Assembly: GCA_965205265.1 (NCBI GenBank)
Contig: CBDBGH010000003.1
Location: forward strand, 192,001 to 256,000
Length of the DNA: 64,000 nucleotides
Source: Alphaproteobacteria bacterium
GTDB lineage: Bacteria > Pseudomonadota > Alphaproteobacteria > Bin95
Direction of reading: 5' to 3'
A model generated the notes under the pieces. That model saw only the letters and a program-made list of their open reading frames with translations. It was not told the DNA's origin and searched no databases. How positions within the stretch are numbered: the first letter of the stretch is position 1; each line of letters starts with the position of its first letter. This document shows, one piece after another, positions 1-64,000 of this stretch. The position numbers and the translations under genes are program-made.

Positions 1-1
1 C

Positions 2-562
2 GGCCAGGCGGTCTCGCTCGGCGTGGCGGAAGACAGCACCGCGTCGCTGCGCGCGCGCGCCGCCGGGGCCGAAGGCGCGGACATCTTGGTGACCATGGGC
101 GGCGCATCGGTCGGCGAGCACGACCTTGTGCAGTCGGCGCTGGCGGAGGACGGGCTCGAAGTCGATTTCTGGCGGATCGCCATGCGGCCCGGCAAGCCGC
201 TCATGTTCGGCCGCATGGGCGCTGCGCTGGTGCTGGGCCTGCCGGGCAACCCGGTCTCGGCTTTCGTCTGCGCGCTGCTCTTCCTGCGCCCCCTGATCGA
301 CGCGATGCTGGGCCTGCCGGCGGGGCCGCCCGCGCGGGAGCCGGCCCGGCTCGGCGCCGCCCTCGGTGCAAACGACCGCCGCGAGGACTATCTGCGCGCC
401 CGGCTCGCCGCCGACGGCGAAGACCTCCCGGTCGCGACGCCCTTCGCGCGCCAGGACAGCTCCATGCTGGCGCGTTTCGTCGAGGCCGATGCGCTGGTGG
501 TCCGCGCCCCGCACGCCCCTCCGGCAAGCGCCGGGGACCTCGTGGAGATCATCCGCCTGTAG
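2..562 (+). CDS. moeA: Molybdopterin molybdotransferase MoeA (5' partial)
   Basis: TMGGASVGEHD, IAMRPGKPL, GLPGNPVSA and QDSSML motifs; the frame is open to the window edge. Confidence 0.93.
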   Translation, partial: GQAVSLGVAEDSTASLRARAAGAEGADILVTMGGASVGEHDLVQSALAEDGLEVDFWRIAMRPGKPLMFGRMGAALVLGLPGNPVSAFVCALLFLRPLIDAMLGLPAGPPAREPARLGAALGANDRREDYLRARLAADGEDLPVATPFARQDSSMLARFVEADALVVRAPHAPPASAGDLVEIIRL

Positions 563-578
563 CCCGTCCGCGGCGGCG

Positions 579-1079
579 CTACCGGCCGCTGCGCAGTTCC
601 GGCGGCGGGTATTCCCGGAGCGCGTAGTCGAGGCTGTCGCGGCCGCAATTCATCCGCTTCATGTTGAAGCGCAGATGGCCTGCCCTGCGGCCGCGCCAGA
701 ACCCGCCGAACGCGACCACGATCCAGGGGAAGGACGGCGCCGGCGGCTCGAAATGGATAAGCAGTTCATTGCGGCTCAGCAGCGATTGCTGGCGGATCGT
801 GCGGATGGCGGACCAGTCCCTGTGGGGGATGCCGAAGATCGGGAAGGCGATGCCGCTCTTGTCGAAGGTCACGGCCGGCAGATGCGCGCGCCTTACGATC
901 CACACCGCATAACCCGCAATGCCGCCGAGCAGCGCCGCCAGCAGCGCCGCCATCGCCAGAGGAGGGCCCGGCTTGCCGGCCGCCAGGCCGTTGACCAGCA
1001 GGGCCAGAAGCGCGAGCGTCACGAGCCCGGCGGCCAGCGCCAGCGCGATATAGGTGGGCCGGTAGTAGTAGATCGTCAT
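579..1079 (-). CDS. Hypothetical membrane protein with two N-terminal TM helices
   Basis: 166-aa ORF with two hydrophobic stretches, filling the gap between moeA and lexA. Confidence 0.6.
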   Translation of the reverse strand: MTIYYYRPTYIALALAAGLVTLALLALLVNGLAAGKPGPPLAMAALLAALLGGIAGYAVWIVRRAHLPAVTFDKSGIAFPIFGIPHRDWSAIRTIRQQSLLSRNELLIHFEPPAPSFPWIVVAFGGFWRGRRAGHLRFNMKRMNCGRDSLDYALREYPPPELRSGR

Positions 1080-1285
1080 GGGCTCCGCCTATAGCCGGGC
1101 GCGCGCCGGGGAACAAGCCGGGACCGGGCGCGGTTGCAGGCCTTCGGCCGGCGGCAGGGAACATTCCGGGGCCAGGCGTGAAGCGGGTCGCGAAGGTATC
1201 CGAACCTATGCCTGCAGATTATGGGCTGCTGCGTATCGGAAACATATACCGCTATTGTCATATCATCTTGCTTGACGCAGGTCTC

Positions 1286-1300
1286 GAACCAATATAGAAC
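1286..1300 (+). promoter_or_regulatory. Alphaproteobacterial SOS (LexA) box GAAC-N7-GAAC
   Basis: GAACcaatataGAAC about 55 bp upstream of lexA, just after CTTGAC. Confidence 0.85.
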
Positions 1301-1353
1301 GCGAGTAACGAAACCGGGTTCGTATAAGGAACATCGCTGGAGGGAATGGCGGC

Positions 1354-2031
1354 ATGTTGACGAAGAAACAAAATGAATTGCTGCTGTTCATATCGCAGCA
1401 GATCGCGAAGGACGGCGTATCGCCCTCCTTCGACGAGATGAAGGATGCGCTGGGGCTCAAGTCGAAATCGGGCGTCCACAGGCTGGTGACGGCGCTGGAG
1501 GAGCGGGGGTTCATCCGCCGGTTCGCCAACCGCGCCCGCGCGCTGGAGATCGTGCGCCTGCCTGAGGCGGAGGCCTATGAAGGCCGGAGCCGGGCCGGCC
1601 GGTCCTCGTTTCGCGGTTTCCGCCGGCGCCTCGACCCTGCCGACACGGTGCAGAACGAGCTGCCGCTTTACGGGCGCATTGCCGCAGGCACGCCGATCGA
1701 GGCCCTGCGCGACCCGGACAGCACCGTGGCCGTGCCGCAGGCGATGGTCGGCGCCGGACGCCATTACGCGCTCGAAATCGCCGGGGATTCGATGGTCGAT
1801 GCCGGCATCATGGACGGCGACACGGTTATCATCCAGGAGTGCGAGGAAGTGGAAAGCGGGGCCATCGTGGTCGCGCTGGTCGATTCCGAGGAGGCGACGC
1901 TGAAGATCTGGCGCCCGTCCAACGGCCGCGTGGTGCTCGAAGCTGCGAACGAGGCCTATCCGACGCAGGATTACGAGCCAGAGCGGGTGCAGGTCCAGGG
2001 CCGGCTGGTCGGGCTCATGCGCGACTACTGA
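1354..2031 (+). CDS. lexA: SOS repressor LexA
   Basis: MLTKKQ..SPSFDEMKDAL HTH, IAAG cleavage site, GDSM catalytic Ser, EEATLK catalytic Lys. Confidence 0.97.
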   Translation: MLTKKQNELLLFISQQIAKDGVSPSFDEMKDALGLKSKSGVHRLVTALEERGFIRRFANRARALEIVRLPEAEAYEGRSRAGRSSFRGFRRRLDPADTVQNELPLYGRIAAGTPIEALRDPDSTVAVPQAMVGAGRHYALEIAGDSMVDAGIMDGDTVIIQECEEVESGAIVVALVDSEEATLKIWRPSNGRVVLEAANEAYPTQDYEPERVQVQGRLVGLMRDY

Positions 2032-4112
2032 GGCCCGGCCAGTGCGACCCAGGGCCGCCGGCCGCGGTGGCCCCAGTCGGTCTCGACGACGGGGCCCCCG
2101 GGTGTGAGGCGGATCGCGTGGGCGCCCAGCCTGCGCAGTTGCTGCCGGTCCACGATCAGCGCCTCTTCCGCGCAATAGCGCTTCCGGGCGCGGCGCGAGA
2201 TTGTCACCGCGGACAGGACGATGGCGGCGCGGCGGCAGTCTTCTTCCAGGGCTTCGTGGCGAAGCACGATGGCGACTCCGTCCGCTGAGCAACCGAGCGA
2301 GTCGCAGGAAAGGCCGGAACTCCCGGGCCCGGTGGCGCCGGCTTCCCTTGCGCCCGCAGCTTCCGTCCATACCCGGCCGAGGAAGCCGGCGCGCGGTTTC
2401 GAAAGATACAGCCGGCCGTCGGCATGGCGGGCGAACAGGCGGGCGTCCCGGTCGGCCATCAGGTCGGGCGGATGCGCGCCGGCCTGGATGGCGAGCGCGA
2501 CGGCAAGGCCCGCTATGCCCAGAAACCGCCACCGGGTCTGCCAGAGGCAGAGCCAGAGGCCTCCGGCCGCCGCCGCGACCGCCCCCGCTGCCGGCATGGG
2601 CGGGAAGCGGTGCACCGCTCCGGGCCATGCGGAAACCGTCTCCGCCGTCCAGAGCACAGCATCGATGCCGGCTTCCATGATCGCGAGCGGCCAGATTTCC
2701 AGGCCGAGCGGCATGGCGGCCATCGAAAGGATCGCCGCCGGCATGATCCAGAAGGCCGCAACGGGCACGGCGACCAGGTTCGCAGCAAGCCCGTAGGCGG
2801 CGATGCGGCCGAAATGATGCGCCGCGAACGGGGCGGTTGCGAGCGTGGCCACGACGGTGGTGAGCAGGGTGGCGGCCAGGAAGAGCGGCGCGCGCCCCGA
2901 CCGGGAGCGGAACTCGGACAGCGAGGGCGCCAGCCGTTCATAGACGGCGACCAGCGCCACGACGGCGGCGAAGGAGAGCTGGAAGCTCGCGGTGGTGAGC
3001 GCATAGGGATCCAGAGCCAGCACGGCGAACGCCGCCAGCGCGACGAGGCGCATGCCGATTTCGAGCCGGTCCACCAATACCGCCAGCAGGGCGAGCGCAA
3101 CCATGAGGAAGGCGCGCTGCGTCGGCACCGTCGCGCCCGCCAGTAGCATGTAGAACAGGCCGGCGGCAATAGCGGCCGCGGCCGCCCATTTCTTGACCGG
3201 GTATCGGAGCGCCACGCCCGGCCAGAGCGCGAGCGCCGCCCTGACGGCCGCGAAGACAAGGCCGGCCACGAGGCCCAGATGCAGGCCGGAGATCGCAAGG
3301 AGATGCGCAAGGCCCGCATCCCGGATCGCGTCATGCGCCGCCTTCGGCAGGTCGCCGCGCAGGCCTGTCGTGAGCGCAATGGCGACGCCGGCCGCCGCCG
3401 GGTCCGCAATCGCCCCGCCGATGCGCGCCGCAATCCGGTGGCGCAGGCGCTCGATGCCGGCGTCTTCGGCGGGCTCCAGAAGCCGCGCGCGGCCGAGCGC
3501 AAACCCTGTCGCGCCAATGCCCTCGAAGAAGGCCCGCCTCGCCGGGTCGTAGCCGCCCGGCAGCGCAGGCTGCGGCACAGGCTCCAGCCGGGCAAGCACG
3601 GCGATGCGCGCGCCGGGGCCGGCGCCGGGCGGCAGCGAAGCCAGGCGCAGACGGAGCCGCTCGGGCGTCCGTTCCGGCGGGAGCCGCGAAACGGTTGCAT
3701 CTTCCAGCACGACCCGGAACGGCCCTTCGATCCGGTCCTGGCGGAGGATCCTGCCGCTTACCTCGGTTGGCCCGACGGCGCGCTCCAGCACCGGCGCGCG
3801 GGCGAGTTCGGTGTGGAGTCCGGCCCAGAAGAGGCCGGCGGCAGCGACGGCGGCGGCGATGCCTGCCGGGAAGAAGGCGGACCGGCGCAGGCCGGCGGCG
3901 AGCAAGCCCGCGAGGCCGGCCCCCGTCGCGGTCGCTCCGATGGAGGGCTCGAAATCGAGTGAGAAATAGACGCCGATGCCGAGCGCGAAGAAAACCGGCA
4001 GCCAGAGCGCCCAGCGGTCCCGCTCGCGCATCGGCAGGGCGGCGACGGCCTTGACCTCTTTGCGCAGCCTTTCGATAAACGCGCGCCCCTTTCCGGAAGT
4101 CCTGCTGCCCAT
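2025..4112 (-). CDS. comEC: ComEC/Rec2 competence membrane protein (start uncertain, 4112 or 4031)
   Basis: [18 protein letters not shown] and SFQLSFAAV motifs; multi-TM; lexA-comEC-gltX synteny. Confidence 0.9.
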
Positions 4113-5499
4113 GACCGTCGTTACCCGATTCGCCCCCTCGCCCACCGGCCTCCTGCATATCGGGGGCGCGCGCACGGCGCTATTCAATTGGCTCTTCGCG
4201 CGCCGTCACGGCGGGCGATTCTTGCTGCGCATCGAGGATACCGACCGCCGGCGCTCGACGGAGGAGGCGGTGGCGGCGATCCTCGACGGGCTCGCCTGGC
4301 TCGGCCTCGACCCCGACGAGCCGCCGGCCTACCAGTTCCGGCGCCGCGAGCGCCATGCGGAGGTCGCATGGGCGATGCTGGAGGCCGGCGCGGCCTATCG
4401 CTGCTTCGCGGGACCCGAGGAGCTGCAGGCGATGCGAGAGGCCGCCGCCGCGCGCGGCGAGCGCTTCCGCTACAACGGGCTCTGGCGCGACCGGGACCCG
4501 GCGGAGGCGCCGGAAGGCGCGCCCTTCGCCATCCGCCTCAAGGCGCAGCAGCAGGGCGAGACCGTTATCCGCGACCTTGTGCAGGGCGAGGTGCGCGTCG
4601 CCAATGCCGAGCTCGACGACATGGTGCTGCTGCGCGCCGACGGCACGCCCACCTACATGCTCTCCGTGGTGGTGGACGACCGCGACATGGGCGTGACCCA
4701 TGTGATCCGCGGCGACGACCATCTGAACAACGCCTTCCGCCAGGCCCAGGTGTTCGAGGCGATGGGCTGGCCGCTGCCGGCTTTCGCCCATATTCCGCTC
4801 ATCCACGGGCCGGACGGCGCCAAGCTGTCGAAGCGGCACGGCGCGCTCGGGGTCGATGCCTACCGGGAGATGGGGCTGTTGCCGGAGGCGGTGCGCAACT
4901 ACCTGCTGCGGCTCGGCTGGAGCCATGGCGATGCCGAGATCGTCTCGACGGAGGAGGCCGTGGCCTGGTTCGGGCTGGAGGCGGTCGGCCGGTCTCCGGC
5001 GCGCTTCGACCGGGAGAAGCTGGAGAGCGTCAACGCCCACTATCTGAGGACTGCCGACAAGGACAGGCTTCTGGACCTGCTGGAGCCGTTCCTCGCGCCG
5101 CCGCCCGACGAGGCGGGCCGGGCGCGGCTGCGGGCGGGCCTGGGCGGGCTGCTCCCGCGGGCGAAGACGCTGGTCGAGCTGGCGGAGGCGGGCGCGTTCT
5201 ATACGGTCGCGCGGCCGCTGGAGCCGGACGCCAAGGCCGCGCGCCTGCTGGCGGACGAAGCGGCCCGCGCGCTGCTCGCCCGCTATGCGGCGGCGCTGGA
5301 GGGCGCGGCGTGGACGGAGGCGGCGCTGGAGGCTGCGACGCGGGCCTTCGCGGAGGCCGAAGGGCTCGGGCTCGGGCGGGTCGCACAGCCGGCGCGCGCC
5401 GCACTCACCGGGCGCACCGCCTCGCCGGGGCTCTTCGAGATGCTGGCGGCGCTCGGCCGGGAGGAGGCGCTCGGACGGCTTCGCGACGCGGCTCTCTGA
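4111..5499 (+). CDS. gltX: Glutamate--tRNA ligase
   Basis: [24 protein letters not shown] and KLSKRHG motifs. Confidence 0.97.
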
Positions 5500-5548
5500 T
5501 TGCCAATCCCTCCGCGCCGCCATATTGTGGCGGCCGGACCGAGCGAGG

Positions 5549-6856
5549 ATGACAGGCGAGATGACCAGTCGCAGCGTTTCCATTGTGGATCGGGCGAACA
5601 ACAAGACCGTTGAGCTGCCGATCATGAGCGGGACTTTGGGAACGGACGTTATCGACATCCGCGCCCTTTACAGGGAGCTCGGCTATTTCACCTTCGATCC
5701 GGGCTACACCGCCACGGGAAGCTGCCAGTCCAAGGTCACCTATATCGACGGCGACGAAGGCGTGCTGCTCTACCGCGGCTATCCCATCGAACAGCTCGCC
5801 GAGCACTCCGACTACATGGAGACCTGCTACCTCATCCTGTTCGGCGAGTTGCCGAACGCGGAACAGAAGGCGAAATTCGTTTACGACATCACGCATCACA
5901 CGATGCTGCACGACCAGATCAACAACATCTATCGGGGTTTCCGGCGCGATGCGCACCCGATGGCGGTGATGTGCGGCGTGGTCGGGGCGCTGTCGGCCTT
6001 CTATCACGACAGCATCGACATCGAGGACCCCTGGCACCGCACCGTGGCGTCCTACCGGATGATCGCCAAGATGCCGACCATCGCGGGCTGGGCCTACAAA
6101 TATTCCATGGGCCAGCCCTTCATGTATCCGCGCAACGACCTCGACTACGCCTCCAACTTCCTCCGGCTCTGCTTCGCCGTGCCGACGGAGGACTTCGAGG
6201 TCAACCCGGTGCTCGCCAAGGCGATGGACCTGATCTTCATCCTCCATGCCGACCACGAGCAGAACGCGTCCGCCTCGACGGTGCGGCTGGCGGGCTCCAC
6301 CGGCGCCAACCCCTTCGCCTGCATCGCCGCCGGCTGCGCGGCGCTCTGGGGGCCGAGCCACGGCGGGGCGAACGAGGAAGTGCTCAAGATGCTGGCCGAG
6401 ATCGGCTCGGCCGACAAGGTGGGCGACTGGGTGCTGAAGGCCAAGGACCCGGACGATCCCTTCCGCCTGTTCGGCTTCGGCCACCGGGTTTACAAGAACC
6501 ACGACCCGCGCGCGCGGGTGATCCAGAAGGCCTGCCACGACGTGCTGAACGAGCTCGGCCTGCACGACCCGCTGCTGGAGGTCGCGCTGGCGCTGGAGAA
6601 AGTGGCGCTGGAGGACGATTACTTCGTCGCGCGCCGGCTTTACCCGAATGTGGACTTCTATTCCGGCATCATCCTGAAGGCGATGGGCTTCCCGGTCTCC
6701 ATGTTCACGGCGCTGTTCGCGGTCGGCCGGACGGTCGGCTGGATCGCGCAGTGGAACGAGCTGATCGAGGACCCCTCGCAGAAGATCAACCGCCCCCGCC
6801 AGCTCTACATGGGCCCGCCCCAGCGGGACTACATCCCCCTCGCCGAGAGGGGGTAG
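5549..6856 (+). CDS. gltA: Citrate synthase (type II)
   Basis: [19 protein letters not shown] and [10 protein letters not shown] motifs. Confidence 0.97.
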
Positions 6857-7811
6857 GGCAGGCGGCGCCTACCCCCAGGCCAGCTCCGCGAAGCCCTAGG
6901 CGGCGGGCGCAGGTGTCCTCGTCGGGGCTTTCGTAGCCGACGATCAGGGTTTCGAGGCCCGCTTCGGCGAAGGCTCCGAGGTCGTCGTGGATGGCGGCGC
7001 GCTCGCCGGTGAAGGGGCGGCGGTTGCCGTCGTCGTCGAAAACGGTCTCGCCCGGCATGATCCACATGGCGTAGTAGCTGCCGGCGGGCGCCGGCCTCCC
7101 GGCGGCTTCGGCCGTCTCGCGCACCTCGGCGAGGCCGGCGGCGTAGCGTTCCGGCGTGTCGAACCGCCAGCGCGGGTGGTTGCCCAAAGGATACCAGGCG
7201 TCGCCCAGCCGCCCGGCGCGCCGCCGCGCCGCCGGGCTCTCGCCGCCGACCCAGATCGGCGGATGCGGCTTCTGCGCGGGCTTGGGCGAGAACAGGAGGC
7301 CGTCGAAGGCCACATGCTCCCCTGCATAGGCAGGCGCGGGCTCGGTCCAGAGGTTGCGGAAAGCTTCCAGCGTCTCGTTCGCTGCCCGGCCCCGGCTCGC
7401 GAAGTCCGGGGCATGGGGCAGCAGGGCGAACTCCTCCCGCAGCCAGCCGACGCCGACGCCGAGCGTCAGCCTGCCGCCGGAGAGCACGTCGGCGGTCGCC
7501 AGCATCTTGGCGGCCAGCAGGGGCGGGCGGTGGCCCAGCACCATGACGGAGGTGAGCAGCCGGATGCGCTCGGTGGCCGCCGCGAGGAAGCCCACCGTCG
7601 TCACCTGCTCCAGGCACTCGCCCGTATCCTCGGCGAACCAGCGCCCATCCTTCGTATAGGGATAGGTCGTGCCGGGGTTGCGGGCGATCGCCACATGGTC
7701 GCTGACGCCGAGATAACCGTAGCCGGCGGCCTCCGCGCGCCGGGCCAGCCGGCCGAGCGGGCCCGGCTGCCCCGCGGGGCCGCGCAGGCCGAGATGGAGT
7801 CCGAACTGCAT
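6786..7811 (-). CDS. LLM-class (F420-dependent-like) flavin oxidoreductase; probable 3' frameshift
   Basis: [31 protein letters not shown] and PPIWVGG motifs; the C-terminus runs into gltA. Confidence 0.85.
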
Positions 7812-7844
7812 GGGGCCTGTCCTCTCCCGGTCCGTTGCGGGGCC

Positions 7845-9104
7845 TCAGATGCTCTTCACGGTCAGCCAGGCGCGGAAGGCGGTCTCGAAGGCGGCGGCGC
7901 GCAGCGGGCGGAGGCGGTCGCTGCCGGCCTCATGGACCGGGACCGGCGGCGGCTCGCCGCCGAGCGCCGCGTCGGCGAGCCAGCGCCCGAGCACCGTGCC
8001 GGGGCCGATGCCGCGCCCGTTATAGCCCATCACCGCCCAGAGTCCGGGCGCCGGGGTGAGCAGGCGGGGCAGGTGGTCGCTTGTGAGCGCGATGCGCCCG
8101 TGCCAGGCGCATTCCCACTCCAGCTTGCCCAGCGCCGGGAACAGCCGCCGCGCTGTCCTGTCGGCCCAGCGCTCGGACAGACGCCCGGCGAGGCGGCCCA
8201 TGCTGCCGAAGATCAGCCGCCCGGCCCGGTCCCGCCGGACCGAGGTCATCACCGGCGCGGTGTCCCACACGCCCTGCCTGTCCGGCATGATGTCCGCGCC
8301 CGCATCGCCAAGCGGCGCGCTGGCGACCTGGAAGTAGTGGATCGGCGTATAGACCGCGTCCGCGCCGAGGCCGCCGCCATAGGCATTGGTGGCAAGCAGC
8401 ACCCTCTCCGCGCGCACTCGGCCGCGCGGGGTCTCGACAACCCATCCCGTTCCGCTCGGGGAAACGCCCGAAACCGGCGTGCCGGCGAAGAGGCGCGCGC
8501 CCGTATTGCGCCCGTCCGCGCGGACGGCGGCATGGGCGAGCCCGCGCGCATAGCCGAGCGGATTGATGGTGCCGGCCCGCCGGTCGAGCAGCCCGCCATG
8601 GAAGGCGCGCGTCCCGATGGCCTTTGCGGCCCCGTCGCGGTCGAGCAATTCGACGGGCGCGCCGAGCGCCGACCAGGCGCCGTAGCGCTCTTCGAGCTCG
8701 CGCTGTCCGGCAGGGCTGTGGGCGGCGTGGATGGTGCCGTTCCGCACCGCTTCGCATTCGATGCCGTGCCGGTCGATCAGCGCGAACACCCGGTCGGGCG
8801 CCTCGGAAAGCGCGGAGACAAGCCGCTCGCCCTTCTCCCTGCCGAGGGCCGCCTCGATCCTGTCCGGCGGCAGCCAGAGCCCGGCATTGACGAGGCCGAC
8901 ATTGCGCCCGGAGCCGCCAAAGCCGATCTCGTTCGCCTCCAGCACGCAGCAGGAGACGCCCTGCTCGGAGAGGCGCAAGGCGGCGGAAAGGCCGGTAAAT
9001 CCCGCGCCGACAATGGCGGTTTTGGTCTCGGTATCGCCGTCGAGCGGCGCGCAGTCGGGCCCCGGCGGCGCCGTCCGGGCCCAGAGCGAGTCGAGCCTAG
9101 ACAA
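7845..9104 (-). CDS. FAD-dependent oxidoreductase (DAO/PuuB-like)
   Basis: IVGAGFTGLSAA, GGSGRNVG, LATNAY and GYNGRGI motifs. Confidence 0.85.
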   Translation of the reverse strand: MSRLDSLWARTAPPGPDCAPLDGDTETKTAIVGAGFTGLSAALRLSEQGVSCCVLEANEIGFGGSGRNVGLVNAGLWLPPDRIEAALGREKGERLVSALSEAPDRVFALIDRHGIECEAVRNGTIHAAHSPAGQRELEERYGAWSALGAPVELLDRDGAAKAIGTRAFHGGLLDRRAGTINPLGYARGLAHAAVRADGRNTGARLFAGTPVSGVSPSGTGWVVETPRGRVRAERVLLATNAYGGGLGADAVYTPIHYFQVASAPLGDAGADIMPDRQGVWDTAPVMTSVRRDRAGRLIFGSMGRLAGRLSERWADRTARRLFPALGKLEWECAWHGRIALTSDHLPRLLTPAPGLWAVMGYNGRGIGPGTVLGRWLADAALGGEPPPVPVHEAGSDRLRPLRAAAFETAFRAWLTVKSI

Positions 9105-10263
9105 CCGACACGTCCGCCGGGTGGCCCATCAGGAAGGCGCCGACCGTGCGGAAATGGGACTTGCGGCCCTGGAGCTGCTGCGTGACGGAGTGAAGGTCCC
9201 GGAAACGCCGCTCGAAATCCGCCCCGGCGAAGATGGCGCTCGCGCCGGCCGCGTCGTAAAGCATGTCGGCGGCCGTCTTCGCCTCGTGGATGGCGAAGGT
9301 GGAGGCGAGGCGGATGCGGACCCGGTCCGCGATCTCCAGCCGTTCGGCGTTCTGCGCGCCGTCCCAGATGTCCTCGACCTCGGAAAGCACGAAGGCGCGT
9401 GCGGAGCGGATGCGGGCCACGGCCTGCGCGGTGTCGTAATGGACCAGTTCATTGTCCGCCAGGCGGGACTTGTGGAGGCGCGGCGTCTTGTCCTGCGCCA
9501 GCGCCAGAAAGGCGTCCAGCACGCCCTCTGCGATGCCGAGCGCCGTGCCGGCAAAGCCCATGGCATACATGTTCATGCTGAGGAAGAGGTAGAGCGGCGC
9601 CTCGTATTGCCGCCAGTCCTCATGGTCGCGGACGGTCGTGTAGGCCTCCGGCACGAAGCGGTCCTTCAGCGTGTAGCCGTCGCTGGCCGTGCCGCGCAGG
9701 CCGATCGTATCCCAGATGTCTTCGATCTCGATGCTGGAGGCCGGCATCAGCAAGGTGCGGATGAGCGTCGCGCCATCGGCCATGCGCTGGCGCCCGCCGC
9801 CTGCATCCACCACCGGCATATGCGCGCCGAGCCAGGTGGCGTGGCGGGCGCCGCTGGCGAACGCGATCTTCGCATCGGCGCGGTACCCGCCCTCGACGAC
9901 CCGGGCTTCGGCCGGCCCCGGCCCCCAGGCGAGCACGGCGGCCGGGTCTCCGCCCCACATTTCCTCGGCAATCTCCGGCGCCAGATAGGCGGCGGCCATG
10001 GCGCAGCCGTTCGCCTGGCAGAGGCACCAGGCGGTGCTGCCGTCGTGGCGCGCGACCTCGGAGATGGTCCTGAAGAACAGCGGCGGCGGCGTCTCCAGCC
10101 CCCCATAGGGCCTCGGCAGCAGCATCCGGAACAGCTTGTGCTCGTGCAGCGCGTCCAGCAAGCCGGGCGTCAGCCGCCGCGTCCGGTCGATCTCCGGCGC
10201 GGCGGCCTCGATCTCGGGGCCGAGGCCGCGCGCCGCGTCGAGCACGCCGTCCGGCTGGCGCAT
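9097..10263 (-). CDS. Acyl-CoA dehydrogenase-fold flavin-dependent monooxygenase (HsaA-like)
   Basis: PRPYGG, DGSTAW, FASG, WDTIGLRGTAS and ERRFRDLH motifs. Confidence 0.85.
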   Translation of the reverse strand: MRQPDGVLDAARGLGPEIEAAAPEIDRTRRLTPGLLDALHEHKLFRMLLPRPYGGLETPPPLFFRTISEVARHDGSTAWCLCQANGCAMAAAYLAPEIAEEMWGGDPAAVLAWGPGPAEARVVEGGYRADAKIAFASGARHATWLGAHMPVVDAGGGRQRMADGATLIRTLLMPASSIEIEDIWDTIGLRGTASDGYTLKDRFVPEAYTTVRDHEDWRQYEAPLYLFLSMNMYAMGFAGTALGIAEGVLDAFLALAQDKTPRLHKSRLADNELVHYDTAQAVARIRSARAFVLSEVEDIWDGAQNAERLEIADRVRIRLASTFAIHEAKTAADMLYDAAGASAIFAGADFERRFRDLHSVTQQLQGRKSHFRTVGAFLMGHPADVSVV

Positions 10264-11342
10264 CAGAACATGATGACGCTGCGCGCCACGCTGCCGGATT
10301 TCATGTCGTCGAAGGCCTGGTTGATGTCCTTGAGCCCGATGCGCTGCGAGATCATCTCGTCGAGGCGCAGCTTGCCGTTCAGGTAGAAGTCCACCAGGCG
10401 CGGCATGTCCACCCGGAAGCGGTTCGAGCCCATGGTCGAGCCCTGGATACGCTTCTCGCGCAGGAACTCCGGCCCGTGCAGCTCGATCTTGGTCCCGACC
10501 GGCACCATGCCGACGATCGTCGCGGTGCCGCCCGGACGGATCATGCGGAAGGCGTTCTCGGAGGTGGTCTTGAGGCCGATGCACTCGATGGCGTGGTGGA
10601 CGCCGCCGCCGGTGAGCTCGCGCACCTCGCCGACCATGTCCTGCTCGGTCGCGTCGATCACATGCGTCGCGCCGAACTCCATGGCGAGGTTGAGCTTGGA
10701 GCCGACCGTGTCGATGGCGATGATCCGCCCGGCGCCCGCAATGGCCGCGCCGTTGACGGCCGAGAGCCCCACGCCGCCGCAGCCGATGATTGCCACATCC
10801 ATGCCGGGCTCCACCTTCGCGGTGTGGAAGACCGCGCCCACGCCCGTCATCACGCCGCAGCCGATTAGCGCGGCGCGGTCGAGCGGCATGTCCTCGCGCA
10901 CCTTCACCAGCGCATGCTCATGCACCAGCATCATCTCGGCGTAGGAGGAGAGGTTGGCGAACTGTGTCATCGGCGCGCCGCCCTTGGCGAGCCGCGGCTC
11001 CTCGTCCGCCCGGCGCTGCAGGTCCGGGTTGTCGCAAAGCGACATATGGCCGGTCAGGCAGTATTCGCACTCGCCGCAAAAGGCGGAGAGGCAGGTGATG
11101 ACATGGTCGCCATTCTTCACATAGGTGACCTGGTCGCCGACCTGCTCGACGACGCCCGCGCTCTCGTGGCCCAGTACGATGGGCAGCTTCGCCGGGTAGA
11201 GGCCCTCGACGAAATGCAGGTCCGAATGGCACACGCCCGCGGCCGCGGTGCGCACCAGCACCTCGCGCGGGCCCGGCTTCGATATCTGCACGTCCTCGAT
11301 TTCGAGCGGCTTGCCGACTTCGCGGAATACAGCGGCTTTCAT
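10263..11342 (-). CDS. Zn-dependent alcohol dehydrogenase (MDR family)
   Basis: GVCHSD, LGHE, CGECEYC and GCGGVG motifs. Confidence 0.92.
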   Translation of the reverse strand: MKAAVFREVGKPLEIEDVQISKPGPREVLVRTAAAGVCHSDLHFVEGLYPAKLPIVLGHESAGVVEQVGDQVTYVKNGDHVITCLSAFCGECEYCLTGHMSLCDNPDLQRRADEEPRLAKGGAPMTQFANLSSYAEMMLVHEHALVKVREDMPLDRAALIGCGVMTGVGAVFHTAKVEPGMDVAIIGCGGVGLSAVNGAAIAGAGRIIAIDTVGSKLNLAMEFGATHVIDATEQDMVGEVRELTGGGVHHAIECIGLKTTSENAFRMIRPGGTATIVGMVPVGTKIELHGPEFLREKRIQGSTMGSNRFRVDMPRLVDFYLNGKLRLDEMISQRIGLKDINQAFDDMKSGSVARSVIMF

Positions 11343-11412
11343 GGGAGTCGTCCCCTCCAGATGGTCTTCTGTCCTCAGGGGCGATGATGCCCCAGGCCGG
11401 GCGCCGGCGGAA

Positions 11413-12432
11413 TCAGTTCTTCGACCGGTCCACCAACGCGTTCTCGGCGATCCACGGCATCATGCCGCGCAGGCGCGCGCCGACCTCTTCCACGGGATGC
11501 TCCGCCGCGCGCCGGCGCATGGCCTTGAAGCTCGCCTGCCCGGCGGCGTTCTCCAGCACCCATTCGCGCGCGAAGGCGCCGGACTGGATTTCATCCAGAA
11601 TGGTTTTCATCCGCTCCTTCACGCTGGCGTCCACGACGCGGGGCCCGCGGCTGTAGTCGCCGTATTCCGCCGTGTTGGAGACCGAATAGCGCATCTGCGC
11701 AAGCCCGCCCTCATAGATGAGGTCCACGATCAGCTTCACCTCGTGGACGCATTCGAAATAGGCCATTTCCGGGGCGTAGCCGGCCTCGCAGAGCGTCTCG
11801 TAGCCCGCCTGGATCAGCGAGGTGATGCCGCCGCAAAGCACGGTCTGCTCGCCGAACAGGTCGGTCTCGCACTCTTCCTTCATGGTCGTCTCGATGACGC
11901 CCGCCCGGCCCGCGCCGAGCCCGCAGGCATAGGAAAGGCCGAGTTCCTGACAATTGCCGGAGGCGTCCCTGTGGACGGCGAGCAGGCTCGGCACGCCGGC
12001 GCCGCGCACATATTCGGAGCGCACGAGATGGCCGGGGCCCTTGGGCGCGACCATGAACACATCCAGGTCCGAACGTGGCTCGATCAGGTTGAAATGGATG
12101 GAGAGCCCGTGCGCGACGGCGAGCGCGGCGCCCTCCTTCATGTTGCCGGCGAGGTCGCCGGAATAGAGCGCCGAGTGGCCCTCGTCGGGGGTGAGCATCA
12201 TCACCACATCGGCCGTGCGCGCCGCCGCATCGGGCGTCATCACGGTGAAGCCGGCGCCCTCGGCCTTGGGCCGGCTTCCGGAGCCTTCGCGCAGGCCGAC
12301 GATGACGTTCTCGACGCCGCTCTCGCGCAAATTATTGGCATGGGCATGGCCCTGGCTGCCATAGCCCAGTATGGCGACGGTCCGCGACTTGATGAGGTTT
12401 AGGTCGGCGTCGCGATCGTAATAGACGCGCAT
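11413..12432 (-). CDS. ilvC: Ketol-acid reductoisomerase
   Basis: [20 protein letters not shown] and ETDLFGEQ motifs. Confidence 0.98.
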
Positions 12433-12475
12433 GGGGCGGGCTTCCTTTCTTCGGTCGGACTTTGCTTGCGGGCGT

Positions 12476-12991
12476 TTACATGCCCTCGGCGCCGCGCGCG
12501 ATGGCGACGACGCCGGTGCGGGCGAGGTCGGTCATGCCGAGCGGGCGCATCAGGTCGATGAAGGCGTCGATCTTCTCGGTCGAGCCGGTGACCTCGAACA
12601 CGAAGGATCGGTGGGTGCTGTCCACCGCGCGGGCGCGGAAGATGTCGGCGATACGCAGCGCCTCGATGCGCCGGGCGCCGCCGCCCGCCACCTTGACCAG
12701 CACCAGTTCCCGCTCGACATGCGGCCCTTCCTGCGTGAGGTCTGACACGCGGTGGACCGGCACCAGCCGCGCAAGCTGGGCCTTGATCTGCTCCAGCACC
12801 ATCAGCGTGCCGGAAGTGACCACGGTGATGCGCGAAAGATGGCCGGTCGGGTCGATTTCGGCGACGGTCAGGCTCTCGATATTGTAGCCGCGGCCCGAGA
12901 ACAGGCCGATGACGCGCGCCAGCACGCCGGGCTCGTTGTCCACGACCACGGCGAAGATTCGCCTTTCCTGCTGGTGCTCCGTGGCGGCCAA
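12476..12991 (-). CDS. ilvN: Acetolactate synthase small subunit
   Basis: [28 protein letters not shown] domain. Confidence 0.96.
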
Positions 12992-13049
12992 TTGGGTCTC
13001 TCCTCGCGCCGGACGGCCTGGGTTGGGGCAGGCCCTAGCGTCCCGTTCC

Positions 13050-13137
13050 CGTCATACCCGGACTTGTTCCGGGTATCCATGCGGCCGCCCGTTGAAAGCG
13101 GTGGAGGGAGATGCCCGGAACAAGTCCGGGCATGACG
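13050..13137. repeat. REP-like double-hairpin repeat (family R1, copy 1)
   Basis: CGTCATACCCGGACTTGTTCCGGGTATC...GATGCCCGGAACAAGTCCGGGCATGACG; inverted near-copy at 63828-63914. Confidence 0.85.
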
Positions 13138-13204
13138 ACATGGGAGCCGGGCATAACGACAAGAGGACTCGGCGCAAAGCCACGCAAACTTCTCGGCCGC
13201 GACA

Positions 13205-14983
13205 TTAGACGAGGACCATGCCTTCGGCGTCGATCTTTGCTTCCGGCTCTTCCGTGCCGCTCAGGATCATCTCGTTATGCGCCTTGCCCGACGGAATCAT
13301 CGGGAAGCAGTTTTCCATCTGCGCGACCTGCACATCGACGATCACGGGGCCGTCGGCGGCGATCATCGCATCGATCACGCTATCCATCTCGTCCGGGCGC
13401 TCCGCGCGCAGCCCCGTCCAGCCGAAGGCTTCGGCGAGGCGCACGAAATCCGGCAGGCTGTCCGTGTAGCTCTCGGAATAGCGCTCGCCATGCAGCAGCT
13501 CCTGCCACTGGCGCACCATGCCCATCCACTGGTTGTTCAGGATGAAGAGCTTGACCGGCAGCCGGTACTGCGAGGCGGTGGAAAGCTCCTGGATGTTCAT
13601 CAGGATGGACGCCTCGCCGGCGACATCGATCACCAGCGCATCGGGATGGGCGACCTGCACGCCGATAGCGGCCGGCAGCCCGTAGCCCATCGTGCCGAGG
13701 CCGCCCGAGGTCATCCAGTGGTTCGGGCGCTCGAAACGGAGGAACTGCGCGGCCCACATCTGGTGCTGGCCGACCTCCGTGGTGACGAACACGTCCTTGC
13801 GACCCGCGATCTTCGCCTGCAGGCGTTCGAGCGCGTATTGCGGCTTGATGACCTTGTCGTCCTGCTCGTATTTCAGGCAGTCGCGCTTGCGCCATTTGGC
13901 GATGTCGCGCCACCATCTTTCGATCGCGCGGTAGTCCGTTTTCCCGCCGCGCGCCGACCAGCGCCGGCGGATCGCCTCGACCGCCTTGCCCGCGTCCGCC
14001 ACCACCGGCACATCCACCATCACATTCTTGTTGATCGAGGACGGGTCGATGTCGATATGCACCTTCTTCGCATTCGGCGCGAAGCCGGTGAGGAGGCCGG
14101 TCACCCGGTCGTCGAAGCGCGCGCCGACGGCGAGGATGAGGTCTGCGCCGTGCATGGCGAGATTGGCCTCGTAGAGGCCGTGCATGCCGAGCATGCCGAT
14201 GGATTGCGGATGCGAGGCCGGGAAGGCGCCGAGCCCCATCAGCGTCTGCGTGCAGGGGAAGCCGGTCTCCTGCACCAGGCGGCGCAGTCCGCGCGCCGCG
14301 GCCGGTCCGGAATTGATCACGCCGCCGCCGACATACACCACCGGCCGTTTCGCGGTTTCGATGAGCGCCACGGCCTCTTCCACCGCCTGCGGCTCGGGGC
14401 GCGTGCGCGGCTTGTAGCTCCGGTGCTTCACCTCTTCCGGCGGCCGGTAGGCGCCGGTGGCGAATTGCACGTCCTTCGGCACATCCACCACCACCGGCCC
14501 CGGCCGGCCGCTGCGCGCGACATAGAACGCCTCGTGAATCGTCGAGGCGACTTCGTCCACGCTCCTGATGAGGTAGTTGTGCTTGGTGCAGGGCCGGGTG
14601 ATGCCGGTCGTGTCCGCCTCCTGGAAGGCGTCATTGCCGATGAGGTGCGTCGGCACCTGGCCGGTCAGGCAGACGACGGGAATGCTGTCCATGAGCGCGT
14701 CGGTGAGGCCGGTCACGGCATTGGTCGCGCCGGGTCCGGAGGTCACGAGCACGACGCCGACCTTGCCGGTCGAGCGGGCATAGCCTTCCGCGGCATGGAC
14801 CGCGCCGCCTTCCTGGCGGACGAGATAGTGGCGCAGCCGGTTCTGCTTGAAGATCTCGTCATAGATCGGCAGCACGGCGCCGCCCGGATAGCCGAAGACC
14901 GCCTCGACACCCTGATCGACGAGGGCTTTGACGATCATTTCGGCGCCGGTCATGGTCCTGACGGTCATGGTCCTGTCGGTCAT
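13205..14983 (-). CDS. ilvB: Acetolactate synthase large subunit
   Basis: FGYPGGAVLP, VTSGPGATN and TSGGLGTMGYGLP motifs; in-frame starts at 14983, 14968 and 14953. Confidence 0.97.
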   Translation of the reverse strand: MTDRTMTVRTMTGAEMIVKALVDQGVEAVFGYPGGAVLPIYDEIFKQNRLRHYLVRQEGGAVHAAEGYARSTGKVGVVLVTSGPGATNAVTGLTDALMDSIPVVCLTGQVPTHLIGNDAFQEADTTGITRPCTKHNYLIRSVDEVASTIHEAFYVARSGRPGPVVVDVPKDVQFATGAYRPPEEVKHRSYKPRTRPEPQAVEEAVALIETAKRPVVYVGGGVINSGPAAARGLRRLVQETGFPCTQTLMGLGAFPASHPQSIGMLGMHGLYEANLAMHGADLILAVGARFDDRVTGLLTGFAPNAKKVHIDIDPSSINKNVMVDVPVVADAGKAVEAIRRRWSARGGKTDYRAIERWWRDIAKWRKRDCLKYEQDDKVIKPQYALERLQAKIAGRKDVFVTTEVGQHQMWAAQFLRFERPNHWMTSGGLGTMGYGLPAAIGVQVAHPDALVIDVAGEASILMNIQELSTASQYRLPVKLFILNNQWMGMVRQWQELLHGERYSESYTDSLPDFVRLAEAFGWTGLRAERPDEMDSVIDAMIAADGPVIVDVQVAQMENCFPMIPSGKAHNEMILSGTEEPEAKIDAEGMVLV

Positions 14984-14990
14984 GGTCCTG
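14947..14990. repeat. Three 15-bp tandem repeats spanning the ilvB start
   Basis: (CGGTCATGGTCCTGW)x3. Confidence 0.85.
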
Positions 14991-15017
14991 TTTTCCGCAC
15001 TTGGAGGAAGGCGCGCG

Positions 15018-15046
15018 ACCCTAAACACCGGCTAACCGCCGGTCAA
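15018..15046 (-). promoter_or_regulatory. Putative sigma70 promoter of ilvBNC
   Basis: TTGACC-N17-TAGGGT on the minus strand. Confidence 0.55.
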
Positions 15047-15083
15047 CAGGCAGAAAGACGGCATTCCCGATGAGGAAACCGCG

Positions 15084-15121
15084 CCCGGCCGGAAGCCCGC
15101 AGGCATGGGCTTCCGGCCGGG
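15084..15121. repeat. Perfect 15-bp-stem hairpin
   Basis: CCCGGCCGGAAGCCC-N8-GGGCTTCCGGCCGGG. Confidence 0.7.
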
Positions 15122-15159
15122 TCGGCAAGCGGGGGCGGCCTCCGCAGGCGGGAAAGGCA

Positions 15160-15605
15160 TGAGATATTTGTTCGATAATATACGATATATTTCTTAGAAA
15201 GCACTTGACATATAGTGCATGCGGAGCAATATGGAACCGGAGGAAGGAAGCAGCATCCGGAGCCGCTTCCCGCCCGCGCCGGCGCGCATGCGGAACGACC
15301 CCGATTCAGCCGACAGACGAGGTGTGTCTTGCGCCTGCCTCGCGTGCGCGCAATCAGGCGCGCGAACCGCGCCGCCGCGAAACGTGCACGGGCGGGCGCA
15401 GGCGCCGGCGCGCATTACGCGCGAATCAGGGTCCCGCCGCCAGCCGGCCGGCGACGGGGCGGACGGAACGAAACAGGAGCAAGGTGAACAACCGATGCCG
15501 AGGACAGAGAGTCGCTGGAACCGAAGGGAATACCCGCAGCCCATGCCCGAACAGGCCGCAGGATATGTGCTGAGTGCATACAGATCATGACATTCCATGA
15601 CACTC
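15160..15605 (+). repeat. Dispersed intergenic element, copy A
   Basis: Shares head, core and CATGACA tail with 27950-28500 and 60605-61185. Confidence 0.85.
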
Positions 15606-15651
15606 CGGTATGCCCCTACCGCTGTGCCGCGTTGCCTCTGCCGGAATCCGG

Positions 15652-16395
15652 TCACGGGCTCGCCGGGCCCGAACCGGAAACGGCGGCTGGGCCGGCGCCG
15701 TCCCTGAGCCGGTCCGGGACGGCGAGGCGGCTCCAGGGGAACGCGTGGACCCGCTCCCGGCCCGGCATCAGGACGCGCGGCGGGCGGGCGAACAGCATGC
15801 GGACCGCCGGGTCGTGGACATCGAGCCCGCCCGCATAGGCGCCGAAGGCCGGAAGCAGCAGGCGCCGCCCGTCGGTGACGAAAACCCGCCCGGATACCTG
15901 CCGCCGGCCCGTCGCAACCGTCGCGCGCGGATGCAGGTGGCCTGCGACCTCTCCCGGCGCCGGGTGCGGATGCGGCTCATGGCGAAAGACGAGCGGCCCG
16001 GCCCGCCATTCGCCGAGCGCCCGCCCGCCGAAACCGCGGGGCGCCTCGGGGTCGTGGTTGCCGCGAAGCCAGAGCCACTCGCAGCTTCGCGCGAGCCGGT
16101 CGAGGCGTCCCGCCGCATCCGGGTCGAGGCGAAGGTCCGCATGCCGGTCGTGGAAGCCGTCGCCGAGCGACACCCAGCGCACCGGGCTGTAGCGCCGCGC
16201 CAGCGCCTCCAGCCGGTCCAGCGTCGCATGGCTGTCATAGGGCGGCAGCAGCGCGCGCCCTTCCGCCGCGAAAGCCGAGCCCTTTTCGAAATGCAGGTCG
16301 GCCACGACCAGCGTGCGCATCTCGGGCCACCAGAGCGCGCCCGAAGGGTCGGCGGCGAGCGATGCCCCGTTCAACCGGAAGTCGGCTGCGGTCAA
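15652..16395 (-). CDS. pdeM: Ligase-associated DNA damage response metallophosphoesterase/endonuclease
   Basis: VADLHFEKG, LPPYD, LGDGFHD, GNHD, GHLHP and LPAFG motifs; coupled to lhr. Confidence 0.92.
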   Translation of the reverse strand: MTAADFRLNGASLAADPSGALWWPEMRTLVVADLHFEKGSAFAAEGRALLPPYDSHATLDRLEALARRYSPVRWVSLGDGFHDRHADLRLDPDAAGRLDRLARSCEWLWLRGNHDPEAPRGFGGRALGEWRAGPLVFRHEPHPHPAPGEVAGHLHPRATVATGRRQVSGRVFVTDGRRLLLPAFGAYAGGLDVHDPAVRMLFARPPRVLMPGRERVHAFPWSRLAVPDRLRDGAGPAAVSGSGPASP

Positions 16396-18851
16396 AGCGG
16401 CAGCTCCGCCATGTCCGCGCCGCCCATGGCCTCGGCGACCAGGTCGCTTTCGCTCTCCGCCGCCGTCTCGGCCAGCAGTTCCTCTATGGCGCCGCCGTAG
16501 ACGAACTCCTTGCCGATCTCGAGCAGCACCGGCACGGCGAGCGGAGACACCCGGTCGAGCCGGCGCAGCTCGATCCGGCCCCGTGCCCGCGCCAGCATGC
16601 CGCCGAGGCGCCGGATGTCGGTCAGGCCCCGCGCCGCATCGCGGCGGGTGGCGCGCAGCAGCAGGTGGTTCGGCTCGTGCCGGCGCAGCACGTCGTAGAT
16701 GAGGTCGGCATTGAAGGTGACCTGGCGGCGCGTCTTCTCTCGGCCCGGATGGCGGCGCTCGATCAGCCCCGCCACGACCGCCACATTGCGGAAGGTGCGC
16801 CGGAGCAGGGTGGATTCCGCCATCCAGTCCTCAAGGTCGTCGCCCAGCATGTCCTCGGAGAAGAGCTCGTCCACCTCCTCCGCCTCGCGCAGGCTCCAGA
16901 CCGCGAGCACATAGTCGGACGCGCAGAAGCCGAGCGGACCGAGCCCCGCGCGCTCCATGCGCCGGGTCAGCAGCATGCCGAGCGTCTGGTGGGCGTTGCG
17001 CCCCTCGAAGCAGTAGGCGACGAGATACCATTTGCCGCCGCGCGGGAAGGTCTCCACCAAGAGGCCGCCCGGCCGCGGCAGCACGGAGCGCCGGTCCTGC
17101 GCCCGGAGCCATTCCAGCACGTCGGGCGGGAACTCCCGCCAGCGCCGCCGGTCGGCGAGCAGGCCGCGCACCCGCTCGGCGAGATGCGTGGTCAGCGGCA
17201 GCCGCCCGCCGCCATAGGCGGGAATGCGCGGCGCCTCGCCGGTGGCGGCCGAGGTGCGGATGGTCATCTCCCGGATGCCCTCGAAGCGCAGCATCCGGCC
17301 AGCGAACACGAAGGTGTCGCCCGGTGTGAGCGTGTTGGCGAAATACTCCTCGACCTCGCCGAGCACGCGCCCGCCGAGCCGGACCTTCAGGGTCACGGCC
17401 TCGACGATGGTGCCGACATTCATCCGGTAGCGCCGGACGACATCGGCATTGGCGGCCCTCAACCGGCCGGCGCCGTCGCGCTTCAGCCGCCGGTAGCGCT
17501 CATAGGCGCCGAGCGCATAGCCTCCGGTCGCCACGAAATCGACGGCCTCCGAGAAGGTCTTGGCGGTGAGGCCGCGATAGGGGAAGGCCCGGCGCACCTC
17601 CTGGAACAGCGCCTCCTCCTCGAACGGGCCGGAGGCCGCAACCCCTGCGATATGCTGGGCCAGCACGTCGAGGCCGCCCGGCTCCGGCGCGTCGCCGTCG
17701 AGCGTGCCCGCGTGGACCGCGTCGATGGCGGCATGGCATTCCAGCACCTCGAAGCGGTTGGCCGGCACCAGCAGCGCCTTGCTCGGCCGGTCGAGGCAGT
17801 GGTTGGAGCGCCCGAGGCGCTGGAGCAGCCGGGCCGCGCCCTTGGGCGCGCCGACCTGCACCACAAGGTCCACATCGCCCCAGTCGATGCCGAGGTCGAG
17901 CGAGGAGGTGGCGACCACGGCCCGCAGACGGCCCGCCGCCATCGCCGCCTCCACCTTGCGGCGCTGCTCCGGGGCGAGGCTGCCGTGATGCAGCGCGATG
18001 GCAAGGCCGTCCTCGTTGAGGTCCCAGAGCCCGCGGAATATGAGCTCTGCCTGGGCGCGTGTGTTGACGAACACGATGGTCGTGCGGTGCGCCCGGATCG
18101 CGTCGTGGATCTCGCCCAACGCATAAACCGCCATATGGCCCGACCAGGGCATCGGCCCCTGCATCCGGGCGATGGCGATTTCCGGCGCGACGCCGCCGCG
18201 GCCGACCACGACCTCGACGTCCGGCTCGCGCCCGGCGCTCGGCGAGAGCCAGGCGGCGAGATAGTCCCGGTCCGCTACGGTCGCGGAAAGAGCCGTTCGC
18301 CGCGCGCCTGGCGCCATGCCGCCGAGCCGCGCGAGGCCGAGCGAGAGCAGGTCGCCGCGCTTGTTGTCCGCGAGCGCATGCAGCTCGTCCACGATGACGC
18401 AGCGCAGCGGACCGAAGAGCGCCGGCGCGTCGGGCCAGGACAGCATCAGCGCGAGAGATTCGGGTGTCGTCATCAGCATTTGCGGCGGCTGCCGGCGCTG
18501 GCGTTCGCGCTTGCGCTGCGGCGTGTCGCCCGTGCGCGTCTCGACGCCGATATCGAGGCCCATTTCCGCAATCGGCGTCTCCAGATTGCGGTGGATATCG
18601 ACGGCGAGCGCCTTCAGCGGCGAGATGTAGAGCGTGTGCAGGCCCGCGCGCGGCGCCTCGGCGAGTTCCGCGATGCCCGGCAGGAAGCCGGCGAGTGTCT
18701 TGCCGCCGCCGGTCGGGGCGACCAGAAGCGCCGAGCGCCCGGCCTCGGCCGCGCGCCACATCGCCAATTGGTGTTCGTAGGGCCGCCAGCCGCGCGCCCG
18801 GAACCAGTCGCGGATCGCGGCGGGTTGCGGAACCCCGATGCCTGCCTCCAT
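16392..18851 (-). CDS. lhr: Lhr-core DEXH-box helicase (ligase-associated)
   Basis: APTGGGKT, SPLKALA, DELH, SAT, TSSLDLGIDWG and QRLGRSNH motifs. Confidence 0.93.
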   Translation of the reverse strand: MEAGIGVPQPAAIRDWFRARGWRPYEHQLAMWRAAEAGRSALLVAPTGGGKTLAGFLPGIAELAEAPRAGLHTLYISPLKALAVDIHRNLETPIAEMGLDIGVETRTGDTPQRKRERQRRQPPQMLMTTPESLALMLSWPDAPALFGPLRCVIVDELHALADNKRGDLLSLGLARLGGMAPGARRTALSATVADRDYLAAWLSPSAGREPDVEVVVGRGGVAPEIAIARMQGPMPWSGHMAVYALGEIHDAIRAHRTTIVFVNTRAQAELIFRGLWDLNEDGLAIALHHGSLAPEQRRKVEAAMAAGRLRAVVATSSLDLGIDWGDVDLVVQVGAPKGAARLLQRLGRSNHCLDRPSKALLVPANRFEVLECHAAIDAVHAGTLDGDAPEPGGLDVLAQHIAGVAASGPFEEEALFQEVRRAFPYRGLTAKTFSEAVDFVATGGYALGAYERYRRLKRDGAGRLRAANADVVRRYRMNVGTIVEAVTLKVRLGGRVLGEVEEYFANTLTPGDTFVFAGRMLRFEGIREMTIRTSAATGEAPRIPAYGGGRLPLTTHLAERVRGLLADRRRWREFPPDVLEWLRAQDRRSVLPRPGGLLVETFPRGGKWYLVAYCFEGRNAHQTLGMLLTRRMERAGLGPLGFCASDYVLAVWSLREAEEVDELFSEDMLGDDLEDWMAESTLLRRTFRNVAVVAGLIERRHPGREKTRRQVTFNADLIYDVLRRHEPNHLLLRATRRDAARGLTDIRRLGGMLARARGRIELRRLDRVSPLAVPVLLEIGKEFVYGGAIEELLAETAAESESDLVAEAMGGADMAELPL

Positions 18852-18897
18852 GCCGCCGCGCTTTCCTCCTCCGGCCCAGGGAGGCCATAGTAGCGCG

Positions 18898-19887
18898 ATG
18901 GCGGATGCGCTCGAAGACTGGCTCCAGCCGACGCCGGCCGGCCTCTGGTGCGAGCCGGGCGGCTTCCATATCGACCCGCAGCGGGCCGTGGAGCGCGCGC
19001 TCGTCACCCATGGCCATGCCGACCATGCCCGCCCCGGCCACGGCGCGGTGCTGGCGACGCCGGAGACGCTGGCCATCATGGCGCTGCGCTATCCGCGCGA
19101 CCGTGCGGACCGGCAGCCGCTCCGCTATGGCGAGACCGTCCGGGCCGGCGGCGTCTCCGTCCGGCTGGCGCCGGCGGGCCATGTGCTGGGCTCGGCCCAA
19201 GCGGTGCTCGAATACCGCGGGCGGCGGGTCGTTGTCTCGGGCGACTACAAGCGCGCGCCGGACCCGACCTGCGCCGCCTTCGAGCCGGTGCGGGCCGATG
19301 TCTTCATCACCGAGGCGACCTTCGGCCTGCCCGTGTTCCGCCTGCCGGACGACATGGCGGAGACCGCCCGCCTGCTGCGCTCTGTCGAGGCGTTCCCGGA
19401 CCGCTGCCATGTCGTCGGCGCCTACAGCCTCGGCAAGTGCCAGCGTCTGCTGGGGCTGCTCCGCCGGGCCGGCTACGACCGGCCGGTATGGCTGCACCCG
19501 GCGCTCGACGAGATGACCGCCCTCTACCGGGATTTCGGCGTGGAACTGGGCGAAACCCGGCTGCCCGGCGGTGCCGGGAGCCTGGCCGGCGAGATCGTGC
19601 TCCAACCCCCCGGCCCGGAGCAGCGGACGGACCGGTTTGCCGAGCCGGTGCGGGCGGTCGCCTCGGGCTGGATGCAGATTCGCGCCCATGCCCGCCGGCG
19701 CGGCGTCGAGCTGCCGCTCGCCATCTCCGACCACGCCGACTGGACAGGGCTCACGGCCACGATTGCCGAGACCGGCGCTTCCGAAATCCGGGTGACGCAC
19801 GGGCCGCCCGGCGCCCTGATCCGCTGGGCGCGGGGCCGGGGCCTCGATGCCCGGCCGCTCGAGCCGACGGACAGGCGGGGCGGATGA
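18898..19887 (+). CDS. Ligase-associated MBL-fold exonuclease
   Basis: THGHADHARPGH, AGHVLGSAQ, SGDYKR, TEATFGLP and SDHADW motifs. Confidence 0.92.
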   Translation: MADALEDWLQPTPAGLWCEPGGFHIDPQRAVERALVTHGHADHARPGHGAVLATPETLAIMALRYPRDRADRQPLRYGETVRAGGVSVRLAPAGHVLGSAQAVLEYRGRRVVVSGDYKRAPDPTCAAFEPVRADVFITEATFGLPVFRLPDDMAETARLLRSVEAFPDRCHVVGAYSLGKCQRLLGLLRRAGYDRPVWLHPALDEMTALYRDFGVELGETRLPGGAGSLAGEIVLQPPGPEQRTDRFAEPVRAVASGWMQIRAHARRRGVELPLAISDHADWTGLTATIAETGASEIRVTHGPPGALIRWARGRGLDARPLEPTDRRGG

Positions 19888-21437
19888 AGGCGTTCGCCGC
19901 GCTGCTGGATGCGCTTGCCTTTGCGTCCTCGCCTGCCGTCCGGGTCCGCCTTGTGGCCGACTATCTGGAGCGGGCGGGCGGCCCCGAACGAGGCTGGGCG
20001 CTCGCCGTGCTCGGCGGCGGCCTCGATACAGCCTGCGTCCGGCCGGCGGCTCTTCTGGCGCTCGCGGCCGAGCGGGTCGATGGCGAGCTGCTGCGGCTCT
20101 CGCTCGATTTCGTCGGCGACCCGGTCGAGACCGCGGCCCTTATCTGGCCGGAGAGCGGAGCCGCGCCGTCCCCGCCCCCGCTCGCCGAGGCGGCGCCCGC
20201 CCTTGCCGGCAGTTCCCGGTCGGCGGCGCCGGGCCTGCTCGCGGGCTGGTTCGACCGTTCGGATGCGTCCGTCCGGCTGGCGCTGGCGCAGCTTGCGACC
20301 GGACGGCGCCCTCCCGGCGTTACGCCGCGGCTTGTGCGAACGGCGCTTGCCGCCGCCTTCCCGGCCGATCTCGGCGCCATCGAAGAGGTCTGGCACGCGC
20401 AGACGCCGCCATACAGGCCGCTCTTCGCCTGGCTGGAGGGCCGCGCGCCGCGCCCCGAAGCGCCTGCCGGCTTCCGGCCGCTCATGCCGGTCCGCGCGCT
20501 CGACGAGACGGCATTGGCCGGCCTCGACCTCTCCGGCTACCGGGCGGAGCGGCAGTGGCCCGGCCGGCGCGTTCAGGTCGTGGCGGAGTCCGGGTGGCGC
20601 CGGTTCTACAGCGGGTCGGGCGACGACATCTCTTTCCTGTTCCCGGACATCATCGCCGCGATGGAGGGGCTGGAGGGCGTTTTCGACGGCGTGCTCATGG
20701 CGGCCGCTGACGCGAGCGGCCCGCCTTGCCTCCCGGGGCCGCCCGAAGCGCTCGAAAGGCGGCTCGGCCGCAAGACCGTCCCGCGCCGCCTTCTGGCTGA
20801 GGTTCCCGTCTTCGTCCGCCTCTTCGACATGCTGTTCGACGGCGGCGAGGACATCCGCGCGATGCCGCTGAGCCAGCGCCGCGAACGGTTGCAGGCGCGG
20901 ATTGCCGGCCGGCCGCGTTTCGACCTGTCGCCGCTTGTTGCTTTCGAGGGACCGGCCGCGCTCGACGCTTTGCGCCGGCAGGGCGTCTCCCCGGTGCTGA
21001 AACCCGCCGACGGCCCCTACCGCCCCGACGGACCGCCCTGGCTCATCGTCGGGGCTGCGCCGCGAACCGTCCGGGCCCTGCTCCTCGCCGCGCGGCCCGG
21101 CGGCGTCGGGGAGGCCGGCCCGAGCTACAGCATCGGCCTCCTCCGGGACGGCGCGCCGGCCGCTGTCGGCGATGCGCCCTGCCGCCTTGCGGCCGGGGAA
21201 CGCGAACGGCTTGACCGCTGGGTCCGAAAGCACACCGCGGGGCGCTACGGTCCTGTCCGGGCGGTAGAGCCGGCGCTGGTGCTCGAGATCGCGTTCGAAA
21301 AAGTCCGCCCCGCGCCCCGCCGCAAGGCCGGCCTCGCGCTCGAACGCCCGGAGATACGCGCTATCCTCTGGGACCTGCCGCCCGATGCGGCGGACAGCCT
21401 GGCGCTGTTGGCGGCAGGCCTCGCCGGGCAAGCCTGA
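19884..21437 (+). CDS. ATP-dependent DNA ligase homolog with degenerate catalytic motifs
   Basis: MKAFAALLDAL N-terminus, DFVGDPVETAALIWP, IEEVWH, GPVRAVEPALVLEIAFE; motif I reads ERQWPGRR. Confidence 0.85.
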   Translation: MKAFAALLDALAFASSPAVRVRLVADYLERAGGPERGWALAVLGGGLDTACVRPAALLALAAERVDGELLRLSLDFVGDPVETAALIWPESGAAPSPPPLAEAAPALAGSSRSAAPGLLAGWFDRSDASVRLALAQLATGRRPPGVTPRLVRTALAAAFPADLGAIEEVWHAQTPPYRPLFAWLEGRAPRPEAPAGFRPLMPVRALDETALAGLDLSGYRAERQWPGRRVQVVAESGWRRFYSGSGDDISFLFPDIIAAMEGLEGVFDGVLMAAADASGPPCLPGPPEALERRLGRKTVPRRLLAEVPVFVRLFDMLFDGGEDIRAMPLSQRRERLQARIAGRPRFDLSPLVAFEGPAALDALRRQGVSPVLKPADGPYRPDGPPWLIVGAAPRTVRALLLAARPGGVGEAGPSYSIGLLRDGAPAAVGDAPCRLAAGERERLDRWVRKHTAGRYGPVRAVEPALVLEIAFEKVRPAPRRKAGLALERPEIRAILWDLPPDAADSLALLAAGLAGQA

Positions 21438-21455
21438 ACGAAGGAACGCTGAACG

Positions 21456-22496
21456 ATGACCGTCGAAACCCCCGACGCCGCCGCCATGTCCGCCCAGGCG
21501 GAGCTTCACCACCAGTATCTGCTGGGCCTCGAACTCATGGTGGCCGCGAACGAGCGGCCGGAGGCGGTGGGCGAGTGGATGCGCCGCCTCTTCCGCCGGC
21601 TGCACGAAGAGAAGTTCCTTTCGAGCTTCAGGAAGTTGGGGCTGGAGGGTCTGCCGGATGCGGTGGCCTGCGCCCGGTATCACACGCTCTCGAACGTCAT
21701 CGGCGGCGTCCCCGTGGAGTATATGGAAGAGTCCGACCGCAAGGCCTGGGTCCGCTTCCGCTATCCGCGCTGGATGTTCGACGGGCCGGCGATCTGCGGC
21801 ATGCCCGTCGAGGCGGGCCGGGGCTTCCTGCGCGGCTGGTATGCTCAGAACGGCGTCACCCTGGGCAATCCCCGGCTCGGCTTCGTCTGCGTGTCGGAGG
21901 ACGTGACCGGCCAGTTCGGCTTCTGCGGCTATTTCAGGGAATACGACCGCGAGCTCGCCGAGGACGAGCGCCTGGTTTTCGCCCCCGATGAGCGCCCGCC
22001 GCCCTTCGACCCCGACCGGCAGCCGGCCGCGCCCGAAGCGGACTGGAGCGGGGAGCGGCTCGCGAAGGCCAACCGGAACTATGCGGCGGAATTCATCCGC
22101 AACGGCATCCGCGAGCTGGTGGCGACGGTCGGCGAGGCGAGGGCGCTGGAGCACGGAAAACGCGCCGCGCGGCTGACCGGCCTGCAGCAGTACTGCCGGA
22201 TGGCCGGGGCCGTGGGCGGCGTGGACGGCGGGCCAGCGGAGGCGGCGGCGTTCCTCGCCGCCATGTTCCGGGGCATGGGCGATGGCGTCGAGGCGCGGGA
22301 CGCCGGGGCCGGCGCCGCTTCCCTGCGCCAGTCGGGGCTCCGGATCGCGCGCGGCTTCGCCGGGGCCGAGCGTGCCAACCTGCTGGCCTGCTGGATCGAA
22401 CTCTGGCGCGGCGCCGTCGCCTCCCACCGCCGGTTCATGGAGGTCGAAGCCGAAGCCGAAGGCGACAGCCTGCTATGGACGATCCGCCCGGCTTGA
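21456..22496 (+). CDS. Hypothetical protein
   Basis: 346-aa ORF with GC3-biased codons and an AAGGA RBS; family not recognised. Confidence 0.75.
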   Translation: MTVETPDAAAMSAQAELHHQYLLGLELMVAANERPEAVGEWMRRLFRRLHEEKFLSSFRKLGLEGLPDAVACARYHTLSNVIGGVPVEYMEESDRKAWVRFRYPRWMFDGPAICGMPVEAGRGFLRGWYAQNGVTLGNPRLGFVCVSEDVTGQFGFCGYFREYDRELAEDERLVFAPDERPPPFDPDRQPAAPEADWSGERLAKANRNYAAEFIRNGIRELVATVGEARALEHGKRAARLTGLQQYCRMAGAVGGVDGGPAEAAAFLAAMFRGMGDGVEARDAGAGAASLRQSGLRIARGFAGAERANLLACWIELWRGAVASHRRFMEVEAEAEGDSLLWTIRPA

Positions 22497-22599
22497 AGGC
22501 GGGGAGGCTTGCCTGAAGGAATTCCCCACACCAGGTCACATGCCGCTCCTGTAGAAAGTAAGCCAATGCCCTCTTCCCAGAAGACAACAGCAAAAGATA

Positions 22600-22722
22600 T
22601 CTGCCGGCTTGCGTCCGGCTTCGCCGAGGAAGCGCGCAGGCAATCTTCGGCCATTGCTGCCAGCACCCATGCCGAAGACGATCAAGCATTCATCGACTCG
22701 ATTTCGGAAATCGAAGAAATGT
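22600..22722 (+). pseudogene. C-terminal remnant of a DUF3018/MazE-like antitoxin
   Basis: FAEEARRQSSAIAASTHAEDDQAFIDSISE resembles the DUF3018 C-terminus; no N-terminus or toxin present. Confidence 0.6.
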
Positions 22723-22837
22723 GGTCCCGGCATAACATGACGCCTGGAAGCCGTCCGCAATCTGAGTAGACTCCTCGAACAGGTGCAATCCCTTGAAATT
22801 TATGGGATATTGGGGTGCAGCGAGGAGGAGAGGCAGG

Positions 22838-23563
22838 ATGGGCAACCGGGTGGAATTCGACGCGGAGCTCGGCGCCACCTTCGTGCGCTACGCGCATATG
22901 GTCGCGAGGCGCGGCTATGTCCACAACACGCTCGGAAACATGGTGATCCGCAAGCCGCATCCGGACTTCGAGCATGGCGTGGCCTATACCAAGCATGCGG
23001 AAATTTCCCTTGAGGAAATGACCGCGGACAACATCGTCGTCACCGACATCCCGACAAGCCGCCTGCTCCACGGCGAGGCGATGACGAGCGTCGGCCACAA
23101 CCTCAACCGCGAGATACTCAGGCTCCGGCCCGACATCCATGCGGTCATCCACGTCCATCACGACGAGACGATTGCGTTCTTCGGCTCCGGCGCCTTCCGG
23201 GAAGTCCGGATCCTCTCGCTCGACATGCCGTTCATCCACGGCAAGCCGCCCTACTATGTGGCGGCGGATATCGACGTCGAAACCGATGTCGGGCCGGTCG
23301 GGGACTTCATCGCCGACACCAATTGCGTGGTGCTGCTCGGGCACGGCGTCACGACCCTCGGGCGGACGATCTCCGAGGCCTATCACCGGCTGACCTCATT
23401 CGCCGCCGAGGTGAAGCGCAACATCATCGCCGAGCATCTCGCCGCGATCAAAGGCAGCAGGGTCGCATATCGGAGCCAGGAGGAAATCGACCTCATGCAC
23501 CGCTTCGCGGAGCGGATCATCTATCCCGACCGGGCGGAAGCCGTGATGGCGGCGGAGGAGTGA
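22838..23563 (+). CDS. Class II aldolase/adducin family protein
   Basis: TLGN, LRPDIHAVIHVH and LLGHGV motifs. Confidence 0.85.
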   Translation: MGNRVEFDAELGATFVRYAHMVARRGYVHNTLGNMVIRKPHPDFEHGVAYTKHAEISLEEMTADNIVVTDIPTSRLLHGEAMTSVGHNLNREILRLRPDIHAVIHVHHDETIAFFGSGAFREVRILSLDMPFIHGKPPYYVAADIDVETDVGPVGDFIADTNCVVLLGHGVTTLGRTISEAYHRLTSFAAEVKRNIIAEHLAAIKGSRVAYRSQEEIDLMHRFAERIIYPDRAEAVMAAEE

Positions 23564-23582
23564 CGGACGGACCGTTGCCCGC

Positions 23583-24602
23583 TCAGCCCGACGCCGCCCG
23601 CAGGCGCGACAGGGCGGCCTCGGCCCGCTGCCTGACGGCCGCCGACCGGTGCTTCAGCGATATGTTTTCGAGCGCGAGAAGAGCTTCCGGGTCCCCGGCT
23701 TCACCCATTTCGATGGCGCGTTCGTCCCGCCGGTCGTACCAGCGATATTCGAAGGGCTGGACCGCCAGCGGCAGGTCCCGCCAGTAGTATTTCAGCGGGT
23801 CGTCCTCCTCCCAGTCCGCATAGAGGTCTTCCCAACTCCGCATCTGGTGCGAGACGCCGAGATATTTCTCGCCCACCGGTTCCGACAGCGGCTGGTAGCG
23901 GCAGTCCATGGAGACCCGCATCGCGCCCGATGCGTTCGGCAGGCCCTTGTGGATCGTCTGGCAGTTGTGGATGAGCACGTCGCCGATCCGCATCGGGCTC
24001 CAGCGCCAGTCGCAGGCGTCGAGGTCCGCGTCGATGACCATCTGCCCCGCGCCGAGCGCCGGGCGCATGTCCAGCACGCCGCCCTTGTGCGAGCCGGCGG
24101 CGACGGCGAGGCCGCCGCGCTTCTCGTCGATGTCGGTGAAGGGAATCCAGGCGGCCCAGTTGCGCCGGCTGCCCTCGAAATGCGTGTAGTCCTGGTGCGC
24201 CGGGGTTGCGTATTCGTCCCTGCCGGGAAAAGCGAGCCGCATCACGAAATGCGGCGGGCAGAACGCCTCCTCGCCGAACAGCCTCCCGAAGAAGCCCATC
24301 AGGTTCTCGTGCAGCTTGAGCGCATGCAGCGAGCGCAGCGACAGCTGCCTGTAGAAGACCTCCATGAAGGGCGGCTGCGGCTCCACGCAGAACTTGGAGA
24401 GGTCGGGTTTTGCACTTTCCAGCGGCGCGCCCGGCTCGATCCAGCCGGCCTCGGCCATCGGCCCCGCGATTTCCGCCGCGATCTCCTCCAGTAGCGGACG
24501 CGGCAGGAGGCCCCGGACGAGGACATAGCCGTCAGCATCCGCCCGCTCCCGGAGCTTGGGCGCATCGTGCTGGATGTCCGTGGAATCGCTCAAAGGTCGC
24601 AT
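23583..24602 (-). CDS. Phytanoyl-CoA dioxygenase (PhyH) family Fe/2OG enzyme
   Basis: TPAHQD, AWIP, TIHKG and RVSMDCRYQ motifs. Confidence 0.85.
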   Translation of the reverse strand: MRPLSDSTDIQHDAPKLRERADADGYVLVRGLLPRPLLEEIAAEIAGPMAEAGWIEPGAPLESAKPDLSKFCVEPQPPFMEVFYRQLSLRSLHALKLHENLMGFFGRLFGEEAFCPPHFVMRLAFPGRDEYATPAHQDYTHFEGSRRNWAAWIPFTDIDEKRGGLAVAAGSHKGGVLDMRPALGAGQMVIDADLDACDWRWSPMRIGDVLIHNCQTIHKGLPNASGAMRVSMDCRYQPLSEPVGEKYLGVSHQMRSWEDLYADWEEDDPLKYYWRDLPLAVQPFEYRWYDRRDERAIEMGEAGDPEALLALENISLKHRSAAVRQRAEAALSRLRAASG

Positions 24603-24640
24603 TGTTAAACCCTCTATTACATTTGAGCCATCTCGACAAA

Positions 24641-24660
24641 TAGTATCATTTTCGATATCA
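24641..24660. promoter_or_regulatory. Candidate HicB operator (imperfect palindrome)
   Basis: TAGTATCA-tttt-CGATATCA directly upstream of hicA. Confidence 0.45.
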
Positions 24661-24667
24661 TATCATC

Positions 24668-24913
24668 ATGGACACGGTGGCAATCCTCAAGACGCTTCGC
24701 AACAATCCCAAAGGAGTCCGTTTCATCGAGTTGGCCAGAATATGCGAACATTATTTCGGCCCGCCCCGCCAGCGCGGGACCAGCCATCTCGTTTTCCGGA
24801 CTCCGTGGCCGGGCGACCCGCGCGTGAACATTCAAAACGCCAGGGGGAAGGTCAAGCCATATCAGGTCCGCCAGGTCATGAAGGCAATCGCGAAACTGGA
24901 GGGCGCGGAATGA
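24668..24913 (+). CDS. hicA: HicA-like toxin
   Basis: NPKGVRF..YFGPPRQRGTSHLVF..KPYQVRQV. Confidence 0.85.
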   Translation: MDTVAILKTLRNNPKGVRFIELARICEHYFGPPRQRGTSHLVFRTPWPGDPRVNIQNARGKVKPYQVRQVMKAIAKLEGAE

Positions 24914-25239
24914 GCGACCGCTACACCTATCGGATCACCTGGTCCGCCGAGGACGGCGAGAATGTCGGGCTGTGCGCCGAGTTTCCGTTGCTGAGCTGGC
25001 TGGCCCCGTCCCCGGAGAAAGCGCTTTCCGGCATCAAGCGGCTGGTGCGCGAGGTTGTGTCGGACATGCAGGCGGCCGGCGAGGCGCCGCCCGAACCGTT
25101 GGCCGACAAGGCCTATAGCGGCCGATTCCTGGTCCGCGTGCCGCCGGAAATGCACCGCGCTCTGGCCATGCGCGCGGCGGAGGAAGGCGTGAGCCTGAAC
25201 CGCCTGGTGAGCGCGAGACTGGCGGGCGGCCTCGGTTGA
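24910..25239 (+). CDS. hicB: HicB antitoxin
   Basis: YTYRITWSAEDGE..YSGRFLVRVPPEMHRALA..GVSLN; ATGA overlap with the toxin. Confidence 0.88.
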   Translation: MSDRYTYRITWSAEDGENVGLCAEFPLLSWLAPSPEKALSGIKRLVREVVSDMQAAGEAPPEPLADKAYSGRFLVRVPPEMHRALAMRAAEEGVSLNRLVSARLAGGLG

Positions 25240-25247
25240 TTCGCCCG

Positions 25248-25721
25248 TCATATCGGAATGACGATCAGCACATCGACGCGCCGCGACTCCAGCACCGCCG
25301 CGCGCTCCTGGAACAGCACCTGTTCGTCCTCCACGCGCAGCAGGTCGCGGTAATTGCCGGCGGCGAACAGGTCCATGCGGCCGTCCTGCATGGTGCGCAT
25401 CACGATGAAGCTGCTGTCCGAGCGGACCAGCCCGCCTTCCGCCTCGCGCAGCCGGGGCCGGCCGAGAATGTGCCGGTAGCGGTGCGGCTCGAAGATGTTG
25501 GCGGTGCGCAGCGCCAGCACCCGGTCCTCCATCATGCCGCGCCCCTCGCACAGCATGATGCCGACCGGCAGGCCGCGTTCCTCGTTGTCGCGCGTGGTGA
25601 TGCGATAACGCCCGTCCTCGGCGAAGAAGCCCGGCCAGGCTTCCAGTTCGTCCTCGTCTACGGTCCAGGCGCAATCGAGCAGGAAATCCTCGATCCGCCG
25701 GTGCGTCTCCCAGTCGATCAT
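25248..25721 (-). CDS. Aromatic ring-hydroxylating oxygenase beta subunit
   Basis: WPGFFAEDGRY, MMEDRV, YRHILG and VLIVIPI motifs. Confidence 0.88.
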   Translation of the reverse strand: MIDWETHRRIEDFLLDCAWTVDEDELEAWPGFFAEDGRYRITTRDNEERGLPVGIMLCEGRGMMEDRVLALRTANIFEPHRYRHILGRPRLREAEGGLVRSDSSFIVMRTMQDGRMDLFAAGNYRDLLRVEDEQVLFQERAAVLESRRVDVLIVIPI

Positions 25722-26977
25722 GCGTAGCCCATCAGGCCGCGATAGCCGCTCCAAAAGCCCCGGATCGAGACTTCGGTGGCACGCGAGCTTTCGCTGGACT
25801 CGAGCCCGCGCCCGCCCATCTCCAGCACGGCCGCGGCGTCGCCGCTGCCCCTTGTGCCGCGTTGGACGAATTCGTTGATGCAGCCGTCCTCCAGCGACAC
25901 CAGCCCGGCCGCGCCTGTCAGGTTCGCCTGCAGCACGCGCATGGCCGTCATCTCCTCGCTGTCGTCGGCATAGCCGAGATAGGTCCAGACGAGCTCCGTC
26001 TCCTCCAGCCCGCGCGGCACGAAATTGCGCACGCAGAGCGAGTTCAGGGTGAAGTGCACCGCCAGGGTCGGGAAGATCGACTGCACCGAGTGGGTGATGC
26101 CGTCGTCGAATTCGTCCTCCGTCTCCAGCAGCGCCGGGCCGTTGAGCTTCGAGTCGTAGCTGGCCGAATGGACCTTGGCGTCCCTGTATTCCGCCGCCTC
26201 CTCGAGGGTGGCGCGCTTGGCGTAGCTGATATGGTGCCAGGGCGTCCCTTCCGAGAGCAGGATGCCGCCGTCCATATCCAGCCGGTTCACCTTGAAGGTG
26301 GTGTAGAAGGTGTGCAGCAGGGTGGCGTGGTAGGAATCGCGCACATTCTCGGCGTAGAGCTTCCAGTTGTTGTGGATGATCTGGCTGTGGGTGCCGAGCA
26401 CCTTCAGCGGGCGCGCGCCGAGATTGCGCTTCAGGAAATGCGCCATGGTCGGCCCGACCCACTCCTCGACCGGCGGCATGTCGGGCTCGAAGGTGCCGAA
26501 GACCAGGCCGCAGAATGTCTCGACGCGGATCGGCTGCATGCGGTGGCGGGCGGGGTCGAAATCCTCCGGCATGCCGCCCTTGCCCTTCAGCCCGCCGCGG
26601 AACGCCACGCCGCGCAGCCGCCCGTCGAGATGGTAGGTCCAGGAGTGGTAGATGCAGGAGAAGTGCTTGCGGTTGCCCCGCTCGGCGAGGCAGACCAGCG
26701 CGCCCTTGTGCGCGCAGCGGTTGACCATGCCGCGCAGTTCGCCCGTCTCGTCCCGCGCGACGACGATGGGCGTCTCGCCGATGAAGGCGGTGCGGAAGTC
26801 GCCGGGCTCGGCCACCTCCAGCTCCAGGCAGAGATAGTTCCAGACCGGCCCCCGGAAGAGCCGCTCCTGCTCGAGCGCATAGACGTCGCGGTCCGAGAAG
26901 AGCCGGTAGGGCACACGGGAGACGCCGCCCTCCGGCCAGGCCGGCATGATGTCGCCCGGATTCGCAGTCATGTTCAT
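25718..26977 (-). CDS. Rieske ring-hydroxylating oxygenase alpha subunit (salicylate 5-hydroxylase/anthranilate-like group)
   Basis: NRCAHKG..CIYHSW Rieske ligands; NWKLYAENVRDSYHATLLH mononuclear Fe site. Confidence 0.9.
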   Translation of the reverse strand: MNMTANPGDIMPAWPEGGVSRVPYRLFSDRDVYALEQERLFRGPVWNYLCLELEVAEPGDFRTAFIGETPIVVARDETGELRGMVNRCAHKGALVCLAERGNRKHFSCIYHSWTYHLDGRLRGVAFRGGLKGKGGMPEDFDPARHRMQPIRVETFCGLVFGTFEPDMPPVEEWVGPTMAHFLKRNLGARPLKVLGTHSQIIHNNWKLYAENVRDSYHATLLHTFYTTFKVNRLDMDGGILLSEGTPWHHISYAKRATLEEAAEYRDAKVHSASYDSKLNGPALLETEDEFDDGITHSVQSIFPTLAVHFTLNSLCVRNFVPRGLEETELVWTYLGYADDSEEMTAMRVLQANLTGAAGLVSLEDGCINEFVQRGTRGSGDAAAVLEMGGRGLESSESSRATEVSIRGFWSGYRGLMGYA

Positions 26978-27867
26978 TGCGGCAACTCCTTCAGCGCGGC
27001 GGCGATGGCGCTGCGCTGGCTGTTGGAGGCGGCCGGCATCGGCCGGCGCGGCAGGCCGCCCGCGAGGCCCTGGAAGTCGAGCGCCGCCTTGACCGCCGCC
27101 GGCAGGTTGTCGTCGATCATCGCGTTCCAGAGCGCAAGCAGCCTGAGGTGCAGGTCGAGCGCAGCCGGGTGGTCGCCGGCCTCGACCGCGTCCCAGAGGG
27201 TCACGCAGGCCCGGGGCGCGGCGGTCAGGATCGCCGCGACGGCCCCGTGCGCGCCGAGCGTGAAGGAGGGATACATGAGGGCGTCCACCGCGCTCATGAT
27301 GCGCGCGCCCTCCGGGGCGGTCGCCATCAGGTCGGCGAACAGCTTGAGGTCGCCCGCGCTCTGCTTGACGCCGGCCACGCCCGGTATGTCGGTCATGATC
27401 TCGACCAGGAGCTCGGGCGAGAGATAGGTCCAGGGCACGACATTGTAGATGATGATGGGCGAGGCGACGGCGTCCGCCATCTCGCGGAAATGCTCCTTCA
27501 TGTGGGCGTCGTCGGGCCGGAAGAGGTAATGCACGGGCGTCACCTGCAGCGCGGCCGCGCCGGCGTCGGCCGCCGCCCGGCCGCGCTCGATGGCCTGGGC
27601 CGTCGAATCGACGATGATCCCGGCGATGACGGGCGCGCGCCCGTCCGCCTCCTCGACCGCGATAGCCGTCAGCCGGCAGACCTCGTCGGTGGAGAGCGCA
27701 TGGCCTTCGCCCGTGCTGCCCGCAACCGCGAGGCCGTGGACCCCGGCGTCGAGCAGGAAGCGCGCCTCCGCCCGGAACGCCGCCTCCTCGATGGCGCCCG
27801 CCGCCGAAAACGGCGTCGTCATGGGCGGCACGATGCCCCGGATCGCGTCCGGACCGAACTCAGCCAT
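26974..27867 (-). CDS. DapA/dihydrodipicolinate synthase family aldolase
   Basis: TTPF, GSTGE, IIYNV and GVKQS Schiff-base Lys motifs. Confidence 0.88.
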   Translation of the reverse strand: MAEFGPDAIRGIVPPMTTPFSAAGAIEEAAFRAEARFLLDAGVHGLAVAGSTGEGHALSTDEVCRLTAIAVEEADGRAPVIAGIIVDSTAQAIERGRAAADAGAAALQVTPVHYLFRPDDAHMKEHFREMADAVASPIIIYNVVPWTYLSPELLVEIMTDIPGVAGVKQSAGDLKLFADLMATAPEGARIMSAVDALMYPSFTLGAHGAVAAILTAAPRACVTLWDAVEAGDHPAALDLHLRLLALWNAMIDDNLPAAVKAALDFQGLAGGLPRRPMPAASNSQRSAIAAALKELPQ

Positions 27868-27949
27868 TGCCTGCCTCCTTGCCGCCCGGACTGTAGCAAA
27901 ACCCCCGCGCCGCACAATCCGCGCGGCTGAGGCGGCATTCCCCTCCCGA

Positions 27950-28500
27950 TGTGTCATGGAATGTCATGCGATGTCATGTTCTGCATGCGTGGGGCTCATA
28001 TGCTGTAGCCGGTTCTGGCATGAAGGCCATCTATCGATCTGGCAGGGCCTTGCCCCGTTGCACGGTCGCTGGCCCTCTCCCGGCCTCTCCTGCAAGCGGG
28101 GGAGGAGAGTTCGAGCGTCCTGCCGACCTCCTCGAAACCGTATCCGTAAGCATTCTGCATGTCGTTCCTTCATCCCGTTTCGTTCCACTCCGTTCCCTTC
28201 TCCCTTCGCCCCGCCGCCGGGCTGACCGGCGCGGCGGGACCCTGATTCGCGCGTATCCTGCGCGCGCGCCCGTGCCGGCGGGGGCGCGTGTTTCGCGGCG
28301 GCGCGGCTCGCGCGCCTGATTGCCCGCGCGCGAGGCAGGTGCCGGACGCACTTCGCCTGTCGGCTGAATCGGGGTCGTTCCGCACCGGGTCGGCGCGGGC
28401 GGGAAGCGGTCCGCGCGGACTCCACTCCCTCGGACCCATCATAGCACATTTTCTGAGAATACAAGTCCTATAGAGAAATATTACTTGAATACATATCGGT
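27950..28500 (-). repeat. Dispersed intergenic element, copy B
   Basis: Reverse-complement homolog of 15160-15605; three TGTCATG units at 27952, 27962 and 27972. Confidence 0.85.
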
Positions 28501-29140
28501 ATAAACGAGGTTTGTTCCCGGCGCGCCGGGCTCTACCGTGTCGCGGACGAACTGGCGCACGGTGTCTCCAGTGGCCCTGCGGACGGCTACGGCGCGTATC
28601 CGGTTGGTCTTGCGGTCCCTTGATGTCGAGGATGGGCGCCTTGCCGCCAAGGCCGCCTCTGGAGGTCTCCTTGTGGCGTTTGGGGGAGGCGTTCTTGCGC
28701 TTGCGGCCGAAGTAGCTCTCATCGGCTTCGGCTGGGCCGGCGAACATGGAACCGGCCTCGTTCGCCCATGCCTCTCGGATGCGATGGAGCATGAACCATG
28801 CGGTCTTCAGCGTTACACCGATGTCTTTGGCGAACTGGAGAAAGGCGATCCCCTTGGGTTGGGTTATCTCCATGTGTATGGCGAAGGCCCATTTCTGCAG
28901 GGGAACCTTTGGGTTTTCGAGGAAGGATCCGACTTTGACGGAGAATGCGCGCTTGCAGTTATGGGAGGCCGAATGTCTTGCTGGCTTTAGCGGTGTTGGT
29001 GGAGCCGCAGTGTGGGCAGTATCGGCTGTCGGGCCACATGACGGATTCGAACCATGCTGCCGCGGCCTCCTCGTCGGGGAAGAGTTGTTCTAAGTGGAAA
29101 GGGCTATCACCTCCCGCTGGGTCTTGCCGTTGTCCGTCAT
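28481..29140 (-). pseudogene. IS1595-family transposase remnant, multiply frameshifted
   Basis: LFPDEEAAAAWFE..WP..CPHCGS zinc ribbon; KDIGVTLKTAWFMLHRIREA; EADESYFG; split across frames. Confidence 0.88.
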
Positions 29141-29721
29141 GGGGTGCTCTCCTGCGCCCAAGGCCCGAGCAGCTTCCGCATGTCATTGATCGCGTTTCTG
29201 GCTTCCTTCAACTTTCCACGTTCGACTGCGGGCCGCACTGTGGCGAGGAACGCAGTCCATCTTTGAAGTAATCTGCGGAATGCGATTTCGCCTTCCCCAT
29301 CCACGATATTCAGTCCTGGGCAACCGATGGAGAAATCGTTCTCCAAGGTGTTTTTCACCCGTAGAGCTAGGCTTGCCGCCATTGCTCGTTTGGTTGCGTC
29401 GGGCGGGTCAGAGAAGGCTTCTGCGAAAATCTCTTGGGCCTCTGCGACCATACGGGCATGGGCTCTAAGGCGTTGTGACGGTAGGAGGCTGATGACGAGT
29501 GCTGTGGCTACGGCGAGGCCACAGACCAGGTAGATTTCAGTCCAGCCGATGTAAGGGCCGAATACGCCGCCTTGAGCGCCACCCAAGAAGCTCATGACGA
29601 CACCGTAGAAGAAGGCGACCACGGCCCACCAGGACACGGCATCGCGCATCCAATACAGGAAGAGCGCCCCTCGTCCCCCCATGCCCCGTCTCCAACCAAA
29701 GCTGTGGCTGCATGATGGCAC
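29137..29721 (-). CDS. Hypothetical membrane protein, lower GC (start uncertain)
   Basis: 194-aa ORF with two TM segments; its stop overlaps the IS1595 ATG. Confidence 0.55.
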   Translation of the reverse strand: MPSCSHSFGWRRGMGGRGALFLYWMRDAVSWWAVVAFFYGVVMSFLGGAQGGVFGPYIGWTEIYLVCGLAVATALVISLLPSQRLRAHARMVAEAQEIFAEAFSDPPDATKRAMAASLALRVKNTLENDFSIGCPGLNIVDGEGEIAFRRLLQRWTAFLATVRPAVERGKLKEARNAINDMRKLLGPWAQESTP

Positions 29722-29830
29722 GAAATGGCACTGAACATTCGCGTTCCCTTGTTTTTCAAGAGTTTCGTTCAGTGTTCTATATAATTGAGGAATATTACCT
29801 AAATTTCATGAAAGACCGGCCTCCTGTTCG

Positions 29831-30091
29831 TCAGCCAGACCTGTCCTGTGCCCTCACATAGCTTTCGAGCACGCGATTAATTCGCGTCTGGTACCCCTTT
29901 CCCGGCGCGCGAAAGTGGTTCAGCACCGAGCGTTTGATTCGCAGCGTCACCTGTTCAGTCCGGTCCGGTTCGACCGGTTCGGCCTCGCGCCAGAAGCCCG
30001 CATCCAGTTCCGGGATGTCGCTGAAGTCTATCGCGCTGTCCTCGACGATTGCGATTTCAGCGGTTGTCAGGGGTTTTGCCTGTTCTGTCAC
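29831..30091 (-). CDS. BrnA-family antitoxin (orphan)
   Basis: IDFSDIPELD..VTLRI..F..GKGYQTRINRVL. Confidence 0.8.
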   Translation of the reverse strand: MTEQAKPLTTAEIAIVEDSAIDFSDIPELDAGFWREAEPVEPDRTEQVTLRIKRSVLNHFRAPGKGYQTRINRVLESYVRAQDRSG

Positions 30092-30195
30092 AGCATGCGG
30101 CCTGTCGTTCCGAGGAGTCGGGTATGCGGAGGCGGGGACCGGCCGCTTCTCCGACGGTCCCGAACAGCCTGTATAAGCTCCAACGGCCGGAAACC

Positions 30196-31119
30196 TCAAC
30201 CGCTCACCAGGATGAGGATGCCGGCTATGACGAGGAGGATGCCGGTGATTTCGAGGCGCGAGCTGCGTTCCTTGAAGATGAAGATGCCGGCGGCGAAGGT
30301 GAAGACCAGCTCGATCTGGCCGAGCGCGCGGACATAGGCGACGTTCTGGAGCGTCATGGCGGTGAACCAGCCGATGGAGGAGAGTGCGCCGGCGAAGCCC
30401 GCAAGGCTGGCCCAGCGCCAGGACCTCAGCACGGCGCGAAGCTGGCCGGGCTCCCGCCAGGCCATCCACAGCGCCATGCCGACCGTTTGCGCCAGGATGA
30501 CGAAGGCGAGCGTGAAGCCCGCCTGCATCAGGAAGCCCGGCCCGCCTCCGGAATCGGGGTCCCCGAGCGAGAGCGACGCCGCCCGGAAGGCGACCGCGGA
30601 GACGCCGAACAGCGTGCCGGAGAAGATGCCGATGAGCGCCGTCCGCTCGGTCCAGCCGAGCCACAGCCTCCTCCAGTCGAGTTCGCTCTTCGCCGTGGAG
30701 AGCAGCATGACGCCGATCAGGCTGATGAAGATCGCCACAGCGGCCGCAAGGCTGACGCCGTCGCCGAGGATGACCAGCCCGAACAGCGCCGCCTGCACCG
30801 TCTCGGTCTTGGAATAGGTGGTGCCGACCGCGAAGTCGCGGAAGGAGAACAGCCAGACCAGGCAGAAGGTGGCGCCGATCTGCGTCACCCCGCCGACAAG
30901 GCCGTAGATGAAAAACGCCGCATTGGGCTCGGGCCAGTCCATCCCGGCGCCGTAATGCAGCGCCAGCACATAGGCGGCCAGCACCGGGACCCCGTAGCCG
31001 AACCGCGAGAAGGTCGCGCCCGCGGTCGAGAGCACGCCCTTGAGGTGCTTCTGGACGGCGCTTCGGAGGTTCTGGCAAAAGGCGGCGAAGATCGTGACCG
31101 GAATCCAGAGCTCGATCAC
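30196..31119 (-). CDS. EamA/DMT family transporter
   Basis: About 10 TM helices; FAVGTTYSKTE and AYVRALGQIE motifs. Confidence 0.88.
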   Translation of the reverse strand: MIELWIPVTIFAAFCQNLRSAVQKHLKGVLSTAGATFSRFGYGVPVLAAYVLALHYGAGMDWPEPNAAFFIYGLVGGVTQIGATFCLVWLFSFRDFAVGTTYSKTETVQAALFGLVILGDGVSLAAAVAIFISLIGVMLLSTAKSELDWRRLWLGWTERTALIGIFSGTLFGVSAVAFRAASLSLGDPDSGGGPGFLMQAGFTLAFVILAQTVGMALWMAWREPGQLRAVLRSWRWASLAGFAGALSSIGWFTAMTLQNVAYVRALGQIELVFTFAAGIFIFKERSSRLEITGILLVIAGILILVSG

Positions 31120-31196
31120 CGGGGCAAAATCCTATTGTGTTGAACCAGTACCGGCGAGACGGCTCGGCCGTTTCCCCGAACGAAGCGCCCCCCAAC

Positions 31197-31302
31197 CGTC
31201 ACCCCGGACGTCGCGCCAGCGGCGATCCGGGGTCCATCTCCCGACTGTCCAACCAGATTTCGACAGGCAGGGCTGGGCCCCGGCTCGGAGGCCGGGGCGA
31301 CG
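31197..31302. repeat. REP-like double-hairpin repeat (family R2)
   Basis: CGTCACCCCGG..CCGGGGTCC...GCCCCGGCTCGGAGGCCGGGGCGACG; both hairpins recur at 60779-60856. Confidence 0.7.
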
Positions 31303-31348
31303 CTGTTGGCGAACTTTCCGTTCCGTTGCAAGACGGCGGGACACTGCA

Positions 31349-31948
31349 CTAGGCGAGCGCCTCCTCGATCCGTTCGCGCAACATGCCGAGGCGGTCCCCG
31401 CCCCAGAACAATTCGTCCCTGAAGAGATAGCTCGGCACGCCGAATATGCCGGCCTCCTCCGCCTCCTTCTGGTTGGCGTCGTGGCGCCGGCGGCCCTCGC
31501 CTTCCGCCCATTCCGGGAAACCGGCGGCCGGGACGCCCGCTTCCTCCAGCACCGAGGCGATGACGGCGGGGTCCTCGATTTCGAGCTCGCGCTTCCAGAA
31601 GCGCTCGAACACGCGGTCGATATAGGGCTCGAACCGCCCGTGGTCCTGCGCGCGCAGCATGCCGATATGGGCGACGGAGCTGTCGAAGATCTTCTGCGGG
31701 CCGCGCACCGTCAGCCCGACCTGGTTGGCGAGCCGGCGCGCGTCCATGTAGCTGTAGAGCACGCGGCGCCACTGGTGCGGGTTGCGCGTCTCCACCGCGC
31801 CCAGGAAATCCGGAATCTCCAGCGTGTAGGGTTTCCAGACCGGGACGATGCCGAACTCCGCCGCCAGCGCCCGCGTCGGCGCGATAGCGAGATAGGCGTA
31901 GGGGCTCTTGACGTCGATATAGACGGTCAGCGCGGGGGCATCGGTCAT
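31349..31948 (-). CDS. DsbA-like/kappa-GST HCCA isomerase family
   Basis: DVKSPYAYL, GIFGVPSY and LFWGGDRL motifs. Confidence 0.88.
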   Translation of the reverse strand: MTDAPALTVYIDVKSPYAYLAIAPTRALAAEFGIVPVWKPYTLEIPDFLGAVETRNPHQWRRVLYSYMDARRLANQVGLTVRGPQKIFDSSVAHIGMLRAQDHGRFEPYIDRVFERFWKRELEIEDPAVIASVLEEAGVPAAGFPEWAEGEGRRRHDANQKEAEEAGIFGVPSYLFRDELFWGGDRLGMLRERIEEALA

Positions 31949-32066
31949 GGGGCCGTAAAGTCCGTCGTCCTTGAACGCGGCGCGGTTTGCGAACAGACTG
32001 CCGCCGCTTGCGAGAGGGACAGAAAATGGCACGCACAGCGCCGATTGTCGAACCGGCGGCCGCAGC

Positions 32067-33026
32067 ATGAGCGGCCTGCGCGAGCGCGCGCCGATGGACC
32101 CGGAAATGCGGGCCTTCCTCGACGCGACGACGGATACCGCGACGCAGGAGCTCGACCCGCTGGAAACGCCGCTGCCGGAAATGCGCCGGGCGATGGAGGC
32201 GGGCCGGATCGGCTATGCCGCGGGCGGGCCCGCCATGCGCGAGGCGGCGGACCGCGCGCTGGAGGGGCCGGGGCGGCTCATCCTCGCGCGCTTCAACATG
32301 CCCGAGGCCGACGGACCGCTGCCGGCCTTCGTGCTGCTGCATGGCGGCGGCTGGACCTGGAACACGATCTATACCGGCGACCGCACGGCGCGCGAATACG
32401 CCGCCCGCGCGGGCGCGGCGGTCATCGCGCCCGACTACTCGCTCTCCCCGGAATACAAGTTCCCCCAGGCGCTCGACGAATGCGTGGCGGCGCTCAGGGC
32501 CGTGCGCGCCCGGGCGGAGGAATGGGGCATAGACCCCGACCGGATCGCCGTCGGCGGGGATTCGGCCGGCGGCAATCTCGCGCTCGCCGCCGCGCTTGCG
32601 CTGCGCGACGAGGGCGAGGACTGGCTACGCGGCGCGCTGCTCAACTACGGCGTGTTCGACAGCGATTTCACCCGCGAAAGCTACCGGCTCTACGGCGGCG
32701 GCGACCTCTATCTCTCGGCGCGGCTCATGCGCTTCTTCTGGAGCAACTATGTGCGCACGCCCGACCAGATGACGCATCCGCTGGCTGCACCTTTGCGCGC
32801 CGACCTCGCCGGCCTGCCGCCGCTGCGCATCGCCGCGGCGGAGCTGGACGTGCTGGCGGACGAGAGCCTGGCGCTTGCGGAGAAAGCCAAGGCGTCCGGA
32901 GTGGACACCGAATATGCGCTCTATGAGGGCGTGACCCACGGCTTTCTGAGAGCCGCCGCCTCGGTCGCGAAGGCGGAGCGCTGCCTCGCCGACGGCGCCC
33001 TCTGGCTGAAACGAATCCTTGCCTGA
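32067..33026 (+). CDS. HSL-family alpha/beta hydrolase (esterase)
   Basis: HGGGW, GDSAGG, ELDVL and HGF motifs. Confidence 0.9.
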   Translation: MSGLRERAPMDPEMRAFLDATTDTATQELDPLETPLPEMRRAMEAGRIGYAAGGPAMREAADRALEGPGRLILARFNMPEADGPLPAFVLLHGGGWTWNTIYTGDRTAREYAARAGAAVIAPDYSLSPEYKFPQALDECVAALRAVRARAEEWGIDPDRIAVGGDSAGGNLALAAALALRDEGEDWLRGALLNYGVFDSDFTRESYRLYGGGDLYLSARLMRFFWSNYVRTPDQMTHPLAAPLRADLAGLPPLRIAAAELDVLADESLALAEKAKASGVDTEYALYEGVTHGFLRAAASVAKAERCLADGALWLKRILA

Positions 33027-33043
33027 AACCGGAGCACCTGACG

Positions 33044-33676
33044 ATGCCGGACGAACGCCTTTCCTACTACTTCACCATGGCCTCGCCCTGGACCTATCTC
33101 GGCCATGACGAGGCGATGGCGCTCTGCCGCCAGCACGGGGTCGCCGTGGACATCCTGCCCGTGGACCTCGCCGATGTGTTCTCGACCTCCGGCGGGCTGC
33201 CGCTGCCGCAGCGCGCGCCGCAGCGCCGGGCCTACCGGCTGGTCGAACTGCAGCGCTGGCGGACGCGGCGCGGCGCCGATCTGAACCTCCATCCGAAATA
33301 TTTTCCGGCCCCGGCCGACAAGGCCAATTGCATGGCGGTGGCGGCCGTCATGGGCGGCCTAGACGCGGCGGCGCTGGCGCGCGCGCTGATGCGCGGGGTG
33401 TGGGCCGAAGACCGCAATATCGGCGATGACGGCGACCTTGCGGCCATCGCCGACGCCGCGGGCTTCGACGGCGCGGCGCTGCTCGCGGAAGCCGCCAGCG
33501 ACGCCGTGCAGGACCGCTACCGCGCGCAGACTGAACAGGCCAAGGCCGCGGGCGTGTTCGGCGCGCCCACCTATGTGTGGCGCGGCGAGCCCTTCTGGGG
33601 CCAGGACCGGCTGGACTTCCTCGCCCGCGCGCTTGCCGGCGAGACCGAACCCATCGTGCTGCCCGGGGAGGCGTGA
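33044..33676 (+). CDS. HCCA isomerase/kappa-GST family
   Basis: SPWTYLG, GVFGAPTY and FWGQDRL motifs. Confidence 0.9.
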   Translation: MPDERLSYYFTMASPWTYLGHDEAMALCRQHGVAVDILPVDLADVFSTSGGLPLPQRAPQRRAYRLVELQRWRTRRGADLNLHPKYFPAPADKANCMAVAAVMGGLDAAALARALMRGVWAEDRNIGDDGDLAAIADAAGFDGAALLAEAASDAVQDRYRAQTEQAKAAGVFGAPTYVWRGEPFWGQDRLDFLARALAGETEPIVLPGEA

Positions 33677-33683
33677 GGACCCC

Positions 33684-34289
33684 ATGGCCGGCAAGACCGT
33701 CGACTACTATTTCTGCATGAACTCGCCCTGGGTCTATCTCAGCCAGCGCCGGCTGGAGGAGATCGCGGCGGGGCAGGGCGCCCGCATCGTCTACCATCCG
33801 GTCGATCTTCGCGAGATGATGCTCCGCCTGATCGGCATGGACGACCCGCCGGAGCGCTCGGAGTTGCACCGCGCGTACGGCAAGCGCGACATGGAGCGCT
33901 GGGCGGAATTCTACGGCCTGCCGATCTCGGACGAGCCGCGTTACTACCCCGTCTCGCAGCATCTGGCGGCGCGGGTGGTGGTCGCCGCCGACCGCTTCGG
34001 CGCGGACGTGGCGCCGCTGGTGCTGGCGTTGCCGCGCGCCGTCTGGGCGGAGGACCGCGACATCGCCGACAAGGCGGTGCTGACCGCGATCTGCGAGGAA
34101 TGCGGCCTGCCGGGCGACATCCTGCTCCGCGCCGCCGACGACACGGAAACGCTGGAGCGCTTCGGCGCGAATACCGACGAGGCGCTGGCGCGCGGCGTGT
34201 TCGGCATTCCGAGCTATGTGGTGGAGGGCGAGGTCTTCTGGGGGCAGGACCGGCTGGACTTCGTCGAGCGCGCGCTCGCCGCCGCGTGA
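33684..34289 (+). CDS. HCCA isomerase/kappa-GST family
   Basis: NSPWVYL, GVFGIPSY and FWGQDRL motifs. Confidence 0.9.
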   Translation: MAGKTVDYYFCMNSPWVYLSQRRLEEIAAGQGARIVYHPVDLREMMLRLIGMDDPPERSELHRAYGKRDMERWAEFYGLPISDEPRYYPVSQHLAARVVVAADRFGADVAPLVLALPRAVWAEDRDIADKAVLTAICEECGLPGDILLRAADDTETLERFGANTDEALARGVFGIPSYVVEGEVFWGQDRLDFVERALAAA

Positions 34290-35209
34290 AGCGTCCCCAT
34301 GGCGGCGACCTCGGCCATGCCCGCCGGGCCTTCGGCGAGCCCGAGGGCGGCTGGATCGACCTCTCGACCGGCGTCAACCCCTGGCCCTGGCCCGCGCCGC
34401 CGCTGCCGCCCGAGGCGCTGGGGCGGCTGCCCTCCGAAGAGGGGCTTGCCGACCTCTCCGCCGCCGCCGCGCGGGCCTTCGGCGCGAGCCGCGCGCTGCC
34501 CGTGCCGGGCGCGCAGGCGGCAATCCTCCACCTGCCTTACTGTCTGGCTCCGGGCGATGTCGCGGTCGTCTCGCCCACCTACAACGAGCATGGCCCCGCA
34601 TGGGAGGCGGCGGGCCACCGCGTGCGCCTTGTTGCGGAGCCGGAACCGGCCGGGGTGCTGGTCGCCACCAATCCGAACAATCCCGACGGCCGTTCATGGC
34701 GGCCCGAAGAGCTGCTCGCGGTGGATTGCGGCCTGCTGGTCGTGGACGAGTCCTTTGTCGATCCGACCCCGGAGCTTTCGCTGGCGAGGCAGGAGCATGT
34801 CGTCGTGCTGCGGTCCTTCGGCAAATTTTACGGCCTGCCGGGGCTCCGGCTCGGCTTCGCGCTCGGCCCCGGCGGGCTGCTGGACCGGCTGGAGGCGCGG
34901 CTCGGCCCCTGGCCGGTCTCGGGGCCCGCGCTCGAAATCGGCGCCCGCGCCTATCGCGACGGGGCGTGGGCCGCGGAGACGCGCGTCCGGCTCGGGCGGG
35001 CGGCGGCGCGGCTCGACGAGGCGCTGGCGGCGCGCGGCTACGACCTGCTGGGCGGCACGCCGCTCTTCCGCTTCGTCGCCGGCGAGGGCGGCGCGGCGCG
35101 CTTCGCCCGCCAGGGCCTTTGGGTCCGCAGTTTCCCGGACATGCCGGGCCGCTTCCGCCTCGGCCTCCCCCCGGACGAGGCCGCCTGGGCCCGGCTTGCG
35201 CACCTATAG
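34286..35209 (+). CDS. cobD: Threonine-phosphate decarboxylase (CobD/CobC)
   Basis: HGGDL, WIDLSTGVNP, NPNNPDG and LRSFGKFYGLPGLRLG motifs. Confidence 0.88.
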   Translation: MKRPHGGDLGHARRAFGEPEGGWIDLSTGVNPWPWPAPPLPPEALGRLPSEEGLADLSAAAARAFGASRALPVPGAQAAILHLPYCLAPGDVAVVSPTYNEHGPAWEAAGHRVRLVAEPEPAGVLVATNPNNPDGRSWRPEELLAVDCGLLVVDESFVDPTPELSLARQEHVVVLRSFGKFYGLPGLRLGFALGPGGLLDRLEARLGPWPVSGPALEIGARAYRDGAWAAETRVRLGRAAARLDEALAARGYDLLGGTPLFRFVAGEGGAARFARQGLWVRSFPDMPGRFRLGLPPDEAAWARLAHL

Positions 35210-35224
35210 CGCCTGGCCAAGGCG

Positions 35225-35250
35225 AAAGCCCCGCCGGGCGGCGGGGCTTT
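35225..35250. terminator. Bidirectional intrinsic terminator
   Basis: AAAGCCCCGCC-gggc-GGCGGGGCTTT between convergent genes. Confidence 0.75.
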
Positions 35251-35260
35251 GCTCATGAGG

Positions 35261-36091
35261 CTACGGCGAGAACGACACCGTGTCCGGGATTTCCTTGATG
35301 CCGCTGTATTTCAGCATCGCCTCCTTCATGCGCCGCTCGTTGTGGCCCAGGAGATTGTTCCACTCGGCCCACCAGTTCAGGAACTTCTTGAAGGTGGGGT
35401 CCGTCTCGCTGCGGATGCCGAAATAGCCGGGCAGCGCCGCGCGCGGCTTCGGATTGTTGAAGGTGCCGAGCTCGGGGTTCTTCTCCTTGGCGATCATGCT
35501 GGAGAGCACCGTGGTGGTGAAGGCGTCGGCCCGCCCCGATTTGACCGCAAGGATGATCTGCGAGAACTCCTTGAACTGCACCTGGGTCGCCTTGGGCGCC
35601 CATTTTTCCAGCAGCAGCTGGTCGGAGGTTCCGGTCATCACCGCGACCTTGACATCCGGATTGTTGTAGTCGGCCCAGTTCTTGCCTTCGAAGTCCTTGT
35701 TGTTCACGGTCACCCATTCGATCCAGTAGATCGGGCCCGCAAAGTCGATGGCCGTCGCGCGCACCGGCGTCGCCTGCATGCCGGCCGCGAAATCGACCTT
35801 GCCGGAGGAGATCGCAAGCACCAGCTCGCTCCAGCCGCCGACCTCGACCATGTTGAGCTCGACCTTGAGCTCCTTGGCCACGTCCTTCGCCATCTCGATG
35901 AGCGCGCCGCCCCATTCGTTGGTGTCCTTGTCCTTCACGAAATAGGGCGGATAGTTGAACACCGCGAACTTGACCTCGCCGCTGCTCTTGATGCGCTCCC
36001 AGGTGGACTCCGCCTGGCCCGCGGTCGTGCCTCCGACCAGAAGCGCGGCGGCCATGAAGACCGGTGCCAGCGCCGCGAGAATCCTCTTCAT
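35261..36091 (-). CDS. Polar amino-acid ABC substrate-binding protein
   Basis: Signal peptide; STWERIKSSG, ATPVRA and VKSGRADA motifs (SBP family 3). Confidence 0.88.
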   Translation of the reverse strand: MKRILAALAPVFMAAALLVGGTTAGQAESTWERIKSSGEVKFAVFNYPPYFVKDKDTNEWGGALIEMAKDVAKELKVELNMVEVGGWSELVLAISSGKVDFAAGMQATPVRATAIDFAGPIYWIEWVTVNNKDFEGKNWADYNNPDVKVAVMTGTSDQLLLEKWAPKATQVQFKEFSQIILAVKSGRADAFTTTVLSSMIAKEKNPELGTFNNPKPRAALPGYFGIRSETDPTFKKFLNWWAEWNNLLGHNERRMKEAMLKYSGIKEIPDTVSFSP

Positions 36092-36273
36092 CGGCTTTCT
36101 CCTTCGTTTGCCAAACGGCGAACGCCCGCCGTCACGAGCCGGCGGGCGATTGCGCCACTGCGATAGTCCGCCGCATACGGGCGGAGGGCAAGAGAATTAT
36201 TCCGCCGCGCCGGGCCCAACTTGACCCGGCGTTCCGGCCCCTATAGGGAGCAGGCGGCGGCGGAGTGCGGACC

Positions 36274-37434
36274 ATGGCCCTCGAACCCTCCGGAACCTTC
36301 CCGAGCGGCGCTCCGGCCCGCCCGAAGATCGAACGGCTGCGGGTCCATGTCGTCAACATCCCGGTCCAGGCGGTCCACTCCCATGGCAGCGGCGACATAG
36401 CAGGGGTCAACAGCGTCATCCTCGAATTGGTGACGGACGGCGGCCTCACCGGCTGGGGCGAGGCGTCGCCCTGGCCCGTCTTCACCGGCACGGTCGAGGC
36501 GAATGCGGCGGCCCTGCATGTCCATCTGCGCCCGCATCTGCTGGGGCAGGACCCCGTGCAGGTCGGCAAGCACATGGCGATGGCGGACAGGGTCGTCGTC
36601 GGCTGCCCGGAGGCGAAAGCCGCGCTCGAAGCCGCGCTTCTCGATATAACGGGGCAGGTGAGCGGCCTCTCGGTGTCGGAACTGGTGGGCGGCCGCCACC
36701 GCGACCGGGTGCCGCTCAGTTTTTCCGTCGCCAATCCCGATTTCGACGCCGACCTCGACGATATCGCCCGCATCGTGGGGGACGGTGTGGGCATCCTCAA
36801 GATCAAGACCGGCTTCGCGGACCATGCCTTCGACCGGATGCGGCTGGAGAAACTGCGTGCGCTCTACGGCGATACGCTCAGCCTGCGCATCGACTACAAC
36901 CAGGGCCTCCGGGCCACCGACGCCATCCGTACGCTCAGGGACCTGGAATGCTTCGGGCTGGCCTTCATCGAGCAGCCGGTGAAGCGCCACGAGCGCGCCG
37001 CACTCGCGGAGATAACCCGCGCCCTCGACACGCCCGTCATGGCGGACGAAGCGGTGTTCGACCCGCGCGAGGCGCTGGAGGGCGTGTCGATGCGGCTTGC
37101 CGACATCTTCGCGCTCAAGATCATGAAGTCGGGCGGCATCGGGCGCGCGCTGGAAGTGGCGGCGATCGCGCGCCTCGGCGGCATCGACGTCTATGGCGGC
37201 TGCATGTTCGAGACCGGCATCGCCCATGCCGCCGGCGCGCAGCTGATGGCGGCGCTGCCGGAGCTGCATCTCGGCTGCGAGTTCTACATGTCCAGCTATT
37301 ACCTCAAGGAGGACATACTGGCCGAGCCGTTCCCCGTCCGGGACGGCATGGTGCATGTGCCGGACGGGCCGGGCCTGGGCGTGACGGTCGATCCTGACCG
37401 CCTCGCGAAATACCGCACGCTGCTGCTCGAATGA
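36274..37434 (+). CDS. Enolase-superfamily muconate cycloisomerase/epimerase-like enzyme
   Basis: GWGEA, KIKTG, RIDYNQ, IEQP, MADE and PDGPGLGV motifs. Confidence 0.88.
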   Translation: MALEPSGTFPSGAPARPKIERLRVHVVNIPVQAVHSHGSGDIAGVNSVILELVTDGGLTGWGEASPWPVFTGTVEANAAALHVHLRPHLLGQDPVQVGKHMAMADRVVVGCPEAKAALEAALLDITGQVSGLSVSELVGGRHRDRVPLSFSVANPDFDADLDDIARIVGDGVGILKIKTGFADHAFDRMRLEKLRALYGDTLSLRIDYNQGLRATDAIRTLRDLECFGLAFIEQPVKRHERAALAEITRALDTPVMADEAVFDPREALEGVSMRLADIFALKIMKSGGIGRALEVAAIARLGGIDVYGGCMFETGIAHAAGAQLMAALPELHLGCEFYMSSYYLKEDILAEPFPVRDGMVHVPDGPGLGVTVDPDRLAKYRTLLLE

Positions 37435-37436
37435 CC

Positions 37437-37462
37437 GGGTTCCCGGCCTGCCGGGAACCCGC
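37437..37462. terminator. GC hairpin between convergent genes
   Basis: CGGGTTCCCGGC-ct-GCCGGGAACCCG; no U-tract. Confidence 0.5.
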
Positions 37463-38274
37463 TACCCCTCCGCCGCCTGTCGGTGGAACCGCGCCAGGAA
37501 GGAGCGGGTGCGGGGGTTCTGCGGGTTTGCGAGCACGTCGTCCGCGGTACCTTCCTCGATCACTTCGCCCTGGTCCATGAAGATCACCCGGTCGGCAACA
37601 TCCTGCGCGAAGGCCATTTCATGGGTCACAACCACCATGGTCGCGCCGTCCCCCGCCAGGCCCTTCATCACGCCCAGCACCTCGCCGACCAGTTCCGGAT
37701 CGAGGGCGGAGGTCACCTCGTCGAACAGCAGCACCTCGGGCTTCATGGCGAGCGCGCGGGCTATGGCGACGCGCTGCTGCTGGCCGCCGGAGAGTTCGCG
37801 CGGCAGCCGGTCCTCCATCCCGGCGAGGCCGACGCGCGCCAGGTGTTCCATGGCGAGACTGCGGGCTTCCGCTGCCGGAATCCTCTGGACCACTGTGGGG
37901 CCGACCATGACGTTCTGGAGCGCCGTCTTGTGGGCGAACAGGTCGAATTGCTGGAACACCATGCCGAAGCGGGCGCGGAAGCGCGCCAGGTTGCGGCCGG
38001 TGGGCAGGCTGCGCCGGTTGGCGAAGTCCAGTTCCCGGTCTCCCACGCGCAGCGTGCCGCCGGTCGGCTCCTCCAGCAGGTTTAGGCACCGCAATGTCGT
38101 GGACTTGCCGCAACCGGACGGGCCGATGATGACGACCACTTCGCCCGCATGGACATCGAGCGATACGCCCCGCACGGCCTCGACCGAACCGTAGTTCTTG
38201 CGAAGGTTGCGCAGCGAGACGGTCGAGCGGCTGGCTGCGCCGTTGCCGGCGTTCGCTGCGGAACTATTGGTCAC
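37462..38274 (-). CDS. Amino-acid ABC ATP-binding protein
   Basis: [18 protein letters not shown] and [12 protein letters not shown] motifs. Confidence 0.92.
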
Positions 38275-38926
38275 GTCGCGCCTCCAGCCGCTTGCCCCAC
38301 TGCGTCACCGGGTAGAGCAGGATGAAGTAGGCTATGGCCACCCCTGTATAGACCTCCAGCGGCCGGTAGGTGTCCGCCACTACCAGGTAGCCTGTGTACA
38401 TCATGTCCGGCACCGCAACGACATAGAGCAGCGCGGTGTTCTTGAACTGGATAACCGACTGGTTGACGAAGGGCGGCACCATCCGGCGGACCGCCTGCGG
38501 CAGGATGATGTGCTGCATCATCTCCCGGTAGGTCATGCCGATGGCCCGCGCCGCCTGCCACTGGCCCCGGTCGATGGAGATGATGCCGCCCCGGAAGATC
38601 TCGGTCGCGAAGCAGCCCATATAGAGCGTGAGCCCGATCCCGGCGGCCAGCCAGCCGGGCAGGTCCACCTGGATGATGATCGGGAGCGCAAAGAAGAACC
38701 AGATGATCTGCACCAGCACCGGCGTGCAGCGGAACAGCTCGACATAGGCGTGGATCGGGACGGTCAGCCACCAGCGGTTCGCGAGCAGGCCCATGCCGCA
38801 GATGACGCCGATGACGAGGCCGCCGGCGACCGTCCCGGTGGCATAGGCGATGGTGACCAGCAGGCCTTTCAGCCACCACCCTTCGTAGCCGATGAAGACG
38901 GTGTAGAAATCCCAGTTGTGTTCCAT
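38264..38926 (-). CDS. Amino-acid ABC permease
   Basis: [25 protein letters not shown] and ILPQA motifs. Confidence 0.9.
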
Positions 38927-38972
38927 GGCTTCCTGTCTCCGTCTGCGGCGGCTCCCGGCCGGGACGCGCGGT

Positions 38973-40217
38973 TCAGAACCTGTCCGGGCGGAAGGGCGCG
39001 AGGTCAACGCTCGGGGGCCGGCCAGCGGCAAGCTCGGCGATCAGCCTGCCCGTGATGCCGCCCATGGTGAGGCCCAGATGGTCGTGGCCGAAGGCGAACC
39101 AGGCGTTCGGGACGCGCGGCGAGCGGCCGATGACCGGCTTCGAATCCGGATGCGACGGGCGGGGGCCCACCCATTCCGTGACGCGCGCGCCCTTCAGGCC
39201 GGGAAACAGCGCCTCCCCGTGGCGGCGGACGCGCGCGGCGATGCGGGGGTCCGGCGGCGCTTCCGGGCGCGCGAACTCGGCGACGCCGCCGACGCGCACG
39301 CCGTCCGCCATCGGCGTCACCGCAAGATGCCGGTCCACCGAGATGATGCCGCCGTTCATAGAGACGTCCGTGTCGCGGAACATGGCGTGGTAGCCGCGCT
39401 CTGCCTCCAGCGGAACCTTCGCGCCGAGCATGGCCGCAAGCCGCCTGGACCAGACGCCGGCTGCCACGACGACATTCCCTGCCGGCATGTCGCCCGCGTC
39501 CGTCCTGAGCGCGCGCACGCCTTCCGGGCCGATGTCGAAGCCTTGCACCGTCCGCCTCTCCAGCCGGCCGCCGCGCCGCTCGAACAGCGAGGCCAATGCC
39601 TGCACCAGCCGGAGCGGGTCGAGCGTGTGCGAGAAGTCCTGGACGCGGTATGCGCGGACCACGGCGGGGCTGAGCGCGGGCTGGACCTGGCGGGCCTCAT
39701 CGCCGTCGAGCGGGTCCATCTCGACGCCATTGCGCCGGCGGAGATCGAAGGCCCAGGAGGCGGCCCGGAAGCTCTCCTCGCTCTCGAAGGTGAACATCAG
39801 CCCGGTGCGGCTCATCAGCTGCGTTGCGCCCGCTTCCGCGATCAGCGGATCGACCGCCTCGTGCACCTTGTCGAGCAGGCTCTGCCGGGCGGCGGCGTTC
39901 GCCTCGACCCGGTCCCGGCGGGCATTGGCGGCGAAGCGGAGAAACCAGGGCAAGGCCCTGACGGTGTGGCTCCAGCGGAGCTTCAGCGGCGCGTCCGCAT
40001 CCAGCAGCATGCCCGGCACCTTGCGCAGAAGGCCCGGCATCGCGGCCGGCGGGCAGGAGGCCACGCCGAAACCGCCGAGATTGCCGAAGGAGGCTTCCTC
40101 GCCCGGCCCGCCGCGGTCCACCAGGGCGACGTCGAACCCCTCGTTCTGGAGGTAAAGCGCACAGCAGGTGCCGACCATGCCGGCGCCCACCACGGCGAAG
40201 GATGGATTGTTGTCCAT
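38973..40217 (-). CDS. D-amino-acid dehydrogenase-like FAD oxidoreductase
   Basis: VVGAGMVG, ASFGN, ERGYH, WVGPRP and AFGHDHLGLT motifs. Confidence 0.88.
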   Translation of the reverse strand: MDNNPSFAVVGAGMVGTCCALYLQNEGFDVALVDRGGPGEEASFGNLGGFGVASCPPAAMPGLLRKVPGMLLDADAPLKLRWSHTVRALPWFLRFAANARRDRVEANAAARQSLLDKVHEAVDPLIAEAGATQLMSRTGLMFTFESEESFRAASWAFDLRRRNGVEMDPLDGDEARQVQPALSPAVVRAYRVQDFSHTLDPLRLVQALASLFERRGGRLERRTVQGFDIGPEGVRALRTDAGDMPAGNVVVAAGVWSRRLAAMLGAKVPLEAERGYHAMFRDTDVSMNGGIISVDRHLAVTPMADGVRVGGVAEFARPEAPPDPRIAARVRRHGEALFPGLKGARVTEWVGPRPSHPDSKPVIGRSPRVPNAWFAFGHDHLGLTMGGITGRLIAELAAGRPPSVDLAPFRPDRF

Positions 40218-40251
40218 GGGTTCCGGCTCTCCTGCCTGCCGGGAGCCGGCG

Positions 40252-41145
40252 TCAGGCCGCCAGCGGCCGCTCGCCGCGGATGAGCGTGCGGTGCAGCACG
40301 CGCGGCTGGGTCGGATCGACCTCCGTGCGGGCGTGGAGCGTGCAGCGATTGTCCCAGATCAGCACGTCGCCCGGCCGCCAGACATGGGTCCACACAATGT
40401 CGGGATGGGTCGCGGCCGCCCAGAGTTCGTCCAGCAGCGCCTCGCTTTCCGCTTCGGCCAGCTCCACGATATGGCTCGACGGCGCCTTGTAGCGGCGCCC
40501 GAGATAGAGCGCCGTGCGGCCGGTGACCGGGTGGCGGCGCAGGAGGGGGTGGACCGGGCCCGGCACCTCGCCGCGCGAGGCGGGCGCGGCCACGGTCGGG
40601 CGGAGGCCGCCGGCCGTGTTGCGCGAGGAATCGTGCCGGATCGTCAGGCCCGGAAGGCGGCTGCGGGTCGCTTCCGGCAGGCGTTCATAGGCGGCGTACT
40701 GGTTGGCGAAGGAGGTGTCGCCGCCGCCGTTCACCGGTACCTTGTGGGCATAGAGGATCGAGCCCTTGGGCGGCTGCTCGACATAGGAGTTGTCCGTGTG
40801 CCAGGTGAGCTCCTGGCTGCCCGTGCCGGCATGGCGCTTCGCCGGCTTGCCGGCCTCGTCGAGGTTCGAGACGATGGAGATGCCGGGCAGGCGGCTGACG
40901 CGCCCGGTCTCCACGCCGTAGCCGCCCTTGATGTAATAGGAGCGCGAGCCCGCCTCCTGCGCCCCGCCCATCGCTTCGGCCAGCGCCAGCAGGTCCTCGT
41001 CGGCGAGTTTCTGGCCGCGGAAGAGCAGCACCAGATGGTCCGACCAGGCCCGCTCCAGCGCCTCCGCGTCCAGCGGCCGCGACAGGTCCACGCCCCGGAC
41101 CTCGGCGCCGAGCGCATTCCCGCTCGGAACGATTTCGAACGCCAT
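40252..41145 (-). CDS. TauD/TfdA family Fe/2OG dioxygenase
   Basis: WHTDNSY, GGDTSF and WDNRCTLHAR motifs. Confidence 0.92.
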   Translation of the reverse strand: MAFEIVPSGNALGAEVRGVDLSRPLDAEALERAWSDHLVLLFRGQKLADEDLLALAEAMGGAQEAGSRSYYIKGGYGVETGRVSRLPGISIVSNLDEAGKPAKRHAGTGSQELTWHTDNSYVEQPPKGSILYAHKVPVNGGGDTSFANQYAAYERLPEATRSRLPGLTIRHDSSRNTAGGLRPTVAAPASRGEVPGPVHPLLRRHPVTGRTALYLGRRYKAPSSHIVELAEAESEALLDELWAAATHPDIVWTHVWRPGDVLIWDNRCTLHARTEVDPTQPRVLHRTLIRGERPLAA

Positions 41146-41256
41146 CGTCTTCCTCCCGCGCACGCGCCCCGCCAAGGCTACAGATGTTTCCGCCCCCGTA
41201 AAGCGGGAGGTCCGGCAGGCCGGGGCCTCGATATCCGGGTCGGACGGTTCGAATTA

Positions 41257-41280
41257 ATGTGTGTATATGCGCATATGTGT
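41257..41280. promoter_or_regulatory. Candidate RHH antitoxin operator
   Basis: ATATGCGCATAT palindrome flanked by TGTGT, upstream of the TA pair. Confidence 0.45.
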
Positions 41281-41306
41281 AGAAATATCGACCCGGGAGG
41301 TTGCGC

Positions 41307-41543
41307 ATGAGCCGATGGCATCTTTCGATTCCCGACAGGACGGATCGCGCCGTCCGCACCTTCCTCGCGCGCACGGGCGGCAGAAAGGGCGACCTGTCCC
41401 GGTTCGTCGATGACGCCGTCCGCCGCCGCCTCCTCGACCTCACGCTCGGCGACATCAAGGCGCGCAGTGCCGGATACGACCAGCAGGAGATCCTCGATCT
41501 GATCGGCGAGGAGGTCGAGGCGGCGCGTGCGGGTCGTTCTTGA
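41307..41543 (+). CDS. Ribbon-helix-helix antitoxin
   Basis: RWHLSI..TDRAVRTFLA..KGDLSRFVDDAVR; GGGAGG RBS; overlaps the PIN gene. Confidence 0.8.
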   Translation: MSRWHLSIPDRTDRAVRTFLARTGGRKGDLSRFVDDAVRRRLLDLTLGDIKARSAGYDQQEILDLIGEEVEAARAGRS

Positions 41544-41916
41544 CACCAACATCCTTGTCGGCGCCCTCATTACCCGCGGAACGCCGCCGGACCGGCTTTG
41601 CCAAGCGTGGCTGCGCGGCGAGATTGAACTCGTGATTTCCGCCGTGCAAGTCAGAGAGCTTGCCGCCGTTCTTGCCCGGCCCCGCCTGCGAAGGTTTGTC
41701 GATGACGACGAAGCGGCCGCCATCGTCGCCAACATCGGGGCGCGCGCCGTTATTCTGGAGGAAGTCCCCGAGGTCGATCTGTCTCCCGACCCCGACGACA
41801 ACCCGATCCTTGCGGCAGCGATTGCCGGAAGGGTCGATCTGGTCGTTTCCGGCGACAAGAAGCATGTGCTCGCGCTCGGTGAGGTCGCCGGGATTCCGAT
41901 AGTGACCGCCCGCTAG
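41527..41916 (+). CDS. PIN-domain toxin
   Basis: VVLDTNILV, DPDDNPIL and VSGDKKH motifs. Confidence 0.88.
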   Translation: MRVVLDTNILVGALITRGTPPDRLCQAWLRGEIELVISAVQVRELAAVLARPRLRRFVDDDEAAAIVANIGARAVILEEVPEVDLSPDPDDNPILAAAIAGRVDLVVSGDKKHVLALGEVAGIPIVTAR

Positions 41917-41961
41917 GCGCTGGAACGCCTGGCGCTCTCTTGACCATCGGACGCTACGACC

Positions 41962-43431
41962 TCACGACCGCCAGAAGCCGGGGGTGAAGAGGAGCAGGAC
42001 GCTCAGCACTTCGAGGCGGCCGAGGAGCATGCCGCAGATCAGCACCCATTTGGCCGGGTCGTTGAGCGAGGAGAAATTGCCGGTCGGGCCGATGGTCTCT
42101 CCCAGGCCGGGGCCGACATTCGAGATGGCCGTCGCGGCGCCGGAGACGGCCGTCTCCAGGTCGAGGCCGGCGATGCCGAGCGCCACGGTAATCACGGCGA
42201 AAGAGGCGATGAAGAGGAACACGAAGCTCGTCACCGAGGCAGCCACCGCCGCCGGGATCGGTTTGCCGGCGTAGTGGGGAACATAGACGCCGTGGGGGTG
42301 GAGCAGCCGGCCGATCTGCGCGCGGGCCTCGGCGAACAGGACCTGGAGGCGGAACACCTTGATGCCGCAGGTGGTCGAGCCGGCGCAGCCGCCTATGAAC
42401 ATCAGGCAGAAGAGCGCGGCCGGCGCGAAACCGCCCCATAGGGAAAAATCGGTCGTCACATAGCCGGTCCCGGTCATGTAGGAGGTGGCGTTGAAGGCCA
42501 CCTGCCGGAGCGCCTCGAACGGTTCCACGGAATTCACCAGCGCATGGGCCGCGGTGAGAACGGCGATCGAGACGCCCAATATGCCAAGGAAGGCCTGGAC
42601 CTGGCTGTCGGCCAGCAGCCGCCCCCGCCGTCCGCGCATGAGCTGGATATAGAGCACGAAGGGCAGCGAGCCCGCGATCATGCCCGCGACGACGATCCAT
42701 TCCACCGTCGGATTGGCGAACGCGCCGACGGAGCCGTCCATCGTCGAGAAACCGCCGGTCGCGATGGTCGTCATGGCGTGGATGACCGCATCGAACAGGC
42801 TGAGCCCGGCAAACGCCAGCGCGCCGACCAGCACGGCGGTCATGACCAGATAGATGACGCCGATATGGCCCGCAATCTGCGCGGCCCGCGGCAGCACCTT
42901 TTCGGACCGGTCGCTCGATTCGATCCGGAAAATCTGCATGCCACCCACCCTGAGCAGGGGAGAGACCGCGATCGCGGTCACGATGATGCCCATGCCGCCG
43001 AGCCACTGCAGCAGGGCCCGCCAGAGCAGGATGCCGGGAGCCATGCCGTCGAGGCCGGAGAGCACGGTCGAGCCCGTGGTCGTGATGCCCGAAACCGCCT
43101 CGAACATCGCATCCGTCACGCTCAGGTCGATATCCGAAAGCAGCAGCAGCGGCAGCGCCGCGAATGCCGCAAGCACCACCCAGCTCAACACCGCCATCAG
43201 GAAGGATTGCCTGAGGGTGAGATAGCGGTGCAGCTGCGAATTCGGCCTGACGGAGCGGCAGACGGCGACCAGAAGCCCGCCGACGAACAGGGTGATCGCC
43301 GCACCGATCAGGAAGACGGTCGATTCCGATTCGGCCCGGCCGTATTCGACTGCGGCCGGCAGCAGCATGGCTCCCGCCAGCATGACCAGAAGCCAGCCGA
43401 TGATGAAAAAGACCGGCCGGACGTCGATCAT
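41962..43431 (-). CDS. trkH: Trk potassium uptake membrane protein
   Basis: FEAVSGITTTGS, LQWLGGMG, ATGGFS, GGCAGST, NVGPG and MLLGRLE motifs. Confidence 0.95.
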   Translation of the reverse strand: MIDVRPVFFIIGWLLVMLAGAMLLPAAVEYGRAESESTVFLIGAAITLFVGGLLVAVCRSVRPNSQLHRYLTLRQSFLMAVLSWVVLAAFAALPLLLLSDIDLSVTDAMFEAVSGITTTGSTVLSGLDGMAPGILLWRALLQWLGGMGIIVTAIAVSPLLRVGGMQIFRIESSDRSEKVLPRAAQIAGHIGVIYLVMTAVLVGALAFAGLSLFDAVIHAMTTIATGGFSTMDGSVGAFANPTVEWIVVAGMIAGSLPFVLYIQLMRGRRGRLLADSQVQAFLGILGVSIAVLTAAHALVNSVEPFEALRQVAFNATSYMTGTGYVTTDFSLWGGFAPAALFCLMFIGGCAGSTTCGIKVFRLQVLFAEARAQIGRLLHPHGVYVPHYAGKPIPAAVAASVTSFVFLFIASFAVITVALGIAGLDLETAVSGAATAISNVGPGLGETIGPTGNFSSLNDPAKWVLICGMLLGRLEVLSVLLLFTPGFWRS

Positions 43432-43447
43432 GAAAGGGAGCCGCCGC

Positions 43448-43840
43448 TCAGTGGATCGACTCCGAGGACCAGGGGCTGTCGAGCGAGAAGGCCGGAATGT
43501 CTATCTCGAACCCTTCGCCGTCGTCGCGCACCATCTGGTAACGGCCGGTCATGAAGCCGGAGGCCGTCGGCAGCGGCGCGCCGCTGGAATAGGAGAAGCT
43601 CTCGCCCGGTTTCAGCACGGGCTGCTTGCCGACAACGCCGGGGCCGCGCACCTCCTCGGCGCGGCCGAGCGCATCGGTGATCCGCCAATAGCGCGAAACC
43701 AGTTGCACGGTGCAATCGCCTTCATTGGCGATCTCGATGTGATACGCCCAGAAATAGCGTTCCTCCGACGGATCGGAATGGTCCTCCAGATATTCCGGCC
43801 GTACGCGCACACGCACCCCGGCGGTCGTCTTCTCATACAT
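43448..43840 (-). CDS. apaG: ApaG protein
   Basis: VQLVSRYWRITD and GPGVVGKQP motifs. Confidence 0.95.
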   Translation of the reverse strand: MYEKTTAGVRVRVRPEYLEDHSDPSEERYFWAYHIEIANEGDCTVQLVSRYWRITDALGRAEEVRGPGVVGKQPVLKPGESFSYSSGAPLPTASGFMTGRYQMVRDDGEGFEIDIPAFSLDSPWSSESIH

Positions 43841-44047
43841 TTTACTGTGCTCCCGAAGCGCTATTTTCCGGCAAGAGCGAGGCCGAAAGCAAGCCCTGCG
43901 GGCCTTGCCGGCGACCCGCCGTCGCAGGAAAGCCGGCCTTTCGCAGAAGCCGGCGCTCGTCTATAGAGTGCGTTTCCGCCACCCGTCGCCGCCTGTATGT
44001 CCTCCGGTTCCGCGCTCCCGTTCCGTCCTGCCGCCGGTTAAGTCCGG

Positions 44048-45016
44048 ATGCGGGTTTTCAGGCAATTTTCCGGCCTGCCCGACGACGCGCGGGGCGCGGT
44101 CGCGGCGCTCGGCAATTTCGACGGCGTGCATGGCGGCCACCGCGCGGTGTTCGAAGCCTGCCGGAAGATCGCCGGCGAAACCCCGCTCGCCGCGGTCACG
44201 TTCGAGCCGCATCCGCGCAGCTATTTCCGCCCGGACGATCCGCCCTTCCGGCTGACTTCGCTGGAGGGCAAGATCTACCAGTTGGAGCCGCTCGGCCTCG
44301 ACCTGCTCTTCGTGCTGGAATTCGACGGGGCGATGGCGGCGCGCTCGCCCGGGTCCTTCGCCCGCGGTGTGCTGGCCGAAGGGCTGGGCGTTTCCCATGC
44401 CGTCGTGGGCGACGATTTCCGCTTCGGCAAGGGACGGACCGGAAGGCCGGAGGACCTGGCGGCATTGGGCCGGGACTGCGGCTTCGCCGTCACCGTCATG
44501 GCGGATGTGATTGCGCCGGACGGCATCGGGTTCTCCTCGACGCGGGTGCGCGAGCACCTGGCGGAAGGGTGCCCCGTCGAGGCCGCGCGCCTGCTGGGCC
44601 ATCCTTGGGAGATTGTGGGCCGGGTCGAGACCGGCAGGCGGCTCGGGCGGACCATCGGGTTTCCCACCGCCAATCTCGGCCTCGGCGACCTGCTGGAGCC
44701 GGCCCGCGGCGTCTATGCCGTCAGCGCCGGGTTGGAAGAGGGGGGCGGCTGGGTATGGCGGGACGCCGTCGCCAATCTCGGCGTCCGCCCGACCGTGGAC
44801 GGGGAGAGACTCGCCTTCGAGGTGCATCTCTTCGACTTCTCGGACGACATTTACGGCCGGATGCTCCGCGTGCGGATGCTGGACTTCATCCGCCCGGAGC
44901 GGCGCTTCGACGGCCTCGACGCGCTGAAGGCCCAGATCGCCGCCGATTGCGACACGGCGCGCAGGCTGTTGGCCGGCGCCGCCGCGGACCCCCTCAGAGC
45001 AGGTCGCGCAACATAG
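44048..45016 (+). CDS. ribF: Riboflavin kinase/FAD synthetase
   Basis: GNFDGVHGGH, TFEPHP, SSTRVR, GFPTAN and GVRPTV motifs. Confidence 0.96.
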   Translation: MRVFRQFSGLPDDARGAVAALGNFDGVHGGHRAVFEACRKIAGETPLAAVTFEPHPRSYFRPDDPPFRLTSLEGKIYQLEPLGLDLLFVLEFDGAMAARSPGSFARGVLAEGLGVSHAVVGDDFRFGKGRTGRPEDLAALGRDCGFAVTVMADVIAPDGIGFSSTRVREHLAEGCPVEAARLLGHPWEIVGRVETGRRLGRTIGFPTANLGLGDLLEPARGVYAVSAGLEEGGGWVWRDAVANLGVRPTVDGERLAFEVHLFDFSDDIYGRMLRVRMLDFIRPERRFDGLDALKAQIAADCDTARRLLAGAAADPLRAGRAT

Positions 45017-45395
45017 CCACCAGCGGCCGGTCCGCCGGCGGCATCGGCCAGTCGCGCATCTCGCGCGGGCGGACCCAGGCGAGGCGCTGGCCCTCTTTCG
45101 GCCGGGGCGCGCCCTGCCAGACGCGGCACACATAGAGCGGCATCAGCAGGTGGAAATCGGCATAGGCATGGCTCGCGAAAGTGAGCGGCGCCAGGCAGGA
45201 GGCGTCCGTGTCGATGTCGAGCTCTTCCTTGAGCTCGCGCAGAAGCGCCGCCTCGGGCGTCTCGCCGGGCGCGGGCTTGCCGCCGGGAAACTCCCAGAGC
45301 CCGGCCATCGCCTTGCCCTCGGGGCGCCGGGCCAGAAGAACGCGCCCGTCGCGGTCCACCAGGGCGGCGGCGACGACCAGCAGCACGCGGCTCAA
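44994..45395 (-). CDS. mutT: 8-oxo-dGTP diphosphatase (Nudix)
   Basis: AGLWEFPGGK..RELKEEL Nudix box; coupled to argJ. Confidence 0.92.
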   Translation of the reverse strand: MSRVLLVVAAALVDRDGRVLLARRPEGKAMAGLWEFPGGKPAPGETPEAALLRELKEELDIDTDASCLAPLTFASHAYADFHLLMPLYVCRVWQGAPRPKEGQRLAWVRPREMRDWPMPPADRPLVAMLRDLL

Positions 45396-46615
45396 GAGCG
45401 GTAGGACCCGTTGATGTCGATATAGCCGTGGGTCAGGTCGCAGGTCCACACGGTAGCCTTGCCGCGGCCGACGCCGACATCGACCGCTATGGCAATGTCC
45501 TGCCGCCGCATGTGCTGGGCGACGGGCGTCTCGTCGTAGCCCGGCACCACCTGGCCGCCGCGGGTGATCTCCACCCCGCCGATGGCGATGCGCAGCGCGT
45601 CCCGGTCCGCCTTCTCGCCGGCCTTGCCGACCGCCATCACGATCCGGCCCCAATTAGCGTCCTCGCCGGCAATGGCGGTCTTCACCAGCGGCGAGTTGGC
45701 GATGGCGAGGCCGATGCGCTTCGCGGCGCGGGCCGACGCCGCCCCGGTGACGGCGATCTCAATGAATTTGGAAGCCCCCTCGCCGTCGCGGACGATCTGG
45801 TGCGCAAGGTCGCGGCAGACCGCCTCCAGCGCCCGGGCGAAGCCGCGCAGCATGGCGGCGTCTGGCTCCGGATTGCCGGCCGCGCCGGTTGCGGCGACCA
45901 GCACCGTGTCGCTGGTCGAGGTGTCGCTGTCCACGGTGATGGCGTTGAAGCTGCGCTCGACGGCACGGCTCGTGAGCCTTTGCAGCAGGGCCGGCGGCAC
46001 CGCCGCATCGGTGAAGACATAGGCGAGCATGGTCGCCATGTCGGGCGCGATCATGCCGGACCCCTTGGCGATGCCGGCAATCGTCACCCTGCTGCCGCCG
46101 ATCCTCGCGGTCGCCGAGGCGCCCTTGGGGAAGGTGTCCGTGGTCATGATGGCGCGCGCGGCACCTTCCCATGCGCCGGATGAAAGCGACCGGGCCAGCC
46201 CCGGCAGCTTCTCGACGATGGTGCTCTCGGCCGGCAGCGGCTCGCCGATCACGCCCGTCGAGGAGACGAAGACCTCCCCTTCGGCGCATCCGAGCCCATG
46301 CGCCGCCGCCGCCACCGTATGCTCCACCGCGGCCGTGCCAAGCTGGCCTGTAAACGCGTTGGCATTGCCCGAATTCACGACGATGGCCCGCGCCCGCCCG
46401 CCGGCCAGAGCCTCGCGGCACCACTCGACCGGCGCCGAGGCGGTGAGCGAGCGGGTCAGCGCGCCGGCGATCGCCGAGCCGGGCGCAAGCTCGACCAGCA
46501 GCAGGTCGTCCCGGCCCTTGTAGCGGATGCCGGCCTCGACGGTGGCCGTGCGGACGCCGCCGATCGCCGGGATGTCGGGGAAGCGCCCGGGCGCCAGGGG
46601 AGAAACCGTGTTCAT
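45392..46615 (-). CDS. argJ: Bifunctional ornithine acetyltransferase
   Basis: NSGNANA, MTTDT, KGSGMIAPDMATML, TSTSD and WTCDLT motifs. Confidence 0.97.
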   Translation of the reverse strand: MNTVSPLAPGRFPDIPAIGGVRTATVEAGIRYKGRDDLLLVELAPGSAIAGALTRSLTASAPVEWCREALAGGRARAIVVNSGNANAFTGQLGTAAVEHTVAAAAHGLGCAEGEVFVSSTGVIGEPLPAESTIVEKLPGLARSLSSGAWEGAARAIMTTDTFPKGASATARIGGSRVTIAGIAKGSGMIAPDMATMLAYVFTDAAVPPALLQRLTSRAVERSFNAITVDSDTSTSDTVLVAATGAAGNPEPDAAMLRGFARALEAVCRDLAHQIVRDGEGASKFIEIAVTGAASARAAKRIGLAIANSPLVKTAIAGEDANWGRIVMAVGKAGEKADRDALRIAIGGVEITRGGQVVPGYDETPVAQHMRRQDIAIAVDVGVGRGKATVWTCDLTHGYIDINGSYRS

Positions 46616-47427
46616 TGGGATTCCGCCGTTCCGTCGGCATTGAGGAGTTCGATCCGGGCGCCGGCGCGCAGCTCGTCCAGATGCTTCTGGAGGATCTGCT
46701 CGCTGAGCTGGCGCGCGAGCGGGCCCCGCACCTGGGTGAAGTCCGGCGCCGGCGGGTATTCCTTGCTGTGCAGCAGGATGACATGCCAGCCGAATTGGGT
46801 CTTGACCGGCTCCCCGGTGTAGGAACCCGGCTCAAGCGCCAGCGCCGCCTTCTCGAAGGCCGGTACCATGCGGCCCTTGGGGAACGAGCCGAGGTCGCCG
46901 CCGCGCGACTTGGTGGGGCCGATGGAGTGCTGCTCGGCCAGCGCCGCGAAATCGCCGCCCTTGTCGAGCTCGGCGATGACGGCGTGCGCGGCGGCCTCGT
47001 CCGCGACCAGGATATGGCTCGCATGGATCTCCAGCGTGCCTTTCCCGTCCGGATAGTTTTCCTTGTAAAGCGCCCTGATCCGGGCGTCGTCGATGCGTTC
47101 CTGCAGGTAGCTGAGCATGTAGTACTGGGTCAGCAGCGTGCGGCGCTGCTGGGCGAGCTGGCGCTGGAAGTCCGGCCGCCGGTCGAAGCCTGCGGCTTCG
47201 GCGGCGCCGTAAATCAGCAGGCTTTCGACCACGCGCTGGCGGGCCGTGCGGCGGATGAGGGAGGGCGGCGCGCCCTGCATGGTCGGCGCGATCTCCGCCG
47301 CCTGCCGGTCAACGTCCGACTGGTAAACCGGCTCACCGTCCACCTTGGCGACCACCGGGTCGCCGGCCTGGGCAAGTGCGAGCGCCGGGGCCAGGACGGC
47401 CGCAAGCGCGAAGAGGAAGAGACGCAT
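46612..47427 (-). CDS. PpiC-type peptidylprolyl isomerase
   Basis: HASHILV, GGDLG, MVPAFE and VKTQFGWHVI motifs; signal peptide. Confidence 0.92.
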   Translation of the reverse strand: MRLFLFALAAVLAPALALAQAGDPVVAKVDGEPVYQSDVDRQAAEIAPTMQGAPPSLIRRTARQRVVESLLIYGAAEAAGFDRRPDFQRQLAQQRRTLLTQYYMLSYLQERIDDARIRALYKENYPDGKGTLEIHASHILVADEAAAHAVIAELDKGGDFAALAEQHSIGPTKSRGGDLGSFPKGRMVPAFEKAALALEPGSYTGEPVKTQFGWHVILLHSKEYPPAPDFTQVRGPLARQLSEQILQKHLDELRAGARIELLNADGTAESQ

Positions 47428-47604
47428 GGGGCGAGCGGCCTTTGTTTCCGGGCGGATGCAGGATTGCCGCCAGAATGGACACCGGGCGCATCGAGGTCAA
47501 CGCCCTCCGCCGGCGATTGCCAATGCCCGAATTTGCGGGTTAGGCTCGCGCGGCTTCCGGCGCGGCCGGGAGCTTGGAGCCTGAAGGCAGGGGAGGCGGG
47601 CGCC

Positions 47605-48489
47605 ATGACGCTTACGCAGCAACAGGTCGAGCGTTTCTGGGAGACGGGCTATCTCGTGCTGCCGGGCGCCTTGCCGGCGGACCTTCTGGCGGAGCTGCAA
47701 CGGGAGGCGGACCTTGCGACCGAGGGCGCGCGCGGCCTGGAAGCGTCGGACGCGCGCTACGACCTGGAGGACAGCCACCGGGCGCATGCGCCGCGCGTGC
47801 GGCGGCTGAAGACGCCGTTCGAGCACTGGCCGTTCTTCGACCGGCTGATGCGCTCGGCCGCGGTGCTGGATGCGGTCGAGCCGTTGCTCGGCCCCGATAT
47901 CCGCATCCACAACAGCAAGCTCAACATGAAATCCGCGCATTTCGGCGCGGCGGTGGAGTGGCACCAGGACTGGGCCTTCTACCCCCATACCAACGACACG
48001 GGGCTCGCGCTCGGCATATATCTGGACGATGTCGACGGGGACAACGGCCCGATGATGGCCGTGCCGGGCTCGCACCGCGGCCCCGTCTTCGACCATCACA
48101 GCGCCGGCGCCTTCTGCGGCGGCATCGATCCCGGACTCCACGATGTCGGCCATGAGCGCGCGGCGGAGATGACCGGGCCCGCCGGCACCTTCACCCTGCA
48201 CCATGTGCGCGCCGTCCACGGCTCGGCGCTCAACCGCTCGGACCGCCCGCGCCGCCTCCTGCTCTACAGCTATTTCGCTGCCGACGCCTGGCCGCTGATG
48301 GGTCTGGAAGGCGCGACCCTGGAAGAGTTCGACAAGCGCATCTGCCGGGGCAAACCCACGCTGGAGCCGCGCCTCGAGCCGCTGCCGGTCCGCATGCCGC
48401 TGCCGGTCGCGCCGAAGCAGGGCTCGATCTACGAGAACCAGAAGACGCTTTCGGGCCGGTTCTTCGAGCAATTCGAGGAAGTCGCCTGA
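47605..48489 (+). CDS. Phytanoyl-CoA dioxygenase family protein
   Basis: KLNMK, WHQDW, VPGSH and VHGSALN motifs. Confidence 0.88.
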   Translation: MTLTQQQVERFWETGYLVLPGALPADLLAELQREADLATEGARGLEASDARYDLEDSHRAHAPRVRRLKTPFEHWPFFDRLMRSAAVLDAVEPLLGPDIRIHNSKLNMKSAHFGAAVEWHQDWAFYPHTNDTGLALGIYLDDVDGDNGPMMAVPGSHRGPVFDHHSAGAFCGGIDPGLHDVGHERAAEMTGPAGTFTLHHVRAVHGSALNRSDRPRRLLLYSYFAADAWPLMGLEGATLEEFDKRICRGKPTLEPRLEPLPVRMPLPVAPKQGSIYENQKTLSGRFFEQFEEVA

Positions 48490-48509
48490 GACGGACGGGA
48501 GACGCGCCG

Positions 48510-49748
48510 GTGACCGAACGCTTCTGCAATCTCGACCGGCTGCTCCACCTGATGGAGAGCAGGGGCGTCGATGCCGTGCTCGCGGCCGCGCCCAACAATG
48601 TCTATTGGCTCTCCGGCTTCAACCTGCCGGCGCACAAGTCCGACGAGCCGCGCCCGCTGGCCGTGCTGCTGGCCCGCGAGGCGCCCGAAGCGCCGGTCAT
48701 GGTGCTGCCCGACTTCTATCTGGGCGCAGCCGCCGCTGCGCCGTGCTGGATCGAGGATATCCGCCCCTTCCGCGCCATCCTGCTGCCTTTCGACCAGCCG
48801 TCCCGCGGCAGGGCGGACCTCGACCGCTTCGTCGCTCCCGGCGACCGGCCGAACTGGTTTTCCGCCGCCGCCGACCGCTACGCGCCGGACATGGTGGCCG
48901 CGCTGGAGCGCGCCGTCGCCGATCTCGGCCTCGCGGGCAAGCGCGTCGCGGCGGACGAGCCGAGGCTGGCCGCGCGCCTCGCAAACGTCGATGTCGAGGA
49001 CGGCTACGGCCTGCTCATGTCCGCGCGCAGCATCAAGACGCCCGCCGAGGTGGACCTGATGCGCGCCGCCACGGCCGTCAACCGCGCGGCCATAGAGGAG
49101 AGCATCGGCGCCTGGACGCCCGGCATGACCTGGCGCGACCTCTGCGCCGCCTACCACGCGGCGGCGCTCGCGCGCGGCGGCTTCGTCCACGACCCGGGCG
49201 CCATGGTGCTGGCGAACGGCTCCGACAATCCCGTGCCCGTCATCGCGTCCGAGGCCGACGACTACGAGCTCGAACCCGGCATGCGCATCATGTTCGACTG
49301 CCACGGCACGAAGGACCGCTATTGCTGGGACGGCGGCAAGACCTGGATCGTCGGCTCCGAGGGCGTGGACGCCGCCCGCAAGCTGGCCGGGGCGACGGCG
49401 GACGCAATGGCCGAGATCGAGGCCCTCATGGCGCCCGGCGCGCGCATTTCGGCGCTCCAGGCCGCAGGCCGTGCGGTCTATCGCAAGCACGGGCTCGCGC
49501 TGGCGGACGACGCGTTGATCTTCTTCCACGGCCTCGGCCTCAGCCATCTCGACCAGGAGGTCGATGCGGAGGGCGCCGTTACCGGCGATTTCGCGATCCA
49601 GGCCGGCATGGCGATCGCGACCCACATCTACTATCCGGGCGACCGGCGCGAGCGCCTGTGGCTGGAGGACATCGCCATTGTCGGGGAGTCGGGCCCGGCC
49701 GAGTCGATCTTCGGCTGGGACTTCCTCCCGCACGGCCTGGGCGCGTGA
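48510..49748 (+). CDS. M24/creatinase-fold hydrolase
   Basis: NVYWLSG, KTPAEVDLMR, YCWDGGKT, HGLGL and LED motifs. Confidence 0.82.
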   Translation: MTERFCNLDRLLHLMESRGVDAVLAAAPNNVYWLSGFNLPAHKSDEPRPLAVLLAREAPEAPVMVLPDFYLGAAAAAPCWIEDIRPFRAILLPFDQPSRGRADLDRFVAPGDRPNWFSAAADRYAPDMVAALERAVADLGLAGKRVAADEPRLAARLANVDVEDGYGLLMSARSIKTPAEVDLMRAATAVNRAAIEESIGAWTPGMTWRDLCAAYHAAALARGGFVHDPGAMVLANGSDNPVPVIASEADDYELEPGMRIMFDCHGTKDRYCWDGGKTWIVGSEGVDAARKLAGATADAMAEIEALMAPGARISALQAAGRAVYRKHGLALADDALIFFHGLGLSHLDQEVDAEGAVTGDFAIQAGMAIATHIYYPGDRRERLWLEDIAIVGESGPAESIFGWDFLPHGLGA

Positions 49749-49972
49749 TCGACCGCTTCCCGACGGTGCGTTTTGTGGTCAGGCGCGGCCGGCTGCTGGT
49801 CTGGGCGGCGGGCGCGCTGCCCGTGCTGGCCGCTTTTCTCGGCATCGGCATCGAGGGCTGGCACTGGTTCTGGATGGCCGTCGGCCTGCTGGCCGGCACC
49901 GCTTTTGCCTTCGTCACCCGCCTGCTTGTCGAGCTGACAATCATTATCGCCGACATGCTGCTGCCGGAGTGA
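49745..49972 (+). CDS. Small two-TM membrane protein
   Basis: 75 aa; GTGA overlaps with both neighbours; ends ELTIIIADMLLPE. Confidence 0.65.
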   Translation: MIDRFPTVRFVVRRGRLLVWAAGALPVLAAFLGIGIEGWHWFWMAVGLLAGTAFAFVTRLLVELTIIIADMLLPE

Positions 49973-51345
49973 GCGCGCCGGACCTGATCGCCGTCGGCGG
50001 CGGCCTCGCGGGGCTGACTGCCGCCAACCGGGCCGCGGCAGGCGGGCTGTCCGTGCTGGTGATGGAGCGGGGCGCGGCGCCCGACTATTTCTGCAACTCG
50101 CGCATCGCCGGCGGCCTCCTGCATGTCGCCTTCCGGGACATGACGCGCCCGGCGGAGGAAATCCGCGCGTCCGTCGCGGAATCGGTCGGCGAGGCCGGGG
50201 ACCCGGCGACGGCGCTGGCGGACCTCCTGGCCGACGATGCCGGCAAGGTGCTGGCCTGGCTGCGCGCGGAAGGCGGGGCCTTTGTGCGCGGCGGCGCGCC
50301 CGAGTTCATGCGCTGGGTGATGGCCCCGCCCCGCCGCCGGCGCGGCGGCCTCGACTGGAAGGGGCGCGGGCCGGACGCGCTGCTGCGCCGCCTCACGCGC
50401 AATCTCGCAGCGCGCGGCGGGGTGCTGCGCCTCGGCTCCCCGGTGAAGGCGCTGGCGGTCGAGGACGGGCGGGTCGTCGGTGTGCAAACTGCCGCCGGCA
50501 TGGAGAGGGCGCGCTTCGTGCTCATCGCGGATGGCGGCTTCCAGGACAATCCGGAGCTGGTCCGCCGCCATTTCTCGCCGCGGCCGGAGCGGTTGTTCAA
50601 GCGCGGCGCGGGCGGGGGACGGGGCGACGGCATCGCCATGGCGGCGGCCGCGGGCGCGGCCACGGTCGGCATGGACCGCTTCTACGGCCATCTGCTCGGG
50701 CTGGACGCCTTCGGGAACGACAGGCTCTGGCCCTATCCGACGCTGGATTCGCTGGCCGCCGTCTCGCTGCTGGTGGACGGGGCCGGGCGGCGTTTCTGCG
50801 ACGAAGGCCTGGGTGGGGTGTTCATGGCGAACGAGCTGGCGCGGCTGGCGGACCCGGAGGGCGCGGCCGTGGTGTTCGACGACCGGCACTGGCGCGAGGA
50901 CGCGGCCGACAACCGCTACCCGCCCGCGCTCAATCCGAGCTTCCCGGCCTCGGGCGGCCGGGTGTTCGAGGCTCCGACGGTCGAGCGGCTCGCGGAAACC
51001 CTCGCCATGCCGGCGCTGGCGGAAACCGTGGCGGCGCACAATGCCGGGCGCCGCGAGCCGGCGCGAACCCTTGCCCGCTTCCCCGCGAAGCCGATAGTGG
51101 AGCCGCCCTTCCGCGCCATCCGCGCCGCCGCCGGCATCACCTACAGCATGGGCGGCCTCGCCATAGACCGCGCCGCCCGGGTGCTGGACGCGGGCGCGCG
51201 CCCGGTCCCCGGCCTCTATGCCGCCGGCTCCGCCGCAGGCGGCCTCGAAGGCGGCCCCCGCGCCGCCTATCTCGGCGGCCTCGCCAAGGCCGTCGCAACG
51301 GGACTGCGCGCGGCGGAGGCGATGCTGGCCGAGGGCGGCGGGTAG
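49969..51345 (+). CDS. FAD-binding flavoprotein dehydrogenase (fumarate reductase/TcuA-like)
   Basis: VGGGLAG, ADGGF, GDG, ITYSMGGL and PGLYAAG motifs. Confidence 0.85.
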   Translation: MSAPDLIAVGGGLAGLTAANRAAAGGLSVLVMERGAAPDYFCNSRIAGGLLHVAFRDMTRPAEEIRASVAESVGEAGDPATALADLLADDAGKVLAWLRAEGGAFVRGGAPEFMRWVMAPPRRRRGGLDWKGRGPDALLRRLTRNLAARGGVLRLGSPVKALAVEDGRVVGVQTAAGMERARFVLIADGGFQDNPELVRRHFSPRPERLFKRGAGGGRGDGIAMAAAAGAATVGMDRFYGHLLGLDAFGNDRLWPYPTLDSLAAVSLLVDGAGRRFCDEGLGGVFMANELARLADPEGAAVVFDDRHWREDAADNRYPPALNPSFPASGGRVFEAPTVERLAETLAMPALAETVAAHNAGRREPARTLARFPAKPIVEPPFRAIRAAAGITYSMGGLAIDRAARVLDAGARPVPGLYAAGSAAGGLEGGPRAAYLGGLAKAVATGLRAAEAMLAEGGG

Positions 51346-51353
51346 GCGGCCGG

Positions 51354-51938
51354 TCAGGCGAAGCGGCAGGCGTCGTCGAAATCGAACGTCGGGTGGCGCT
51401 CGAACAGCACCGATTCGTCGCCGTGGCCGATATTGCAGAGGAAGTTCGCCTTGACGCTGGTGCCGGCGAAGAACGCGGCGGTCGCCTTGTCCTTGTCGAA
51501 GCCGGACATGGCGCCGATGTCGAAACCGAGCGCGCGCGCCGCGATCATGAAATAGGCGCCCTGCAGCGTACCGTTGCGGAACCCGGCATCCTCCGCCGCC
51601 GCCGGGTCGCCGCGGAAGAGGTCGGCCATGGCGGGGTTGTGCGGGAAGAGATAGTCCATGCGTTCGAAGAAGCGCACGTCGTAGCCGATTACCGCGGTCG
51701 CCGGCGCGGCCATGGTCTTCTCCAGATTGCCGGAGGAGAGTGCCGGGGCGAGCTTTTCCTTGGCCTCGCGCGAGCGCACGAAGACGAAGCGGGCCGGGGA
51801 CATGTTGGCGCTGGTCGGCCCCCATTTCATCAGTTCGTATATGCGACGGATATCGTCGTCGGTCACGGGGCGGTCGCGCCAGGCGTTATGGGTGCGGGCC
51901 TTGCGGAAAATCAGGTCGAGGGCGGCATCGTCGAGCAT
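51354..51938 (-). CDS. rutE: Nitroreductase-family malonic semialdehyde reductase
   Basis: ARTHNAW, GPTSAN, LQGAY, GAMSGFD and NFLCNIG motifs. Confidence 0.85.
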
Positions 51939-52008
51939 CGACTGGCTCCGTTTGCGGAAGGCGCTAAACTCCGGGCTCCTGTCTCCGCCGTCAAGGAATC
52001 CGTAACGC

Positions 52009-52980
52009 ATGCGCGCTGCTGTCTGCTCCGCCTGGGGCGAGGTCGAGAGCCTCGAAATCCGCGACCTGCCCGAGCCCCGGCCCGGCAAGGGCGAAGTCGC
52101 GATCCGGGTCGCGGCGGCGGGCGTCAATTTCGCCGATGCAATCATGATCGCCGGCAACTACCAGACCCGGCCGGCGCACCCCTTCGCGCCGGGGCTCGAG
52201 GTCGCGGGCGAGGTCGCGGCGCTCGGCCCCGGCTGCGAGCGACTGGCGGTCGGCGACCGGGTCATGGCGATCCTCTGGTGGGGCGGCTATGCGGAGACCG
52301 CCGTCGCGAAGGAGACGGAAGCCTTCCTCGTGCCCGACGGCATGTCGGACGCGGAGGCCGCCGCCTTCCCGACGGCCTGGGTCTCGTCCCATGTCGCGAT
52401 CCGCTGGCAGGCGGACCTCAAGGCGGGCGAGACCATGCTGGTGCTGGGCGCGGCCGGCGGCGTCGGGCTGGCGGCCATTGAATGCGGCAAGGCCATTGGC
52501 GCAAGGGTGATTGCGGCGGCGAGCAGCCCGGAGCGCCTCGCGCTCGCCGCCCGGCACGGCGCGGACGAGGGCATCGACTACAGCGCCGAAAGCCTGAAGG
52601 AGCGGGTCGCCGCGCTGACGGACGGGCGCGGTGTCGATGTGGTTTACGACCCGGTCGGCGGGCCGCTGTTCGACGAGGCGCTCTCCTCGCTCGCCTGGGG
52701 CGGGCGCATCCTGCTGATCGGCTTCGTGGCGGGCGTGCCGCGCATCCCGGCCAACCGCCTTCTGGTCAAGCACCGCTCGGCCATGGGCTCCTCCATGCGC
52801 TATTTCCGCCGCGAGCGCCCCGACCTGCTGCTGCGCAGCATGGACGAACTCGCTACCTGGTACCGCGAAGGAAGGGTCGCGCCCCGCGTGACCGAGACCT
52901 GGAGCCTGGAGGACGTGCCGAAAGCCATTCGCCGCCTGACGGAACGCCGGGCCACCGGCAAGGTGGTGGTGACGCTCTGA
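52009..52980 (+). CDS. NADPH:quinone oxidoreductase family (MDR)
   Basis: [21 protein letters not shown] and DVVYDPVGG motifs. Confidence 0.9.
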
Positions 52981-52991
52981 GGGGCGCTGCT

Positions 52992-55064
52992 TCAGTCGAT
53001 GGCGGCAGTCCGGACCCTGGCCGGGGCGCTTGCGGTGTCCGGGGGACCCTTCAGCCGGTAGCGGTAAACGACAGCGCTTTCCAGCACGCGCTGGATGTAG
53101 TTGCGGGTTTCGGCGAAGGGCACGAGCTCCATCCAGTCGATGGGATCGACCTCGCCGCGGCGCGGGTCGCCGAAGGTGGCGAGCCATTGCCGGACGCGGT
53201 TCGGTCCGGCGTTGTAGGCGGCGAGAGCGAGCGCCCGGTCGCCCTCGAAGGCCTCCAGCAGTTCGGCCAGATAGGCGCTGCCGAGCGCGATGTTGTAGCC
53301 CCGGTCCTCCCTGAGGCGGGAGCGGCTGTAGGCGAGGCCGAGCCTGCCGGACACCTCTCTTGCCGTGCCGGGCAGCAGCTGCATCAGCCCCACGGCGCCG
53401 GACCGGCTGCGCGCATGGGGGTCCATCTCGCTTTCCTGCCGCGCAAGGCCCAGCAGCAGGGCGAGCTCCGGCGGATCGGGCGCACGGGCGGTATCGGCCT
53501 TGCCGAAGGCCAGCGGATAGGCTTCGGCGATGAGCGGGACGCCGTTGCGCCAGGCCCGCTTCGCCGCGTTGACCGAGATATGCGGCGCCCCGTAGGCCAG
53601 CCCCAGGCGGCTGACCAGCAGATGCGCGCCGGGCGTCTGCGCGCTCCTGCTCAGATGGGTCACGAAGGTGCGCATGGTCTCGAAGTCGCCGGCTTCGCCC
53701 AGCAGGCGCGCTGCGCCAACGAGCGGATTTGCCTCGAAGCGCTCCCGCTCTTCCGGCGCGACGGCGGGCGCGCCGGCCGGGAAGCGGCGTCCGAGCGCGA
53801 GGGCCTTGCCGGCCAGTTGCCCGTAAAATGCCGTGGGATGGCCGGCCGCGCGCCGATACCACTCCGTTGCCCGGTCCCGGTCGCCGGCCGCCTCCGCGGC
53901 GCGGGCGGACCAGTAGGCGGCGCGGGCGCGGCTGATCGGGAAGCGCACCCGGTCGTACATGGCCTGGAAATGCTTCGCGGCATCGCCGGGCCGGTCCAGG
54001 AAGCGGAGCGCCAGCCAGCCCGCGAGCCACTCGGCCTCCGAGAACGGGCGGTTCGCGGTCTGCCCGTGCCGCGCGGCGATGGCGTAGGCCCGGCCGAACA
54101 GGCGGCGCTCTATCGCCTCGCGGATCTGGTAGCTCTGCTCGGGCCACCATTTGCCGGGGCGGACGAGCGCCGCCGGCCGGTCGAGGAGGAGTTCGCGCGC
54201 GCCCGCATGCTTGCCGGCGAGCCGGCGCCAGCGTATCCGCTCGAACGCGAGGCCCGGATGGCTGCGCAAGCGGTCCGGCACCTGCCGGATCGCCCAGTCC
54301 ACGCCGCGCCTGCGCTGCATCAGCCGGAGCCGCGCTTCTCCCAGCCGGCGCTCCGCCTTGCCGGCGCGGCGGAGCTGGCGGCGCGCGGCATCGGTGCGCC
54401 CGTCCCAGAGCAGCCGGTCGAGCCGGCGGTTATGGTCTTCTGCGCCGAGCGCGTTGCGGTGCCGCCCGATGAAGCGGCGCTCCAGGTCGCGGGGGAAATC
54501 GCCGTCGATCCAGGCTTCGCGCAGGAGCCGGATGCCGGCACCCGTTTCCCCGTCCGCGATCAGGGCCTCCGCCAGGCGCTGCCTGCCGGGGCCGGTGAGC
54601 GGCGGGAACCGGTCGAACCAGGCGCGCGCGGCGCGGTCCGGCCAGCTTTCCGGCATCGATTCCTCGGCCCGCCGGAGCAATGTCGCCCGGTCGGGCCAGT
54701 CCGGATGGGCGTTCAGGAACGCCTCGATTTCGGCGAAGGATATAACGGCTTCCGAGTCCCGGAGCCGCTGCCACTCGATCAGGGCCGCGGCCAGGGGATG
54801 TCCGGCCTGCCCGGCGCTCCGGGCTGCCTGCCGCCACTCGCCGCGCGCGGCGGCATCGAGCGCGGCGCGGAAGTGCCGCCATTGGGCATTGTCCAGAATG
54901 CCGTTCGCGACTTTCCGCGCCGCGTGGGCTTCGCTCGCTACGGGCGGCGGAGCGACCGGCGCAGCCGACGAGCAGGCGGCGACCGGCGCTAAGGCGCAGC
55001 CTGCCAGCGCTGCGACGGCCAAAATCCTGCGCAAGGCGGGGTGGCCCTCGATCCCGCGCGTCAC
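52992..55064 (-). CDS. Slt70-like lytic transglycosylase (start uncertain)
   Basis: [21 protein letters not shown] and ETRNYIQRV motifs; helical N-terminal region; lipobox-like VAAC. Confidence 0.9.
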
Positions 55065-55654
55065 AGCGGCCGGCGGGCGCGCAGCGCGGTGGTGAGCGTG
55101 CCGTCGTCCAGATAGTCCAGCGCGCCGCCGACCGGCACGCCATGGGCGAGGCTCGTGACGGACACGCCGCAGTCTCCGAGGCGCTCCGCCAGGTAATGCG
55201 CGGTGGTTTGCCCTTCCACGGTGGCGCCGGTCGCCAGCACGACCTCCGTAATGCCGGGGGCCTGCGCGCGCGCCACGAGCGCGGCGATGCCGAGCTCCTC
55301 CGGCCCGACGCCGTCGAGCGCGGAGAGCACGCCGCCCAGCACATGGTAGCGCCCGCGAAAGGCGCCCGTGCGCTCCAGCGCCCAGAGGTCGGACACATCC
55401 TCGACGACGCAGAGCGCGGCGGGGTCCCGCGACGGATCGGCGCAGACCCCGCAGGGATCGGTCGTGTCGAGATTGCGGCATTCGGAGCAGGCCGCAATCG
55501 ACTCCGACGCCGCTTCCAGCACGCGGGCGAGCGGCACCATCAGGCCTTCGCGCCGCTTGACGAGATGCAGCGCGGCGCGCCGGGCCGACCGGGGGCCGAG
55601 CCCCGGCAGGCGGGCGAGCAGACGGATCAGCGTCTCCAGGTCGCCGGGCGGCAT
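55061..55654 (-). CDS. recR: Recombination mediator RecR
   Basis: [10 protein letters not shown]4 zinc finger, CVVE and YHVLGG motifs. Confidence 0.96.
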
Positions 55655-55655
55655 G

Positions 55656-55979
55656 TCAGAACGGCAAGCTGAAGCCGGGCGGCAGCTCCAGCCCTCCGGT
55701 CAATTTGCGCATTTCCTCCCGCGCATGCGCTTCGGCCTTGGCGCGCGCATCGTTGAAGCCGGCCGTAATCAGGTCTTCCATAACCTCGGCCTCGGCCGGG
55801 TCGATCAGGCTCGGGTCGATCCTGAGGCCGAGCAGCTCTCCCTTGGCGTTCATGCGCACCTCGACCATGCCGGCGGCGGCCCGCCCGACCACTTCATGGC
55901 CGGCCAGCGCGTCCTGCATCTCGGCCATTTTCTGCTGCATTTCCTGGGCCTGCTTCATCATGCTGGCGAGGTTCTTCAT
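55656..55979 (-). CDS. ybaB: YbaB/EbfC nucleoid-associated protein
   Basis: [15 protein letters not shown]; dnaX-ybaB-recR synteny. Confidence 0.94.
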
Positions 55980-57697
55980 CGCTCGTCGTCCTGCTCCTCG
56001 GGAGGCTCCGCCAGCGCTTCGCCCGGCTGGATCGGGCGTATATCGGCGATGGCGGCATCGGGAAAGATCTCCAGCGTGCGTTGCGCGAGCGGGTGCTGCC
56101 GCGCGCGCTCGAACAGGTCGCGCCGGGCGTCCTCATGCTGTTCGGCAAGCGTGGCGCCGCCGCCTTCCTCGACCGCCGACACCGTCCAGGGCGCGCCCGT
56201 CCAGCGGGTGAGGCGCCTGGCGACCTCGGCGGCGAAGTCCGCCGGCGCCCGTTCGCCCAGCCTGAGCGCGATACGGCCCGGCTCGAAGGAAACGAGATGC
56301 ACGTCGCGGACCAGATGCGAATGGAGGCGCGGCTCGCGCCGCTCCTCGAACAGCGCCGCCACGGCGTCGAAATCCGCAAGCTCGAGCGTTTCCGCCGCCG
56401 CCGGAGGCGTCGGGGCTTCCGGGGCGGGTTCCGCGGCCGCGGCGTCCGCCATGTTTTCTTCGACGGGCGGCGGCGGACCGGCGGACGGCGCCGGCTCGGT
56501 CCGCGCCTGCGGAGGCGGCGCGGCCGGCGCGCCGGAGCGGAGTTCGGCTATCGCCTCGGCCGGCGTCGGCAGGCCGGCGGCATAGGCGATGCGCAGCAGC
56601 ACCATTTCGAAGGCCGGCTTGGCCGAGGGCGCGGCATTCACCTCCTGGATGCCCTTCAGCACAAGCTGCCAGACGCGGGTGAGCGCCGGCAGGGACAGCG
56701 CCTCGGCAAGCTTGCGTCCGCGCACCCGCTCGGCTTCCGGCAGCGCGGCGTCATCCGCCTCCGCCGGTACGACGCTCGCGCGGGTCAGCCGGTGCACCAG
56801 TTCCGCCATGTCCTGCAGCACGAGTCCCGGATCGGCGCCCGCCCGGTACATCTCGTCGAAGCGGGCGAGCGCGGCGGCCGGCTCGCCGCGCATCAGCGCC
56901 TCGAACAGGTCGTAAATGTCCAGCCGGTCGGCAAGGCCCAGCATCTCGTTCACGGCGTCGGCCGCAATCCTGCCGCCATCGGCCTCGGCGACCGCCTGGT
57001 CCAGCATGGAGAGGCCGTCGCGCACCGAGCCGTCGGCGGCCCGCGCGATCCGCGCCAGAGCCTCCGGTTCGATCTCCGCGCCTTCCTGCGCGACCACGCC
57101 CGCGAAATGCGCCTCCAGCATCTCGACCGGGACGCGGCGCAGGTCGAAACGCTGGCAGCGCGACAGCACCGTGACCGGCACCTTGCGGATCTCGGTCGTC
57201 GCGAAGACGAATTTCACATGCCCCGGCGGCTCCTCCAGCGTCTTCAGCAGCGCATTGAAGGCCTGGCGCGAGAGCATGTGGACCTCGTCCACGATATAGA
57301 CCTTGAAGCGCGCCGAGACCGGGCGGTAGCGCGCCGCCTCGATGATCTCGCGCACGTCGTCCACGCCGGTATGCGAGGCCGCGTCCATCTCGATGACATC
57401 GACATGGCGGTCGGCGGCAATCGCCGTGCAGGCCTCGCAGACGCCGCAGGGCTCCTCCGCCGGCCCGTCGCGGCTGCCGTCGGGGCCCAGGCAATTGAGC
57501 GCGCGGGCGAGGATGCGCGCCGTGGTTGTCTTGCCGACGCCGCGCACGCCCGTGAGCATGAAGGCATGCGCGATCCTGCCGGCCCGGATGGCATTGGTGA
57601 GAATGCGCACCAGCGCTTCCTGGCCGATGAGGTCGGCGAAGGCGGCGGGCCGGTATTTGCGGGCCAGCACCCGGTAGGCGGCGGCGGTCTCGCTCAT
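55976..57697 (-). CDS. dnaX: DNA polymerase III gamma/tau subunit
   Basis: YRVLARKYRP, GVRGVGKTT, DEVHML and SRCQRF motifs. Confidence 0.97.
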   Translation of the reverse strand: MSETAAAYRVLARKYRPAAFADLIGQEALVRILTNAIRAGRIAHAFMLTGVRGVGKTTTARILARALNCLGPDGSRDGPAEEPCGVCEACTAIAADRHVDVIEMDAASHTGVDDVREIIEAARYRPVSARFKVYIVDEVHMLSRQAFNALLKTLEEPPGHVKFVFATTEIRKVPVTVLSRCQRFDLRRVPVEMLEAHFAGVVAQEGAEIEPEALARIARAADGSVRDGLSMLDQAVAEADGGRIAADAVNEMLGLADRLDIYDLFEALMRGEPAAALARFDEMYRAGADPGLVLQDMAELVHRLTRASVVPAEADDAALPEAERVRGRKLAEALSLPALTRVWQLVLKGIQEVNAAPSAKPAFEMVLLRIAYAAGLPTPAEAIAELRSGAPAAPPPQARTEPAPSAGPPPPVEENMADAAAAEPAPEAPTPPAAAETLELADFDAVAALFEERREPRLHSHLVRDVHLVSFEPGRIALRLGERAPADFAAEVARRLTRWTGAPWTVSAVEEGGGATLAEQHEDARRDLFERARQHPLAQRTLEIFPDAAIADIRPIQPGEALAEPPEEQDDER

Positions 57698-57710
57698 CGC
57701 CGGCAGTCTA

Positions 57711-57975
57711 GCCCGGATTTCTCGGCAGGGTCATGGTCTGCGCGGCGCTGTCGGGCCGGCAGGGTAGGAGAGCTGTGCAGCGCGATGCGGGGCGTCGGGC
57801 AAGCGGCTCGACGCACCATGCCGGCCCGACAGCAACGCCCTCCGGGTCGCGCCCAGGCGCCCGCCCGCGGCGTCGCGGACCTCAACCGTAGCCCCGCTAC
57901 GCTTTTCGGCCCGCTCCTTGCGGATCGAACGCCTGGACAGCGACGCAGGCCGTGACCCTGCCGAGAAATCCGGGC
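57711..57975. mobile_element. MITE-like element with ~31-bp terminal inverted repeats
   Basis: GCCCGGATTTCTCGGCAGGGTCATGGTCTGCG versus the reverse complement of CGCAGGCCGTGACCCTGCCGAGAAATCCGGGC (2 mismatches). Confidence 0.65.
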
Positions 57976-58017
57976 CAGCCCATCGGCCGGAACCGTTCGC
58001 GCAAAGCTCTGGGGAAA

Positions 58018-58116
58018 GCGGAGGCCGGCAGGCGACCCGGACCGGAAACTCGTTACGGCTGCTTCCTTCCGGACCTGACCGGGTTGGCGAGGGGTCCGCC
58101 CGCCGCCGGTCTCCGC
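58018..58116 (-). ncRNA. ffs: SRP RNA (4.5S)
   Basis: CCGGTCAGGTCCGGAAGGAAGCAGCC domain IV motif; self-complementary ends; upstream of dnaX. Confidence 0.95.
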
Positions 58117-58142
58117 TGGCATCTATAGCAGCGCCCGGCCGC

Positions 58143-59021
58143 TCAGGCCAGCGAGAAGAAGGCTTCGAGGCGCGCCGCGGTCTCCGCCGGCATCTCCTCC
58201 GGGAGGAAGTGGCCGCAGGCGAGGCCCTCGCCCTCGACCCGGTCCGCCCAGAGGCGCCAGGTTTCGAGCACCGAGTCGCGCTTGTGCGGGCGCCCCTTCG
58301 CGCCCCAGAGCGCCAGCAGCGGCGCGGCGATGCGCCGGCCCGCCGCGCGGTCGGCGGCGTCGAGTTCGCAGTCGATGGTGGCCCCGGCGCGGTAGTCGTC
58401 GCAGGTGGCGCGGATCGTCTCGGGGTCGCGGAAGGCGGCCAGATAGTCCGCCATCGCCGCTTGCGTGAAGCAGTCGCTGCCCGACCAGCGCCCCGTCATG
58501 CTCTTCAGGAACCAGTCCGGGTCGCGCCCGATCATGGTCTCCGGAAAGGGCGCGGGCTGGGCGAGGAAAAACCAGTGGAAGGAATCCAGGCTGCCGCGCT
58601 GCCCCTGCCGCTCGAACTGCTCCAGCGTCGGCACGATGTCGAGCACGGCGATGCGGGCGACGCGCTCCGGATGGTCGAGCGCCAGGCGGTAGGCCACGCG
58701 CCCGCCCCGGTCGTGCCCCGCAAGGCAGAAGCGCTCATGGCCGAGGCGCTCCATGACGCGCACCATGTCCACCGCCATCGCCCGCTTGGAATAGGGCCGG
58801 TTCCCGGCGTCGTTCGCGGGCTTGCCGCTTCGCCCGTAGCCGCGCATGTCGGGGCAGACCACGGTGAAACGCGCCGCCAGCCGGGGCGCCACCTCATGCC
58901 AAATGACATGAGTCTGCGGATAGCCGTGCAGCAGGAGCACGGGCGGGCCGCTGCCGCCGACGCGCAGATGGATCGGGACCCCGTCGCCCTCGATCCGCCG
59001 CTCCTCGAAGCCTTCGAACAT
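58143..59021 (-). CDS. Haloacetate dehalogenase-like alpha/beta hydrolase
   Basis: LLHGYPQTH, GHDRGGRV (Asp nucleophile), HWFFL, CDDYRA and CGHFLPEE motifs. Confidence 0.88.
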   Translation of the reverse strand: MFEGFEERRIEGDGVPIHLRVGGSGPPVLLLHGYPQTHVIWHEVAPRLAARFTVVCPDMRGYGRSGKPANDAGNRPYSKRAMAVDMVRVMERLGHERFCLAGHDRGGRVAYRLALDHPERVARIAVLDIVPTLEQFERQGQRGSLDSFHWFFLAQPAPFPETMIGRDPDWFLKSMTGRWSGSDCFTQAAMADYLAAFRDPETIRATCDDYRAGATIDCELDAADRAAGRRIAAPLLALWGAKGRPHKRDSVLETWRLWADRVEGEGLACGHFLPEEMPAETAARLEAFFSLA

Positions 59022-59049
59022 CAGGAAAAAGCCAATCGGATCAAGGGGA

Positions 59050-59126
59050 TGGTGGGTCCGACAAGACTTGAACTTGTGACCTCCGCCATGTCAAGACGGC
59101 GCTCTAACCAGCTGAGCTACGGACCC
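59050..59126 (-). tRNA. tRNA-Val(GAC)
   Basis: GGGTCCGTAGCTCAGCTGGTTAGAGC..tt-GAC-at..GTTCAAGTC..CGGACCCACCA cloverleaf with encoded CCA. Confidence 0.96.
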
Positions 59127-59231
59127 CCGGAAGGCGCGCAACCTAGCCCTCCGCGCGGGCGCGCGCAAGCGGGCGGGGCGGCGCCGGCGGGCCGGGAAGG
59201 CTCGCGCCCCGGCCCACCGGCTCGGGACCCG

Positions 59232-59256
59232 CGTGTCATGATATGTCATGTTTTTG
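59232..59256 (-). repeat. Tail-only copy of the dispersed element (TGTCATG-N3-TGTCATG)
   Basis: GTGTCATGATATGTCATGTTTTTGC matches the tails of copies A-C. Confidence 0.6.
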
Positions 59257-59363
59257 CCGGGCTCCGCCTCCGACGGCGCTCCTGTCGCGGCTCGCGGCGT
59301 GACGGCCGGCGGCGGGGCTGCTAATGAGACGGCCTCCTTTCCGACGAGTTGGAGACTCCCGAG

Positions 59364-60554
59364 ATGGCCGCGACGACCGGCATGCCGCTTTCGCGCTTCA
59401 GCGTCCTCGACCTCACCCGCGTGCGCGCCGGGCCGACCTGCGTGCGCCAGCTTGCCGACTGGGGCGCGGACGTCATCAAGATCGAGGCGCCGCCGGACCC
59501 GACTGCCGGCGAGGGGCTGGGCGGCCCGCGCGACGGCTTCGACTTCCAGAACCTGCACCGCAACAAGCGCTGCATGACGCTCGACCTCAAGTCCGACCGG
59601 GGCCGCGAGGCGTTCTTCCGGCTGGTCGAGCGCGCCGATGTCGTGGTCGAGAACTACCGCCCGGACGTGAAGCACCGGCTCGGCATCGATTACGAGGCGC
59701 TCTCGAAGGTCAATCCGCGCATCGTGCTGGGCTCGATTTCGGGCTTCGGGCAGGACGGGCCGACGGCGGCGCGGCCGGGCTTCGACCAGATCGCGCAGGG
59801 CATGGGCGGCGTCATGTGGATCACCGGCCATCCGGGCGGCGGGCCGGTGCGCGCCGGCATCCCGGTGGCGGACCTCTGCGCGGGCGTCTTCTGCGCCCAG
59901 GGCATCCTGGTGGCGCTGCTGGAGCGCGAGGTGTCGGGCCGCGGCCAGTGGGTCAGGACCTCGCTGCTGGAGGCGATGATCCAGATGCTCGACTTCCAGG
60001 CCGCGCGCTACCTCAAGGACGGCGAGGTGCCGAAGCAGGCCGGCAACGACCACCCGACCTCGATCCCGACCGGCGTGTTCGAGACCGCGGACGGCTATGT
60101 GAACATCGCCGCGGCCGGCGACCTGATCTGGAAGCGCTTCGCGGCGGCGCTCGGGGCGGAGCGGTGGCTGCAGAACCCCGACTACGCCACCGGCAAGGCG
60201 CGCTCCGACAACCGCGCCGCCCTGCATGAGGAGATCGCCGTCATCACCCGCCAGAAGACCTCCGCCGCATGGATCGAGGCGCTCAACGCCGCGGGCGTGC
60301 CCTGCGGGCCGATCTACCGCATGGACGAGATGTTCGCCGACCCGCAGGTGCGCCATGTGGAGATGGCGGTGCCGGTGGACCATCCGCGCCTCGGGACCTT
60401 CGAGATCGTCGGGCAGGCCGCGAAGCTCTCGCGCACCCCCTCCGCGATCCGCACCGCCACGCCCGAACTCGGCGAGCACAACGACGAAATCCTGGCCGAG
60501 CTCGGCTATTCCGAGGCCGAAATCGCCGGCATGCGCGCCGCCGGCGCGATCTGA
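59364..60554 (+). CDS. CaiB/BaiF class III CoA-transferase
   Basis: VLDLTRVRAGP, GADVIKIE, RNKR, ENYRP, ISGFG and PELGEH motifs. Confidence 0.93.
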   Translation: MAATTGMPLSRFSVLDLTRVRAGPTCVRQLADWGADVIKIEAPPDPTAGEGLGGPRDGFDFQNLHRNKRCMTLDLKSDRGREAFFRLVERADVVVENYRPDVKHRLGIDYEALSKVNPRIVLGSISGFGQDGPTAARPGFDQIAQGMGGVMWITGHPGGGPVRAGIPVADLCAGVFCAQGILVALLEREVSGRGQWVRTSLLEAMIQMLDFQAARYLKDGEVPKQAGNDHPTSIPTGVFETADGYVNIAAAGDLIWKRFAAALGAERWLQNPDYATGKARSDNRAALHEEIAVITRQKTSAAWIEALNAAGVPCGPIYRMDEMFADPQVRHVEMAVPVDHPRLGTFEIVGQAAKLSRTPSAIRTATPELGEHNDEILAELGYSEAEIAGMRAAGAI

Positions 60555-60604
60555 GGGAGCGGGGCCGCAAACTTCCGCCGCTCCGGCCTCCGTCCGTCCC
60601 CGCC

Positions 60605-61185
60605 GGATGTCATGCTTTGTCATGGTCCTCCCCGGCCGGCGTCATGAAATGTCATGTTTTGCATGCGCAGGGTTCATATGTTGCGGTCGGTTCGGGCATG
60701 ACGCCGTCCGGTTGTCGAGCTCCTCTACCGGCTCGGGGGCGGGCCGTCGCCTCGCGCGGCCGGGGCCAGGCCGCCTGAGGTCCCGGAACGGCGCTCCGCG
60801 CCGTCCGGGATGACACCGGGGGGTCAATCCTCGCCCCGGCCTCTGAGCCGGGGCCTTGTGCGGCCGGCGCGGTTGCCGTCATCGTCTCTCCTTCCCCGAT
60901 CGGGAGCGGGTCCCTGATTCCCGCGCGTATCCTGCGCGGGCGCCTCTGCGCGCGCCGGCGCACGTTTCGCGGCGGCGCGGTTCGCGCGCCTGATTGCGCG
61001 CGCGAGGCAGAGGGCGCACCTCTCCCGTCGGCTTCTCACGGGTTTTCAAAAATCGGCGCTGCGCAGCACCCGGGGACGCGGCTCCGGAGTCCGCTTCCCT
61101 TGGAACCATCATACCACACTCCGCCAGATGTCAAGACTAAAACATGAACAAAATTCATAAATATCGGAAATTGCTCATATTTCGC
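60605..61185 (-). repeat. Dispersed intergenic element, copy C
   Basis: Core at 60963-61010 nearly identical to the reverse complement of 15335-15384; two pairs of GTCATG units. Confidence 0.85.
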
Positions 61186-61251
61186 GCGGGGACCGGGCTT
61201 CCCCGCCCCAATATCCTCGCCCCGGCCTGCGAGCGGGGGCCCCGCGGCGCC

Positions 61252-62157
61252 TCAGGCTTCGGCCTGCACCGCTTCGACGATCTGGCGCACGCGGTCCCGG
61301 AAGGGGGCGTATTGCAGGCCGAATTCCTCCACCAGGCGGCGGTTGTCGATCAGGTAATTGCCGGAGGCCGCCAGCCCGCCGGTCTCCTGCTCGAAGGAGA
61401 TGTCGGCATCCGGCAGGAACTCGCGCACCAGCGCCGCGAGATCGCCCATCGAGATGGCGTGGCCGCCCGTGTTGTAGATCCGGTGCTGCGGCGCCTCGGC
61501 CAGTGTGACCCGCGCGAACGCCTCCGCCACGTCGTCCACATGGATCGGCGCGCGCATCGCGTCGGCATGGGGGAAGCTCACGGGCTCGCCGCGGGCCGGG
61601 AAGGTGACGCAGCGAACATGGTCGATGGAGCCGTAGATCTTGTCGGGCCCGGTCACGTTCGCGGGCCTGATGCCGGTGATCGCCATGCCGTATTTCGCGC
61701 TGTAGTCCTCGGCCTGCCACTCGTTGAAAATCTTGTGCATGGCGTACTGGTTGTCGCCGTAGCGGTGGTCGTCCTCGTCCGCCATGCGCTCGCCGAAATG
61801 GCTTTGCAGGCCGCTGACCGCGAGCGAGCTCGCATAGACGGTGTGCGCGACGCCGCCGAGCCGGGCTGCCTCGAAGCAGTTGCCCATGCCGAGAATGTCG
61901 AGCTTGAGCGCGGTGCGCGGCGGCAGCTCGCCGATGAAATAGGCGAGATTGACCAGCCGGTCGGGCTTCGTCTCCGCGACGAGCGCCATCACCTGGTCGA
62001 ACTGCGTCACGTTGCCCTTGCGCGTCTCGGCCATGTCGCCGAAATCCGCCGCCTCGGGCGCGATGTCCATCACGACGACCTCCGCGCCCCGCGCCGCCAG
62101 CAGCGGCACCAGCCGGCGCCCGATAAAGCCGGTTCCCCCGACCACCAGAACCTTCAT
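61252..62157 (-). CDS. NAD-dependent epimerase/dehydratase
   Basis: GGTGFIG, YASS and YAMHK (YxxxK) motifs. Confidence 0.88.
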   Translation of the reverse strand: MKVLVVGGTGFIGRRLVPLLAARGAEVVVMDIAPEAADFGDMAETRKGNVTQFDQVMALVAETKPDRLVNLAYFIGELPPRTALKLDILGMGNCFEAARLGGVAHTVYASSLAVSGLQSHFGERMADEDDHRYGDNQYAMHKIFNEWQAEDYSAKYGMAITGIRPANVTGPDKIYGSIDHVRCVTFPARGEPVSFPHADAMRAPIHVDDVAEAFARVTLAEAPQHRIYNTGGHAISMGDLAALVREFLPDADISFEQETGGLAASGNYLIDNRRLVEEFGLQYAPFRDRVRQIVEAVQAEA

Positions 62158-62356
62158 GCCCCGTCCTCTCCCGTTAGAGCGCGATCCGTTCCGATGGAAA
62201 CACATTTCCATCCGATCCCGAAATCGCCGCCCCGACTACCGGATTCGCACATCCCGGCGCAACCTCGGCGCTAACTGGCTGACATGGTTGCGGTTTGGCC
62301 GGACTTCCGGTCAACGGCGCGGCGGGATAGGCTGGCCGGAGCAGGGAGCGCCGGAC

Positions 62357-63760
62357 ATGTCGGAGCGCGACTACGAGCTGCTGGTCATAGGATCCGGACC
62401 CGCCGGCCATCGGGCAGCGATTCAAGCGGCGAAGCTCGGCAGGAAAACAGCCGTCGTGGAACGTCAGGCGGTGGTCGGCGGCGCCTGCATCAATACCGGC
62501 ACCATCCCGAGCAAGACGCTCCGGGAGGCCGTGCTGCATCTCTCCGGCTACCGCGAGCGCAACATTTACGGCGCCTCCTACCGCGTGAAGAAGGACATTT
62601 CGATGGCGGACCTGCTGGTCCGCACCGACAATGTCGTCGCCCACGAGCTCGACGTGAACCGCCATCAGCTGCTGCGCAACCGGGTCGAACTGTTGCAGGC
62701 GGAAGCGGCCTTCGTCGGTCCGCACAGGCTGCGCCTTGCCGGCCTGGACGGGCGGGGAACCTGGGAAGTCACCGCCGACCGGATCGTCATCGCCGTCGGC
62801 ACGGTGACGACGCGCGCGGGCGATGTCGATTTCGACGGCCAGCGGATCTTCACCAGCGACGAGATCCTGACCCTGAAGCAGCTTCCGCGTTCGCTTATTG
62901 TCATCGGAGCGGGCGTCATCGGCCTGGAATACGCGACCATCTTCGCGGCGCTCGGCGTCAGGGTCGCCGTCGTCGACAGGCGCCCCCGGCTGCTGAGCTT
63001 CATCGACTTCGAGATCATCGACACGCTGGTTTACCAGATGCGGCAGAACCGCATGACGCTGCGGCTCGGCGAAGAAGTCAGCAGCCTCGAACGGCTGGAC
63101 GCCGACAGGGGCGGGAAGGTTCGGGTGCATCTCGCCAGCGGCAAGCAGATCCAGGCGGACGCCGCGCTTTACAGCATCGGCCGGACCGGCGCGACGAAGA
63201 CGCTCGACTTGAGCGCGGCCGGGCTGAAGGCGGCCGACCGCGGCCTGATCGCCGTCAACGAGTCCTTCCAGACCGAGGTTCCGCACATCTACGCGGTCGG
63301 CGACGTGATCGGCTTTCCGAGCCTGGCCTCCACATCGATGGAGCAGGGCCGCATAGCCTCCTGCCACGCCTTCGGCGCGCCGGCGGAAAGCACCCCCGAC
63401 CTGCTGCCCTACGGCATCTACACGATCCCGGAAATCTCCATCGTCGGGCGCAGCGAGGAGGAGCTGACCGACGCAGGCATTCCCTACGAAGTCGGCAGGG
63501 CCGCCTATAACGAGATTTCCCGGGGCCAGATCCTCGGCGACTCCGCGGGCATCCTGAAGCTTATCTTCCACCTCGAGAGCCGCGAGCTCCTGGGCGTCGC
63601 AATACTTGGCGAGGGCGCCACCGAGCTGATCCATATCGGCCAGGCGGTGCTGACGCATGGCGGCAAGATCGACTATTTCGTCGATACCGTGTTCAACTTT
63701 CCGACACTGGCGGAGTGCTACAAGACCGCCGCCTTCGACGGAATCAACCGGCTCGACTGA
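62357..63760 (+). CDS. sthA: Soluble pyridine nucleotide transhydrogenase
   Basis: GGACINTGTIPSKTLRE (CxxxxT), LASTSMEQGR and FNFPTLAECYK motifs. Confidence 0.93.
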   Translation: MSERDYELLVIGSGPAGHRAAIQAAKLGRKTAVVERQAVVGGACINTGTIPSKTLREAVLHLSGYRERNIYGASYRVKKDISMADLLVRTDNVVAHELDVNRHQLLRNRVELLQAEAAFVGPHRLRLAGLDGRGTWEVTADRIVIAVGTVTTRAGDVDFDGQRIFTSDEILTLKQLPRSLIVIGAGVIGLEYATIFAALGVRVAVVDRRPRLLSFIDFEIIDTLVYQMRQNRMTLRLGEEVSSLERLDADRGGKVRVHLASGKQIQADAALYSIGRTGATKTLDLSAAGLKAADRGLIAVNESFQTEVPHIYAVGDVIGFPSLASTSMEQGRIASCHAFGAPAESTPDLLPYGIYTIPEISIVGRSEEELTDAGIPYEVGRAAYNEISRGQILGDSAGILKLIFHLESRELLGVAILGEGATELIHIGQAVLTHGGKIDYFVDTVFNFPTLAECYKTAAFDGINRLD

Positions 63761-63827
63761 AGGACCGTTTGAGAATTGCGTTCATGCGGGTTCCGGGCCG
63801 GTTCCTCGATGCCCGAACGCCTCCCCT

Positions 63828-63914
63828 CGTCATGCCCGGACTTGTTCCGGGCATCTCTCTCCACCGCCTTCACCGGGCGGCCGCATGGATGGCCGGAACA
63901 AGTCCGGCCATGAC
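63828..63914. repeat. REP-like double-hairpin repeat (family R1, copy 2)
   Basis: Reverse complement of 13050-13137, including the spacer. Confidence 0.85.
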
Positions 63915-64000
63915 CGGGAAAGGGGCCGAGCCACCGCCTTCGGTCCGCCTCCAACCCCCCCGACGCTACCGCTATTCGTTCGGCCGGCCTGTCTTCCGCA

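Follow-up and report, generated by a model that had tools for sequence, protein, structure and literature searches.

A clade-restricted family of about seventy dispersed intergenic units with conserved end modules and variable cargo in an alphaproteobacterial chromosome

Phage morons are autonomous modules composed of a promoter, a gene and a terminator. The units described here are similar to morons in that a single cargo gene may be placed between a predicted promoter of its own and an end module, between unrelated genes, and in that one phage-type domain, a small-terminase (TerS) HTH, is found among the cargo. However, unlike morons, they lie outside prophages at about 70 copies per chromosome, share homologous modules and a long structured leader, and often have no functional cargo. 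Integron cassettes are arrayed beside an integrase gene and attI, and their attC sites are imperfect inverted repeats. As in integrons, the cargo of our units appears as an interchangeable single gene between conserved boundaries; unlike in integrons, the units are dispersed, each has a promoter-like region of its own, arrayed direct repeats make up the 3′ module in place of attC, and a search for an integrase link returned none. The pneumococcal BOX, rhizobial RIME and Neisseria Correia elements are modular dispersed intergenic repeats, and Correia elements, as well as MITEs, have terminal inverted repeats. Like BOX, RIME and Correia elements, the units are clade-specific and intergenic, occur in tens to hundreds of copies, and combine a variable middle and potential RNA hairpins with a mobilisation that is unknown or acts in trans. 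They differ from these repeats in being much longer, in carrying promoter-like and SD/ATG signals, in being able to hold protein genes, and in the lack of inverted ends.

Two further systems are close in particular aspects. Small terminases of the SPP1 type bind to pac at its phased direct repeats; the pac site is often located within or next to terS. The N-terminal HTH of one cargo protein of our units is profile-similar to solved DNA-binding domains of SF6-type TerS, and phased direct repeats are present at the 3′ end of the protein's own gene; unlike in the phages, the protein is encoded by seven intact copies in one chromosome and is not accompanied by a large terminase, portal or capsid partner, as judged by searches with PF03237, PF03354, PF05065 and PF04860. 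Type I toxin-antitoxin systems have long 5′ UTRs, a small hydrophobic toxin and an antisense RNA. The units are similar to these systems, and to multicopy sRNAs, in being small and multicopy, with structured leaders and tiny ORFs. However, their short peptides are basic or polar and unconstrained, no antisense partner is seen, and Rfam gives no match. In the result listings and opening parts of abstracts on Defluviicoccus or on multicopy small terminases, we found no description of such an element.

The window, that is the whole stretch of 64,000 nucleotides analysed here, contains three units, denoted A, B and C. A preliminary description made from the letters of the window reported three look-alike copies; direct reading and alignment of the copies (634 columns, 71% mean column identity) demonstrate that they are real. 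Its expectation of many copies genome-wide was borne out as well: the nhmmer search of the genome contigs with profiles built from copies A, B and C found the leader core 73 times and the tail 63 times, in every case on the chromosome contig, and the resemblance is far beyond chance. The family to which copies A, B and C belong has about 70 dispersed units and is restricted to the clade. A CATGAC end follows within 1.6 kb of the core for 60 of the 69 strong cores, and the units have a median length of 560 bp (range 0.4–1.4 kb). On the chromosome the CATGACRNNNCATGAC pattern occurs 135 times, forming 84 CATGAC clusters, and nearly all of these are accounted for by the 3′ ends of units. The units are intergenic and spread across 4.6 Mb, with strands mixed along the chromosome and no replichore or orientation bias seen. 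Multicopy matches are present in 13 of the 16 genomes of the genus; in this genome search no family match was found in G001 and G003. The repeats break short-read assemblies, and the contigs of many relatives end inside units. In a few units two 3′ modules follow one another, an unrelated insertion sequence interrupts one unit, and other insertion sequences are found repeatedly within or beside the CATGAC arrays.

The unit is built of two modules bracketing the cargo. The 5′ module comprises the AT-rich block (TTGTTC...AATATTTCT), the −35- and −10-like hexamers, often of the extended −10 type, the 5′ stem-loop, the GC-rich leader of about 200 nt with its near-invariant core, and the SD with the ATG. 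A AGAAATATTTCT-type palindrome is located upstream of the −35. In the 3′ module, the CATG blocks of the tail are about one helical turn apart and are followed by 2–6 CATGAC repeats at 10-nt spacing. This spacing places TGA stops in all three frames, and 38 of the 61 tails have a stop in every frame within 90 nt, as compared to 1.8% of random windows. The cargo between the modules seems to be exchangeable and is either an intact gene or a short or degenerate ORF, as in copies A–C. We also considered CATGA at the left edge as a general att-like or target feature and rejected it, with 10 of 68 units against a background of 4.4%, or 5 of 68 against 3.6% under strict matching, the anchor being imprecise.

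All five parts named in the preliminary description, namely the AT-rich, promoter-like stretch, the core, the SD with ATG, the middle, and the tail with CATGAC repeats, are present in A, B and C in the order given there. The same is true of their details: CTTGAC or CTTGTA follows the AT-rich stretch and precedes ATGG by 25–26 nt, TGTGnTATGAT is present in B and C, AATCAGG occurs twice within the GC-rich core, a purine-rich SD precedes the ATG, the middle parts are unrelated, and the 48-nt tail leads into the CATGAC repeats. The 5′ block CCGCTTCCCGCCCGCGCCG..GATTCAGCCGACAG, stated to be common to A and B, was also found in both.

Copy A (15162–15605, + strand) is a type-1, short-ORF member with an orthologue at the matching site of the related genome G014. 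Its AT-rich upstream block (TTGTTCGATAATATACGATATATTTCTTAG, 15162–15233) includes TTGACA at 15206–15211 and CAATAT at 15228–15233; in the G014 orthologue the TTGTTC block, the −35 and the −10 are kept and the spacer is diverged. The 5′ hairpin H1 (GGAAGCAGC-loop-GCCGCTTCC, 15246–15270) appears in the MFE fold. It is followed by the GC-rich leader core with two AATCAGG (15332–15437, nhmmer 92.8 bits), near-invariant in the alignment, by the SD and a 31-codon ORF (MPRTESRWNRREYPQPMPEQAAGYVLSAYRS, 15495–15590), which stays in frame through the tail, and by the 48-nt tail with CATGAC repeats at 15586–15591 and 15596–15601 (15542–15609; 70.6 bits for the tail). The nine homologues of the 31-codon ORF vary to the same extent at first, second and third codon positions; their codon differences are synonymous in 116 cases and nonsynonymous in 436, and the ORF is probably free of protein constraint.

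Copy B (about 27937–28505, − strand) is a type-2 member with a decayed ORF and also occurs in G014. The promoter-like region (28438–28464) contains TTGTAT at 28464–28459 and, separated from it by a 15-nt spacer, TATGAT at 28443–28438 as part of the extended −10 TGCTATGAT; from −35 to −10 the orthologue in G014 has almost the same sequence. The GC-rich leader core occupies 28234–28341 (90.0 bits). The SD and the 54-codon ORF (MQNAYGYGFEE...) are located at 27996–28160, with a REP-like hairpin inside (28110–28071); the stop is the TGA within CATATGA of the tail, the frame differs from the reading in A and C, and the N-terminus MQDAxGxxFEE is found in other type-2 copies too. The tail and three CATGAC repeats (27978–27973, 27968–27963 and 27958–27953) occupy 27954–28022 (68.0 bits), and the right-end region shows 3 differences per about 95 nt to the G014 orthologue. 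B together with the adjacent 1.7 kb is missing from the matching intergenic site in G005, G006 and G002, and the empty-site junction in G005 falls exactly at the right end of the unit, 27937. Since copy B is thus present or absent at a conserved site, units can be gained or lost.

Copy C (60605–61185, − strand) has a type-3 leader and decayed cargo; its site is occupied in G006 too, with a different middle. In the promoter-like region (61108–61134), a spacer of 15 nt separates TTGACA at 61134–61129 from TATGAT at 61113–61108, which is part of the extended −10 TGGTATGAT. Downstream, within 61055–61099, H1 (61099–61073) is followed by a terminator-like hairpin with a U-run (GGTGCTGCGCAGCGCC GATTTTTGAA, 61070–61055), which is confined to the C-type leader. 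The leader core is located at 60905–61013 (90.9 bits). The SD and the 76-codon ORF (60652–60882) come next; the ORF starts with MTATxP like the 200-aa type-3 gene described below and ends with ...MPEPTATYEPCACKT in the tail, and it is decayed cargo. The tail with two CATGAC pairs (60656–60651 and 60646–60641; 60624–60619 and 60614–60609) covers 60605–60700 (66.2 bits). The window also contains a solo CATGACATATCATGACAC pair (59233–59250, − strand) upstream of tRNA-Val, an orphan right-end remnant.

In other copies the same modules enclose genes. The cargo falls into a 300-aa TerS-like HTH protein, a 200-aa acidic protein, and short or degenerate ORFs. The TerS-like protein matches Pfam Terminase_2 at residues 11–87 (E 3.7e-13, 50.7 bits against the cut-off of 26.1) and phrog_51, and a PDB profile search gives the DNA-binding domains of SF6/SPP1-type TerS (E 1.6e-4). 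Its seven intact copies are the sole Terminase_2 matches in the genome, all above the cut-off. The dN/dS of the HTH part is 0–0.12 within the genome and 0.15–0.34 between species. The part beyond the HTH has a helical or disordered structure and occurs in this clade only; the AlphaFold model (mean pLDDT 60.3) is confident only at residues ~11–60. The 200-aa (type-3) gene is represented by eight intact copies of 195–206 aa, with a median dN/dS of 0.28 over 34 pairs. Both are genuine genes on which purifying selection acts. PADLOC and NCBIfam give no match for either protein, and many copies carry truncated or frameshifted versions of the two genes. In copies A–C only short, unconstrained ORFs are found; since the same scaffold brackets constrained genes in other copies, A–C are cargo-poor or decayed members of the cassette family.

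The preliminary description also regarded the element as a transcription unit complete in itself, in which a conserved scaffold carries a variable insert, and from its layout it looks like one. With the sigma-70 definition of TTGACA, a spacer of 16–18 nt and TATAAT, at least 4/6 agreement per hexamer and at least 9/12 overall, no promoter-like site was found in A, B or C. B and C fail because their 15-nt spacer lies outside 16–18 nt, and in A the −10 CAATAT agrees at 3/6 positions only. A looser filter (TTGnnn, 16–18 nt, nAnnnT) is passed by 40 of 69 units, in a rough scan where many hexamer assignments look wrong. At the other end, the C/G ratio of the tails is 1.2–1.4 as compared to about 0.7 upstream, and 24% of random 78-nt windows have a ratio at least as high as the median of 1.21; that the CATGAC array is a Rho-loading (rut) site can be inferred only weakly from this composition.

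Comparison between species shows how the units evolve. Copies at the four tested loci occupy orthologous sites in other species. The orthologues are mosaic with respect to G014: spacers and ORF bodies diverge, H1 and a 5′ sub-module are swapped between variants, and what is kept is the upstream block, the −35 and the −10, the core, the SD/ATG and the tail. The identity of the TerS-type units is 92–99% within the genome and 77–85% between orthologous sites of this genome and G005. Copies of one genome thus resemble each other more than orthologues do, a pattern suggestive of recombination or gene conversion. A clean empty site for the TerS-type unit at 1474844 was sought and rejected: G014 lacks the unit, the 90-nt intergenic sequence there is unrelated, and no exact junction is available.

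Hence, we suggest, with somewhat more belief than doubt, that the units are clade-specific, dispersed and insulated expression cassettes, which owe their spread and homogeneity mainly to recombination and rarely to insertion. In the proposed mechanism the units would be transcribed from their own predicted promoter. Homologous recombination or gene conversion between the modules would be the main route by which they multiply, exchange cargo and sub-modules and remain similar, accompanied by occasional insertion and loss. The CATGAC array would end translation and might also act as a protein-binding or termination site; by analogy with the phage proteins, the leading candidate for an array-binding factor would be the TerS-like HTH protein.

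The sharp boundaries of the units and the polymorphism of copy B fit true transposition equally well. The units might be non-autonomous transposable elements, MITE-like and provided with a promoter, for which an enzyme encoded elsewhere recognises the AT-rich left and the CATGAC right ends; we hold this to be possible but rather unlikely. The high copy number is in line with such elements, as are the sharp and reproducible boundaries of the seven 1.25-kb TerS-type units, the presence or absence of copy B with the junction exactly at its right end, the recurrence of other insertion sequences within or next to CATGAC arrays, and the placement of 23 of 59 units between convergent genes, where about 25% are expected from crude gene calls. 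The absence of terminal inverted repeats and of an enzyme gene inside A, B and C, noted at the outset, is confirmed: in A, B, C and one TerS-type unit no inverted repeats join the ends and only internal GC-rich pairs are found, and no transposase or recombinase is present inside the units, which contain nothing beyond the TerS-like or 200-aa ORF. No target-site duplication is seen, as the flanks of the seven 92–99% identical units have no shared direct repeat and the left junction of B is uninformative. The orthology of the four loci and the mosaic structure of the orthologues also argue against transposition, and CATGA is only weakly enriched at the left edge. The early idea of a mobile element thus survives in part: gain and loss are supported by copy B, and transposition, for which the units offer no terminal inverted repeats, target-site duplication or transposase of their own, is not.

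Alternatively, the functional product might be RNA, so that the cargo-less copies would be genes of structured regulatory RNAs or the leader would be a shared riboswitch- or attenuator-like cis-element; we consider this distinctly unlikely. In favour of it, both sides of H1 change at 5 of 9 pairs across 65 sequences, with 43 double-change cells versus 25.7 ± 4.1 in shuffles, and G-U changes are present in addition to the compensatory ones. In the orthologues the core, SD/ATG and tail are kept and the peptide is not, and the early terminator-like hairpin and U-run of the C-type leader would suit an attenuator-like element. In the assembled contigs of four public runs, the summed contig depth has its peak at the core; in the metatranscriptome among them the value at the core is very high, which is uninterpretable for a multicopy sequence and gives no strand, starts or ends. 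The thermodynamic support is mixed, with leader-fold z-scores of −2.91 for A, +0.79 for B and −1.91 for C. The predicted helices other than H1 never vary; those of the core yield no covariation because the core is invariant, which is partly a result of picking the relatives by an exact 28-nt motif. The earlier statement that no Rfam family is matched agrees with the scan of the whole window at the gathering threshold, which returned tRNA and SRP RNA only; an E-value scan of copy A produced five noise matches, the best with 18.4 bits against a cut-off of 73. The same leader precedes real protein genes. Of the proposed non-coding RNA candidate, the multicopy modular unit stands, and the simple non-coding RNA gene does not, as the scaffold brackets constrained protein genes elsewhere.

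The TerS-type HTH in the cargo and the end of its ORF inside direct repeats phased at 10 nt raise a further reading, in which the units are dispersed pac-like packaging modules, exploited by a phage or gene-transfer particle or acting as decoys against it, with cargo-less units as extra sites. The 84 arrays per 5.46 Mb correspond to a mean spacing of roughly 65 kb, which is compatible with this idea. Nevertheless, it appears very improbable: the genome has no match to the large terminases PF03237 and PF03354 or to the HK97 capsid PF05065, and the portal PF04860 gives one sub-threshold fragment, on another contig. With tblastn, the TerS-like protein has no match in 50,697 phage records, and in IMG/VR it matches four contigs only, at 28–36% identity over residues 9–92. 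Moreover, the gene is present in only 7 of 73 units, and packaging leaves the conservation of promoter, leader and SD unexplained. A broader combination of the ideas would be an integrase-free system of about 70 ‘expression sockets’, each with promoter and leader at the left and the stops in three frames with the CATGAC array at the right, which exchange and shelter cargo genes through recombination between the modules; the CATGAC arrays would be bound by the TerS-like HTH protein and serve, at about one per 65 kb, as pac-like entry points for packaging of host DNA by an incoming phage or particle, or as decoys that sabotage packaging; this proposal is speculative and we regard it as improbable.

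Finally, a merely decaying paralogous gene family, that is TerS-like and 200-aa pseudogenes with their old flanks, would account for the many truncated and frameshifted cargo versions and for the start of the C ORF, similar to that of the 200-aa gene, but is scarcely credible, because the non-coding modules are best conserved in the orthologues while the ORF bodies decay, the type-1 and type-2 units, which have neither cargo gene, keep both modules, and several copies are present in each of 13 of the 16 genus genomes.

If the units are indeed dispersed expression cassettes homogenised mainly by recombination, a clade of largely uncultured alphaproteobacteria would organise its accessory genes in a distinctive way, in about seventy homologous, promoter-equipped slots. 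Such slots, exchanging sub-modules and cargo, marking synteny breakpoints and attracting insertion sequences, would bear on repeat-driven genome rearrangement. The finding would also bear on the domestication of orphan phage-type DNA-binding proteins. The leader and the end module with stops in three frames may together amount to a portable device, of natural origin, for expressing and insulating genes in high-GC bacteria.

The three units of the window, copies A (15162-15605, +), B (27937-28505, −) and C (60605-61185, −), align over 634 columns with a mean column identity of 71%. Reading and alignment both recover, in the same order, all the parts named in the preliminary description. An AT-rich block comes first and is followed by CTTGAC (A and C) or CTTGTA (B), with ATGG 25-26 nt downstream; TGTGnTATGAT is present in B and C. 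The GC-rich core carries AATCAGG twice in each copy, and A and B have the 5′ block ...CCGCTTCCCGCCCGCGCCG...GATTCAGCCGACAG in common. After the core come a purine-rich SD sequence with ATG, an unrelated middle, the 48-nt tail and the CATGAC repeats. As described, no inverted repeat links the ends of any copy. The claim that the element belongs to no Rfam family also stands: the gathering-threshold scan of the whole window returns only a tRNA and an SRP RNA, and an E-value scan of copy A returns noise only. The SRP RNA is an ordinary bacterial small form (58019-58112, −; 57.9 bits), about 1 kb from tRNA-Val.

Many genome-wide copies had been anticipated, and profiles built from A, B and C find 73 cores and 63 tails in the host assembly (G000; 5.70 Mb, 68% G+C), all on C3, the contig of the window. 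The tail lies 57-1026 nt downstream of 54 cores; one further gap measures 3707 nt because an insertion sequence sits inside it, with ORFs that appear IstA/IstB-like in translation. There are 135 occurrences of the pattern CATGACRNNNCATGAC, grouped into 84 clusters, nearly all at unit 3′ ends, and a CATGAC-type end lies within 1.6 kb of 60 of the 69 strong cores. Unit length ranges from 394 to 1406 bp (median 560 bp); by crude gene calls, 59 units lie between convergent (23), divergent (10) or tandem (26) genes. The assembly has a contamination of 7.28% and may be imperfect. The 0.78 Mb of C3 at ~4.63-5.41 Mb contains no unit; its G+C is slightly lower (~0.665 beyond 4.76 Mb) and its cumulative GC skew is reversed. 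The units flanking it have duplicates elsewhere (366 = 4632933; 42781 = 5413773). The stretch may represent an island, a misjoin or a second replicon.

The family is confined largely to one clade. Searched with copy B, 13 of 16 genomes of the same genus give at least 14 scored matches, a further genome has a single weak match and the remaining two have none; 24 genomes outside the genus give three single weak matches only. The exact 28-nt core motif is found in 72 stretches of a collection of 185,579 species. The MAGs concerned are titled Defluviicoccus sp. or 'Alphaproteobacteria bacterium', except for two stretches on one contig of a Bryobacterales-labelled MAG and one in a MAG labelled 'bacterium'.

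Upstream of every core, rough promoter scans place the AT-rich block, a TTGACA-like hexamer and a TATGAT-, TAGTAT- or TATATT-like hexamer in this order, often with TG directly before the latter; TTGTTC and (A/T)AATATTTCT-type motifs recur in the block. None of the three window copies has a site under a strict sigma-70 scan (the hexamer spacer is 15 nt in B and C, and the −10 of A matches at only 3/6 positions), therefore we speak of a putative promoter, on grounds of conservation and resemblance. Both hexamers (−35 and −10) and the block from TTGTTC are conserved between the copy A orthologues of G000 and G014, another genome compared, while the spacer that separates the hexamers has diverged.

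The H1 hairpin lies at the start of the presumed transcript. Among 65 sequences from several genomes, five of its nine pairs change on both sides; 43 such both-side-change cells are observed vs 25.7 ± 4.1 in shuffled data, none of 500 shuffles reaches 43, and every slid control scores below the true position. The other predicted leader helices, a long-range GUGCG/CGCGC pairing and a GGCGCG-loop-CGCGCC hairpin, are invariant, in part because the relatives in the covariation test were chosen by the exact 28-nt core motif, and are neutral for or against an RNA fold. Folding of the leaders gives z-scores of −2.91 (A), +0.79 (B) and −1.91 (C). In the C-type leader, a terminator-like hairpin with a U-run behind it lies ~40-50 nt into the presumed RNA. 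We note that in contigs of the public metatranscriptome run X20 the leader core within 27938-28413 reaches a summed depth of 800-980 vs 5-20 in the flanks; with a multicopy sequence in assembled contigs, such depth is not readable as expression.

In the tail, conserved blocks with CATG lie near positions 1, 22, 36, 45 and 55, with variable spacers between them; the tail is followed by 2-6 CATGAC repeats with 10-nt spacing, often in two groups ~30 nt apart. As a 10-nt step is not divisible by three, TGA moves to the next frame with each repeat; all three frames are closed within 90 nt in 38 of 61 tails vs 1.8% of random windows. TerS-like ORFs terminate within the repeats (...HDIS*). The frame in which the tail is read differs from copy to copy, which argues against a coding constraint on it. 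A comparison of the B orthologues of G000 and G014 gives 3 differences in ~95 positions for the tail and repeats, 81% identity for the whole unit and 95-96% for the flanking genes. The rise of C over G in the tail region is compatible with a Rho-loading site, yet not exceptional.

A solo CATGACATATCATGACAC pair (59233-59250, −), with neither leader nor tail, lies ~110 nt upstream of tRNA-Val (59050-59126, −) and appears to be an orphaned right-end remnant. A second repeat or IS end, GGGGCTTATATGGATAGGTTGACAACAGG... with a GTCATACCCGGACTTGTTCCGGGTATC hairpin at its terminus, is inserted immediately behind CATGA of the repeats in at least five units (examples at C3 980247, 1205650, 1589170, 3619640 and 4009076), which suggests that it targets this motif. 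Another motif, TGGAGTGGGCCCC(TGGGGTCGGACAGT...), follows CATGAC arrays at ~14 sites on C3, out of 55 occurrences in the genome, and at 656 and 4633223 continues into an apparent insertion-sequence start. At 14948-14991 (+), three tandem GGTCATGGTCCTG units of period 15, containing the reverse complement of CATGAC, lie at the 5′ end of a minus-strand TPP-enzyme-like ORF, which would begin MTDRTMTVRTMTG.

Between the two modules, SD and ATG open one of at least four ORF types. Type 4, a terminase-small-subunit-like (TerS-like) HTH protein of 300-311 aa, has seven intact copies, the sole Terminase_2 matches in the genome. Residues 11-87 match this Pfam family at 50.7 bits (cut-off 26.1); the protein also matches PHROG terminase-small-subunit families, and its family profile matches the solved SF6/SPP1-type TerS DNA-binding domains (E 1.6e-4). 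The HTH has a dN/dS of 0-0.12 among within-genome copies and 0.15-0.34 vs two other species; the remainder has 0.2-0.5. The TerS-like ORF is a real gene. At E ≤ 1e-5 a large protein collection yields 364 relatives. Each of the 120 listed is at least 62% identical to the query over 74-100% of the query length (87-100% for most), and one bears the name 'terminase small subunit'. A tblastn search of 50,697 phage records finds nothing, and plasmids yield no match at the DNA level. IMG/VR contributes just four contigs, whose similarity covers residues 9-92 with 28-36% identity. AlphaFold models only the HTH with confidence; the remainder consists of long helices and disordered segments and has no strands, which disfavours an RNase-H-fold transposase.

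Type 3 is an acidic protein of 195-206 aa with eight intact copies in this genome and a median dN/dS of 0.28; domain and PHROG searches assign it no family, and PADLOC and NCBIfam give none for type 3 or type 4. The copy C ORF, with its type-3-like start, is a decayed version of it. Type 1, the 31-codon ORF of copy A, runs in frame through the tail. Across nine homologues the three codon positions vary equally (0.533, 0.518 and 0.477 bits), with 116 synonymous vs 436 nonsynonymous codon differences; therefore conservation here is at the nucleotide, not the protein, level. Type 2, in copy B, has a short conserved start, MQDAxGxxFEE, and then runs into REP-like hairpins. Hairpins of this kind (CTCTCCTCCCCCGCTTGCAGGAGAGGCCGGGAGAGGG and variants) occupy the variable middle in many type-2 and type-3 units, e.g. 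at 28071-28110 (−).

Over ~1.25 kb the seven units of TerS type share 92-99% identity. Their ends are reproducible, at the AT-rich block (ATTGTTC) on the left and just past the third CATGAC on the right, and they have no target duplication. Several positions are orthologous in the other species compared: the copy A site holds a unit in G014 and a decayed remnant in G005 and G007, and the units at 1474844 and 1738795 have orthologous copies in G005 and in G005 and G007, respectively. The copy C site of G006 is occupied by a unit with a different middle. Copies at orthologous sites are only 77-85% identical to those of G000, within-genome copies are more alike than orthologues, and the copy A orthologues are mosaic, with different variants of H1 and the 5′ sub-module. 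This pattern is expected of gene conversion among dispersed copies, which would be the main homogenising force. In most relatives the flanks of A, C and unit 1738795 lie on different contigs or replicons and homology to G000 stops at the unit, thus the units mark synteny breakpoints.

One site is polymorphic. Copy B, present in G014, is absent together with 1.7 kb adjoining its left end from a conserved intergenic site in G005, G006 and G002, with the right junction exactly at the unit end; thus units can be gained or lost. In G005 the entire block 27937-30171 is missing; G006 and G002 are also without copy B at this site. The left-end neighbour (28481-28873, −, up to ~30171) comprises a 194-aa membrane-like ORF and what translates as an IS1595-like transposase fragment; in G014 unrelated AT-rich DNA lies next to this end.

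We rate the family as one of dispersed modular repeats or cassettes. Its units are like the modular intergenic repeats of other bacteria in their spread, and somewhat like a phage moron or promoter-bearing gene cassette in their working. A packaging role in this genome is unlikely. Searches of G000 for large terminases of two common families and for the HK97 capsid find none, and the portal search yields just a sub-threshold fragment; the units fail the defining tests of functional terminase modules. They equally lack the TIR and TSD of MITEs and the attC and integrase of integron cassettes. Full-text literature searches returned no description of such an element in titles and abstract openings.

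We suggest that the units are transcribed from their own promoters, and that the end module, with its three-frame stop and CATGAC array, may act as a translational and transcriptional insulator or as a protein-binding site. SPP1-type small terminases bind phased repeats at pac; by analogy, the TerS-like HTH protein could be the ligand of the end module. The best-supported description is that of a clade-specific family of dispersed, self-contained expression cassettes with homologous 5′ and 3′ modules and exchangeable cargo, with copies A, B and C as its cargo-poor members.
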